Source of the DNA: Mobula hypostoma
Lineage: Eukaryota
Length of the DNA stretch: 64,000 nucleotides
Assembly (NCBI RefSeq): GCF_963921235.1
Contig: NC_086108.1
Span: 54,686,001-54,750,000, forward strand
Direction of reading: 5' to 3'
Of the stretch, positions 1 to 64,000 are shown one piece after another. The notes below the pieces were generated by a model. It worked only from the letters and a program-made list of their open reading frames with translations. It had not been told where the DNA came from and ran no database searches. Each line of letters opens with the position of its first letter. Position 1 is the stretch's first letter. The translations under genes and the position numbers were made by a program.

Positions 1-162
1 AAACATTTAGATAGACACATGAATGTGAGGAAAATAGAGGGATATGGACATTATGTAGGCATAAGGATTAGTTTAGTTGGCTATTTGATTACTTATCCAT
101 TTGGTTCAGCACAACATTGTGGGCTGAAGGGCCAGTTCCTGTGCTGTTCTATGTCCTATGGT
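1..162 (+). mobile_element. CR1-type LINE 3' end
   Basis: Same 3' UTR as the copy at 33430-33590 (gggctgaagggccagttcctgtgctgttctatgtcctatg tail). Confidence 0.75.
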
Positions 163-923
163 TTAAGCACAGACACCTTGACAATAAAAATCATTGTAAT
201 ATATCGCATGGATTTCTTCTTTATCCTCAATTAACATCTAAATGTTAAAATCTTTAAACTGTATTGTGGAAATACGCCATGTTCTCATTGATTGTGAGAC
301 ATGATGACCTTGTTTTAATGTACTGAATTCATACATCTGCCATATACTAAGAGGACATAGCTGCACTGAAGAATTTGTTGGAATTGTTTAGTATTTTACA
401 TGGTGAATGTGTCTTAGTAATGGTGATCTCCGAATCATAAGCTTGTGATGTGCCTCAAATGTTATGCTTGTACCTGTGTCTTAGTTAAACACTCTAGGAA
501 AGTATGTGCAAGAAATAACTGGTCTATGTAGCTGGTTCTCTGCCCTGAGTATTGTTTAGTGTTGAATTAATGTAGCAGTCTTCCCACTAGTGAATATGCA
601 CCCGGAATACTTCAAAGTATTACCAGGGAAAATTGAGTCCAGGTTTCTTGTAGACTGCGAAAATGTTAGCTAATGAAAGGATCCTAACTTCAAGCTTTGC
701 TTCATGCTCAAGGAAGGTTAAAATGGAGCTCAGTTTACAGTATGAAGACACAACAAATTCCGCACTTAGTTTATACTTTCACCAGGATCTTTAGAAGGAT
801 CAATGAAATGATACATTGGTGCCTTAGGGAGAGCTTTTCCTGAGTGGAGTGAAAGGAATTTTGTCTTGGTCTGGAAGAGCATACAGTGGAATGCAAAAGC
901 TTGGGCACTCCTCTTCAAAATTT

Positions 924-2518
924 GTAGTCATAGTCATAGTCATACTTTATTGATCCCAGGGGGAGATTGGTTTTCGTTACAGTTGCACCATAATAATAAA
1001 TAGTAATAGAACCATAAATAGTTAAATAGTAATATGTAAATTATGCCAGTAAATTATGAAATAAGTCCAGGACCAGCCTATCGACTCAGAGTGTCATACC
1101 CTCCAAGGGAGGAGTTGTAAAGTTTGATGGCCACAGGCAGGAATGACTTCCTATGACGCTCTGTGCTGCATCTCGGAGGAATGAGTCTCTGGCTGAATGT
1201 ACTCCTGTGCCCACCCAGTACATTATGTAGTGGATGGGAGACATTGACCAAGATGGCATGCAACTTAGACAGCATCCTCTTTTCAGACACCACCGTGAGA
1301 GAGTCCAGTTCCATCTCCACAACATCACTGGCCTTACGAATGAGTTTGTTGATTCTGTTGGTGTTTGCTACCCTCAGCCTGCTGCCCCAGCACGCAACAG
1401 CAAACATGATAGCACTGGCCACCACAGACTTGTAGAACATCCTCAGCATCGTCCGGTAGATGTTAAGGGACCTCAGTCTCCTCAGGAAATAGAGACAGCT
1501 CTGACCCTTCTTGGAGACAGCCTCAGTGTTCTTTGACCATGGTTATGGTGAGAAGGCGGGGGAGTGGGACTAAATAGGAGAATGGATCAGCTCATGATAA
1601 AATGGCGGAGCAGACTCGATGGGCCGAATAGCCTACCTCTGCTCCTTTGTCTTATGGACCAGTCTAGTTTATTGTCAATTCGTATCCCCAGGTATTTGTA
1701 ATCCTCCACCATATCCACACTGACCCCCTGGATGTAAACAGGGGTCACTGGTACCTTAGCTCTCCTCAGGTCTACCACCAGCTCCTTAGTCTTTTTCACA
1801 TTAAGCTGCAGATAATTCTGCTCACACCATGTGACAAAGTTTCCTACCGTAGCCCTGTACTCAACCTCATCTCCCTTGCTGATGCATCCAACTATGGCAG
1901 AGTCATCCGAAAACTTCTGAAGATGACAAGACTCTGTGCAGCAGTTGAAGTCCGAGGTGTAAATGGTGAAGAGAAAGGGAGACAAGACAGTCCCCTGTGG
2001 AGCCCCAGTGCTGCTGATCACCCTGTCGGACACACAGTGTTGCAAGCACACGTACTGTGGTCTGCCAGTCAGGTAATCAAGAATCCATGATACCAGGGAA
2101 GCATCCACCTGCATCGCTGTCAGCTTCTCCCCCAGCAGAGCAGGGCGGATGGTGTTGAACACACTGGAGAAGTCAAAAAACATGACCCTCACAGTGCTCG
2201 CTGTCTTGTCCAGGTGGGCATAGACATGGTTCAGCAGGTAGATGATGGCATCCTCAACTCCTAGTCGGGGCTGGTAAGCGAACTGGAGGGGATCTAAGTG
2301 TGGCCTGACCATAGGCCAGAGCAGCTCCAGAACAAGTCTCTCCAAGGTCTTCATGATATGGGAGGTCAATGCCACCGGTCTGTAGTCATTGAGGCCGCTG
2401 GGGTGCGGCGTCTTCAGCACAGGGACGAGGCAGGACGTCTTCCACAGCACAGGAACCCTCCGGAGCCTCAGGCTCAGGTTGAATACATGGCAAAGTACTC
2501 CACATAGCTGAGGGGCTA
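924..2518 (-). mobile_element. Rex1/Babar-clade LINE, 5'-truncated, near-intact RT
   Basis: ORFs 1587-2450 (NDYRPVALTS, GAPQGTVLSPFLF, FSDD) and 1078-1449. 3' end is AATAAA followed by a (TATGAC)n tail. Confidence 0.9.
1540..1656 (+). mobile_element. CR1 3'-end fragment inserted in the Rex1 ORF
   Basis: CR1-type 3' UTR (gcagactcgatgggccgaatagcct...cttatgg) with GACCA duplicated at 1535-1539 and 1657-1661. Removing it restores the frame DNKLDWSKNTEAVSKKGQS. Confidence 0.85.
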
Positions 2519-2700
2519 TTCTGTTACTGTGAATAGCTAAGCGAGTAAAAGATTACCTGATTTCCAAAAGTCATAAAGTTAAAGATGACACATTTCTTTA
2601 ATATTTTAAGCGAGATTACTTTTTTATTTCCATCTTTTACAGTTTCAAAATATCAAAAAAGGAAAAGGGCCTGAAGCAAAAGTTTGGGCACCTTGCATGG

Positions 2701-3727
2701 TCAGTACTTAGTAACACCCCCTTTGGCAAGTATCACAGCTTGTAATCGCTTTCTGTAGCCAGCTAAGAGTCTTTCAATTCTTGTTTGGGGGATTTTCGCC
2801 CATTCTTCTTTGCAAAAGGCTTCTAGTTCTGTGAGATTCTTGGACCGTCTTGCATGCACTGCTCTTTTGAGGTCTATCCACAGATTTTCAATGATGTTTA
2901 GTTTGGGGGTATGTGAGGGCCATGGCAAAACCTTCATCTTGCTGCTCTTGAGGTAGTCCATTGTGGATTTTGAGGTGTGTTTCGGATCGTTATCCTTTTA
3001 TAGAAGCCATCCTCTTTTCATCTTCAGCTTTTTTTTTTACAGACAGTGTGATGTTTGCTTCCAGAATTTGCTGGTATTTAATTGAACTCATTCTTCCCTC
3101 TACCAGTGAAATGTTCCCCGTCCCACTGGCTGCAACACAAGCCCAAAGCATGATTGATCCACCCCCATGCTTAACAGTTGGAGAGGTGTTCTTTTCATGA
3201 AATTCTGCACCCTTTTTTCTCCAAACATACCTTTGCTCATTGCGGTCAAAAAGTTCTATTTTAACTTCATCAGTCCACAGGATTTGTTTTCCAAATGCAT
3301 CAGGCTTGTTTAGATGTTCCTTTGCAAACTTCTGATGCTCAATTTTGTGGTGAGGATGCAGGAAAGGTTTTCTTCTGATGACTCTTCCATGAAGGTCATA
3401 TTTGTGCAGGTGTTGCTGCACAGTAGAACAGCGCACCACCACTCCAGAGTCTGCTAAGTCTTCCTGAAGGTCTTTTGCAGTCAAATGGGGTTTTTGATTT
3501 GCCTTTCTAGCAATCCTATGAGCAGTTCTCTCGAAAAGTTTTCTTGGTCTTGCAGACCTCAACTTGACCTCTACCGTTCCTGTTAACTGCCATTTCTTAA
3601 TTACATTACGAACTGAGGAATCGGCTACCTGAAAATGCTTTGCTATCTTCTTATAGCCTTCTCCTGCTTTGTGGGCATCATTTATTTTAATTTTCAGAAT
3701 GCTAGGCAGCTGCTTAGAGGAGTCCAT
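2701..3727 (-). pseudogene. Tc1 transposase, disrupted
   Basis: HTH region, WTDE motif, and DNDPKH...NIIE with 34 residues between D and E. Broken by a frameshift in the T/A run near 3030 and an in-frame TAA at 2998-3000. Confidence 0.92.
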
Positions 3728-4929
3728 GGCTTCTGATTGTTGGGAAAAGGTTTGAAGAGTCAGGGTATTTATAAAGCTTTGAAATTTGCATCACCTGGCC
3801 TTTCCTAACGATGACTGTGAACAAGCCATAGCCCTAACAAGCTAATTAAGGTCTGAGACCTTGGTAAAAGTTATCTGAGAGTTCAAATCTCTTGGGATGC
3901 CCAAACTTTTGCATGGTGCTCCTTTCCTTCTTTTCACTCTAAAATTGTACAAAACAGAAATAATACACTAATCTTACTTAAGATGTTGAAAAGAGTGTTT
4001 CATCTTTAACTTTATGACTTTTGGAGATCAGTTCATCTTCTACTCACTTAACTATTCACAGTAACAGAAATTTTGACCAGCGGTGCCCAAACTTTTGCAT
4101 GCCACTGTATAAGATGATGTAAAACGAACTGTGTCATTTACATAATTTGTACTTGCATTTAGAAACTATACTTACTTCAGAATAGGTTAATCGGTCATTG
4201 TAAATTGTTCTGCAATTTGGCTAGTGTTAAATAGGTGGGTTGCTGGGCATGCGACTCATCGAGCCGGAAAAGCCTGTATCTTTAAAAAAAAATAAAAGTT
4301 GGACAATTTAAACTCATGACCACCAGTATTTTCACTGGCTGAATTATTAAAGAAATTGTCTAATTTATAATAATGCTGGGAGTGTTCCCAAATTTGATCT
4401 TTATTTATATGGATTAATTATATCAATGAAACAGATGAGATTCACTCTGTACAAGTTGGGGAGGGGAATGACAATGACAGTCTCAGGCTCCATTTGAGCA
4501 GCTGGTATTGAAGTGTGATCAAACATGTGAAATTTGACTGATTTTTCTTGCTGTAAGTCTAGTAACGCTGTGGTTGCCCCGGGGCTAGGAGCAGTTAATT
4601 TATCGGGGTCTGATATTCAGGCCTGATAATCATCGCAGAGCACTGCAAAGACAATCCAATTACAGACAGGTATTTTGGTGAGGCAGAATTCATTTAAGAT
4701 TAGTAATGAAACTATTTAGAGAACCAATAATGAAATTGGGGAAATGCATTAAAGGAAATCTAATCATTTAAATGTTAGGAGTTCAGATCTCGATAAGAAA
4801 AATAAACATGTGAGAGGCATGGAGAGGCAGGAAGAACATCACTGGCTTCAGTCAGCCTAGTTGTAGAGCCTTGGAACGCAGACACAAAGGGCTGATGGGT
4901 TAAACCAACCCTTCAATAGGTTTGGCAAT

Positions 4930-6842
4930 TGCTTTCCTGTTTACACACTCCTCAGCACACCAGCCCAGTGTTCCCTTAGCACCAACACCTCCCCTCCTCC
5001 CCCCCCTCCAATTCAACACATGGAAGAACAACTAAGGCTACCATGGTCTACAATCCCTCCTCCCCCTGCACCTACCATCCACACCTCCACATACCAATTG
5101 CCATTGTTTGGATCTTCACCTCCCCCAGCCCCCCAGTCGTCATGGACTTGCCTTCACTACTGAGCAGGTGAAAAGGACTCTGGGGAAACTCAGACACAGC
5201 AAAGCATCAGCACCAGACGGTGTGAAGGAGAGTGCTGAGCAACTGTGGTGAGTTCTCCAGTGCATTTTCAGTCGGAGTCTCAGCCTGGAAAGGGTCCCGA
5301 CTGTGTGGAAAACATCATGTGTGATTCCTGTGCCCAAGAAGGACAGAGCAAAAGTCTTGAATGACTACCGTCACTGGCCCTGGGCTCACTCATCCAGGAG
5401 TCCCTAGAGAGGCTGGTCCTGGCTCATCTCTGCCCCCTGGTCAGGTCAGCCCTCCATTCCCTGCAATTTGCCTACCAGGACCACACTGGAGTTGATGATG
5501 CTGTCACGTACCCTCTGAACAGAGCCTACTCACATTTGGATAAGCAGGGCAGGACTGTGAGGATCATCTTTTTTGATTTCTCAAGTGCCTTCAAGACCAT
5601 ACTGCCCTCACTGCTGGGGGAAAACTCCATTCAATGCCGGTTGGCACTTCCATTGTATCCTGGATAATGGACTACCTGACTGGCAGACCACAGTTTGTGT
5701 GTCATACATGGCTATAAGCAGCACTGGGGCCACACAGGAGATTGTATTGGCTCCCTTCCTGTTTACCAGTATACCCCGGACTTCAGATACAACACTGAGT
5801 CATGTCATCTGCAGAAATTCTCTGATGACTCAGCAATATTTGGAGGTATAAAGGGAGGATGGAAGGATGAATACAGAGTCCTGGTGGAGGACTTTGTCAC
5901 ATGGTCATCTGCAGCTCAATATCAGTAAGATAAAAGGGATTTTGTTGGACTTTAGAAAGACTAAGTCTGCACTGCTCCCTGTTACTGATAGTGAGGACGT
6001 GGATGTGGTGAGGACCTACAAGTACTTGGGAGTGCACCTGGATGACAGACTTGAGTGGAGCACCAACAGAGAGGCTGTGTACAAGAAGGGCCAGAGTTAC
6101 TCCGCTTCCTGAGGAGGCCTTGGTCCTTTGGAGTATGTAGGCCCCTCCTTCACATGTTCTACCAGTCTGCTGTCATCAGTACAATCTTTTATGCAGTGGT
6201 GTGCTGGAGCAATGGTATTAACACAGATGATACCAATAAACTGATTAGAAAGGCTGGCTCTGTTATAGGAATCAAATTAGACACACTAGAGGCTGTGGTA
6301 GAACACAGGGCCCTCTGGAAAGTCCTGGCAATTCTGGACAATGCTTTTTACCTTCTATGCCACCTTGGCTGAACAGAGGAACACATTCAGTAATAGACCA
6401 AGACAACTGCGCTGCTCCAAAGAGTGCTATATTCTTACCCTCGGCCACTAAGCTCTATAATGAGTCAAACTATAGCCAGGAAAGTGATGACCCCCTCCTG
6501 TTAGATTATTATTAACCTCTGTTTAGTTCCATTTACCACACTCCGCTATCGCAGACAACCTGTGTAATACTGAGCAATTCTACCATCACTTCTTATCTGG
6601 ACAGTTTGAATGTTGACCCATGATCATATAATATTACAGTAATTCTTGCACTACCATCTTATAAATGTGAACTTGTAAATCTTGTACATCTTATTTTTTT
6701 AGGTAACAATTATCTTTTTTTCTTTACTTTTCTTACTTTCCATCTATTTGTGTATCACAGATATTTGTATACTGTATCTGTGTACGTGTAATGCTACTGT
6801 GACACTGCAATTTCCTTTTGGATCAATAAAGTATCTATCTGT
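4930..6842 (+). mobile_element. Rex1/Babar-clade LINE, decayed
   Basis: Frameshifted RT (CHLQKFSDDSAI, YKYLGVHLDDRLEW). 3' end ggatcAATAAAgtatctatct. The 5' boundary is approximate. Confidence 0.85.
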
Positions 6843-7199
6843 TTACAGTATGTGGGGAGCCCAATGTGAAACAACGTGGATTGAAGTCTCACAAACATAT
6901 ACAATAAATTGTATAAAATGTGGATACTAACTCCAATCGTGTTCCTCCTCTCCCGAATGTACTGATTTGTGTGGCAGTATTGTTTCACAGCCAATTATAC
7001 TTTTCTAGTACTTCATACAATAGCCTTTGCAATTGAATGTGAATAGTGAAAGGTTTAGCAAAACTAAGAATCTGTCGTACTTTAACAAATATGCTGGTGA
7101 GCATTACATGTGATTTTCCTGACTAAATATTCAAATACTTGATTTATAGCATATGCTATTAAAATGGCCATGAAATTTCTGTTTATGCAATTGTTGCTG

Positions 7200-8505
7200 G
7201 CTATAGACTGCCCCAAGCAGTAGCTAATATGTAGGACAGAGGCACAATGGGGCCTATATGAGGATTAAGAGGAAGTGTGGGTGATTTTAATCTTCATGTA
7301 CATTGGACATACCAAATTAAAAATAAATGTCTTGAGAATATCTTCAGTCACTGTGTCAGTGATGGTTGCTAAGAACAACACATCATGGAGCCAGTCAGGC
7401 AACACATTATTTTAGACCTTGCTATGTGCAGGGAGGATTAATTCATTGTCTTTTATAGAGGAACTTCTGCAAAAAAAAAGTATTATAGTGCGTTAGAATT
7501 TCACGGCCTGAAAATAAGAAACATATGTCCAAATCTGGTGACTTAAATGGAAGTAAGAGTAATTACAAAGAAGTGAAGGTGCTGCTGGCTAAAATGGAAC
7601 TGGAAGATAAAAAGTAGATAAGCAGCGGAAGATACTTAAGGAAGTGCTTCATAATTCATCACCTGGTGCGCTCCATTTAGAAACAGAGACACAGTAAGAA
7701 AGATTGGAAAATGTTAGAAACCAGCAAAGAATAATAAAAAAAACACGAAAATAGAACAAGAGAGAACTATGATATTATTAAGAGCTTCTACATGGACATA
7801 AAATAGAAGAAAGTATCTTAAGTCCCCAGGTAGATGAAAGTGGGAGATTAATCAATGGGAAATAAGGCAATGACAGAGACCACAAGCACATCTGCCATCT
7901 TCCTAAAAGACATTTACAGCCATTCTAACACAGAAAACTATGTCAGAAACATGAGGAAACTATGTCAGAAAATAAGATACTAGGCCAGTGGGCTAGACAT
8001 CTGCTATTTGGAAAGTGACTGAATCTACAATTCAAGGTAACAAAATTTAGAATAAAGCGATAGCATGGTATTATGAAAGGAAATCATGTTAGGCAAAGTT
8101 CTTTGAGGTTATAACAAGCAGGTTGGATAAAGCAGAACCAGGTGATTGAATGTATTCAGACTTGCAGAAGGCATTTGATAAGATGTCACACAAAGAAGCA
8201 CTGCATAATGTAAGCCTCTTGGAACTGTTGGTAATATATGAGCATGGTAAGGATTGGCTAACTAAGGGTAATGAATTTTGTTCAGGCTGATAGTCTGCAG
8301 AGTTATCTGTCTCAGGGAGTGCTGAGGACTGAACCTTTGAACACATTCAAGGCAGAGAATCAGATTTTGTCTATATGAGAGTCAAGTATTAAGAGAACAG
8401 GCAGGGAAGCGAATCAGAGGCTAAACTCAGCCAGGATCTTGTTATATAATGGGGCAAGCATGAGGGAAATTTGGCCAGATCTTGCTCCCACTTCTAATGT
8501 TCTTA
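7200..8505 (+). mobile_element. Old, deleted CR1-type LINE
   Basis: Degenerate endonuclease and RT remnants (gacttgcagaaggcatttgataag, DxQKAFDK) and a CR1-like 3' UTR. Boundaries approximate. Confidence 0.6.
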
Positions 8506-9049
8506 AACATTCACAGTTCAACAGTTTTCTGGTAGCAATATTACTTATCTTGTGTTTTCATTTGACCTTTAGCAGAAGTTGAAAACAATGGAATCAGAAC
8601 ATATTCGAAAGAAACAAGGATTACAATGTCTCTCCTCTTTAATGTAGATGGAAACATACTTACAATCAACGAAGTACAACAGAAACATATAACAATCATT
8701 TTCATAATTACAGATTTGATCTTGTTCATTCTGAATTATAAGCTCAGTTGATGCTGGAACATAACCACTGAATGGTAACATATCTTTTCAAGATGAGTCA
8801 GCCCTCTCTTACAACATCAGTCATAGATTCACACAGCACAGAAAGAGGCCCTGCAGCCCACGGGATCCATCAATCGCCCATTTCAGTTCAGGTAAGACAT
8901 TTCTGATTCCAGCAAATGCTCACGTGGTCCACTTGCTGACAGGAACATACAGCATCTCATGCGATATTGGCAATGTTTCTTCAAATAACATTCATTCACA
9001 TGAACCACCAGTGCAATTGGTCCTGGGCAATCATTAACACATTTCTATA

Positions 9050-11780
9050 ATTAGCTTCTTGTACAAATATAGTATTCTCTACTTCGAAATGGTGATCACA
9101 GCTCCGGCATCGTGTTGTTCCTTCATCTTTATGTGTTTGGACCCGCAGTAGAACTAAGATCTGGCTGCATCAAATCCGAATGCATATTGAAGTATTTGTC
9201 GATGGTGAACTCAGCAACCCTCTGTTCTGTGGTTGAAAGCGGTGTATTCGATGCTGGATGAAGACATGTTCAATTGCCTCAATTTCATTTGCTTTCATCT
9301 TTTTCAGTCCATCTTCCACTCTTGATGCCAGCTGTTTGAAGCTGGGTGATGAGGTGCAAATGCATTCATCCTATCCCTTTCCTTCTGCACAATGCAGCAA
9401 GTCCAGCAACAGTGAACTCAGTTCCACTGTCTGACTTTGGAAGACCACGTGGAGTGAAGCTCACTGTGAAGTCTTCGTTTGAGATGTACAAGTTCCATAG
9501 GAACTGCTTCTGTCCACTTTGAATATGATCCATTACAGTAAGGATCCTTTTCCCATTAATAGATCTGCACAATTCACTTACGTCCAGAGACAAGTGTTGA
9601 GAGGAGCTATAGGTGGATTTCTAGCCAATTGGTGATGTAGTGGCATCCACAAAAGATTGCGAGGCGAGTTGTCCCAGGTTCAAATCCGACTGGCTCCTTG
9701 CATGCTTTCCATCCATGCCGGGTTGAGCGTTGAGCTAGCAACTCGGCCTCAGAAAAAACAAAGAAATGGTAAAGAAACAGCAGGGTTGCTGCCCGATGAG
9801 CCACAAGGCATGGAAAGGAACAACAACTATAGGTAGATTGCTGCTAAGCTCGTGTCATGGCTCAAGTTCAGTCCCAGTATCTCCCTGTTACTCAGCCACT
9901 CCTGGCCACCAAATAAATGTGACAAGTTGCCTAATGTATCAAACACCCCACGGAACTGCTTCGGAATAACCTCTCTTCTTTGCAGCAGAACAACAGCTCT
10001 GGATTCCCAAAGAACAACAGCATTCGGGATGATGAGTTGGTGGTTTGCCCTGTAATGTTGTCCACAGATGTGTCACCTTCTCATTCTCCTTCCTATCCAT
10101 GTTGTATACCTGCAACAGGATAAGAGGCATGCTTTGTCATGGTAGCAAGCTGTTGATTTGTGATTTGTGCATTGCAGCAATGACTGAAGCTCAGCCTGCA
10201 ATAGTATTGCACATGAGGATACCATTAACTAACTCTGCATCCACATCTGATTGTCTGCTCCTGTAACTCCAGGATACAGTCAGTGCTAATGGCTACATCA
10301 GTGCTCTGGCATCAGCCAGCCAAGGAACCCTCTTGAATTTAACATGAAAATTGAATGCTTCAGACAGGCAACCGCTTGTGGAAATTCACCACATGTCCAT
10401 GTTAGATGGCTGTGTAATAGATTTTAAGAAATCTTGCAGGATATCCAAAAGAAGTCATCAAAAGGAAAATGTCCAGTCACAGATTCATGCTGGACAGCTT
10501 TTTTAATGAACTGACTTTTCTTAAAAACACATCTCGGTGGATAAAAATGAATCAAATTTTGTTTCTTACAAAAGTGAAGGGGAGGATGGAAACTGAAGAA
10601 AGGCAAAGCACTGGCAGTCCCAGGCAGCAAAATGTTCTTTACTCTATGTTTGTTTCTTCTCAGCTTTTGGGAGAGATCTTGGTGCACAACCAATTCATGG
10701 TTCATCTCCCATTCTCCAAACTGTATGACAAAACTGCACCACTGCAGTCAGCACGACTTTACTGAAAAATAATGAACAAACACTGAGCTCAGCAGCAACT
10801 GTCTTAACTCTTGGAACTTGCATGCTGTTTTGTGATTCAGCAGTTCCTATAGAGGACCGGGCATGGAACATGAATATGACATAAGATGTCCATGGTAATT
10901 GCTAATTCTTAAATCAGTCAGGTTGATGGAACTAGGTTCACCCAAATTTGCTGTAACCTTGTCCTCAGCTTGGTGGAGTCCATTAGCATCCATTGTTTGC
11001 TCAGTTAGAGCACTGCTGGAGCAGCAAAAGTATGTCTTTCTTCAATCATCCCCTTGCTTCTCAGAATCAGTTTACACCTTCCAGCTTCTCCTTGTGTTTA
11101 TTCTCTATCTTTGTAGACCTCAAGATGTCATCTGTTACCTATGACATCTGGCAGACTTTGGATGTAGCTGCCCAATGTCCTCTGGAAACTGCTTGGAGCT
11201 GACGCTGTCCTGAAAGGAAGTTTGTTACATTATAGAAGCCCAAGGTGAGTATAAACTGTGGAATCCTACCTTGAGTCTTAGTCCAACCTGTGACATGCCA
11301 AAGATTGTGAATCTCTGTCATCCGACCACCTGCATGAACAATCATCAGCCAGATGTAAAGGGTATTGGCATACCTGCATATGCATGTTCTTGTCTGTGAG
11401 TCTCTGCACTATACTGCTCAATAGACTCCATCCTGCTAGGTTGCCACTTGATACCACAATTAAGGCAGGGAGTCATTTTCTTCGCTGTTATATTGCAGTT
11501 GCCATGACTACTTTCCATCAGAAAGATCTTCCTTTTCCCTGAAGATGCAGAGGAGCTGGGCCATGCTTTGGTAACATCCTGAACCCTGTCTGGCTAACAT
11601 TACACGTTCTTTGTCCACTGGACTGTTACATCTCAATTGCCTGGACAATATCAATTGCTGCTTGAAATTCACTTTTGTCTTGCCAAGCAGCTTCATTTGA
11701 ATGTGCACATTTAAAATTGCATAACTTATACAGTATTCAGCAATCCATTGCAAATCCTGCAACAGTTTCATTTGGCAGCT
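9050..11780 (-). mobile_element. Decayed Gypsy/Ty3 LTR-retrotransposon pol (RT followed by integrase)
   Basis: Minus-strand fragments: KLPFRTASAPSSFQRTL..DDIL (RT, ~11120-11230), FIWWPGVAE (~9890-9920), and HSKWTEAVPM, RGLPKSDSGTEFT, HPASN (integrase core, ~9330-9560). Many stops and frameshifts; LTRs not recognised. Confidence 0.8.
9623..9826 (+). mobile_element. tRNA-headed SINE with RTE-like body and (AAC)n tail
   Basis: B box GGTTCAAATCC. TSD of ~16 bp, ctataggt(g/a)gatt(t/g)ct, at 9607-9622 and 9827-9842. Confidence 0.8.
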
Positions 11781-12149
11781 GTTTTCAACTGCTAAACTCG
11801 TGCATTGCCTTATAGGACTGGGGCCCAGTGCATGTTGATCACTAATTTAATCAATTTTCAAACGTTTTCTTCCGAGCTCAGTTGGTTGGTGCCAGTTAAG
11901 AAGACAAATACCCTTCTTCGCTTTTGCATTTGCAGCAAAAAAATTTACACATTCAATCCGAGAGTGAACTGAATATTTTAAAGTATCTAAACTGTTAATT
12001 ATTGTCATCTTTACTGACACAGTCACAGAACAACTGATGCAAAAATAACAGGCTGTATCAATGAAATTGAACAGTAAACCATGCATTTCCACTTTTCAGA
12101 GAAAAAAAAGCAACAAAGTCTCACAAAAGGCAAGCACTGCCTACTCATT

Positions 12150-13290
12150 CTAATCCATCTTCTTTCATTGCTCACTTCTCAGTTCCTTCGCCTCCAGCGC
12201 ATCTGTTCCCAGGATGAGGCTTTCCTTTCCAGGACATCAGAGATATCCTCCTTCTTCAAAGAACAGGGTTTTCCTTCCTCCACCAATGATGCTGCCCTTA
12301 CCCGCATCTTCTCAATTCCCTGAACATCCATACTCACCCCATCCTCCTACCACCTTAACAGTGATAGAGTTCCTTTTGTCCATACTTACCACCCCATGAC
12401 CCCATGACCCTCCACATCCAACACATCATTCTCCAAAGAAATCCTACCACCAAAGATATCTTTACCTCACCAAACTCTCTGCATTCCACTGGGATTGCTT
12501 CCCTTGTCCATTCGCCTTTCCTTCTAATCTCTCTTCAGGCACTTATCCCTGCAAGAGGCCAAAGTGCTACACCCGCCCATTCACTTCCTCTCTCACCTCC
12601 ATTCTGGGCCCCAAACAGTTCTTCCAGGTGAGGCAACATGTTGCTTGCAAATTTGCTGGGGTTGTCTATTGTATCTGGTGCTCCCGATGCGACCTCTTCC
12701 ATGTTGGTGAGACCTGTCATAAGTTGGGGTACCACTTTGTTGTGAACTTCTGCTTCATCTGCCAAAAGCATAAATTTCCAGTAGCCAAATGATCAATTCC
12801 TATTTCCATTTCCATTCTGACATGTCAGTCCACGATCTCCTCTTGTTCCACCCTCAGGGTGGAAGAGCAATACCTTATATTCTGTTTGAATAGCCTCCAA
12901 CCTGATGGCATGAATATCGATTTCTCCTTCTGGGAGAAAAAAATTCCCTCGTCCTCCCCTCTTCTTTTATACCCCATTCTGGCGTCTTACCTCTTCTATC
13001 TCACCTGTGAACTCCACCTGGTCCCATCCTCCTTCCTTTTCTCCTATGGTCCACTCTCCTCTCCTATCAGGTTCCTTCCTCTCCAGCCCTTTATCTTTCC
13101 CACCTACCTGGCTTCACCTATCACCTTCTAGCTATCCTTCTTCTCCTCCCCCCACCTTTTTATTCTGTCACCTTCCACCTTCCTTTGCAGTCCTGAAGAA
13201 GGGTCTCACCCCAAAACATCTACTGTATTTATTTTCATAGATACTGCCTGGCCTGCTGAGTTCTTCCAGCATTTTGTGTGCAGAATTTCT
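12150..13290 (+). mobile_element. Penelope-like element 3' part (decayed GIY-YIG and pLTR)
   Basis: SQFLRLQRICSQDEAF, GVVYCIWCSRC..GET remnants, pyrimidine-rich tract and the shared gctgcctggcctgctgagtt tail. Confidence 0.8.
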
Positions 13291-13654
13291 CCTGTGTCTC
13301 TCCCATTGCTGTCACCCAAGCCTGAAACCAAAAGTAAGATGACAATATATTGCTAACTGATAAGTGCTAATCACTGAAAATAATGAACTGGTGAATTTTG
13401 CTCCAAGAGGTAAACTGTTTGAAAAAGTGGTGTAAAAGGCTATATCTTTGAATGAAATCTAAAATTTCCCTGACTGCTAAAATCCAACAAAACTCTCACA
13501 AAGGTGACTAACACTTACACATGCAATTCATTGCTCAACTCAGCCCATTGGTTTCCAAAGATCATGTATCAATGGCTTACCAGAAATATTAGGGTTGATT
13601 TTGACTTTGAGGTGACTGATCTGTGAAAGATTTGGGTCAGCTGCAAAGAGACCT

Positions 13655-14100
13655 TCAGAATCAGAATCCAGTTTAATATCACTGTCATATGTCGTGAAAT
13701 TTGTTTTGCGACAGCAGTATATTGCAATACACAATAAGAAAAATAACTATAAATTACAATAAGAAATATATTTTTTAAAAATAAATTAAATAACTAGTGA
13801 AAAAAGAGTGCAAAAAAGAAAAAGGAAAGAAGTGAAATAGTGTACATGAGTTCATTGTCCATTCAGAAATCTGATGGTGGTGGGGAAGAAGCTGTTCCTA
13901 AAATGATAAGTGTGTGTATTCATGCTCCTGTACCTCATCTTTGATGGTAGCAACGAGAAAAGGGTATGTCCTGGGTGATGGGGGTCCTTAGTAATCGGAA
14001 TCAGGTTTATCATCACTGGCATGTGTCATGAAATTTGTTAACTTAATGGTGGTCACCTTTCTGAGGCATCGACTTTTAAGATGTCTTCAATGCTGTGGAC
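13655..14100 (-). mobile_element. Non-LTR retroelement 3' fragment with (TCTGAT)n tail, containing a second short tail of the same family near 13993-14042
   Basis: tcagaatcagaatc tail motif occurs twice, followed by Rex/L2-like 3' coding remnants. Confidence 0.55.
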
Positions 14101-14254
14101 CTTTGCAATTTTGAGGCATTTTGTTCATGTCATTTTGGTTTGTAAAATATAAGGCACTAACTAAGTGTGCCAATGTAATTTGATGGGTTAAGGCTTCAAG
14201 TTCAGGTTAGGGTCTGAAAATATGATATTTTGATAATAAATTTACTTTGAACTG

Positions 14255-15110
14255 AAAGACACAGCGAAGGTACAACATCTCCAGGCTGATCTTTCTGAAA
14301 GACTCCCAAAGCAGTATCCGGAGGGAATTGAAGAATACTGGACCACACTGAAGACCACCATCCTCGATACTTGTAAAAACATCATTGCATACAAGACCAG
14401 GTAAAACAAAGACTGCTTTGATGAAAATGACAATTAAATAGAAGAGCTAATCAACAACAAAAGAAAAGCTTTCTGTGCCTGGCAGAAGGACATCAATTGC
14501 AAGGCAAAAAAAGAAGCCCACTCCAAAGCTAAGGCCATAGTCCAGTGTAGAGCAAGGGAAATAAAGAATCAATGGTGGACTGAGACGGACCTAGAGATAC
14601 AGCAGGTTGCTGACTCTGGTGATATCAGGGTTTTTTAAATTCCCGTCAAGGCAGTGTATGGCCCAAACCATCGTTGCCTAAACACCCTTCACTCCAAAGA
14701 TGGTTAAAGCCTGCTAAAGGACAATGATGCTATCAATTCTTGATGGAAGGAACACTTTCAGGAGCTACTTAATCGTACCACCACAGTTGACATTGAAGAC
14801 ATCAACCAGCTCCCACAGCGACCCATGAAGGAGGACATGAGTAAGCCTCTTACTATCGAAGAGGTTCAGACAGCTTCTAAGAAATTGAGGAACAACAAGG
14901 CCGCTGGGCCTGATGGAATTCCAGCAGAAATCCTCAAGGAAGGTGGCACAGAACTTTAAATCATATTCATGACCTGCTTGTCAAGACCTGGGACCATGAG
15001 AAGATTCCTGCTGAAATCAAGCCATGTCCACCTCAAGACCAGATCAACCACCAGCAGAAGAATCATATTTGTCTACAAGTGAATGCTGATGATGATGATG
15101 ATGATGATGA
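14255..15110 (+). mobile_element. RTE-clade LINE fragment with (GAT)n tail
   Basis: DCFDEND (RTE WFDEND motif) and NNKAAGPDGIPAEILK. (GAT)n run at ~15085-15110. Confidence 0.75.
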
Positions 15111-15660
15111 CGTTGAACTCATGTCCATGCTCCCAGTTTGACCATCTCAACCAAAAGTAGCTACCCGAAGCTTATTTACATCAACATATCTGATTGCCAC
15201 AGCGAAAGGGAGCTGTTGCCTCAGTTACCAGAATATATACTGTAAATGCCTTTAAATACCTAGAGCTAGTGTGGAATGGCTATGAGTTAGTTGGGAATAT
15301 GGGTGGTTTAACTTTAGTACAACATTGCTGGAAAGTCAATGGTCCTACTTTGAAGTCATTGCAGATGAAAACAGTAGCAATGTACTCTTTGTGTTCTATT
15401 GAATCAACTTCGTCTACACGTATTAATAATTTCTCATCATATTCCTAATCAGCCACTTTCTCACTAAAGCACTTAACAGGAATTTATCAACAGAAACAAC
15501 CTTAAAAATAACAGAACAGTAAGTTTCTAAAGAGCAGTACAGATATCCATGCATCACTCTTTTTTAAAACAGCCCAGTGAGTGGTAGCATTCAGTTCTTA
15601 AGAATTGTTTTCAACAAAAGAAGCACACCTTAGATAATTAACAGGCCAACCCCAAAGTAT

Positions 15661-15994
15661 TGTGGTGAACATTTGGTCCATAATGACAGAACAAGGAAAC
15701 TTGTTAAACTCAACATAAACACAAAATAGACCGGGCACCATGACCCGGAGAGTGAACCCAACCAGTCTCATACAGACAGGGGAAGAGACCGTCACACAAC
15801 CCGGCTACAGTCGGGATGACCCACAAATACAGAAGCGAATAACTATATAACTCAAGCTAAAATGTAACAATAAATGAACTGCAATTTCACACCATAATCC
15901 CACAGAAGCATTTTAAAACAAGAACAATAAACAGTGCTGGTTATTAGAAATGCAGGACCACCCCGCCCCCCCCCCCCGCCCCCGGAGCGTCACA
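15661..15994. mobile_element. Solo LTR (334 bp)
   Basis: TGTG...CACA termini flanked by the 4-bp TSD GTAT (15657-15660 and 15995-15998). Confidence 0.7.
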
Positions 15995-18112
15995 GTATAT
16001 TCAAATTCCGCGTGTGTACTGCAGAAATCACATTATGCTCCCGCTTTATTTTTTAATATGGTCCTTGGCTGTTGCCCACAGCATTCTTAATTAATAGCTT
16101 TTGAAATGCCAAAACTTTAAATACATTTCTGCCTCCTTCCTGTTGGATTACAGCATTGTGTAATCCCCCTCTGCATTTTTGTGTTTACTTCCAGATTCAC
16201 TGGTAACAGCTGAAAGTCACAATAACTTTGTTTATTGTCCCACTGTGCTGAATTTTAAACGGTCCAAAGCGGCTTTTTATTATGAAGCTCACTTAAAAAA
16301 GTATGACATGCCATAAAACCTAAGTGAAGCATAAATTATGACACCTCAAGCTTTAGTTAGCATGTAAATTTATGAATTAGGAGCAGAAGGCCACCTTGTT
16401 CCTCAGTCCAGCTCCACCATTCAGTAATTGATTGGATCTCAATTCTAAATTCCCGTTTAATTTGCCTAATCGTCCCTCATTAGACAACACAGCTATTTCA
16501 GGCATCAGTCCAGTATACCTCCTCAGAATTGCTTTCAATGCATTATCATTTTTGCATACAGTGCTTCAGATGTGGTCTCACAAACAGCAAAGGTAGTGTG
16601 CAGTCAGACTGTCAGGAAGGGCAGGCAGGTGACAGGACAAGATTGCAGCCAGCAGGGTGAGTATCAATGCATTCAGGATGCAGAATCAAGAAGGGTAGCA
16701 GATACAGCAAGGAGTGTAATAAACAAGATGGATGATCTTGTTGCACTGTTACAGATGTTGGGTATGATGTTGTGGCCATCAGTGAATTGTGACTGAAAGG
16801 TGGTTGTAGTTAAGAGCTAAATGTCCAAGGTTACACGTTGTATCAGAGGATAGGAAGGTTGGCAGAGGGGGTGGTGTGGCTCTGCTGGTAAAGAATGGCA
16901 TCAAATGAGTAGAAAGATGTGATATAGAATTGGAAGATGTTGAATCCTTGTGGGTTGAGTTAAGAAACTGCAAGTGTAAAAGGACCCTGATGGCAGTTAT
17001 ATACAGGCCTCCCAACAGTAGCTAGGATGTGGACCACAGATTACAACAGGAAATAGAAAAGGCGTGTCAAAAGGGCAATGTTATTATAATCATGGGAGAT
17101 TTTAACATGCAGGTCAATTGAAAATCAGGTTAGTAATGGATCTCAAGAGAGTGAGTGTTGAGAGCTTATGAGATGGCTTTTTAGAGCAGTTTGTTGTTGA
17201 GCTTACTAGGGGATCAGTTATACTGGATTGGGTGTTATGTAATGAACCAGAGGCGATTAGGGAGCTTAAGGTAAAAGACCCCTTAGGAGACAGTGATCAC
17301 AATATGATTCAGTTCAACTTGAAATCTGTTAGGGAGAAAGTACAGTCCGATGTAGCAGTATTTCAGTAGGGAAATTACAGTGGTATGAGAAAGGAGTTGG
17401 CCAAAGTAAATTGGAAGGAGATGCTGGCAGGTATGACAGCAGAGCAATGGCGTGAATTTCTGGGAAAAATGAGGAAGGTGCAGGATAGATGCATTCCAAA
17501 AGTGAAGAAATACTCAAATGGTGAAATAGTACAACTGTGGCTGACAAGGGAAGTCAAAGCTAATGTAAAAGCAAAAGAAATAGCATACACAAAGCAAAAA
17601 TTAGTGGAAAGATGGAGGTTTTGGAAGTTTTTAGAACCCTACAGAGAGCAACTAAAGGAATTATTAGGAGGGAAAAGATGAAACATAAAAGCAAGCTAGC
17701 AAACAATATCAAAGTGGATAGTAAAAACTTTTTCAAGTATGCAAAAAAATAAAAGAGAGATGAGAGTGGATATAGGACTGCTGGAAAATGAGGCAGGAGA
17801 AATAATTACAGGGGACAAGGAGATGGCAGATGAACTAAATGAGGATTTTGCATCAGTCTTCACTGTGGAAGACACTAGAAGTGTGCCAGATGTCGAACGG
17901 TGTGAGGGAAGAGAAGTGAGTGCAGTTACTATTACAAGGAAGAAGGTGCCCAAAAAGCTGAAAAAGCTAAGAGTACATAAGCCATCTGGGCCAGATGAAC
18001 TGCACCCTAGGGTTCTAAAAGTGGTAGCAGTAGAGATTGTGGAGGTATTGGTAATGATCTTTCAAAAAGCTCTGGGCTCTGGTCTTGTGGTAAACCATGT
18101 ATACAGGTTGTA

Positions 18113-18723
18113 ACATACATCAAAGTTGCTGGTGAACGCAGCAGGCCAAGCAGCATCTATAGGAAGAGTTGTCCACGGCCTCCTCTACTGTGGAGATGAA
18201 GCCACACTCAGGTTGGAGGAACAACACCTTATATTCCGTCTGGGTAGCCTCCAACCTGACGGCATGAACATCGACTTCTCTAACTTCCGCTAAGGCCCCA
18301 CCTCCCCCTCGTACCCCATCTGTTACTCATTTTTACGCACACATTCTTTCTCTCACTCTCCTTTTTCTCCCTCTGTCCCTCTGAATATACCTCTTGCCCA
18401 TCCTCTGGGTCAACCCCCCCCCGCTTGTCTTTCTTCCCGGACCTCCTGTCCCATGATCCTCTCGTATCCCTTTTGCCTATCACCTGTCCAGCTCTCAGCT
18501 CTATCCCTCCCCCTCCTGTCTTCTCCTATCATTTTGGATCTCCCCCTCCCCCTCCAACTTTCAAATCCCTTACTCACTCTTCCTTCAGTTAGTCCTGACG
18601 AAGGGTCTCGGCCTGAAACGTCGACTGCACCTCTTCCTATAGATGCTGCTTGGCCTGCTGCGTTCACCAGCAACTTTGATGTATGTTGCTTTCCAGCATC
18701 TGCAGAATTCCTGTTGTTTGCGT
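18113..18723 (+). mobile_element. Young Penelope-like insertion with inverted 5' tail
   Basis: About 18112-18168 is the reverse complement of about 18631-18688. TSD tata(c/t)aggttgtaac at 18100-18114 and 18724-18738. Confidence 0.85.
18591..18626 (+). ncRNA. Minimal type I hammerhead ribozyme motif (Penelope pLTR)
   Basis: AGTC-CTGACGA-AGGgtctcggCCT-GAAA-C-GTC-GACT: stem I AGTC/GACT, intact core, short stem II and a GUC cleavage triplet. Stem III is vestigial. Confidence 0.65.
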
Positions 18724-20656
18724 TATATAGGTTGTAACTGGGTTACCTGTCTGGACACGCCCCTCTGCTGACTGCTCCTGTGGCTCCTCCCACAGACCCC
18801 TGAATAAAGGCGATTGTGTCACTGCTCCTCCTCTCAGTCCAGGACAGCCATACAGCATGGACGTGGATCCATTTTACTGTTAATAAAAGCCTTTCAGTAT
18901 TTACTCTACTTCCAGTCTTTTAGAGTAATTGATAGTGCATCAGGTATGGTGCCAGAGCACTAGAAGACTACAAAAATCACTTCACTCTTCAAGAAAGGAG
19001 AAAGGCAGCAGAAAGGAAATTATAGACCAGTTAGCCTGAGCTCAGTGATGTTGGAGATGTTGGAGTCAATTGTTAAGGATGAGGCTATACAGTACTTGGT
19101 TACACAGGACAGGATAGGACAAAGTCAGTATTGTTTCCTTTAGGGTAAATCTTGCCTGATAAATCTGTTGGAATTCCAGAAGGAGATTATAAGTAGGATA
19201 GATAAAGGGGATGCAATGGATGTTGTATATTTGAACTTTCAAAAGGCCTTTGACAAGGTGCCACACATGAGGCTGCTTACCAAGTTAAGAGCCCATGGCA
19301 TTACAGAAAAGTTACTGGCATGGTAAGAGCATTGGCTGATTGGTAGGAGGCAGCGAGCGGGAATAAAAGGATCCTTTTCTGTTTGGCTGACAGTGAGTCG
19401 TGGTGTTCTGCAGGGTTGGTGTTGGGACCGCTTCTCTTTATGCTGTATGTCACTGATTTATCTGATGGAATAGATGGCTTTGTTACCAGGTTTGCAGATT
19501 TTATGAAGACTGGCGGAGGGGCAGGTAGTGTTGAAGAAACAGGTAGGATACAGGATTTAGATAGATTAGGAGATTGGGCAAGCTAGTGGCAAATGAAATA
19601 CAATATTGGAAAATGTATGGTCAGGCACTTTGGTAGTAGAAATAGATATGCAGGCTCTTTTCTAAACAGGGAGAAAATCCAAAAATCTGAGATGCAAAGG
19701 GACTTGGTAGTCCTTGTGTAAAACACCCTAGAGGTTAACTTGCAGGTAGAGTCGGTGGTGATGAAGGCAAATGCCATGCTAGCATTCATTTCCGGAGGTC
19801 TAGAATACAAGATCAGGGGTGTGATGCTGAGGCTTTATAAGGCACTGGTGAGGCCTCACCCTGAGTATTGTGAACAGTTTTAGGCTCCTCATCTAAGAAA
19901 GATGTGCTGGCATTGGAGAGGGTTCAGAGGAGGTTCACAATGATGATTCCAGGAATGAAAGGGTTATCATACGAGGAACGTTTGATGGCTCTGAGTATGT
20001 ACTCACTGGAATTTAGAAGGACGAGGGGGGATCTCATTAAAACCTTTCAAATGTTGAAAGACCTAGACAGAGTAGATGTAGAAAGGATGTTTCCCATGGT
20101 GGGGGAGTCTAGGGCAAGAGGGCACAGCCTCAGGATTGAGAAGCATCCATTTAAAACAAAGATGTGGAGAAATTTCTTTAGCCAGAGGCTGGTGAATTTG
20201 TGGGATTTATTACCACAGGCAGCTTTGGAGGCCAGGTCATTGGGTGCATGAAAGGTAGATCTTGATTGTTCACAGCATTAAGGTTACGGGAAGAAGGCTG
20301 TGGAGTGGGGCTGAGGAGGGGAAAAAGGATCAGCCATGATTGAATTGCGGAGCAGACTTGATGGGCCAAATGGCCTCTTCTGCTCCTATATCTTATGGTC
20401 ACCAAGCCTCGTATTCAGTGAGGAGAAGATGTTATTGCCCTAACACGTTTCCTTGTATTTCTGAAAACTTTGTCTTGAGAATTTTACTCAGTTTTGGTCA
20501 CAAATTTTTGTGGGAATCATTCACTCAACTACCTGTTCAATCTTAATTTATAAAATTCAGCAAATTTTGGAAATATGCAATTAGAGAAGAAAATGAAAAT
20601 ACTTACAAGATCAGTCAAAAGAGGGTTATGTCTTTTAGAATGTCTACCCTTTATAG

Positions 20657-21028
20657 TTGGGTGATGCATTAAAGATGTGTCTCTAACAAAGGAGATGTAA
20701 GGCACTCCTTCCCTCTGCTAGCCTGCAGGTCACCCTTGGGCAAGGTGTAGCACCTGCTCAGCCCTCCAATGAAGGTCACATGAAGCCATGTGAGCAAGTA
20801 GTTGATGGTTGTATGAGCAGTTGGGGCATATCACAACTCCTGGTTATGTGACCACTGATGTCAGGCAGACAATCTCTGAAGAGTACTGATAATGGCTGGG
20901 GCCACCCAGCTCGTAAAGACACTGCCCAGAAGAAGGCAATGACAAATCACTTCTGTACTTTGCCAAGAACAACCATGGTAGAGACCATGATCACTCACCT
21001 CATATGACAAGGAACATAATGATGATGG
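20657..21028 (+). mobile_element. Non-autonomous RTE-related retroelement with (GAT)n tail
   Basis: Perfect 10-bp TSD CCCTTTATAG at 20647-20656 and 21029-21038. Confidence 0.7.
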
Positions 21029-21774
21029 CCCTTTATAGGAACAGATGATGGAAAAAAATCAACTTTAGAGCCTGTATTTCCATATCATTAATCTGGTTTT
21101 AAATACAAAATACTTGTTTATAATTGGGTATAAATATAGGTACAATGAATTATAGATCTTTATTTAATTCTGGTACAGGGTGGTGAGTTACTTATAACAA
21201 TAAACTTTGATTTTGTAATATTTGAGATTGTACCCATATGCTGTGTGGATATTTATGTATCTCATCTGTCCTTATTAACGAGGTCACTTGACCCAACATG
21301 CCTATGCTACTTCACAGAACAACCCCATCAATTCTATTTCTCCATTTGTTTTCTTTGGAAACTATTATCCCTTAACCATCAGGCTTCTCAATGAGTGGAT
21401 AATTTCACTTACTCAATGCTGAATTGATTCCACAACCTATGGACTCACTTTCAAGGAGTCTACAACTCATGGTCTTAGTATTAGTTATCTATCTATCTAT
21501 CTATTTATTTATTTATTTATTTATTTCCTTCCTTCCTTTTGGGTATTTGCACATTTTGTTTTGTCCATTGGTTATCTGCCCACTTTTGTTTCTGTGTAGT
21601 TTTTTCATTGATTCTATTGTGTTTTTTTTTGTATTTACTGTGAATGCCTGCAAGAAAATGAGTCACAAAGTGGTACATCGTGACATATATGTACTATGAT
21701 AATAAATTTACTTTGAACTTTGAACTAAGGTCCCGTATATGCCTATTAACATTTTCACCCCGAATTCTCTCACC

Positions 21775-21985
21775 AGTTACCTATACCAGGGGCAATTTGC
21801 AGAAGCTAATAAATTTAGCAACAAGTACACATTTGGAATATGGGAGAAATTAGAGGACCTGGAAGAAACCCACACTGTCTCAGAGAGTACATGCAAACTC
21901 CACACAGACAACAGAAAGTCAGAGCTGAACCTAGGTCACTGGAGCTGTGAGGTGGCCGCTCTATCTGCAGGGTCACTGTCCTACC
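21775..21985 (-). mobile_element. HE1/V-SINE-like SINE (other copies near 36430-36900 and 50990-51090)
   Basis: Characteristic gaaacccac...catgcaaactccacacagaca core followed by a reversed tRNA-like head. Confidence 0.65.
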
Positions 21986-23754
21986 CTGTGGATAACTGTG
22001 CTGTTAAGTAACATCACTTGAATCTGTGTTAAGGAGTTTGCATAGTCATGAATATTACATGTGGGAGTGAGAATTATATCATAATTAAGTTTTTTTAGCT
22101 TTCCCCTTTTTTTCTACTGACTTGCTTCACCCTGATAAGAAAGCTGTGGAAATATTCTCCTTCAAACCATTTGGGGGCGTATTAAGATGATGGGCGCTTG
22201 ATCTTCAGATGTCCAGAAAGCAACTTTGCCTCACCAACTCCTCCCACCACCCTCTCCTAAACCAATTGTTTTCTTGAACCATTTGCCATAGGTTGATAAT
22301 GTCTCGTTTCCAGCAGGCAAGTGACCTGTGTACTTCTCCCTACTCATCTATCCAGTTTCTGACGGGCAAGGTCCACACTGCTCCTTTCTAGTTTTCTTTC
22401 TTCTACATTCTTCCCATCATGAAGTAATATCTCATCATGGAGGAAGCCTATACAAAGCAGTCGGAATAATATTTGCAGAAAGTTAAATTATGAGGATCAA
22501 TTCCATAAAGTTATTTGCTTGAATTTATAATGTCGATTGATGATTATTATGAAAAGGTGTTTAAAATAAATAGGGGATTCAATAAGGTAGATGCAAAGAA
22601 AATATCTCCTCTGGTAGGGATGACAGATAAGGAGTCTTTGAAACAGAGTGACTGTCACTTAGAGATAATACAAAAATTGTTTTGACACAAAACATAATGA
22701 AAATTTCAAACTATTCCCTCCAAAAGCTCATCTGAGAGAAGGTCTGTTCTTTATCAGATAGTGCTACTGGATATATCCTTCTGAAATGTTAAACAGGACC
22801 TTCTTCTGAGATATCATTAGTTATGATTGTTACAATTACCTGAAAATTTAAAAAAAAAGCAAAGTCATACTACAATAAAGCAGAAAATGCTGGAAGTACT
22901 TAGCAGGTACAGCCATATCTGGTAGAAGAGAAACAGAGTTAACATTAAAGGTTGAAGACTTTGTCAGAACTGAGAAGGAGACAAACAAAGCTTGCTTAGA
23001 TGTATGAGGGAGGAGAAAGGGGCTTTAAACAAGGTTAACTGGTCAATGACTGAATGAGAGCATGGACTGGCTCATCCCAACTTCCAGGCAAAATAAAACA
23101 AATGCTTAGATCATGTGCTCACATACAGTACCACAGGGGTCTTGAACTCAGAAATGAAAATACTTGCATTGGTCTGAGGTGAAGGAAGAGCAGAAAGCAT
23201 GAAAGAATTTTTAATTGGCTTTGGCATTCTTGTCAAAAGTGTCTGAAATTATAATTATTTTTTCAAGACAGAGAGTGTTCTTTTCTTAAACTCACTCTCC
23301 ACAGCTGTGTACTACATATGGGTACACTTTCTGGTTATTGGACAGTAAAGAACATCATTGATAATTTTTATATCTTTGTTGTGCTTTGATACAAATTCAT
23401 AAATAAAACTAACATGTTTGTTGGGAAAATTCAACAATAAAATGGTTGCTACTAAACCGTTCTTGTAACTGCAATGTGGCTCACCAATAGCTTCTCAGGC
23501 AAAATCTTTCACACCACAATCACCTACCCACATTGTCAGATGTTATGAAACAGAAGATGTGAAAGCAGAAAGGGAGAAAAATGCATTTAAAAGCAAATAG
23601 TTCTTCCCACATAAAGGAGGAATGTGTATAACATACATTACACATGTCACACCTCAGTGAATTTGAGTGTACAGTAGATTTCATTTTGTGTGAATTATCT
23701 AGAAAAGTATAGTAACTTAAAAACTGAAGGCTAGGTGATATTATCAATAATTAG

Positions 23755-23900
23755 TTAAATTGGATAGCTATATGGACAGGAGGGGAATGGAGGGTTATGG
23801 GCTGAGTGCAGGTCAGTGGGGCTAGGTGAGAGTGAGAGTTCAGCATGGACTAGAAGGGCCGAGATGGCCTGTTTCTGTGCTGTAATTGTTATATGGTTAT
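23755..23900 (+). mobile_element. CR1 3'-end insertion
   Basis: CR1-type 3' UTR with gttatatg tail. TSD ATAATTAG at 23747-23754 and 23901-23908. Confidence 0.75.
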
Positions 23901-24644
23901 ATAATTAGAATTTGCTGCAGTATCTACGCTTAACAAAAATGCTAAGTTAAAAAAAAGCAGAAACTGCTGGAGATTTTCAACAGGTTAGAGAGCATCTGCA
24001 GAGAGAGAAAACAGAATTAATATTTTAGGTAATGAAACTTCATAAAAAGAAAAGTCTTTGACCCAAAACATTAACACCATTTCTCTCTCCGCAGATCTTA
24101 CCCATTGAGTAAGCCAGTGGCTTCTGTTTATATTTCGAATTTTTAGCATCTGCAACATTTTTTGCTTTCCAAAAGTTAAAAATATGCTCAGTATGCATTT
24201 ACTTCAACATGAAGCTTGGTAATTAATTCTGTTTTATTTATCTCATTTATTTAAATGTCATCTGCTCTTACTCAAAGATCCCACCCGCCTTCACCTCCAG
24301 TTATTTATTAAAGTTTCACGTGATTATGAGGTGTACTCAGGATCTACAAAGTTTACAATTAAAATATGCTTTTCTGACTAGTGACATGTGCAACAAAAAT
24401 AATCCCAATGGCCAAAAGGACGCAAAATACAGATATAAATCCTTAATGCAACCTTGTGCCAACTATAACTGGCACGTTCTGGTTGGGATACAAGTTTACT
24501 GATCTTGTGCAAATGGATACTATCACCTTAAGCAGCTCTCACATGACTTACAAAACCATTTTATCACATTTTTCTCCATGTATTAACAGATTTTACTCAC
24601 TGGTCTGGCATTTGTGCCTGGTTTGCTTTATGCTTTGGTTCACA

Positions 24645-24722
24645 TTTAAATGTATAAACTTTTATCATGATGAGGAAGAAAAGCTTTTCTTCCTCATCAT
24701 GATAAAGGTTTATACAGTTAAA
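24645..24722. repeat. Spacer-less palindrome with 39-bp arms
   Basis: Centred on AAG|CTT (24683/24684). The inner 33-bp arms have 1 mismatch and the 39-bp arms have 2. Confidence 0.97.
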
Positions 24723-25451
24723 CATGTACTGTATCAACCCTTCATGTGTATCAAAAGAAAATGGCAAGTCTCCTCTAACATTATCAGGTAGATTTGGAAA
24801 AATATCAACAATCCCAGTGTACAAGTGATGTGTCTTGACCCTGCATTTTTGCTAATCAAAGAAGAGTTTATTCATCATATATGCCAGGAAAGTACTAGAT
24901 CCTTTTTTAGAGATAGTGTTTATTCTTATTAGATGCCTGTGACTACTGTTATTTTCTAAGGATCAGTGCTGGGACTGTAGAAGTAAATGCATACTGAGCA
25001 TATTTTTAACTTTTGGAAAGCAAAAAATGTTGCAGATCCTAAAATTTCAAAATATAAACAGAAGCCCCTGGAGATACTCAAAGATTAAGATCTGCAGAGA
25101 GTGAAATGGTGTTGATGTTTCAGGTCAAAGACTTCCCTTTTGGTGAAGTTTCATCACCTAAAATGTTAATTCTGTTTTCTCTCTCTACCAATTTTCATGT
25201 CATCTGCAAACTTGTTAAACTACCTACTCTTTCTTCCAAATTATTAACAACCAAAAGTAGTCCCAGCACTGATCACCTTTGTCTTTAGCAGGCATATTGG
25301 CTGAACTTGTAGGTTGTGGGACAAATTATTCTCTATTTGTAAAATTGTATGTATGATTTTCTTGCAACTAAAATAAGAATCAGAATTCTCTTCCATTGTA
25401 CAGTTGCATGAGATTCAAGGTGAGCTGGTCTAGTGGATAATAGTGATAGGG

Positions 25452-25612
25452 TTTAAACTCTTGTCGGGCTTCCAGCCAGGTACAGGTATCAAATATAACT
25501 GATGTTTTGATGACAAGCTCCATCATCTTCAGTTATAATCAATACGTGTACCCGGCTGGAAGCCCAAGAAGAGTTTATTCATCATATATGCCGGGAAAGT
25601 ACAAGATCCTTT
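25452..25612. mobile_element. Fold-back remnant of a second Penelope-like family (inverted pLTR tails)
   Basis: aaactcttgtcgggcttccagcc... pairs with ...ggctggaagcccaagaagagttt. A decayed hammerhead-like core lies on the minus strand at the fold. Confidence 0.6.
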
Positions 25613-25619
25613 TTAGTAA

Positions 25620-27105
25620 TAGTGCTTATTCTTACTGGATGCTGGTGACTACTGTTATTTTCCAAGGATCAGTGCTGGGACTACTTGTGTTTGTAATATA
25701 TGTAAGTGATTTGGAAAAAAGTGTAGGTAGTTTAACATGTTTGCAGATGACATGAAAACTGGTGGAGTTGTGGATACCATGGAATGTTGTCAAAGGGAAG
25801 AGCAGGATATAGATCAGTGGAAATTTGGGGAGATAAACGGCAGGTGAAGTTAATCAGGTGATGAATGTAAGATGATGCATTTTGGTAGGTCAAATGGAAT
25901 GGGAAAGTATGTAGTAAATGGCAGGACCCTTAAGAGCACTGAAGTGGAGTGATCTTGGGATGCAAGTCCATAGCTCCTTGGAAGTGGCAACATAAGTGGA
26001 TGGATGATAATATATCTACTACCACCTTGTGCTTCTGTGTGGCGCGTGGCCAAGTGGTTAGGGCGTTGGGCTCATCATCTGAAGGTCATGGGTTCGAGTC
26101 TCGGCCAAGGCAACATGTTGTGTCTTTGAGCAAGGCACTTAACCACCTTAACCACACACTGCTCCAGTCCACCCAGCTGAGAATGGGTACCGGCAAATGC
26201 TGGGGGTTAACCTCACGATGGACTGGCGTCCTATCCGGGGGGGGGGGGGGGGGGAGTCTTGTACTCTCAGTCGCTTCACGCCACAGAAACCAGCATAAGC
26301 ACCGGCCTGATGGACCACAAGGCTTGGGACAGACTTTGACTTGACTTGACCTTGTGCTTCTTCTTCCCTCTCCCCCGCCTGCTCTTCTTGCTCTGACTTC
26401 TCATCTTTTTTTCCAGTCTCACCCTGAAACATCAACTGTTTACTCTTTTCCATAGATGCTGCCCGGCCTGCTGAGTTCCTCCAGCATTTTGTGTGACTTG
26501 CTTGGACAGGTGGTAAGGAAGGTGTACAGCATGCTTGCCTTTATCACTGAATGCAAAGGCTGGCAAGAAAATAAAACTTTGGTTAGAAGTGTGCTTTTGT
26601 TACTAAGCATACAAAAATATCACCTTCCTCACAATTCATTAACATTGGTTAGGTCACAATTGGAGTATTGTGTGCAGTTCAGTTGCCGGATTATAGGAAG
26701 GATGTGGCAGTTTTGAAGAGGATGCAGAACTGGTTCACCAGGATGATGCCTGGATTAGAAACTATAAACTTCAAGGAGAGGGTGGACGATATTGGATTGT
26801 GTAACCTGGGTGAGGGTCTGAGGATCAACCTATGGGAAGTACTGTATATAAAATTATTAGAGGCTCAAAGAATGTAGGTATTCAGCGTTTTGTTCCTGGA
26901 GTGGAATTGCCAAGTACTAGGTATCATAGGTCTAAGGGGAAAGGAGAAAGTTTAAAGGAAAAGTGCAAAGCAAGTTTTCTTTTACATGAAGTGTGGGAGA
27001 TCGCTGGAACACATTGGCAGGGGAGTTGGCAAGATTAGTTGGCAACATTTAAGAATTATTTAGCAGACACCTGAAAAAGCAGGGAATAGAAGGATATGGA
27101 CAAAT
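25620..27105 (+). mobile_element. CR1 3' part, interrupted by a Penelope-like tail (~26015-26500) that itself contains a SINE
   Basis: QGSVLGLLVFVIY, FADD and LEYCVQF motifs on either side of the insertion. Confidence 0.75.
26037..26348 (+). mobile_element. tRNA-derived SINE with CORE-like domain and (GACTT)n tail
   Basis: A box TGGCCAAGTGG (26047), B box GGTTCGAGTC (26091) and a gtgtctttgagcaaggcacttaac CORE-like segment. 13-bp TSD ACCTTGTGCTTCT at 26024-26036 and 26349-26361. Confidence 0.85.
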
Positions 27106-28693
27106 TACGTGAGCATTAGGCAGCAACTAGAGAGTGTTAATTGGGAACAGCTGTTTTTGGGCAAGTCCACAGCTAACATGTGGAGGGTGTTTAAAGACCA
27201 ACTGCACAGTGTACAGGACAGGTATCTTTCAGTAGGAAGGAATGACAAGGATAGCAAGGTAAGAGAACCTTGGATGTCAACAGAGGTGATGAATTTAGTC
27301 AAAATGAATCAGAAAAGATATGTAAAGCCCATGAGCTAGAATCAAACAGAGCCCTTGAGGATTATAAAGAAGCCAGAAAAGAACTCAAGAAGGGAATTAG
27401 GAAAGCCAGGAGGACTCATGAAAAGTCACATGGATAAAAGGGGAAACATTTGATGTGGAGGATGTGGGTATAGTCCTTAATGAGTACTGTAGATCATTAT
27501 TTATTAAGGAGATGAATGTGGAAGGCAGGGAGATAAGCGTAGAGTGTATTGTTTGTGGGCATTTTGAGGTAAAGGAAGTAGTGTTGGGTCTCTTAAAGAG
27601 CACTAGGGTGGGTAAGTCCCCAGAGCCTGCTGGGACAGACCCCAGGCTATTGAGAGGGGCAAGATAAGCTATTTCTGGGGCCTTGACCAATATCTTCACG
27701 TCCTTTCTAGCCATGGGTGAGGTCCTGGAGGACTGGTAAGTAGCTAATATTGTTCTATTATTCACAAAGAAAACCAGGAATAATCCTGGAAACTATAGAA
27801 GAGTGAATCTCACATCAATGAAAGGGAAGTTACTGGAGACAATTCTTAGCGATAGGATTTATGAGCATTTAGAAAACCATAGCCTAATTAGGGAGAGCTA
27901 GCCTAGCTTTGTGCAGGGAAATTCAAATCTTACTACCTTGATGGAATTTTTTGATGGAGTGACAAGGGCGATGATGAGGACAGAGCTGTGGATGTTGTAA
28001 GGCATTTACAAGGTCCCTCATGGGAGGCTCATCCAGAAGATTAAGATGCATGGGATCTATGGTGAATTGGGCTTTTGGATTCAGAATTGGCTTGCCCATA
28101 GAAGGTGGAGGGTGTAGTCAAAGGGTCTTATTCTACCTGAAGTGCTGTGATTAATGGTATTCCACATGGGTCTGTACTGGGACCTCTACTGTTTGTGATG
28201 CATATAAACAAGATGGATGAAAATATAGGTGGGTGACTTAGTAAGTTTGCAGATGATATGAAGATTGCTGGTGTTGTGGATAGCATAGAAGACTCACAAA
28301 GAATACAGCAGGATATAGATTAGTTGTAGATATGGGCACAGATATGGCAGATGGAGTTTAACCTGTCCAAATGTGGAGTGTTGGATCTTGATAGGTAAAA
28401 TACAAAGAGACAGTTCACTGTTAAAGGTAGAATCTTTCACAGTGTTGATGAGCGGAGGGATCTTGGGGTCCAAGTTCATAGCTCCCTGAAAGTGTTTATG
28501 CATGTTGATAGGGTGGTTCAGACTTATGGCATGCTTGCATTTATTAGTTGAGGCATTGAGTTCAAAAGTCAGGAAGTTATACTGCAAATTTATAAAACTC
28601 TAGTTAGGCCATGTCTGGGATATTGTAAACAGTTCTGGTCACCCCATTATAGGAAGGATGTTGAGGCTTTGGAGAGGGTGCAGAAGAGGTTTA

Positions 28694-31600
28694 ATCAAAC
28701 ATAGAACATAGAATAGTACAGCACAGTACAGGCCCTTCAGCTCACATCATTGTGCCAACCCTTAAACCCTGCCTCCCATATAACCCCCCACCTTAAGTTC
28801 CTTCATGTACCCATCTAGTAGTCTCTTAAATTTCACTAGTGTATCTGCCTCCACCACTGACTCAGGCAGTGCATTCCATACGCCAACCACTCTCTGAGTA
28901 AAAAACCTTCCTCTAATATCCCCCTTGAACTTCCTACCCCTTACCTTAAAGCCATATCCCCTTGTATTGAGCAGTGGTGTCCTGGGGAAGAGGCACTGGC
29001 TATCCACTCTGTCTATTCCTCTTAATATCTTGTATACCTGTATCATGTCTCCTCCCGTCCTCTTTCTCTCCATAGAGTAAAGCCCTAGGTCCCTTAATCT
29101 CTGATCATAATCCATACTCTCTAAACCAAGCAGCATCTTGGTAAATCTCCTCTGTACCCTTTCCAATGCTTCCACATCCTTCCTATAGTAAGGTGACCAG
29201 AACTGGACACAGTACTCCAAGTGTGGCCTAACCAGAGTTTTATAGAGCTGCATCATTACATTACGACTCTTAAACTCTATACCTCGACTTATGAAAGCTA
29301 ACACCCCATGAGCTTTCTTAATTACCATATCTACCTGTGAGGCAACTTTCAGGGATGTGTGGACATGTACCCCCAGATCCCTCTGCTGCTCCACACTACC
29401 AAGTATCCTGCCATTTACTTTTTACTCTGCTTTGGAGTTTGTCCTTCCAAAGTGTACCACCTCACACTTCTCCAGGTTGAACTCCATCTGCCACTTCTCA
29501 GCCCACTTCTGCAACCTATCAATGTCTCTCTGTAATCTTCGACAATCCTCTACACTATCTACAACACCAGCAACCTTTGTGTCATCTGCAAACTTGCCGT
29601 CCCACCCTTCTACCCCCACATCCAAGTCATTAATAAAAAATTACGAAAAGTAGAGGTCCCAGAACCGATCCTTGTGGGACACTAGTCACAACTCTCCGAT
29701 CAGAATGTACTCCCTCCACCACGACCCTCTGCCTTCTGCAGGCAAGCCAATTCTGAATCCACCTGGCCAATCTTCCCTGGATCCCATGCCTTCTGATTTT
29801 CTGAATAAACCTACCATGTGGAACCTTATCAAATGCCTTACTAAAATCCATATAGATCACATCCACTGCACTACCCTCATCTATATGCCTGGACACCTCC
29901 TCAAAGAACTCTATCAGGCTTGTTAGACATGATCTGCCCTTCGCAAAGCCATGCTGACTGACCCTGATCAGACCATGATTCTCTAAATACCCAGAGATCC
30001 TATCTCTAAGAATCTTTTCCAACAGCTTTCCTACCACAGACGTAAGGCTCACTGGTCTATAATTACCCAGACTATCTCTGCTACCTTTTTTGAATAAGGG
30101 GCAACATTTGCCTCCCTCCAATCCTCCGGTACCATTCCAGTGGACAAGAGGACATAAAGATCCTAGCCAGAGGCTCAGCAATCTGTTCCCTTGCCTCATG
30201 GAGCAGCCTGGGGAATATGCTGTCAGGCCCCAGGGACCTATCCATCTTAATGTATTTTAACAACTCCAACACCTCCTCTCCCTTAATATCAACATGCTCC
30301 AGAACATCAACCTCACTCATATTGTCCTCACCATCATCAAGTTCCCTCTCTTTGGTGAACATCAAAGAGAAGTATTCATTGAGGACCTCGCTCACTTCCA
30401 CAGCCTCCAGGCACATCTTCCCACCTTTATCTCCAATCGGTCCTACCTTCACTCCTGTCATCCTTTTGTTCTTCACATAATTGAAGAATGCCTTGGGATT
30501 TTCCTTTACCCTACTAGCCAAGGCCTTCTCATGCCCCCTTGCTCTTCTCAGCCCCTTCTTAAGGTCCTTTCTTGCCACCCTATATTCCTCAATAGACCCA
30601 TCTGATCCTTGCTTCCTAAACCTCATGTATGCTGCCTTCTTCCACCTGACTAGATTTTCCACCTCACTTGTCACCCATAGTTCCTTCACCCTACCATTCT
30701 TTATCTTCCTCACTGGGACAAATTTATCCATAACATCCTGCAAGAGATCTCTAAACACTGACCACACGTCCATAGTACATTTCCCTGCAAAAACATCATT
30801 CCAATTCACACCCGCAAGTTCTAGCCTTACAGCCTCATAATTTGCCCTTCCCCAATTAAACATTTTCCTGTCCTCTCTGATTCTATCCTTTTCCATGATA
30901 ATGTTAAAGGCCAGGTCACTGTCCCCCAGATGCTCACCCACTGAGAGATCTGTGACCTGACCTGGTTCATTACCTAATACTAGGTCTAGTATAGCATTCC
31001 CCCTAGTCGGCCTGTCAATATACTGCGACAGGAATCCGTCCTGGACACACTTAACAAACTATGCCCCGTCTAAACCCTTGGAACTAATCAGGTGCCAATC
31101 AATATTAGGGAAGTTAAAGTCACCCATGATAACAACCCTGTTATTTTTGCACCTTTCCAAAATCTGCCTCCCAATCTGCTCCTCGGTATCTCTGCTGCTA
31201 CCAGGGGCCTATAGAATACTCCTAATAGAGTAACTGCTCCCTTCCTGTTCCTGACTTCCACTCATACTGACTCAAAAGAGGATCCTGCTACACATTTTAA
31301 TTCCACATCCCATTCCCATTCTGGTATGTCTATCCACGGCCTCCTCTACTGTAAAGATGAAGCCACACTCAGGTTGGAGGAACAACACCTTATATTCTGT
31401 CTGGGTAGCCTCCAACCTGATGGCATGAACATTGACTTCGCTAACTTCCGCTAATGCCCCTCCTCTCTCTTGTACCTCATCTGTTATTTATTTATATACA
31501 CACATTCTTTCTCTCTCTATCCTTTTTCTCCCTCTGTCTCTCTGACTATACCCCTTGCCCATCCTCTGGGTATTTCCTCCCCTCCCCCTTTTCCTTCTCC

Positions 31601-33111
31601 CTGGGCCTCCTGTCCCATGATCCTCTCATATCCCCTTTGCCAATCACCTTTCCAGCTCTTGGCTCCATCCCTCCCCCTCCTGTCTTCTCCTATCATTTTG
31701 GATCTCCCCTCCCCCTCCCATTTTCAAATCTCTTACTAGCTCTTCCTTCAGTTAGTCCTGAGGAAGGGTTTCGGCTCGAAACGTCAACTGTACCTGTTCC
31801 TGGAGATGCTGCCTGGCCTGCTGCGTTCACCAGCAACTTTGATGTGTGTTGCTTGAATTTCCAGCATCTGCAGAATTCCTCGTGTTCCTGCTACATTACC
31901 CACCCATTCTGTAGCTGTAATAGCATCCTTGGCCAGTAATGCCACCACTCCTCCCCTTCCCCCCCTCTATCCCTTTTAAAGCACTGAAATCCAGGAATGT
32001 TGAGAATCCATTCCTGCCCTGGTGCCAGCCAAGTCTCTGTAATGGCTACTATATCATAATTTCATGTATGTATCCAAGCTCTCAGTTCATCACCTTTGTT
32101 CCTGATGCTTCTTGCATTGAAGTACACACACATTAGCCCTTCTACCTTCCTACCTTTACACCATTTATTCTGCTTCTCTTTCCTCAAAGCCTCTCTATAT
32201 GTTAGATCTGGCTTTACTCCATGCACTTCTTTCACTGCTCTATCGCTCCAGGTCCCATTCACCTTGCAAATTAGTTTAAACCCTCCCGAACCATGCTAGC
32301 AAACCTACCCACAAGGGCATTGCTCCCCCTCGAGTTCAGGTGCAACCCATCCAATCTGTACAGGTCCCACCTTCCCCAGAAGAGATCCCAATGATTCAAA
32401 AATCTAAAACCCTGCCCCATGCACCAACTCCTCAGCCATGCACTCAACTGCCATCTCCTCCAATTCTTACCATCACTGTCACGTAGCACTGCAGCAATCC
32501 TGAGAACGCCACCCTTGAGATCCTGTTCTTCAGCCTTCTGCCTATTTCCCGAAACTCACACTTCAGGACCTCATCCCTCTTCCCGCCTATGTCGTTTGTA
32601 CCAACATGTATCACTACTTCTGGTTACCTTCCCTCTTATACCAGGATGTCGTGTACCCAGTCAGAGACACAGACCCTGGCACCCGAAGCAACAAACCATG
32701 CGGGTGTCCTTCTCATGTCCACAAAATCTCCTGTCTGCTCCCCTGACTATAGAGTCTCCAATGACAACAGCTCTTCTCTTCTCTGTCCCATCCTTCTGCA
32801 CCACAGGGTCAGACTCAGTGCCGGAGGCCCTGCCACCATTGCTCACACCTGGTCGGTTGTCCCCGCCAACAGTATCCAGGACGGTAAACTTATTATTCAG
32901 GGAAATGGCTACAGGGGAGCTCTGTACTACTTGTCTACTCACCTTCGCTTTCCCCCCTCTGATTGTCACCCAGTGACCTGATTCTGGCAGCCTTGGTGTG
33001 ACTACCTCCCTGTAGCTCTCATCTATGACTGCCCCATTCTCCCCTACGAGTCGAAGGTCATCCAGCTGCTGCTCAAGATTCCTTACACGGTCTTCCAGAT
33101 CTTACACGGTC
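28694..33111 (-). mobile_element. Young, nearly full-length CR1 LINE (ORF1 SGNH-esterase part plus ORF2 endonuclease and RT)
   Basis: ORF1 VVIGDSIVRG (32661-32969). ORF2 segments in ORFs 30081-30941, 29630-30199, 29422-29625 and 28762-29394 (KFADD). (TTCTATG)n tail. Confidence 0.93.
31293..31885 (+). mobile_element. Young Penelope-like insertion inside the CR1 endonuclease region, with a hammerhead motif at 31754-31789
   Basis: 10-bp TSD TCCTGCTACA at 31283-31292 and 31886-31895. Highly similar to 18170-18723. Confidence 0.88.
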
Positions 33112-34559
33112 TTACCAGGATGTTGACTGGATAAGAGGGCATGTGACATAATGAGAGGTTGGACAAACCTGGGTTGTTTCACTGGGGCAGCGGAGGATGG
33201 GTGAAGATCTGATAGAGCTTTATAAAATTATGAGAGGCATAGACAGGGTAGACAGGCAATAACTTCTAGGGTTGAAATGTCTAATACCAGAGGGCATGCA
33301 TTTAAGGTGGGGGGTGGAGGTATAATTTCAAAGGAGATGTGAGTGGCAAGATTTTGACAGAGAGAGTGGTGGTTTCCTGGAATGCGTTGCCAGAGGTGGT
33401 GGTAGAATCAGAAACATTAGGGACCTTTAAGAGATGTTTAGATAAGCACATGAATGTGAGGAGAATGTTAGGATAGGGACATTGTGTAGGCAGAAGAGAT
33501 TCGTTTAGTTGGCTATTTGATTACTAATTTAATTAGTTCAGCACAACATTGTAGGCTGAAGAGCCAGTTTCTATATTTTATATTGATGAGATTAGTTTAG
33601 ATTGACATCATGGTGGGCTAAACTGCTGGGTCTACTGTGTATTGCAGCAAGGGATATACTTAAATTTCTGAGGTGTGTACAAGTATAACATTTCAAAGAC
33701 ACAGGAAAGTACATGGATAGGAAAGGCTTTGAGGAAAGTGGGCGAAATGAAGTTTGAAGGGTGTGTATCTATGCTGTATAATGTTGACTCTATAATAGGA
33801 ACCAGCACCACTGGTTAAGCAGCACCTGAAGGAAACTTTCATATTTCAGATTAAATTATCCAGAAGACTGAATCCTGAGAATGTGAACCAACTTAATATC
33901 TGCTACGAATTTCTGGTATTCCTTATTTCTATTTTCGATTGCCAGATGATATAATCGTTCATATTACCCATTTTATAAGTTTTTTAAATGAGGCTGCGGT
34001 ACACTACTGAAAGAAAATGGACCATGTGATAGTTTTTTTTCAGAGCAAATCCGTGTTTGGAACTGTTGCTATAGATCAAAGGAATGAAATATTTGCTTGT
34101 CTGATTGTTTTATGGTTCGATGTATGGTAGACAAGGAAACATATTTGTGTCCCCTTGAGATTACTGCAAAGCCTTTTTTAAGAAAAATCTCAAAATAATA
34201 AACATTCTTAACAATGCAAAATATTACCAAAAAGAAGTATTTTAAGAGAATAAATTCTCATCCAAATATCGATGGTCTGTAGTTGGTTCTGAAACATCTC
34301 GGTGTCGCAGGATTCATCTCACTGCGATTCAGTGACTTCTACAAAAAATTAGATGTGCACATATAACGAGTGAAATCAAGATTGAGCTAAAACTTGTCCT
34401 AATTAGCCAGCCGTAATCAAGAATGTGGCATGAGAGTGCCTATGTCATTCCACACAGACAGTATTTCAAGACATTTGGAATAAAAATAATCCATGATCTA
34501 TAGAAAAAACGGATTTAACAAAGCTACATTAGTATGTTTCAAACATACCCATACACTAA

Positions 34560-34942
34560 CTGCAGAACCTGTCCATGAAGCCACACATTTTCTCGCAGCA
34601 GCACTATTTTGAAAGGCAGACAGGTTTGCAGGCAAGCTTCAGGCAACTCCTGGCTGGAGATGACCGTTTTCGTCAGGCAACTGGCAGGGAGCCAGTCGGA
34701 AGCCCGGAGAAGGACCTGTTAAAGGAGGGAGGCAGCTGGGGAGCTTTGCAAGTTTGTTACTGGGGTTGTCGGAGTTTTGCCTTTTCGATTTCTGCCCCTT
34801 TCTAGGAAACAAAACCGATTCATTCGCTACTTTGGTTCCTTTTTTTTTCAGGAGTCAGTTCATTGAACAAGGTCATGACTTACTCTCTCCCCTTTGTCTG
34901 TGAATGAGCATTCTTATTTGGTGACTTTTGTTTGAGTGCCCC
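34560..34942 (+). promoter_or_regulatory. Probable promoter/5' UTR of DNAJC6 exon 1
   Basis: Repeat-free stretch, richer in GC and CpG than its flanks, immediately upstream of the ATG. The TSS cannot be placed from sequence alone. Confidence 0.5.
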
Positions 34943-35189
34943 ATGAGCCTTCTTGGAAACTATCGCAAGAAGACAAATTATGACGGGTACGAATCGTTGC
35001 ATTTGGTGGACACGGGTCCCGGCGATTTGGATAGTTGGCAGCAAGCTGGCGATGCAGAGCAGACGGTGAACCCGGCCCCTGCCCCAGTCCCAGCCCCAGC
35101 CTCAGCCCTCGCTCCCGAGCCGACAGGAGCGATAGCAGCCAGTGGCCTGATCCCGCAGACAGCCCGCTACAGCACCATGGACAGGTCAG
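34943..35189 (+). CDS. DNAJC6: Auxilin coding exon 1 (long N-terminal isoform): MSLLGNYRKKTNYDGYESLHLVD...ARYSTMDRS-G
   Basis: ATG at 34943. The N-terminus closely matches the recalled human DNAJC6 long isoform (MSLLGSYRKKTSNDGYESLQLVD...STMDSSG). The phase-1 donor G|GTAACT at 35189/35190 is compatible with the exon 2 acceptor. Confidence 0.93.
35168..35188 (+). promoter_or_regulatory. RE1/NRSE (REST binding site) inside coding exon 1
   Basis: TACAGCACCATGGACAGGTCA contains the canonical core CAGCACC-nn-GGACAG exactly, with 2-nt spacing. The host gene is neuron-enriched. Confidence 0.7.
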
Positions 35190-37367
35190 GTAACTGCTCC
35201 TCACTCGTCAACGCCATGTGCCATTCAGTAACACGAGCTCAGCTCCTTATCTTAAATCCCGTGCTTGCAAAGAGAATTAATCATTTTCACTTGTATTTCT
35301 TAAATGTATGCAGCAATTCGTACTTTCTTGGCCCTTGTAACATTACCGAGCACTGTTAGTCGTTGAAATATAAATAATACCTCTAAATTTTTCTGTCGCA
35401 CTGTTGGTAATGAAACGCTATGTGCTTTAAACCATTTTGTACTATATGTTTTATATTACTTCCGCTAGATTAGTGCATTCTTTAATTTTTCAAATACGTA
35501 GGAAGAGAGATGTTGGTGCAGCAGTACGTAAATCATGTACAGTAGCTTCCGTGCTTTCTTTCAGGCTTCAAATTGCAAGTACAGAATTTAATCGCTAAAT
35601 TCTTACAGAAGGCGTTGGGGGAGGGGCACTTGGCGAATGCATCCTGGATAGCAGCAGTATGGCGTCCTTCTGGTGCACGCTGTGTTCACCTCCAGACTCC
35701 CACTTCTTACCCACGATCTTACCCGCTTGACTTGTTCTGTTGAATTTTGGTTTACGTGTACTTATGGCTTTGACTCTTTTTTAACATTTGATTCATGATC
35801 AATTTTATGTTAATGAACTGAACGCTGTTGTTAACTAATTTGTGTGGTGGTGTCATATAAAGGATGGTCCAGTCTCTTTGAAGTGTGCACATTGGCTGCT
35901 GGGAATACTGTCAGCCGTTCGACCTTTTGCTATTGTCCAGACACTGAAGCAAATAATGTAATTGCTAATAATGTAATACATTTTATTGCATATAAAGCAG
36001 AGTCAAATTGATCATTTTGATTAATTTCTATGCAGGATAAGTTGTTGGCATGTTTCTTTCTTTGTCTGCTAATAATTATCTAGTTTCCTAAATGTTGCTC
36101 TAAGAATCTAAAACCTGTCTTATACTGTGCTTTCCAGAATTAAGTCACACATTGCTGTCTGCTTGATCTTTCCTATATTGTTTGTTCTTTAGAAATAAGT
36201 GATACTACAGGATCATCCTCATCTACACATCCTTGCCGTTGAAGTGAATACTGCATGTAATGCTTTAAAATTTGTCTCCAATTCCTATCTCGTCTTCCAC
36301 TGTTTCTGCTGTTTCATTTTATTTGTGTTCTTTTACTTGTAATCCTGAATTTGAAATAAAATTCACAATACTGCCAAGTGCAATTAATAAAACTTATTTG
36401 TAAGTTTGATAGTTAGTAGGGTTCTACTGGTTTGGCACAGTGGTGCAACTACCAGAGCTGCTGCCCCAGCTTCAGTGCACCAGATTAATGAGAGATCTCC
36501 TGTGCTGTTAGTACGGAATTTTTACATCCTCCCAAAGACTTCTTCAGTGCTATTGTGTCCTCCCACATCCCTATGATGGAAAGATAAAGGTTGCCCCTAG
36601 TCTGTAGGTAAGTGGTAGTATCTGTGATTAGCGTGGGGGTGGGGTTAGTTGAGAAGAATGCAGGGAGAATAGAGTGTGATTAGTGTAAATGTGTGTTTCC
36701 TGGTTGGCGTGGGCCGGATGGGTGTACTTATTTGGAGATGGAGCACAGAAGCAGGCCTGTGCCACCCAGTTACACCCGTGTGACCAATTAACCTGTACAT
36801 CCTTGGAATGTGGGGCAAAAGTCACTTACAGACAGTGGGAGAATGTACAAACTGCTTAAGACAGTGGGTGAATGGAGACACTGGAATAGTATTACGCTGA
36901 CTGTACTTTGAAGAGCTAGTTTTCATTCTGTATAATTCTATGGCTCTGTTAATTGTACATTACATACTTTAAAAAGAAATATTGTTAAACACATGGGAGT
37001 CAACCTATCTTCAAAGAAAGCATTTGCATTTCTGTTTTATCTTTCCACTTGCTTACATGACAATGGTTCCAAAAAATCCTCAAGAAGCCCAACACAATCC
37101 AGAGCAAAGCAGAAGGATTAATTGGAACTGTGTCCACCAAGCTAAGTGTTGATTCCTTTCACAGCTGAGCCACAGTAGCTGCAGAGTGCACCATCTGCAG
37201 AACACTTTGCAGTTTCCTGCCTCGGCACTCTGGCAGCACTTTGTAAACCCACAAATTTTGTCAACACAGACTGGGTGGCAGGTGTGTGGGAACATTAGTG
37301 TTGGCTGCCCTCTTCGGTTGTGCAAACTCATGCTGTTATTGTCACTGGGTCTAAGTTCTGGTCTTCA

Positions 37368-38090
37368 CTACCCAATGACAAGGTAGAAGGTGAAAGGTGA
37401 AACTGCAGGAGGAGGGGTGAAGTCAACTGGTGAAAGAGATATAGGGCTAGAGAAGGGGGAATCTGATAGGGGACCAAGGCCATAGAAGAAAGGGAAGGGG
37501 GTGGAGCACCAGAGGGAGGTGATGGGCAGGTAAGGAGATGCAGTGAGCAAGGGGAATGGTGAAGGGAGGGGGGCATTACCAAAGGTTCAAGAAATCGATG
37601 TTCATGCCATCAGGTTGCTGGCTGCCCAGACGGAATATAAGGCGTTGCTCCTTCAACCTGAGTGTGGCCTCATCACGACAGTAGAGGAGGCCACGGATTG
37701 ACATGTCAGAACGGGAATGGGAATTGGAATTAAAATGGGCCACTGGGAGATCGTGCTTTTTCTAGAAGATGGAGCATAGGTGCTCAGTGAAGTGGTCCCC
37801 AATCTACACTGGGTCTCACCGATATACAGGCGAGCACCACATACAGTATATGATTCCAACAGACTCGCAGGTGAAGTATCACCTCACCTGGAAGGACTGT
37901 TTGGGGCCCTGAATGGTAGTAAGGGAGGAGGTGTAGGGGCAGGTGTAGCGCTTGTTCCGCTTGCAAGGGTAATCGCCAGGAAGGGAGATCAGTGGGGAGG
38001 GACGAATGGACAAGGGAGTTGCGTAGGGAAAGATCCTCGTGGAAAGCGGAAATTTGGAGGGGGGGAGAAGATGTGCTTGGTGGTGGTAGA
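37368..38090 (-). mobile_element. Penelope-like element fragment (GIY-YIG)
   Basis: ARLYIGETQCRLG in ORF 37653-37859. Reverse complement of the family at 38370-39795. Confidence 0.8.
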
Positions 38091-38369
38091 CCCATTGCTT
38101 TTACTTATTCCTGCCCACTGAATTTGTATATACAGACTTTGACCCGGTTTTATTCCCCCTGGTTCAGTCCCATCCTATCTGCATACGTGACACTTCACAC
38201 ATTCTTGAATTTTTTAGTGATTTCAAGTTTCCTGGCCCCGATCATCTTATTTTCAATATGGATGTTCCAGCTATGCCTGCTTTTTTTATTGGCTATGAAG
38301 AACAGTCGGTATGTTCTAAGCCTACACTGGTATCATTCTCCAACTTTTCCTATGCTACACAGATGACTG

Positions 38370-39795
38370 CATTGGTGCAGCTTCCTACACCAATGCAGAG
38401 CTTGTCGACTTCAACTTTGCCTCCATCTTCCATCCCGCCCTCAAATTTACCTGCTTCATTTCTGCCACCTCCCTCCCCTTTCTCAGTCCCACTGCCTCTA
38501 CTTCTGGAGACAGCTTATCTACCAATGTCTTTTATAAACTCCGTTATTTTCACAGCTACCTGGACTACACCTCTTTCCACCCTGTTACTTGTAAAAATGT
38601 TATCTCCCTCTTTCAATTCCTCCGTCTCCACTGCATCGGCTCTCAGGATGAGGCCTTTCATTCCAGAACTAAGGAGATGTCCTCCTCCTTCAAAAGAAGA
38701 AGGTTCTCGTCCTCCACAATCAACACTGCCCTCAACCACATCTCTTCCATTTCGTGCATCCTTATGCCACCCTACCAGGGATAGAGTTCCCTTTGTCCTC
38801 ACAAGCCTCTGCGGCAAGCACATAATTCTCCGTAATTTCTACCATCTTCAGTGGGATTCCACCACCTTTCCTTTCCCCCAGGTTTTGCTTTCTACAGGGA
38901 TTACTCCCTATGCAACTCCCTTGTCTATTCGTCTCTCCCCATTGATCTCCCTCCTAGCACTTATCCTTGCAAGCTGAACAAGTGCTACACCTGCCCCTAC
39001 ACCTCCTCCCTCACTGCCATTCAGGACCCCAAATATGCCTTCCAAGTGAGGCGACGCTTCACCAGAGAGTCTGTTGGGGTCGTGTACTCTATCCGATGCT
39101 CCTGGTGCAACTTCCTGTATATCGGTGAGACATGATGTAGATTGGGAGACCACTTCGCCAAGCACTTCCGCTCCTTCTGCCTGAAAAAGTGGGATTTCCC
39201 AATGGCCACCCATTTTAATTCCACTTCCCATTCCCATTCTGACATGTCAGTCCATGGCGTCCTCTACTGTCGTGATGAGGCCACACTCAGGTTGGAGGAA
39301 CAACACTTTGTATTCCGTCTGGGTAGACTCCACTCTGATGGCATGAACGCAGAATTCTCGAACTTCTGGTAATTGCCTACCACTTCTTCTTCACTATTCC
39401 CTGTTCCCATTTCCCCCTCTCTCCTTACCTGCCCATCATCTCCCTCTGGTGCTTCTACATCTTCAATTTCTTCCATAGCCTTCTGTCCTCTCCTATTACA
39501 CTTCTCTTTCTCCAGCCCTTTATCTGTTTCACCAATCGACTTGCCAGCTCATTACTCACCCCTCTTTCCTCTCGGTTTCACTTGTCACCTGCTGCTACCT
39601 TGTATTTCTTCCTCCCCTCCCCCTACCTTCTTACTCTGACTTCTCATCTTTTTTCTCCAGTCTTGATGAAGAAGCTTGGCCTGAAACATTGATTGTTTAC
39701 TGTTTTCCACAGATGCTGCCTAGCCTGCTGAGTTCCTCCAGCATTTTGTTTGTGTTGCTTGGATTTCCAGCATCTGCAGCTTTTCTGTTGTTTGA
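38370..39795 (+). mobile_element. Penelope-like element (RT C-terminus, GIY-YIG, pLTR)
   Basis: DDCIGAASY..FHPALKFT RT remnant, SVGVVYSIRCSWCNFLYIGET and LRLEEQHFVFRLG. Confidence 0.85.
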
Positions 39796-41629
39796 GGTAA
39801 AACCAATTACAGCCACTGAAGCAATTGTAATTTAAGCTGCAGTGATGTTGGCCTGGCTTCGTTGGTAGTTCTCTTGGATTTAAAGTTAAGGATAGTTACG
39901 TAAACCACAGCTAAACACTTGAACACTAAGAATTATGTCTGTCCTTGTTGAAAGTCCCAGGCCCAAACACCTCTTCAAGCTTGGATGCCTTGTGGCCATT
40001 AAATGGTTTAAAAAAAAAGCTCAGTGACCTCAAATCATGTCTCCTTCCCCCTTTGCATATTTTCTTTCATTTCCACCTTCCCCATCACCTGGGCTCTCCT
40101 ATTACCTGCCAGCTTGCACCTCCCCCGCACCCTACCATTTTTTAATGTCTTCTGCCCTCTTCTGTTCTTGATGAAAAGTCTTGGCCCAAAACGTTGACAG
40201 TTTATTTCCCTCCATAGATGCTGCCTGACCTTTTGAGTTTCTCCATCATTTTGTGTGTGTTTGCTCAAGATTTCCAGCATCCGCAGAATCTCTTGTCTCT
40301 CAAGTCACATCCAGCTACCACAGCTACAGAACAGGGCACAATCTTGCAGTGGTGGCAAAATGAAGGATGAATTATGTCGAAGATGATGTGGGCAGACAGC
40401 GATATTTGGCCTATTCATTTTAATAGGACATCAATTCAAGAGAAAATGGCACTTAGGATTAACTTGTAATCATAATATAATTGCATGTGTAAAAGTTTGT
40501 TACACCAAAGTTTATTAATTTTGTGCAGCTGAGGAAGCAGGGCCAACTGTATGTGATTTTAAAAAAAAAAATAAAAGCAAACAGGAGATAACTTGTCTTT
40601 CAGCAGAACTCACAGAATTATAAAGTCCGTTTGTGGAATGTTTTTGGAGATAATGGATGGAGATTCAGGGCTGTCTCCATAACAACAGTAGTAGCTCCAG
40701 GGTCAGTCAGGGTCCTGGGTCAGAGCACAGATGGAACCAAGTACTGTAATGAGGCCCGGCTGAGAGGCCACCACATCCATCAGAAGAAGAGGAATTTACA
40801 TGAGTTGTTCATGATGTCTGAAGTAACTGACTATACACCTCTAACTGGTAGGTTTAATGATAACTAGACAGTTGAGGATTAGTTAAACTACTCAATGAAT
40901 GCTCAGAAAAGATTTTTCTATACTACTGATGCTTGTCCTCTGTGCAGCAGATGAATAAATACTTCTGTTTGATTTGAGTACAGACTTCTGTGAATAATTA
41001 TACTCAGCACACTTCACAAAACATAGATGGACCTTTTTTATTTGGGAATAGAGACAGCTGTAAATGAAGGACATGTGGTACTGTACCAGCTCCAAGACAG
41101 ACTTAATGCATATATTTTGGGTACCAGATTGTGAACCTAGAATAGCAAATCATAGTTTCTGTGCATAGAATTGTTATCAGAGCAGTGTTTGAACAAAAAG
41201 AATGAGTAATACAAATTAGACTTTCTGGATAATTGTGTAAAGTGATTGCATGTGACAATCATCACTGAAGCCAGATAACAGAAACATGCGGTACACAATG
41301 GGCCATTCCGACAACGCCAACCATGATGCCTATCTAAGAGTAGCGGGGTAATGACCCTAATACAGGCAAATGGCTAATCCTATTTGACAGTATTGGGGTC
41401 ACTATCCCTTTACCCTTTCCTATCAAGTATCTGTCCAATACCTTTTAAGTATTGTTATAGTACCTGCCCCCACTATCTCCTCGGGTAGCATGGTCCAAAT
41501 ATTCACTACCTGTTGTGTGGAAAGAATCACCCCTGAGATCTGTAAATATTTCCCTCTCACCTTAAACCTTTTCCCTCTAATTCTAGAGTCTCCTGACCTG
41601 GGAAAATGGTTCTGACTCTCCCATCTATG

Positions 41630-42415
41630 CAACCCCCTCCACTTTCCACAGGGATTACTCCCTCTGTGACTCCCTTGTCCATTCATCCTTCCCCACTAAT
41701 CTCCCTCCTGGCACTTCACCCTGCAAGCAGCCCAAGTGCCATACCTGCCCATACACCACCTCCCTCCTCTCTACTCAGGGCCCCAAACAGGTGAGGCAAC
41801 ACCTCTGCGAATCTGCTGGTGTCATCTGTCGTGTCCGGTGCTCCCGATGCGGCCTCTTCAACATTGGTGAGACCCGTCGTAAATCGGGCGACTGCTTCGT
41901 CGAGCACCTCCGCAAGCAGGACTTCCTGGTGGCCAAATGTTTTAATTTCGATTCTCATTCCCACACGTCGGTCCATGGCCCTCTCTTGTACCAAGATGGA
42001 GCCATCCGCAGGGTGAAGGAACAAAACCTTAAATTCTTTCTTGGTACCCTCCAGCCTGTTGGCATGAATATTGATTTCTCCTTCCAGTAAAGCAAATCCC
42101 CCTCCCCCTTTTTATTCCCCACTCTGACCTTGTACTTCTTCTCACCTGCCTATAGATTCCCCCTGGGTCCCCCCATCCTCCCCCTTCTCCTGTGGTCTAC
42201 ACTTCTCTCCTATCAGATTCCTTCCTCTCACCCACCTGGCTTCACTTATCACCTTTCAGCTAGCTTTTTTCCCCTCCCCCCAAACCTTTTTATTCTGGCA
42301 TCTTCCCCCTTCCTTCTCAGTCCTGAGGAAGGATCACAGCCCAAAGCATTGGCTGATTTATTTCCCTAGGTGCTGCCTGACCTGCTGAGATCTTCCAGCA
42401 TTTTGTTTGTGTTGC
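41630..42415 (+). mobile_element. Penelope-like fragment inserted in an antisense CR1 3' remnant (about 41280-42620)
   Basis: GVICRVRCSRCGLFNIGETRR in ORF 41791-42090. CR1 remnants on both sides. Confidence 0.8.
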
Positions 42416-45214
42416 CCATCTATGTCCTTCTGTAATTTCACAAGTCTCAAATGATTCATCCTTCAGCCTTCTACTTTCCAGTGAGGTTAAACCCACCGTA
42501 ACCAATTTCCTCCATTCCAGGAAACATCTTTTCTGCACTCCCTCTGTTGTTAATAATGTGATCCTCGTAATGTGGTGACCACAATTGTACACAGTATTCT
42601 TGGTGTAGCCTAACCAATTTCTGCCCGACTTTCCATCTGATTTAAGTCCTGCTGTTGCTTTGAAGTACCATGCTACAATGGTATTCTCTTTATCCACAAA
42701 GAGTTTCACAAACCTGAAAGGTTTGATAGATTTGCTCTGACAGTGTTTATTGAGCAGGATGCAGTGATACTGCTATACTATAGTTACTGGGTTGAGATCA
42801 GTATTTGCCTGGAAACAGCACTGTCGGTATCAAGTTGGACAGCAATCTTCTCATTGTTCACCATCCTGTTCAAATGCAACTGTTTGTGGCGTGAGCAGGG
42901 ATTTCATTGTTGGCATCAGAACTTTGAATGTTACGGAAGAGTGGAAGAATTTCTAAGAGGTATTTCTAAAAATGGACCCAAGACAGTTTAGTTTCAACTT
43001 TTGCACCATCATTTGGCATGAAATGCTGTTGTCTGCTTTCTTAAACTTGAGGTGCAAATTATTACATATCGGTTGGACTCTGCAATCAGAGATTTTTTAT
43101 TATATCATTTGTATTCATACAAATGGAAGCTAAAAGCATTGATACAAACTCTGGATTGCATGAGCTCCTAAATTTGTATTTGTGATTGGCATACCAAAGG
43201 ATAGGCATTTTTTTTCTGCTCCAGCACCTTTCGTGAAATTAATGATGCCCTAGATGGTCCTACCATGTTCTGGATATGGGGAGGCATGGTGACAATAACT
43301 CAAAAAGAGCAAGTTGTTTCAGTGATGTTGTTTGAAAGACAAATACTGATGAGAACTTTAGATGAGTTCTGTTGTTTTACCTTGGCTAGAAATAGGGCTC
43401 TTAGTATTAAGATATAGCGTTGTTAATGAAGGGCTATAAAGAGAAATCTCTTGAGTTTTCAGTTGAAAATCTTTGCTGTCTTTGTGTTCTGGATGCTTGA
43501 TTATCATGCATGTTCAAGGCTGAAATGTGTTTATGGATATTTTAGAGGAAACTAGGTACACCTGAGAGCAGGGAAGGAGGAATTGAGGTGGAAGATCAGC
43601 CTTGATATTAAATGGTGAGTCAACTGATCCATCCCTTTTACATTTTTAGGGCTTTTTTTCTCTTTGTTACTGTCGTATAGCTGAAAAGTTGAGAATCTGT
43701 TATTTTTCTGAAGTCAAAACTAATTCATTTTCATAATATTTTGCCCATTTTCATAATTTCAGTGGTCTGGAATATATTACTTTTGTGATCTCATGCTTTA
43801 TAGTGCTGCTTTCTAAAGACTTAAAATTTAAGCTTGTTTTGTTCTTCATAGTTTTCATTCTTGGTAATAGTGGGACATAGGTTGAGGAGGGTACATACAT
43901 ATATATCTCTGACATTTATTGTCCATCCCTAATTATCCTGTCAGTGCCAATGGAGTTAAAAGTGAACCATATAGGTTTGTCTGGGGTCGTATTTGGGCTA
44001 GGCAATATGAGTGAGGATGGCAGATTTCCTTCCTGAAGGTCATTATTGGACAAAATCAGATTTTTTTTACGAACAAGTGTAAAATTACCATTGTTGAGGG
44101 AAGATTTTTAAAATACTGTACTTTTGTTTAAGAAGAATATAAGATCCTCATCTGCATGGAAGTATTTCTGGAACAATAGTCCAAAAACAATTGCTGGTCC
44201 AGGATCTTAAATGCTACTGCACCGCACCAAGACTGAAAAATATCTGTAAAATCTGCTTTTTGATAATCTCATGGGATATTTTTCAAAGTTTATTATTGAT
44301 TAAAATTGTCATAAACTTGGTATTATGCACCAAACTATAGTTCTACAAATTGATTGATATAGGGAGCAAGAAAATATCATAGTTGTGATATGTTTATGAA
44401 GAGTGAAAAATTATTTTGAAGTGAAAATTTTTCTACGTGTTAGAAACTGATACGGCTAAGTGGGTAAATTCTTTGCGACATTAAAACTTAGTTACGTTAT
44501 AATTAATATTCAGGAAAAAAGTGAAGTGAAAGAAGTGTCAAATTACCCAATTCAAGTAGTGTACAGATAGTTGGGGCAATTTAATATTGCAAATTAGGAC
44601 ATTATGGATGCACTCATTTAGTCTGTATCTCAACTGATGTGTCGTCCCTCAATCATCCCTGTCACTGAATTCTCCCCATCTCCTCCTCCTATGACACCTT
44701 CCATGTCTTCTTGGAATCCCCTCCAGCTTTTAAAATCTCATCCATCTAAGAGTAAAAATAATTGTTTCCTCTTGAAGTTGAATGTGGTTGCCATTCATGT
44801 AAGAACAGGGAATATCTGCGGTCATTGGGCCAATTCCCTGAAGTTACAGCACATTCCTGTTAGTTAATTTGAAAGTACCATTTTTCACCTTATTCAGTTA
44901 ATATCACTCAATATTTGCACTGAAATAAAGTTAACCTAAGCACTGATGGTGAGATAAACCCAAATGCCTTCTCAAGTAGCCAGCAGGAACACATTAAAAA
45001 TAACATGATTTCAACCAAGTTCTTGTGTGCGATTGGTATACTGTGCAATATGCAGCTATCGAGTGACCCTATTTTCAATGTTGAAATGCCATAAAGCCAG
45101 AATTGAAATATATCACAGGCTTTTGTGCTCTCATGTTGTAGGATTATGTGTTTTTTCCTTTGAATCTTAATAATTTCGACAGTAAGGATCATAAAAATAA
45201 GGATCATTGCAATG

Positions 45215-45445
45215 AAAAATACACAAAATGCTGAAGAATCTCAGCAAGTCAGGCAGCATTTATGGAGCAGACTGAACAGTGGGCGTTTTGGGCTGAGATC
45301 ATTCATCAGGACTGGAAAGGAGGGGGGCAGAAACCAGAATAAGGGGAAATACAAGCTGGCAGGTTTTATGTAACCACCTGCCTGACTTGCTGAGTTCCTC
45401 CAGTATTTTGTGTGTGTTGTCAATATTTACAGAATGTGCAGAATC
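45215..45445. mobile_element. Fold-back made of two inverted Penelope pLTR tails (similar structure at 23955-24150)
   Basis: acacaaaatgctgaagaatctcagcaagtcaggcag pairs with ctgcctgacttgctgagttcctccagtattttgtgt. Confidence 0.7.
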
Positions 45446-46109
45446 TCTCTTAATGACTTGCAATGAGCAATGTTTTCATTGACTGCAACACAGTTTTGAG
45501 AATACAAATATTTTCTGTGAAAGAACAAATGTTGAGTAGAAAGAAATTTTCTTGGTGTGACTTGTGCCACACAGAAGAATCTGGTATGAAGAGAACGATA
45601 AAAGTGTCACTCTTTGCTCCCTACGGCCTCTCAGTTTGAAGTCCAAATTTAGAACGGGCTCCGAATTTCCTGCATTTCTCCAGGTGGCACAATGTGCCGG
45701 TGGGATTCTGGCCCCCTTTAGCAGGAATTGCAAGCACTGAGTTTGGGGGAAGAGTACGTTTGAGTTGCCAGTTGTTCGGTCATGGTAATAGCATAGAGCT
45801 CATCCTGAACTGATTCCATGTAATAGAAAATATGCCAACAACAACGACGCCTGTTCAAGTAGTGTCCACAGCACAGTCAAATTTCATGATACAGACTCCA
45901 CCAGTGGGTGAAATGTAGAGGGATGTATCACCTTCCAAACTACCTACTCACTCAACTACTTCCAGCCTACTAGTGGCAGAATCCATGGGTCCAGCATTAG
46001 CCTTACCTGCTACTTCAGACCCCACAAGTCTGAGGGAAAGCAAGTTATTTTGGCTCAGCCAGTCTGCTGAATGAGAAGATCTGCTGAGGCTACTGTATCT
46101 ATTAAATAT

Positions 46110-47210
46110 CAAACATTGATTTTCATCGAGAGAGGGGACGTTGAAATCTGGAGCAACAAACCGTCAGTTGGAGGAACTAGGTCCTGGTGCAGCATGCTGC
46201 TTAGTTCACCGAGTGGAGAGGGAAGATGGCCAACATAGAGGCAGGGTGGGGGTGAGATCAGCCAAGGGACTGTAGGTGATTGGACAAAGGCTGGATAAAG
46301 GATAATAGGCAGATGGAGCCAGGGAGGAGAGGGCAAGGAGTGGAGATGGGAGACAGGCGGGTGGGTGATAGATAGGGGCAGACACAAGGCTGGTGGAGCC
46401 AGATGGTGAAGGTGAAGTTAGCAGCTGGTGGATGCTAAGTGGAAAACAAAGGCTGTAATCAGATAAGTGAAGAAGATAATAATGGTAACAATTAAGCGAG
46501 AATTGAAGGAGGTGGAACTAAATAGGGGAAGTCAGGGGATCCATGTTTAAAACTGGTGGAAGCAACCAGGAGGGGGAAGGCGAGGAAAACTATAACCAGA
46601 CCAGAGGTGAACTTGAAGTGGGGAGGAATAAGTAAAACAGCAATGAAGGTCACCTCAAATTGGAAAACTTGGCGTTCGTGCCATTGGGTTGCACAGTACC
46701 CAGGCAGAATATGGAGTGTTGTTACTGTAGTTTGTGTTGAGCTCTACCTTGACAGTGCTGAAGGCCAAGGATACACAGGTCAGTGTTGCAAGGGGAATTG
46801 AAATGGCAGTCACCTGGGGACTCAGGATAGACATGGTGGAGAGAGTACAGGTGGTCTGCAAATTGATTGTCCAGTCTGTGCTTTGTTTGCAGAAGTAGAG
46901 GAAGCCACATTTGGAGCACAGAGTGCAGTATACAAGGATAGAGGAGATGCACGTGATCCATACCTCACCTGGAAGGGTGTTTGTGTCTCCGGATGGTGGT
47001 GAGTGAGGAGTAGGAGGAGGGGTAGGTAGAAGTGTTCTATCTTCTGCAGTTGCAGGGAGAAGTGCCATGAGTCAGGGAGTTTGGTTGAATGAACAGACAA
47101 GGGAGTCACAGAGTGGTTTTTATGGAAGATGGATAGGATTGTGGAGGAAATGATGTGGCCAGTGGTGAGATCTCGTTGCAGCTGCAGAAAAGATGAAGCA
47201 TTTGATTGAA
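46110..47210 (-). mobile_element. Old Penelope-like fragment
   Basis: LVYCTLCSKCGFLY remnant and a purine-rich tract (the family's pyrimidine tract reversed). Confidence 0.7.
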
Positions 47211-48138
47211 ATGTCATCAGTCAGCTCCACTTGTTACCATTATCTCCCAGTCTCTTCTCTTCCAAGGCTTTGACCAGTGTTTCCTCTGTTGCATTCCTCT
47301 ATTGTTAATGTCAAAAGGTGTCAGACATCTTTGTCCTGAATTTGTGTGTTCTGGTGTTTGATTACTTCACAATAGTGATCAATTCAGTTGCAAGTATTGT
47401 GCATATATCTTTGATAATTACTGAGAGATATGTGAACAATAACTATATTTAAATGCCTGAAGCCATTAAGCAAAGGGTAGAAAACAATCACAGAAGAATA
47501 TTACTCAAAAGATTGTTCAACCATGTTGACCATTATTGGCTCTTTGATAGAGTTACCAATTAATCTATCCCTCTCACTGGCTCTATAATTTTCTCTTTTC
47601 ACATAGATGTAATTTTTTTGTTGCTATTAGACATGCTTCTATAACATTTCCATGTAATTAGTTGTTGATTACAACAACTCATTGTTTTAAAAGTGTCCTT
47701 TTACCAGTCATAGAATCATAGATTCATGTAACTGCATCTATTACTGGAAGCAATGGTTGCATCACCTGTATTTTAGCCCTTTTGAAGATTTTTGTGAGCC
47801 TAAATCAAATATCATTGCCATTATTTTCTTCCATACTGAAATTCCTATAATGCAGTTTTTGTTGCTTGCCTCATGTGGGAAACCAATTGTAAAACCTTGA
47901 TGTATTCCCAATGTGCCCCTGCTGAAGTCTGACCAATGTCAAAAGGATTTAGCATAGCTTCCATCCTTCTGAATCCTCTTGCATTATTAATAAGCAGAGA
48001 ATTCTGTATAACTTGGCCTACGTCTTCCAAAGATTTGTTTGCAAACAGCTGCATGCCCATCTTTCTCTCTACCACCTTCAGATTTGCCCTGGTAGGTTCA
48101 CTTTGCCTCCTCCTAAATTTTTTAACCAAGATATGATG

Positions 48139-49006
48139 CAGGTTGAGTACCCCTTATCTGAAATGCTTCGGGCTGGAGGTCTTTTGAATTTTGGGTTTTG
48201 GAATATATAATGTGATAGCTTAGGATTGCCATTATTTCTGGGTCTGAATTTATCTGCTACCGGTAAGCAGTCTTTGTCTTACACTTGTTCATCATACCTA
48301 TGTACTTAACAGTAAAAATTATTGCATACCATTAATATAATGAAAATATAATGTGTACAGGGTAACAAAAGCAGCACAGCGGTATCAGGAGAGTAGCTGA
48401 ATTAGCTTTTGAACAAGAAACAACGACAGGCTTTCAGTCTCCACCTAAGATGCTGTGTTTTGATTAAAAGGTTACAGTACACTCAGCACTGTAGACTTGT
48501 TAGGGTGTTAGATTTTCATCAGTGACGATCTGGACAAACTCAATGAATTTTTCTGCTGCTTCATGATCAGTAGGTGCTTTATCTTTTAATTTAAAAAAAA
48601 ATTGAATCTGTGCCTTTTCTTAAATTCTGCAGCCAGCTGCTGAACACTTACAATTACCTTAAATTTTCAGTTTGTCGTGACAGATCATTGCTTGCTTCAT
48701 GATCAGTATACCATGGAGTGACATGTGTTCGCTCCGATGCAGAGGAATCCACTCTTTCAATACACAATCAAGATCTTCAGTTTTTGCTTTATGCAGTGTT
48801 TTTCAATTTTTCACTAACTTCTCTGCATACATATGTGAGATCACTTGTCAGAACTGTGTGTTGCACAGAGACCTGTGCATCCCCTGGGAGCATTCCCAGT
48901 GCCCTGTGGAACTTTCCATTTGTGATACCATGTCAGAGCTCAAAAAATGTTTCAGATTTTGGAGGTTTTCAGATTTTGGATTCTTGGATAAGGGATACTT
49001 AACCCA
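48139..49006 (-). mobile_element. Tigger/pogo-family DNA transposon deletion derivative (Tigger4/MER46-like)
   Basis: TIR CAGGTTGAGTACCCTTATC... and ...GGATAAGGGATACTTAACCCA-TA. Minus-strand CENP-B-type transposase remnants (WLQ.FKKRH, DHEAAEKFI, DENLTP.QVYSA). Confidence 0.85.
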
Positions 49007-50176
49007 TAATTCAGAGCTGCCTGTGTTGAATCACATCAGCCATGTCCTTTCCCAGCTGATGTCCTCCACAAGGTTAATAATATCACCTTAAATTTAGTAA
49101 TACATGGATAGAAGTTATTTGGTAATAGGGGAGAAGTTTCTTTCAGGAACTGTTATAGAAACCCCTTCAGACTGAAAAGCACTGCTTAATAATTAATAAT
49201 ATAGGTTTAAGTGCAGATCTATTGATGTTGCGCAGTTGGGAGGTCTTAATGGTGATTCCACTGCTCTCCAGGGTAGAGAATTCCAAAATTCATCACCCTA
49301 TCAAGTGAAGAAATTTATCCTTTTCTTAGTCCTAAATGCACACCCCTTATTCTCAAACTGTTTTCCCTGGTCCTTGTTTCCCCTGCTTGAAGAAGTCATT
49401 GTCCTTGTATCTAGGCTGTCAAGTTCTTTTAAGTTTCAATTAGATCTCCTCTCATTCTCTGCTTTCAGTAACTTCTGTGCAAGCACACCTCAGTCCTCTT
49501 GAACATTTAATTTCTCAGCTGACTAATACTCTTTTAAAGCTTTTTTTTGCATCCTCATCCATTCTCTTACAGGTATAGCAAACTGACTTGATTCTCTCTC
49601 TCTAGAGTAAATTTCTCTAATCTCATGAGATAAAATTTGGATTTTGCAGCTAGTTGCTTAAAATGCCCAATAATACAAAAGGTAGTAAATATCTTTCATT
49701 TTCATTTAAAACGAGCCTGTTGTCCTACTGCAAAATTTAATGTTATAGATTTAATTTAGAAAGGAATTTATAGGTCTAAATTTCAGAATTGTTAAATTTG
49801 ATTGTGTGGTAATTCATAGGGGTATATATAGATTCAATAATACTTTTCACTATTTTGATAGGAATAGCTATGTTATCATTAAAAAGCAATGCAACTGTTG
49901 ACTAGTTTGATAACTGAAGTATTTAAAAAGAACATATAACTAAGTCTTGAGGATATTATTTCTGTTGATTAACAACCCTGTATTTCTTGTTTTTTAAAGG
50001 CAAAGAATATCTTCTTCGTGTTTTCTCGGCCTTTTCAGTTTGCCCCAAGGAATTCCAATTTCTGAACTTTTTAGAGATACTGAAGTTACTGATTTTCTTT
50101 CAGTATCTTGAACTCGCCCTGAATTGCTGGAAATAGATTATTAAGATACATTATGGTCCATCTGGTGCTTTCTCAG

Positions 50177-50315
50177 GTACCTCTTCTCAAGATGTGGAAC
50201 CCACTTTTGGGAGTGGACTGCTCGATATGGTAAAAGGAGGAGCTGGAAGACTCTTCAGCAACTTAAAGGACAACCTGAAAGATACCTCCTCAAAGGTCAT
50301 ACAATCTGTAGCCAG
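50177..50315 (+). CDS. DNAJC6: Auxilin exon 2: (G)TSSQDVEPTFGSGLLDMVKGGAGRLFSNLKDNLKDTSSKVIQSVA(S)
   Basis: Acceptor ttctcAG|, donor |GTAAAT, 139 nt, phase 1 to phase 2. DMVKGGAGRLFSNLKDNLKD is the auxilin signature. Confidence 0.96.
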
Positions 50316-53300
50316 GTAAATATTTGGAAGTACTGGAGGAACAATGCATGCAAAGTGAAAGCTACACCAATTCTCTGATGTTGAGGGTTCGTTAATTTGT
50401 TGAGCCACAAATGATTTAAATCCTTAAATATTGAAGGCTAGTATAAATGTAACCTTAGAAATGCCATTAAATCTGCTTCTGTATATTTATAAAGATATAT
50501 AACTTGTGCGTATTTTGCTTAAATTTATCTCCGTTCTTGTTAACTTTGTGAGTAGCAAATCTAAAGTTATGTCTATGTGCAAACCAATTTAAGAAAACAC
50601 GATCACCTTGCCTATAATGTACAAAGAAAATTACTAAGCTTAATTAAATAACTGGATAAATATGTATATGAAATTTTGGTATGATGCATAGAGATTGTTC
50701 AGTCCATTGTAGGATGTGGAATATATTCCTGAGAGAAGATGTGGATCCTGTTGTTTTTATCTTTTATGAAAAGTCAGTGAACTCTTTGAAACAGTGATCT
50801 CTCACTTCACATTACATTTTCTTGTCATATAGAAGTAATATATATATGCAGGCCATCCAGATGATCCTGCTCCTGTCAGTTTTATTCCTTCGTATCCTTT
50901 TCTCCATCACATATCTATCAGTACCCTTCTGTATCACCTGCTATCTGTCTACACTATGGGTAATTACAGTTTGTTTTGTGATGTGGCAAGAAACCAGAAC
51001 ATCTGTAAGAAATCAGGCAGTCACAAGAATGTGCAAAATCCACCCAGACAGCATCTGAGGTTTGGGCCCAATTTGGACTGTTGCACATGTGTGCTATTTG
51101 TTGCAAACTAAATCCAGGTTTTGGGGACATGAAGGTTTATCTGCAGCTTGCCTTGTGGAATAAGGAAAAACTCTTTAGTTGTTACCTAGGCTCTTCAAGT
51201 TTTTTTTTCTTAAAACTCCTACTGCAAGTGTTTTAATTCCTTTTTTCCCTTTCCTAAAAGATTTTCAGAATTATGTTGAAGTACAAATTTTAAAGAGTCA
51301 AGCTTATAAAAAAAAGTTTTTTTTTAAAAAGAAAGCAGATTTAGGGCTTTGAAATATGCTTTGAAGGTTAATGGGCCACTGGTAGAATATAATAAGTCTT
51401 CACCTCTTTCAGGCGCGACGAGAATGATCATATGACTTGGCTTAGACTTCTCAAAAATTTGTTTTTCTTGCAGGTTAAGATTACCCTACTCCCCCAGCTC
51501 TTTAACATCAAAAATCAGGACTTTAGAAAGGCTTAAATAAGGCTCTCCAGAGAAAATGGGTAGTTTTTCATAATTTTTCTTATTTATTGCAATTTTATTA
51601 ATTGCGGTCTGATTATAATTGATGTATATACTGTATTCACTTGTCTAAAATAAAAGCAATTTACTTGCCTCATACTAAAATTCTTTCTGCCAAATCTTGG
51701 GGTGGACCAACTAAGAGGAAGCATGCGAAGGATGTCAGTTTGGGTCATGTGGATTCTGTTAACACATTGGTTTTATGCTGCTATACAGCTAAATCTACTG
51801 AAAGGAGTATTTAAAGCATCCCCTTGGATGCATGGCATACAAAGTGATGCTGACCTGAGAGAGTGATCAGGGCATGCCTGGAAATGAACTGACTGTTCAA
51901 TTGAACACTAATTGACATGTAACATTAAATCTGTGTCTGCCTCCACAGAGGCGTCGTGACCTAATTAGTATTTACAGCTAGTAGTTATGTTGTGACATTT
52001 AGACCATTTGCTAAGTTGGTTATCAGAGCTCAACATATTGAGAGTGATTTAAAAAAAACTCAAGCAAATAATATTCTTGTAGGAAAGACCTCTCTATTAA
52101 CCAAAATGGAATAAATCAGCTGACATTTGTAAAGGAATTAAATTCGTTATACAAAGCAAATCTTGTCCCCTCTCAGTAGCATGAAAATGAAGACCAGAAT
52201 TTGCAGTCAGACTAAACTCTTAAGGTTTAGATGTTTTGAACAGTGATTGCTGCCCAAGCAGCTTGGCAGTGGAAACACGAAAATATCAGCCAAAGCATTT
52301 CTTCCTGATTATTCTGCAATGGCTGTCAGAGAGAATAGCTCGCCCTAACCAATGTCGCAACTCCGGTTATTGTGAGACTTTTGTACGGGGAAGGGTAGGG
52401 CCAATCAAATTTAAATTTCATAAATATTTTGGAGCATTCTAGCAGATTAATCTGACTTCTGACATTAGAAAAGGTCAAGCAATCGAGGAATGATCCAGCT
52501 CAGTGAATGAGCTGCTTACAATGCAGACAAACTACACTGCATTTGAAATGATTTTGGCAGTTTTCACTTGGTGTGGTGGGCATGAGTCCAGTCTGCAAAG
52601 GTGCCTCTTCTTCCTGCAAAGTTTCGGCAAATGGCAATAATTTTAATCAGAGGCAGTGATTTTAAGTTGTGCTGTTGTGGCAAGGATCCTTGCTACTTAA
52701 CTCTGGAGTGGATAACGTAGATGACATTTCATATGATTTTAGGAGGAGAAGCTGCCTTCATAGTTTTGATCTTAAGTTCACTAATCAATCTTACACGCTG
52801 CCAGAAAACAATATAACTCCAAAATTTTGTTCTGAAAGTTATGACCTAAAGTTCAAAGGTAAAGGCTACCAAAGTTTTAAGGTACCATCTGTTCATCAAC
52901 TATCACGTTTTTTTTTGTCCTACTTAGATTGATTACATGCTTCATAACAGCTTGATGCCAGTTTTTGAATTAGTTGGATAAAGTAAAATGAGTTTGTACT
53001 TTCCTCTCACCAAGCTTTCTTTCAGGAACTGTGCATGTGTACAAAAGCAGTTTCAGGAGATCAAGTGTAGGGGTGGGAGATCTTGACGATCTGTTTAAAA
53101 AGAAGGCAGGGAACTATCTGACTTGCTGCGTTCACCAGCAACTTTGTGTGTTGCAGGGAAGTACCAGGTTGCTGTTCATACAAGTTACTTGTTTTTATGT
53201 TGTACATTGACGCCATTGGAAGGAGAGGCAGTAAGAATTCTTAATTCCACCTCACTTGACACTTATTCATGACACAGCAAACCACGGGGTAGACTTAGAA

Positions 53301-53786
53301 TTTGATTGCATACAGCACAAAGACGTGGTATCTAACAAAGACAATGGGTGTCGCAATCATTTCTTCAGAACCTCAGACTTGCCTTCACTGCAGTCAGGGT
53401 CCCTTTTCCATCTGCTGAGTCTTGTTGCCTTGCAGCTGCTGTCTCTGCCTCTCTCACACTGCAGACTTTGTCTGCCCTTCTTCTTTCGTCCTACATACAT
53501 GTTTTCTACTAATTATTTCCAAATCGTAGTTTTGGTTATTATGAGCTTCTTCATATCTGAACATTGAGGCATTTTGTATCATACTTTTTTACTCTTACAC
53601 AGACAGAGCAACTCCTTTAGTAGAACTCCTGATAATTGTCTAGAATTCTGTCACATGCCATTTGCTTCAGTGATGTTGTCCTTTGAATGTTCAATGCCGG
53701 CCTTGTTTACTCTGTCTCTTATTCAGTGTTCTGGCTCTAGCTTTTTCACGAACCTTACTTTATTTAATCATTTGTAAGCTAACCCG

Positions 53787-54015
53787 TGAAGCACCTTCAA
53801 TTACTCCAAAAGACTGAGGTTTGGTAAAATACTGAAAGGCTTTTATTCGCTGTACAATACGACCTCCACGGTGAGTGTCTGCCCCCGGACTGAGGGGGAG
53901 GGGCAAGGCGAACACCTTTATACAGGACTCTGTGGGAGGAGCCACAGGGGCAGTCAGCAGAGGGGTGTGTCCAGACAGTTAACCCAGTTACAACATATAT
54001 ATATGGTTTACCACA
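53787..54015 (-). mobile_element. Solo LTR (229 bp) in DNAJC6 intron 2
   Basis: TG...CA termini and 5-bp TSD ACCC(G/T). Reverse complement of the 18086-18942 LTR family. Confidence 0.85.
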
Positions 54016-54530
54016 ACCCTACTGGCAGATTTAATATACATATTCTGTCCCAGGTTTTCTCTGCCTTAGGCATCGCAGTTTAAATTAGTGTCCTGACTTT
54101 CACATCCTGCAAATCCCAAACATATTTCAGTTTCAGCACGTTTTTTGAAATTAGCATGATCTTTGACTTAACTGACCATTTGTTACTTGATCTCAATATC
54201 GTTTTAATATGGAGTTAATACTTGTTATATTTGTGTTTATGAGCTTTGCACCACTCTTCCATTATAGCAACAACGCTGAGATAATAAGACCAGTCAGGAG
54301 CACTTTAATGTCGGCTTATGCATACCAATTATTTTACTGTTTGTTTAAGCTGCCTCTTGCAGGGTGATGGACTGATTTCACTAATGTTGGTATTGAATGC
54401 TTGAAACTTGTCTTTTTTTCCCTCTTTGCTGCATCCCATGTTCTTATTGCAATATTTCAAATAATTTTCTATTAGTGAAAAAAAATATATATACATGCTT
54501 TAGCTAAACATTTAATTTGTTTTATTATAG

Positions 54531-54580
54531 TTATGCCAAGGGAGAACTTAATATTTCATACATCACATCAAGGTTAATAG
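54531..54580 (+). CDS. DNAJC6: Auxilin exon 3: (S)YAKGELNISYITSRLI(V), start of the PTEN-like phosphatase domain
   Basis: Acceptor ttattatAG|, donor |GTACAG, 50 nt, phase 2 to phase 1. Matches the tensin/PTEN-type DL.YIT.RII motif. Confidence 0.95.
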
Positions 54581-55148
54581 GTACAGTAAATGTTCCTTTC
54601 ATCTGTTATTTAAATGTTGAATCCAATTAAAATTTTCAATGCGGATCCTGTTTGAAAATGGATAAAGTAAAATGTTTCCCATTTATAACACATTCTTCTT
54701 GATCCAGCCAACTCATTTGGTAATGGAGTCGCATGGGGTTGCAAAAGTGATCGTTTGACTTGTGCTGGTATTTTGGCCAATCCGATAAAAAATGTCCACA
54801 GAATTGATAAATGCATATTTCATGGTTGTATAAAGTGCCAAGGCTTTGTGATGCCTTATTCAGTTATCATGCTGTGCCATAACTCAGAGGAGGATGAGTT
54901 ACCTGGTCTTTGTGGCTGAAAGTTCATCTTCACTGCGATGCACAGAGCTGTAACAATGAGTTTATAGATCATGTATCATACTGGGTTTTAGAAACTGATT
55001 TAAGAGAATAGAGATAATGTATGTAATGCAACCATCTCTTCAAGCTGCGTGCTATAATTTGTCGTCACTCAATATAATTAAATGGAGTTTGTGATGGATA
55101 AAGGTGTGAGGATTGGAAGGAAAGTGGGATACTTGGAGCTAAAGATCT

Positions 55149-55645
55149 TTGCTGAAGTCTTCAGTTTTAAAATGGGACGTTAAATTAAGTCAGCTTTGCT
55201 TGTTGCTTGGTGGCTGGGGCGGGGTCGAAGTGCTCGGCAGAAATGGTGCTCAGAGCTTGTTGTCGGAGGCTCGAAGTTTTCGGACGGACTCAGAGTCGGC
55301 TGTGGTCGGGTGCTTCCTGGTGCTGCATCAGCAAGTTTGCAGCGCTGGAGGTTCATGGCAGGGAGAGTTTCTCCCTTCTACCGTCTGCGTGAGAAGATGG
55401 GGCTATCGGGACTTGAGAATTTTTACCATGCCCATGGTCTGCTCTTTATCAAATTACGGTATTGCTTTGCACTGTTGTAACTATATGTTATAATTATGTG
55501 GTTTTGTCAGTTTTAGTCTTGATTTGTCCTGTGTTTCTGTGATACCTTTCTGGAGGAACATTGTATCATTTTTTAAATGTATGCTTTTCTAAATGACAAT
55601 AAATGAGGACTGAGTGTCCTCATAATCTAATCTAATCTAATCTAA
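55149..55645 (+). mobile_element. CpG-rich non-LTR retroposon 3' part with terminal stem-loop and (TCTAA)n tail
   Basis: AATAAA, hairpin ATGAGGAC-tgagt-GTCCTCAT (55603-55623), then (AATCT)n. The 5' end is approximate. Confidence 0.65.
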
Positions 55646-55734
55646 ATTGAAATATGTGAAGGAGAAATACTGGTTTAATTCAATCTATTAAGAAGATTGT
55701 TATCAATCTGACAATAGTTTTCACTTTCTCTTAG

Positions 55735-55883
55735 TGATAACCTATCCTGCTGAAGGAGTGGAGTTGAGTTTCAAGAATCAGATTGATGATGTCCGATCGT
55801 TTTTGGATTCCCGGCACTTGGATCATTATACAATCTTTAATTTATCTCAGAAATCTTACAGAAGTGCCAAGTTTCACAACAGA
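55735..55883 (+). CDS. DNAJC6: Auxilin exon 4: VITYPAEGVELSFKNQIDDVRSFLDSRHLDHYTIFNLSQKSYRSAKFHNR
   Basis: Acceptor ctttctcttAG|, donor |GTAAGT, 149 nt, phase 1 to phase 0. The SFLDSRHLDHYT motif is auxilin-type. Confidence 0.96.
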
Positions 55884-56090
55884 GTAAGTATATGTTAATG
55901 ATCTACTTCATGTGCCATTGGTTACAGCCACATGCTGAGATTATTACTATTTTTCAGGAGTGTTTATAGGTAAGTTATTTAAAATGAATGCTTATCCATC
56001 TTTGGCCTTGCTGGTTAAATATAATTTAATGCTGCATACAGAATTCTCTTTTGATCCTGTTTTACTACTTGTCCGTCCCTCTTTGAATAG

Positions 56091-56213
56091 ATATCTGAGT
56101 GCAGCTGGCCAGCTCGACAAGCTCCCAGTTTACACAACCTGTACGCAGTATGTAAGAATATGCATCACTGGCTACAGCAAAACCCCAAGAATGTCTGTGC
56201 TGTTCACTGTGTG
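56091..56213 (+). CDS. DNAJC6: Auxilin exon 5: ISECSWPARQAPSLHNLYAVCKNMHHWLQQNPKNVCAVHCV, ending at the P-loop HC
   Basis: Acceptor ctttgaatAG|, donor |GTAAGA, 123 nt, phase 0 to phase 0. Confidence 0.96.
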
Positions 56214-56519
56214 GTAAGATACAGCAAAACTGAGTAATATGAAAAGTTTGATGGAACATTGCCATTTACTGTTAAGAAATGTAGAAAAGGAAGTTTTTCA
56301 GTGCTGTCTGGGAGGGTGGGTTGATTAAAAAGTATGAACAATTTAAATTTGAATTATTTTGGCAAGTAAAAGGGGAATGTGAAAACTATTCTGGGACTTG
56401 TTGATCCACCACAGTCCAGTCTTCAGACTTCTCTTAGGAAGCAATTGAGGTCAAAGATGATGTTTCCACTCCATTTCTGAGGCTTTGCAAGACACCTTGA
56501 TGGGCGTGTGTGGGGGTTG

Positions 56520-59500
56520 TTTTCTTTTTTGGTAATTTATTTTTTATTGAAGTTCATCATCAAACAAACATTTCCATAAGATGTATTTCAGATATTGTAC
56601 ATGTATATTATATAGTCATATTTACCACAAATCTCCACATAATATTTATCTGATGTATACGCTTATAGAAAAGGGAGGAAAGAAAGAACAAGCAAAAGGA
56701 GAAAACTATGTACAACACGAGGAATTCTGCAGATTTGGAAATTCAAGCAACACACATCAAAGTTGCTGGTGAACGCTCTCATATCCCTTTTGCCAATCAC
56801 CAGTCCAGCTCTTGGCTCCATCCCTCCCCCTCCTGTCTTCTCCTATCATTTTGGATCTCGCCTCCCCCTCCTACTTTCAAATCTCTTACTAGCTCTTCCT
56901 TCAGTTAGTCCTGACGAAGGGTCTTGGCCCAAAACGTCGACTGTACCTCTTCCTAGAGATGCTGCCTGGCCTGCTGCATTCACCAGCAACTTTGAAACTA
57001 TGTACAAGTAGGGAGTGATTTTTTTTTTGAACAACATATTCATTGATTTGTGAGAATAAAATCAGGCCTATGAGGTGTTAGGTAGTTAAAGCATTTTTCC
57101 CAGTATGAGTCAAGTTGTTCCAACTTATGATTAACAGATGCTGTTATCTTCTCCATTTTGTAAATGTCTATTGTAATTTCCATTCATGCATTTAAAGTTG
57201 GGCTCTCCTGTGATAACCATTTCCTGATAAGAGTCTTTTTACCAGCCACCAGCAGTATATTCATTAAATATCTACTGTATATCTTTTCAACCATTCTTGA
57301 GGTATATACCCAAAATATATGGTCTTACTCTCTGAGGGTGTTTCACATTTAAAGATGTCTTTTAGGGCATTATGTATCCCGCTCCAGTAGTCTTTGATAA
57401 CGGGGCATTCCCAGAAAGTATGATAATGGTTTGCATTTTGATTTCCACAATTTCTCCAGCAAACAGGGGGGTTACTATCATAATGGAATTTCTGAGAGGG
57501 TGTAATAAAATACCTTATCAAGTTTTTCCATCCGAACTCCCTCCATTTCTGTGAACTGGTACACTACCTCCATATTATTGTCCATTCTTCCTCAGATATA
57601 ATTATCCCTCCTTTCTTCTCCCATTTTGTTTTAATGTATGAAGTCGAATATGCTTTAAGATTTGATAAACCCTTATACACGCTTGAAATGATTCTACTAC
57701 CGTTATCTGAATTATATGCTTTTCTAAATAGCTCTATCAAACATGTACTTGCCTTGGTTACATTTTTAACCATCCTATTAACATACTGTCGCATCTGTAA
57801 ATACTGATAAAAGTCTTGTTTTTCTAATAAGTGTTTCTCTTTAAGCATTTCAAAACTGAACAGTGTTCCTTCTTTCATTATATTGCAAAGAACTGTTATT
57901 CCTTTAGCTGTCCAGTCCTTAAATCTAGCATCCAGTTTACTTGGCGTAAAAATCCAAGTCATATGCACACCATTTAAGAGTTGCAATATCTCCCTCTAGT
58001 TTATATTCTTATATAATAATTTTCCATATTTTAAGAGTCCATTTCACCCATGGGTTACCAATAGTATTTATGTACCTTTGTAGGTTGTTATCAGCCAAAA
58101 TTGCCTGTATGGGGATGGGAAGTATCCTCTCCTCAATGTTTTTCCATTGAGCGTCATATGATGGGTTGCACCAACATATCACGGCTCTCAACTGTGCTGC
58201 AAAATAATGATCTCTAAGCGAAGGTAGGCCCCTTTTCCCCCCGCCCCACCTTTCCTTGGCTAATTGCAAAGTTTTGAGACAAACTCTAGACCTTTTACCT
58301 TGCCATATATATCTTGATAACATTTTGTTCCATTCATTGAATTGATTTTGATTAATCTCTATTTGTAGGGTCTGAAAGAGATATAATAGTCTGGGCAGTA
58401 TATTAATTTTAATAGATTCAATCCTTAAACTGAGACTAAAAAAAGGAATTAGGTTCCATCTTGTTATATTTTCCTTAATTTTTTTATGTATAGGCTGGTA
58501 ATTTCATTCTGATAATTTTGCCAAATCTTTTGGCATAATGACGCCCAAATATTTGAAAGACTCTGTTTGCCATGCCCAGGGATATCTACTTTCAATTTCT
58601 CTTGATGGGCTATAGTTATATGAAATTGGGTTTTATCTATGTTGATCTTGTGTCCTGATATTTGACCATATTGTTCAAAGGATTGTATCAATTTAGGTAA
58701 AGAGTATGTTGGTTGCCCTAGGTAGATCAAAATGTCATCCGCGTAACAGGCCAATTTATGCTCTGTCCCTTTAATAGTAAGTCCCCTGATATCTTCATTT
58801 TGTCTGATGTATTGAGCTAATGGTTCCAGATATAATGTGAAGAGTAACGGTGACCATGCACAACCCTGTCTCGTGCCCCTTTCTGGGGTAAAACTATGTG
58901 ATAAATATCCATTGATTTTAATGCTAGCAGTAGGGTTGTCATATAGTGCCTGTATATTTTTAATAATTGTGTCATGGAAACCAAATCTATGTAAAACTCT
59001 GTAAAGAAAATTCCAATTAACTGAATCAAACACCTTTTCAGTGTCCACGCTTATCACTATTTTTTTTATATATGATCCATAATGTGAAGTGTCCTTCATA
59101 TATTGTCTTGTGTTTGGCGTTGTTGTATAACCCTTGTCGGATCATTATGTATCAGTGTGGGTAGAAATTCTTCTAATCGTTTGGCCATGATGGAAGTAAA
59201 TAATCTATAATCTACATTAAGAACGGATATTGGTCTAAATGACCCACATTCCATTTTATCCTTGCCTTCTTTCGGTATAGCTGAGATTATCGCTTCCTTC
59301 CAGCTGGGTGGCATTTGTGCCTCTTTTAGACCCCAGTTCAGTGTGGGGAGTAAAATAGGAATTAACTCATTTTTAAATTCTTTGTACCACTTTGCCGTAT
59401 ACCCATCTGATCCTGGTGACTTGCTTAATTTAAGCCTACTAATTGCAGCTTTTAGTTCAACTTCACTTACATTAGCAGTCATTGTTCTATTTTGTTCTTC

Positions 59501-61215
59501 GCTTAAGGTGGGTAACTCTAGAGAATTCAGGAAGGTGTCAATTTGGGTTATGCTTCCCCCTGGAACTTTGGAATATAGAGTTTTGTAAAACACTTCAAAA
59601 GGTTCTTGAATTTCACTTAGCTAATTTTTTTTTTAAATTATTTTTGTTCTTGGATCCCTGTTTCTATGAATTGTTTTTTCTGTTATCTTTTTTTTCAGTT
59701 TCCATGCCAGTATTTTCATAGACTTAGATCCAATTTCATAACGTCTCTGTTTCAGAAACATTAATTTTTTTTCTGATTTCTTGTGTAGCCAAACTATTAA
59801 TTTCATTCCTTATTTTTAAAATTTCCTCTAATATATCCTGTGCCAAATTCAATTTGTGTTTTTTTTCTAGTTCCTTCAGCCTATTTTGTAATTCCTCTGA
59901 TATTTTATTCCTTATTTTTTCTTATATGAAGATATCACTATAACTTTCCCTCTTTAGACAGCCTTCAGAGTATCCCATAGAATGGGAGGTGAAACCTCTT
60001 CATTATCATTGAATTCTAAGTAAAGACCAATTTCTTTTTTAATTTGTTCCTTAAAGTAGGGATCATTGAGTATACTTGAATTTAGTTTCCAAATAGTATT
60101 CTTTGGTTGTAGGTCAAAATCAACAGATAATTATATAGGTGCATGGTCACTTACATCTATTGTCCCAATTCCACAGGTGTTTATTTTGTCTTTGTCTTTT
60201 CCAAGTGTTAGGAAATAGTCTATTCTTGTATATACAGAATGGGGGGCAGGATAATGTCGGAGAAAAGGTCCCTCTATATATCAATTGGACCAACATCCTC
60301 AAAAAGTGTATTAATTTTCTTATGTAAGTATTTTGTTTCATAGGTTTTTCTATTGGAAGAGTCTAACTTTGGTTGTAACTGTAAATTCAAGTCTCCCCCA
60401 CATATGAGGAGACCTTCTGTTTCCATTACAATAATATTAGTAATTTTTTGAAAGAAACTAATATCACTTCCTGGGGGGTGCGTATATATTCAATAGAGCA
60501 ACTGGATTTCCATCTATATTCCCCATTACTAGAATATACCTGCGCTCCTTATCTCCCATTTGGAATGCTTTTTCCAAATTTAGCTTGCTTGAGATAAGAA
60601 TAGCAACTCCTCTCCTATGTCCTGATTCATATGAGGAGAAAAACAAATCAGTGAAGCCCATTCTCTTTAGTTTTCCATGTTCATTATCACTTAAGTGAGT
60701 TTCCTGTAAACATACTACGTGGGCTTGTTCCTTTTTCATTTTGGATGGAATTTTACTTTGTCCTTAGCCATGTGTATGTATCTGTCAATACAGTATATCA
60801 TTGAAATTGGCAGAATAAAACTTAATCAATCTATTCCCTGAACAAATAAGAGCCAAGAAAGGTGAATAATAAAAGAAAGGCAACAAAGGCGTGATTCCAA
60901 GGCTGAGGTCTCCAGTAGATGACCCTGGGTTGAGCTAGAGAAAAAGTCTAGCTCTGGGGGATAGCCCCTCCTACCTGTGAGTTGAAGGCCCCCATTGCAG
61001 TACCCAGAAAAAGTGAACAAATCTATGTCCATCACACAGAAAAGATTTCCCTGTGTATTCCTCCCATATATATATATTCCCATTTAGGTGGGGAAAAAGG
61101 AGTGAATGAATGAATGAAGAAAAAAAAATTGAGTAATATAAAATCCACTTTATAATAAGTATTTCTTGAGATGGGTATAGCACCATCTATTTTTGCTTCC
61201 ATTTAGCTTATCAAC
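56520..61215 (-). mobile_element. L1-clade LINE ORF2 (endonuclease and RT), frameshifted, antisense in DNAJC6 intron 5
   Basis: VVCLQETHL, KSPGSDGY, GTRQGCAWSPLLF, CYADDILIYL and the C-terminal CWRNCG..HTFWEC. T-rich tail near 56520-56550. Confidence 0.92.
56716..56994 (+). mobile_element. Young Penelope-like insertion with inverted tail inside the L1 3' UTR; hammerhead motif (GAAA mutated to AAAA) at 56907-56942
   Basis: 13-bp TSD AAACTATGTACAA at 56703-56715 and 56995-57007. Confidence 0.88.
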
Positions 61216-61217
61216 AT

Positions 61218-64000
61218 TTTTTCTTTCTTTTTAAATCTTTTTATTAAATTAGTACACACAGGGTAAAACATATAGCAACCAATACATTGTTACGATATAG
61301 ATATACAAGAAATATTAATACAAATAAAACCAATGAAAACAACATAGGTTAGTTAAAAAATAACAAGGTAATATAATTGTATACTAGTTTTCTATATAAC
61401 GGTAAAGAGGAAAAAAAAAACCCCGAAGAAACTGCCCCCCCAAAAAAAACTACCGTGCTACTAAGCTACAAAGCAAAGCAATGGGCTAGCTAAGTAAATA
61501 GTAGACTTAACCAGATTAAACAATCACGTCCTCAAACCCGGCCTCCATTAATAGCAGATAAAATCCACGAAGGGGGTATATATATGATCAGAGAGAAAAA
61601 AAGTTGCATTAAATGAAAATATTGAATAAAAGATCTCCAGGTCTGTTCAAAGTTAACTGAAGTATCATAAAGATTACTTCTGATTTTTTCCAAATTTAGA
61701 CACAGAATTGTTTGAGAGAACCAGAAAAACGTAGTTGGGGCATTAATCTCCTTCCAATGTTGTAAAATACACCTTTTCGCCATTAAAGTAAGAAATGCAA
61801 TCATTTTACGTGCTGAGGGAGATAAATTACTAGAAGTTTTAGGTAATCCAAAGATAGCAGTAATAGGATGGGGAGAAATATCACTATTCAAAACCTTTGA
61901 AATAATATTAAAAATGTTTTTCCAAAAAGTTTCCAGAGTAGGACAAGACCAAAACATATGGGTCAGGGAGGCTATCTCGCCATGTCATCTATTACAAAGT
62001 GGGTTAATATGAGAATAAAAACGAGCTAATTTATCTTTAGACATGTGTGCTCTGTGGACAACTTTAAACTGAATTAAGGAGTGTTTGGAACAGTTAGAGG
62101 AAGTATTAACTAGTTGTAAAATATGAGCCCAGTCATCCGCCGAGATAATGAGGCCCAATTCCTTTTCCCAGTCGGTCCTAATCTTATTGAATGGAGCCAT
62201 CCTAAATTTCATGATAATATTACAAATAATAGCCGTTACACCTTTCTGACACGGGTTGAGGTTAGTGATAGCGTCTAAAATATTTGTAGGGGGTAATGCC
62301 GGAGGGGAAGAAAGTATGGTATTTAGGAAATTTCTAACTTGCAAATATCTAAAAAAAAACGTGTCCTTGGTAAATTATATTTGTTAGGTAACTGATTAAA
62401 AGACATAAGGGATCCATCTGAAAGTAAATCAAAAAACCGTGATATACCATTAGTCTTCCAAATTTGAAAGGCACGGTCCATAGAGGAGGGAAGAAAAAAT
62501 ATATTGCCAATAATAGGAATTGCTAGCACAAATTGATTAAGATCGAAAAATTTTCGGAATTGAAACCAAATGTGTAAGGTATGTTTAACTATCGGGTTGC
62601 AAACCTGTTTATAACGTTTCAAATCGGAAGGAAGAGAAGAACCTCATATAGAGCCAAGTGCATAGCCTTGAACAGAATGTAATTCCAAAACTACCCAGTT
62701 AGGAATGGATAGTGTATCTTGGTCGAATAACCAAAATTTCATGTGTCAAATATTAATTGCCCAATAATAAAATCTAAAGTTAGGTAATGCCAAGCCTCCA
62801 TCTCTCTTAGCTTTCTGTAGATGTATTCTACCCAATCTCGGAAATAAATGAAGAGAGTTTCGAGTCTACCAAAAAAGGATTTTGGAACAAAAATCGGTAA
62901 TGCCTGAAATATATACAAAAATTTTGGCAGAATAAACATTTTAACAGCATTAATATGACCAGTCAAAGTTAAATAAAGTGGAGACCATTTATAGGAAAGT
63001 TGTGTAATATAGTCAATTAAGAGTAAGAAATTAGTCTTAAATAAATCCTTGTGTTTACAGGTAATTTTAATCCCAAAATATGAAGAATGATTATTAACCA
63101 ATCTAAGTGGCAGGTTCTGATATAAGGGAACATGCTTATTAATAGGGAAGAGTTCACTCTTACTAAGATTTAATTTGTATCCTGAAAAGAGACTAAATTG
63201 TGCTAATAAATCTGGATGCTGGAGTAGATTTTTGAGGATTAGAAATATATAAAAGTAAGTCATCAGCATAAAGTGATACTTTATGAGACTTTAACCCACG
63301 AGTTATACTAATAATGTTAGGAGATTCTCGAATAGCAATTGCAAGAGGTTCTAATGCAATATCAAATAATAAAGGGCTAAGAGGACAACCTTATCTGGTA
63401 CCTCGAAAGAGAGGGAAAAAAGGTGAATGAAGAGTGTTAGTACGAACTGAGGCCGTAGGAGAGTGGTATAACAATTTGATCCAGGATATAAATTTCGGGC
63501 TGAAGTTAAACATTTCAAGCACCTTAAATAAGTAGGGCCATTCGACCCTGTCAAAGGCTTTTTCAGCGTCAAGGGAAATGACACATTCCGGATCGTTTTG
63601 TGACGGGGTATAGACAATATTTAAAAGTGTACGAATATTATAAAAAGAGTAACAATTCTTAATAAAACCTGTTTGGTCTTCCGAAATAATATAAGGAAGT
63701 GCTTTTTCTAGTCTATTTGCTAATAATTTAGAAAAAATCTTAGAGTCAACATTTAGCAAGGATGTTGGTCTATAAGATGCACATTGAGCAGGGTCTTTAT
63801 CCTTCTTTAGTATGAAAGAGATCGAGGGTCTATAAAAGGATTCTGGTAGTTTACCAAGTTTTAATGAGGCCTCCAGAATCCTGGATAACCAGGGGACTAA
63901 TGAGGGTGCAAACAAATTTTTTTTAATTCCACGGTAAACCCATCAGGGCCAGGAGCTTTCCCCGAATTCATAGAGAAAATAACATTCTTGATCTCGTCAG
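61218..64000 (-). mobile_element. Second, different L1-clade LINE (RT and C-terminus), running off the window
   Basis: ISLDAEKAFDRVEW, RGTR.GCPLSPLLF, YADD and HMFWSCP. T-rich tail at ~61218-61245. Confidence 0.9.

What the first reader, a model, noticed from the sequence alone, without database searches (positions are those of the whole stretch)
35168..35195. Exonic REST/RE1 silencer overlapping codons STMD, an alternative start and the splice donor of neuronal auxilin
Seen: the last ~22 nt of exon 1 read TACAGCACCATGGACAGGTCA, an exact RE1 core (CAGCACC-nn-GGACAG). The same bases encode Y-S-T-M-D-R-S, form a strong Kozak context (accATGg) and abut the donor. Established: DNAJC6 is neuron-enriched, its paralog GAK is ubiquitous, and REST represses neuronal genes through RE1 sites. 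Recalled but not checked: the human protein also keeps STMD here after a divergent linker. Inference: a dual-coding element conserved across jawed vertebrates may underlie the neuronal restriction of auxilin.
Basis: partly seen in the sequence, partly recalled or inferred. Interest (0 to 1): 0.75.

Follow-up and report, generated by a model that had tools for sequence, protein, structure and literature searches.

The report
Ancient REST silencer inside auxilin's codons
The last codons of the first coding exon of the Parkinson's-disease gene auxilin (DNAJC6) in this ray spell the same REST-repressor site as in a bony fish and in mouse, where REST is already recorded as bound, so the site likely helps keep the gene quiet outside the nervous system and likely explains why these six amino acids barely change.

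Summary
An exact RE1 core (CAGCACC-AT-GGACAG, 35170-35184) lies in the last codons of coding exon 1 of a ray DNAJC6/auxilin gene, which ends at 35189 and splices to 50177. A lone core means little here (315 in the genome, 137-201 with wrong spacers, 73 on one transposon), but this one is conserved: the 13 core bases are identical in ray, a teleost and mouse, while 13 of 18 synonymous codons in the exon's conserved N-terminus differ between ray and teleost. In 131 distinct orthologous peptides the conserved island starts where the motif starts. The mouse site was catalogued as REST-bound in 2008; a human REST peak lies in a DNAJC6 exon in 16 of 16 cell types, weakest in neurons. De-repression after REST loss is seen in mouse myoblasts but not in the lists of two other studies. 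The 'alternative start' is not supported: mouse, voles and naked mole-rat lost the Met and kept the site, and the RE1 consensus itself contains ACCATGG. Exonic RE1s are a known kind; the ray-to-mouse conservation was not found in print. Binding in the ray is inferred.

The parts
35168..35188 (+). 21-bp RE1/NRSE frame (core CAGCACC-AT-GGACAG at 35170-35184), overlapping codons Y-S-T-M-D-R-S
   Evidence: 17 of 21 to the consensus quoted; core identical in teleost L032 and mouse
34943..35189 (+). coding part of DNAJC6/auxilin exon 1 (82 codons + 1 nt, phase-1 intron)
   Evidence: (98% to Mobula birostris auxilin)
34708..34942 (+). probable 5' UTR of exon 1, with two short upstream ORFs (ATG 34875, 34904); 5' end is a weak hint only
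   Evidence: contigs of runs X1 and X6 begin at 34708 and 34709; ATG list
34943..35011 (+). conserved N-terminal peptide (codons 1-23) used as the synonymous-site control
35177..35179 (+). in-frame ATG (Met79) in accATGg context; coincides with the RE1 spacer; not supported as a conserved start
35190..35195 (+). splice donor GTAACT of intron 1
50177..50315 (+). DNAJC6 exon 2
55728..55883 (+). later DNAJC6 coding exon (start of the PTEN-like region)
   Evidence: 98% identity to P0002, G000:C50:54741728-54741883
34701..35700 (.). mildly CpG-rich stretch over exon 1 and the start of intron 1 (CpG observed/expected 0.55-1.2)

Best explanation
This is a canonical RE1 site written into the last codons of auxilin's first coding exon, with the same core in ray, teleost and mouse; REST likely binds it in the ray as it is recorded to do in mouse, likely dampens the nearby promoter in REST-rich non-neural and progenitor cells, and selection on the DNA site likely fixes the residues S-T-M-D-S/R. 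Shown: the motif, the exon structure, identity of the core in three lineages, REST occupancy of the mouse sequence. Inferred: that the human peak summit is on these codons; binding in the ray; that this site, some 460 nt downstream of the likely start, is the one through which REST loss raises Dnajc6; recruitment of Sin3/CoREST-HDAC complexes (established REST biology, recalled). It is likely one layer of auxilin's neural bias, not the whole cause. The strong Kozak context is likely a by-product of the motif.
For: DNA: teleost locus L032, fetched by the N-terminal peptide and not by the motif, has the identical 15-mer, the same TCAG and the same donor position, while 13 of 18 identical-residue degenerate codons in codons 1-24 differ (Fisher p 0.042 for 3 codons, 0.017 with the last Ser). 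Mouse RE1 mus8001:171 in Dnajc6, GCCAGCACCACGGACAGCTCA, score 0.9246 against a 0.90 cut-off, reads A-S-T-T-D-S-S like the vole proteins; an NS5 ChIP-PET cluster overlaps it, annotated '1st exon'. Human: peak summits chr1:65,775,605-619, 'exon', in 16 of 16 cell types, score 1,087-11,409 in 15 non-neuronal types and 103 in neurons. Proteins: 131 distinct exon-1 peptides of 38-99 aa have S129/G2, T131, M128/T3, D130/E1, S125/R6; the commonest residue is at 44% one position before, and there 0 of 131 are residues whose codons must end in A/G, against 31-63 of 131 at two to four positions further up. S/R, S/G and M/T are each one base from AGC or ATG. REST-knockout mouse myoblasts: Dnajc6 log_FC 2.44, adjusted p 0.042; a promoter-near ATAC peak opens in knockout stem cells, FDR 3e-4. 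Full consensus with the right spacer occurs 8 times in this genome, 0 with a 3-bp spacer.
Against: No binding data for the ray, and a REST gene in this genome was not tested. The ray site has 4 mismatches to the 21-bp consensus, one more than the teleost's, and no matrix score was computed. Only three lineages at DNA level, one pair in the test. Dnajc6 is absent from the DN:REST expression data set of ESC and NSC and from all 11 supplementary files of a human REST-knockout study; in the muscle study it appears among expression lists only for myoblasts, at low counts (WT 0, 2, 15; KO 49, 20, 47). A second REST peak lies in a human intron (8 rows seen), so de-repression need not run through this site. 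S-to-G in a spadefoot toad and duck would break the left half-site, D-to-E in coelacanth may alter the right one (codons not seen). The site lies next to the donor, where splicing also constrains sequence. Searches were seeded with STMD-bearing queries and 68 of 188 hits were not listed.
Confidence: 0.85

Rival explanations
1. The island is kept by splicing: an exonic splicing enhancer or donor-flanking element, with the RE1 match incidental.
For: It lies within 22 nt of the donor, and TCAG-GTAA is shared by ray and teleost. Synonymous constraint near exon ends is well known (recalled).
Against: The free and fixed positions follow the RE1 pattern: spacer AT or AC tolerated, flanks free, fixed block starting at the C of CAGCACC. 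REST occupancy is recorded on the mouse sequence. It may still account for the last 4-5 exon bases.
Confidence: 0.06
2. The peptide S-T-M-D-S is kept for the protein's sake (for example an acidic-kinase site S-x-x-D/E), and the codons happen to form an RE1.
For: D-to-E and M-to-T keep S-x-x-D/E; the following exon-2 residues are moderately conserved too.
Against: It does not explain identical synonymous bases in ray, teleost and mouse: given the peptide, uniform codon choice yields the core with probability 0.0035. S-to-G and S-to-R changes point to AGN codons rather than to chemistry. Mammalian isoforms exist without this exon (P0158, P0161).
Confidence: 0.04
3. The block is a conserved alternative translation start (accATGg) giving an auxilin without the first 78 residues.
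For: Perfect Kozak context, in frame; the ray's first ATG has a weak context, cccATGa; Met kept in 128 of 131 peptides.
Against: Met lost in mouse, two voles and naked mole-rat with the RE1 intact, probably twice since squirrel and gundi keep Met (rodent phylogeny recalled). The consensus RE1 itself contains ACCATGG. Codons 1-23 are strongly conserved, so Met1 is used. Two out-of-frame ATGs lie between. Occasional use by leaky scanning in the ray is not excluded.
Confidence: 0.03
4. REST binds but the site has no effect on this gene's expression that selection sees; or in the ray it has decayed into a weak site.
For: No de-repression listed in two of three studies checked; weak RE1 motifs do not silence in reporter assays (PMC9903721 passages); ray site has G at position 18.
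Against: Identity of synonymous bases over some 450 million years (date recalled) is hard to get without function; positional conservation of RE1s is rare (12 of 85 homologous frog-human regions); de-repression in myoblasts.
Confidence: 0.08

Closest known systems
Mouse Dnajc6 RE1 mus8001:171 (Johnson et al. 2008, PMC2573930, Datasets S1 and S4)
   Same: Orthologous position in coding exon 1, same 13 core bases, same TCA after it; listed with ChIP-chip values for three cell lines and a ChIP-PET cluster in neural stem cells.
   Different: Mouse spacer is AC (Thr), ray AT (Met); the data set lists the site without noting codon overlap or deep conservation, as far as the rows and passages I saw show.
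Human DNAJC6 exonic REST peak (Rockowitz et al. 2014, PMC4055426, Table S2)
   Same: Strong peak in a DNAJC6 exon in 16 of 16 cell types, lowest in neurons.
   Different: No motif sequence in the rows seen; its placing on the STMD codons is inferred.
NRSEs in the coding variable exons of mammalian clustered protocadherins (PMC2926608, PMC8096226)
   Same: RE1 inside protein-coding first exons of neural genes, bound by REST in vitro.
   Different: Described as likely mammalian innovations, many copies, inside folded-domain sequence; the auxilin site is single, shared from ray to mouse, at the end of a freely varying linker.
Dual-use codons ('duons', Stergachis et al. 2013; recalled, paper not held)
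   Same: Transcription-factor site constraining codon choice.
   Different: General genome-wide idea in human; not checked here.

Membership tests
Canonical RE1/NRSE | Two half-sites CAGCACC and GGACAG with a 2-bp spacer | tested here: met
Canonical RE1/NRSE | Strict 17-bp degenerate consensus NTYAGMRCCNNRGMSAG | tested here: not met
   Position 2 is A, not T (consensus). The mouse site (C) and teleost site (G) fail the same way, yet the mouse site is occupied, so this consensus is too strict to define the family.
Canonical RE1/NRSE | Matrix score above the binding or silencing threshold | tested here: inconclusive
   No matrix on hand. 17 of 21 consensus matches in ray, 18 in teleost, 16 in mouse; the mouse site scores 0.9246 against 0.90.
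Canonical RE1/NRSE | REST occupancy in vivo | not testable with these tools
   Not in the ray. Published for the mouse orthologue and for a human DNAJC6 exon.
Canonical RE1/NRSE | Repression lost when REST or the site is removed | tested here: inconclusive
   Up in REST-knockout myoblasts; not listed in two other studies; no site-specific test found.
Dual-coding exonic element | Lies in translated, spliced coding sequence | tested here: met
Dual-coding exonic element | Synonymous constraint beyond the rest of the exon | tested here: met
   3 of 3 core codons identical against 5 of 18 control codons, ray vs teleost, p 0.042; mouse core also identical. One pair only.
Conserved alternative start codon | ATG kept in all lineages that keep the element | tested here: not met
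   Thr in mouse, two voles, naked mole-rat
DNAJC6/auxilin-1 gene | PTEN-like C2 and J domains, no N-terminal kinase, auxilin N-terminus | tested here: met
   Exon 1 is 98% identical to the start of P0002, which has PTEN_C2 and DnaJ (the latter just under the curated cut-off) and no kinase hit; exons 2 and a later one found in the window.
Transposon-borne RE1 | Site lies in a dispersed repeat | tested here: not met
   Exon 1 has one match in the genome and no likeness to 30 other core-bearing loci.

The most novel reading that the evidence does not exclude
A single REST site has dictated six residues of auxilin since the last common ancestor of sharks and mammals: it came with the new first exon that replaced the kinase of the GAK-like ancestor, it is the main switch that confines this isoform to REST-poor neural cells, and synonymous human variants in these codons are regulatory alleles of a Parkinson's-disease gene.
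Probability: 0.3. Interest if true: 0.55.

Novelty: new member of a known kind. Interest (0 to 1): 0.38.

Why it matters
RE1 sites turn over fast (12 of 85 homologous frog-human regions keep one), so a site unchanged from ray to mouse is a rare marker of the ancestral REST network, and a clean case of DNA recognition shaping protein sequence: the linker around it varies from 38 to 99 residues while six residues stay put, and rodents swapped Met for Thr without touching the core. It names a 21-bp target for testing how auxilin, a recessive parkinsonism gene, is restricted relative to GAK, and flags synonymous variants there. It is not a new mechanism, and binding at the mouse site has been in a public table since 2008.

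Tried and rejected
The genome search's own reversed-pattern control (8 against 315) was rejected: the reversed word contains a CpG; wrong-spacer controls (137, of which 16 in one tandem array, and 201) were used instead, and PMC9903721 reports that among atypical spacers only 8-9 bp silence. Run search: no holder is on record as RNA; four runs guessed to be RNA were laid. Within-elasmobranch DNA is too close to test constraint: in run X6 all 19 differences lie at or before 35143, none in 35144-35192, which is weak; for X5 13 of 16 differences were listed, and for X7 rows were cut. The Xenopus screen's 5 supplementary files hold no dnajc6 row, as expected from its strict consensus. An anchor tying hg19 coordinates to exon-1 cDNA positions was not obtained. 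An upstream alternative coding exon was not found in the window by a recalled short motif, and the loose 5' end of run X5 has no match in the window. Supplements of PMC1557810 and PMC8215754 could not be read; PMC3967546 / Science 1243490 and PMC1581430 are not held. Earlier findings of the scan: nothing. No structure prediction was run: the question is at DNA level.

Full report
What is there. The window comes from a 3.48-Gb genome. An ATG at 34943 opens 82 codons that are 98% identical to the start of Mobula birostris auxilin, so the animal is a close ray; that protein has PTEN_C2 and DnaJ matches and no kinase. The exon ends at 35189, the donor GTAACT follows, exon 2 is at 50177-50315 and a later exon at 55728-55883. 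Contigs from 4 of 4 runs laid (kind only guessed as RNA) leave the genome at the donor and continue with exon-2 letters. Two of them begin at 34708 and 34709, a weak hint of the transcript start, which would put the motif some 460 nt downstream. The core CAGCACC-AT-GGACAG is at 35170-35184.

Is it more than chance? The core occurs 315 times in this genome, against 137 and 201 with 1- and 3-bp spacers, and 73 of the 315 sit in one transposon family. A lone core is therefore about as likely to be noise as signal. But the background rate is only 2-3e-5 per 490-nt exon, and the longer consensus occurs 8 times with the right spacer and 0 times with a 3-bp spacer, a modest sign that REST-type sites are selected in this lineage. 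The exon is single-copy and unlike 30 other core-bearing loci.

Conservation, protein level. Three searches and one cluster look-up gave 171 proteins (11 of 11, the best 120 of 188, 116 of 116, 18 listed members). Seven without the auxilin N-terminus (leptin receptors and other isoforms) were dropped; the other 164 all matched the search expression and collapse to 131 distinct exon-1 peptides of 38-99 aa. The last six residues are S129/G2, T131, M128/T3, D130/E1, S125/R6, S126/A3/P2; the Thr count is tied to the expression used, but no protein failed it. One position earlier the commonest residue is at 44%, yet none of 131 is K, E, Q, M or W, whose codons cannot end in the motif's first C. The changes seen are single-base steps from AGC (S to G, S to R) or ATG (M to T). 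Related species are not independent, and the queries carried STMD, so these counts are indicative. The human protein was not among the hits; Rhinopithecus and Microcebus read RASTMDSS.

Conservation, DNA level. A metagenome contig fetched through the N-terminal peptide holds a teleost exon 1 (by likeness to percomorph peptides). It has the identical 15-mer, TCAG and donor, while the upstream linker does not align and 13 of 18 identical-residue degenerate codons in the conserved N-terminus differ from the ray's. Fisher p is 0.042 for the three core codons, 0.017 with the last Ser. The third lineage comes from a paper: Dataset S1 of PMC2573930 lists a mouse RE1 in Dnajc6, GCCAGCACCACGGACAGCTCA, which reads A-S-T-T-D-S-S, as in two vole proteins. 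All 13 core bases agree in ray, teleost and mouse.

Binding and effect, from published data. The mouse row gives values for E14, NS5 and NIH3T3 whose first numbers (0, 4e-7, 2e-4) I read as P values; the sub-headers were not seen. A 9-tag NS5 ChIP-PET cluster overlaps the site and is annotated '1st exon'; the 18-tag ESC cluster is mapped about 280 bp upstream of it. In human, Table S2 of PMC4055426 (30 of 33 DNAJC6 rows seen) has one peak per cell type, 16 of 16, with summits at chr1:65,775,605-619 labelled 'exon', scoring 1,087-11,409 in 15 non-neuronal types and 103 in neurons (scores of different data sets are not strictly comparable). The table implies an exon starting between 65,775,173 and 65,775,221, so the summit is about 385-445 nt into it, which fits a 5' UTR of some 200-260 nt plus about 180 coding bases; my recollection that the RefSeq exon ends near 65,775,620 agrees but comes from no call. 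In REST-knockout mouse myoblasts Dnajc6 rises (log_FC 2.44, adjusted p 0.042, low counts) and a promoter-near ATAC peak opens in knockout stem cells. Against this, the gene is absent from the DN:REST data set for ESC and NSC and from 11 supplementary files of a human knockout study, and a second intronic REST peak exists in human. No experiment on the site itself was found.

How it most likely works. REST binds the exonic site on the DNA and represses the promoter a few hundred bases upstream where REST is abundant; in REST-poor neural cells the brake is off and activators decide the level. Selection on the contacted bases fixes the codons, which the flexible linker tolerates. This is probably one layer of control: mammals have a further start about 42 kb upstream, and a review reports more RNA in oligodendrocytes than in neurons and names GAK as the ubiquitous paralogue. 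A 66%-identical paralogue on C12, probably GAK (name inferred), has no exact core within 1 Mb among the C12 rows; this is weak. The alternative-start idea fails its test: rodents lost the Met, likely twice, each time gaining the common AC spacer, and the consensus itself contains ACCATGG. The ray's first ATG has a weak context, so occasional leaky use is not excluded.

Comparison and novelty. RE1s in coding exons are known: 20 of 25 human and 19 of 35 mouse protocadherin NRSEs are in coding sequence and tested ones bind REST. The Dnajc6 site is in a 2008 table. What I did not find in print is its ray-to-mouse conservation or its reading as a dual-coding element: searches DNAJC6+RE1+REST (4 papers), auxilin+REST+NRSF (1), DNAJC6+'REST target'+ChIP-seq (0), DNAJC6+NRSF (1); the one recurring review does not link the two in the three passages held (only its first 300,000 characters are held), the other three were seen as listings only. 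The library lacks most subscription papers, and unseen supplements may bear on this.

Papers, what I saw: PMC2573930 passages and supplement rows; PMC4055426 passages and supplement rows; PMC12343973 passages and supplement rows (one file unsearchable); PMC11015551 supplement search and file list only; PMC4430910 passages and supplement search; PMC2926608, PMC8096226, PMC9903721, PMC4499139, PMC13229842, PMC8215754 passages; PMC13230680 passages and part 1 of section 5; PMC1557810 title and abstract start only; Stergachis 2013 recalled.

Verdict. Real, conserved, very probably a functional exonic RE1; a new orthologous member of a known kind, with the deep conservation as the fresh part. Interest 0.38.

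Noticed in passing
L035:344-3827, L036 (arms 2008-2021 and 5476-5489), L003, L009, L010, L017, L019, L023, L029; 73 places in G000: A 3.5-kb hAT-type DNA transposon (14-bp terminal inverted repeats in one copy, copies 89-94% alike, hAT dimerisation domain in one ORF) carries a near-consensus RE1 about 460 nt inside one end; 73 copies keep an exact 25-letter pattern. It supplies nearly a quarter of the genome's exact cores: a possible transposon-driven spread of REST sites in a ray, like that reported for mammals, or a REST-silenced transposon.
   Followed up: partly
L004, L005, L013, L016, L021, L024, L026, L027: A second, older repeat group (66-81% alike over 150-700 bases) also carries exact cores, with non-consensus flanks; 15 of the first 30 genomic cores are thus repeat-borne.
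   Followed up: no
window 34943-35011: The first 23 residues (MSLLG.Y.KK...DGYESL.LVD) are near-invariant from ray to mammals with free synonymous sites, so they are under protein-level selection; they contain a YxxL word of the kind that binds clathrin adaptors (recalled). No function was looked up.
   Followed up: no
exon 1-2 junction in orthologues: About 30 of 131 peptides, all from ray-finned fish as far as named, run STMDSS straight into D/E-M/V-D/E, skipping some five residues: likely an alternative acceptor in exon 2.
   Followed up: no
window 34842: The contig of run X5 has 35 unmatched letters before 34842, with no match in the window: possibly an upstream exon or a divergent 5' end in that species. 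A pyrimidine run followed by AG lies at 34840-34851.
   Followed up: partly
window 34875 and 34904: Two short upstream ORFs (10 and 6 codons) precede the weak-context main ATG.
   Followed up: no
window 2700-3790 (- strand) and many intronic and upstream stretches: A Tc1-like transposase remnant and numerous LINE-type reverse-transcriptase fragments, recognised by eye from the translations (labels recalled).
   Followed up: no
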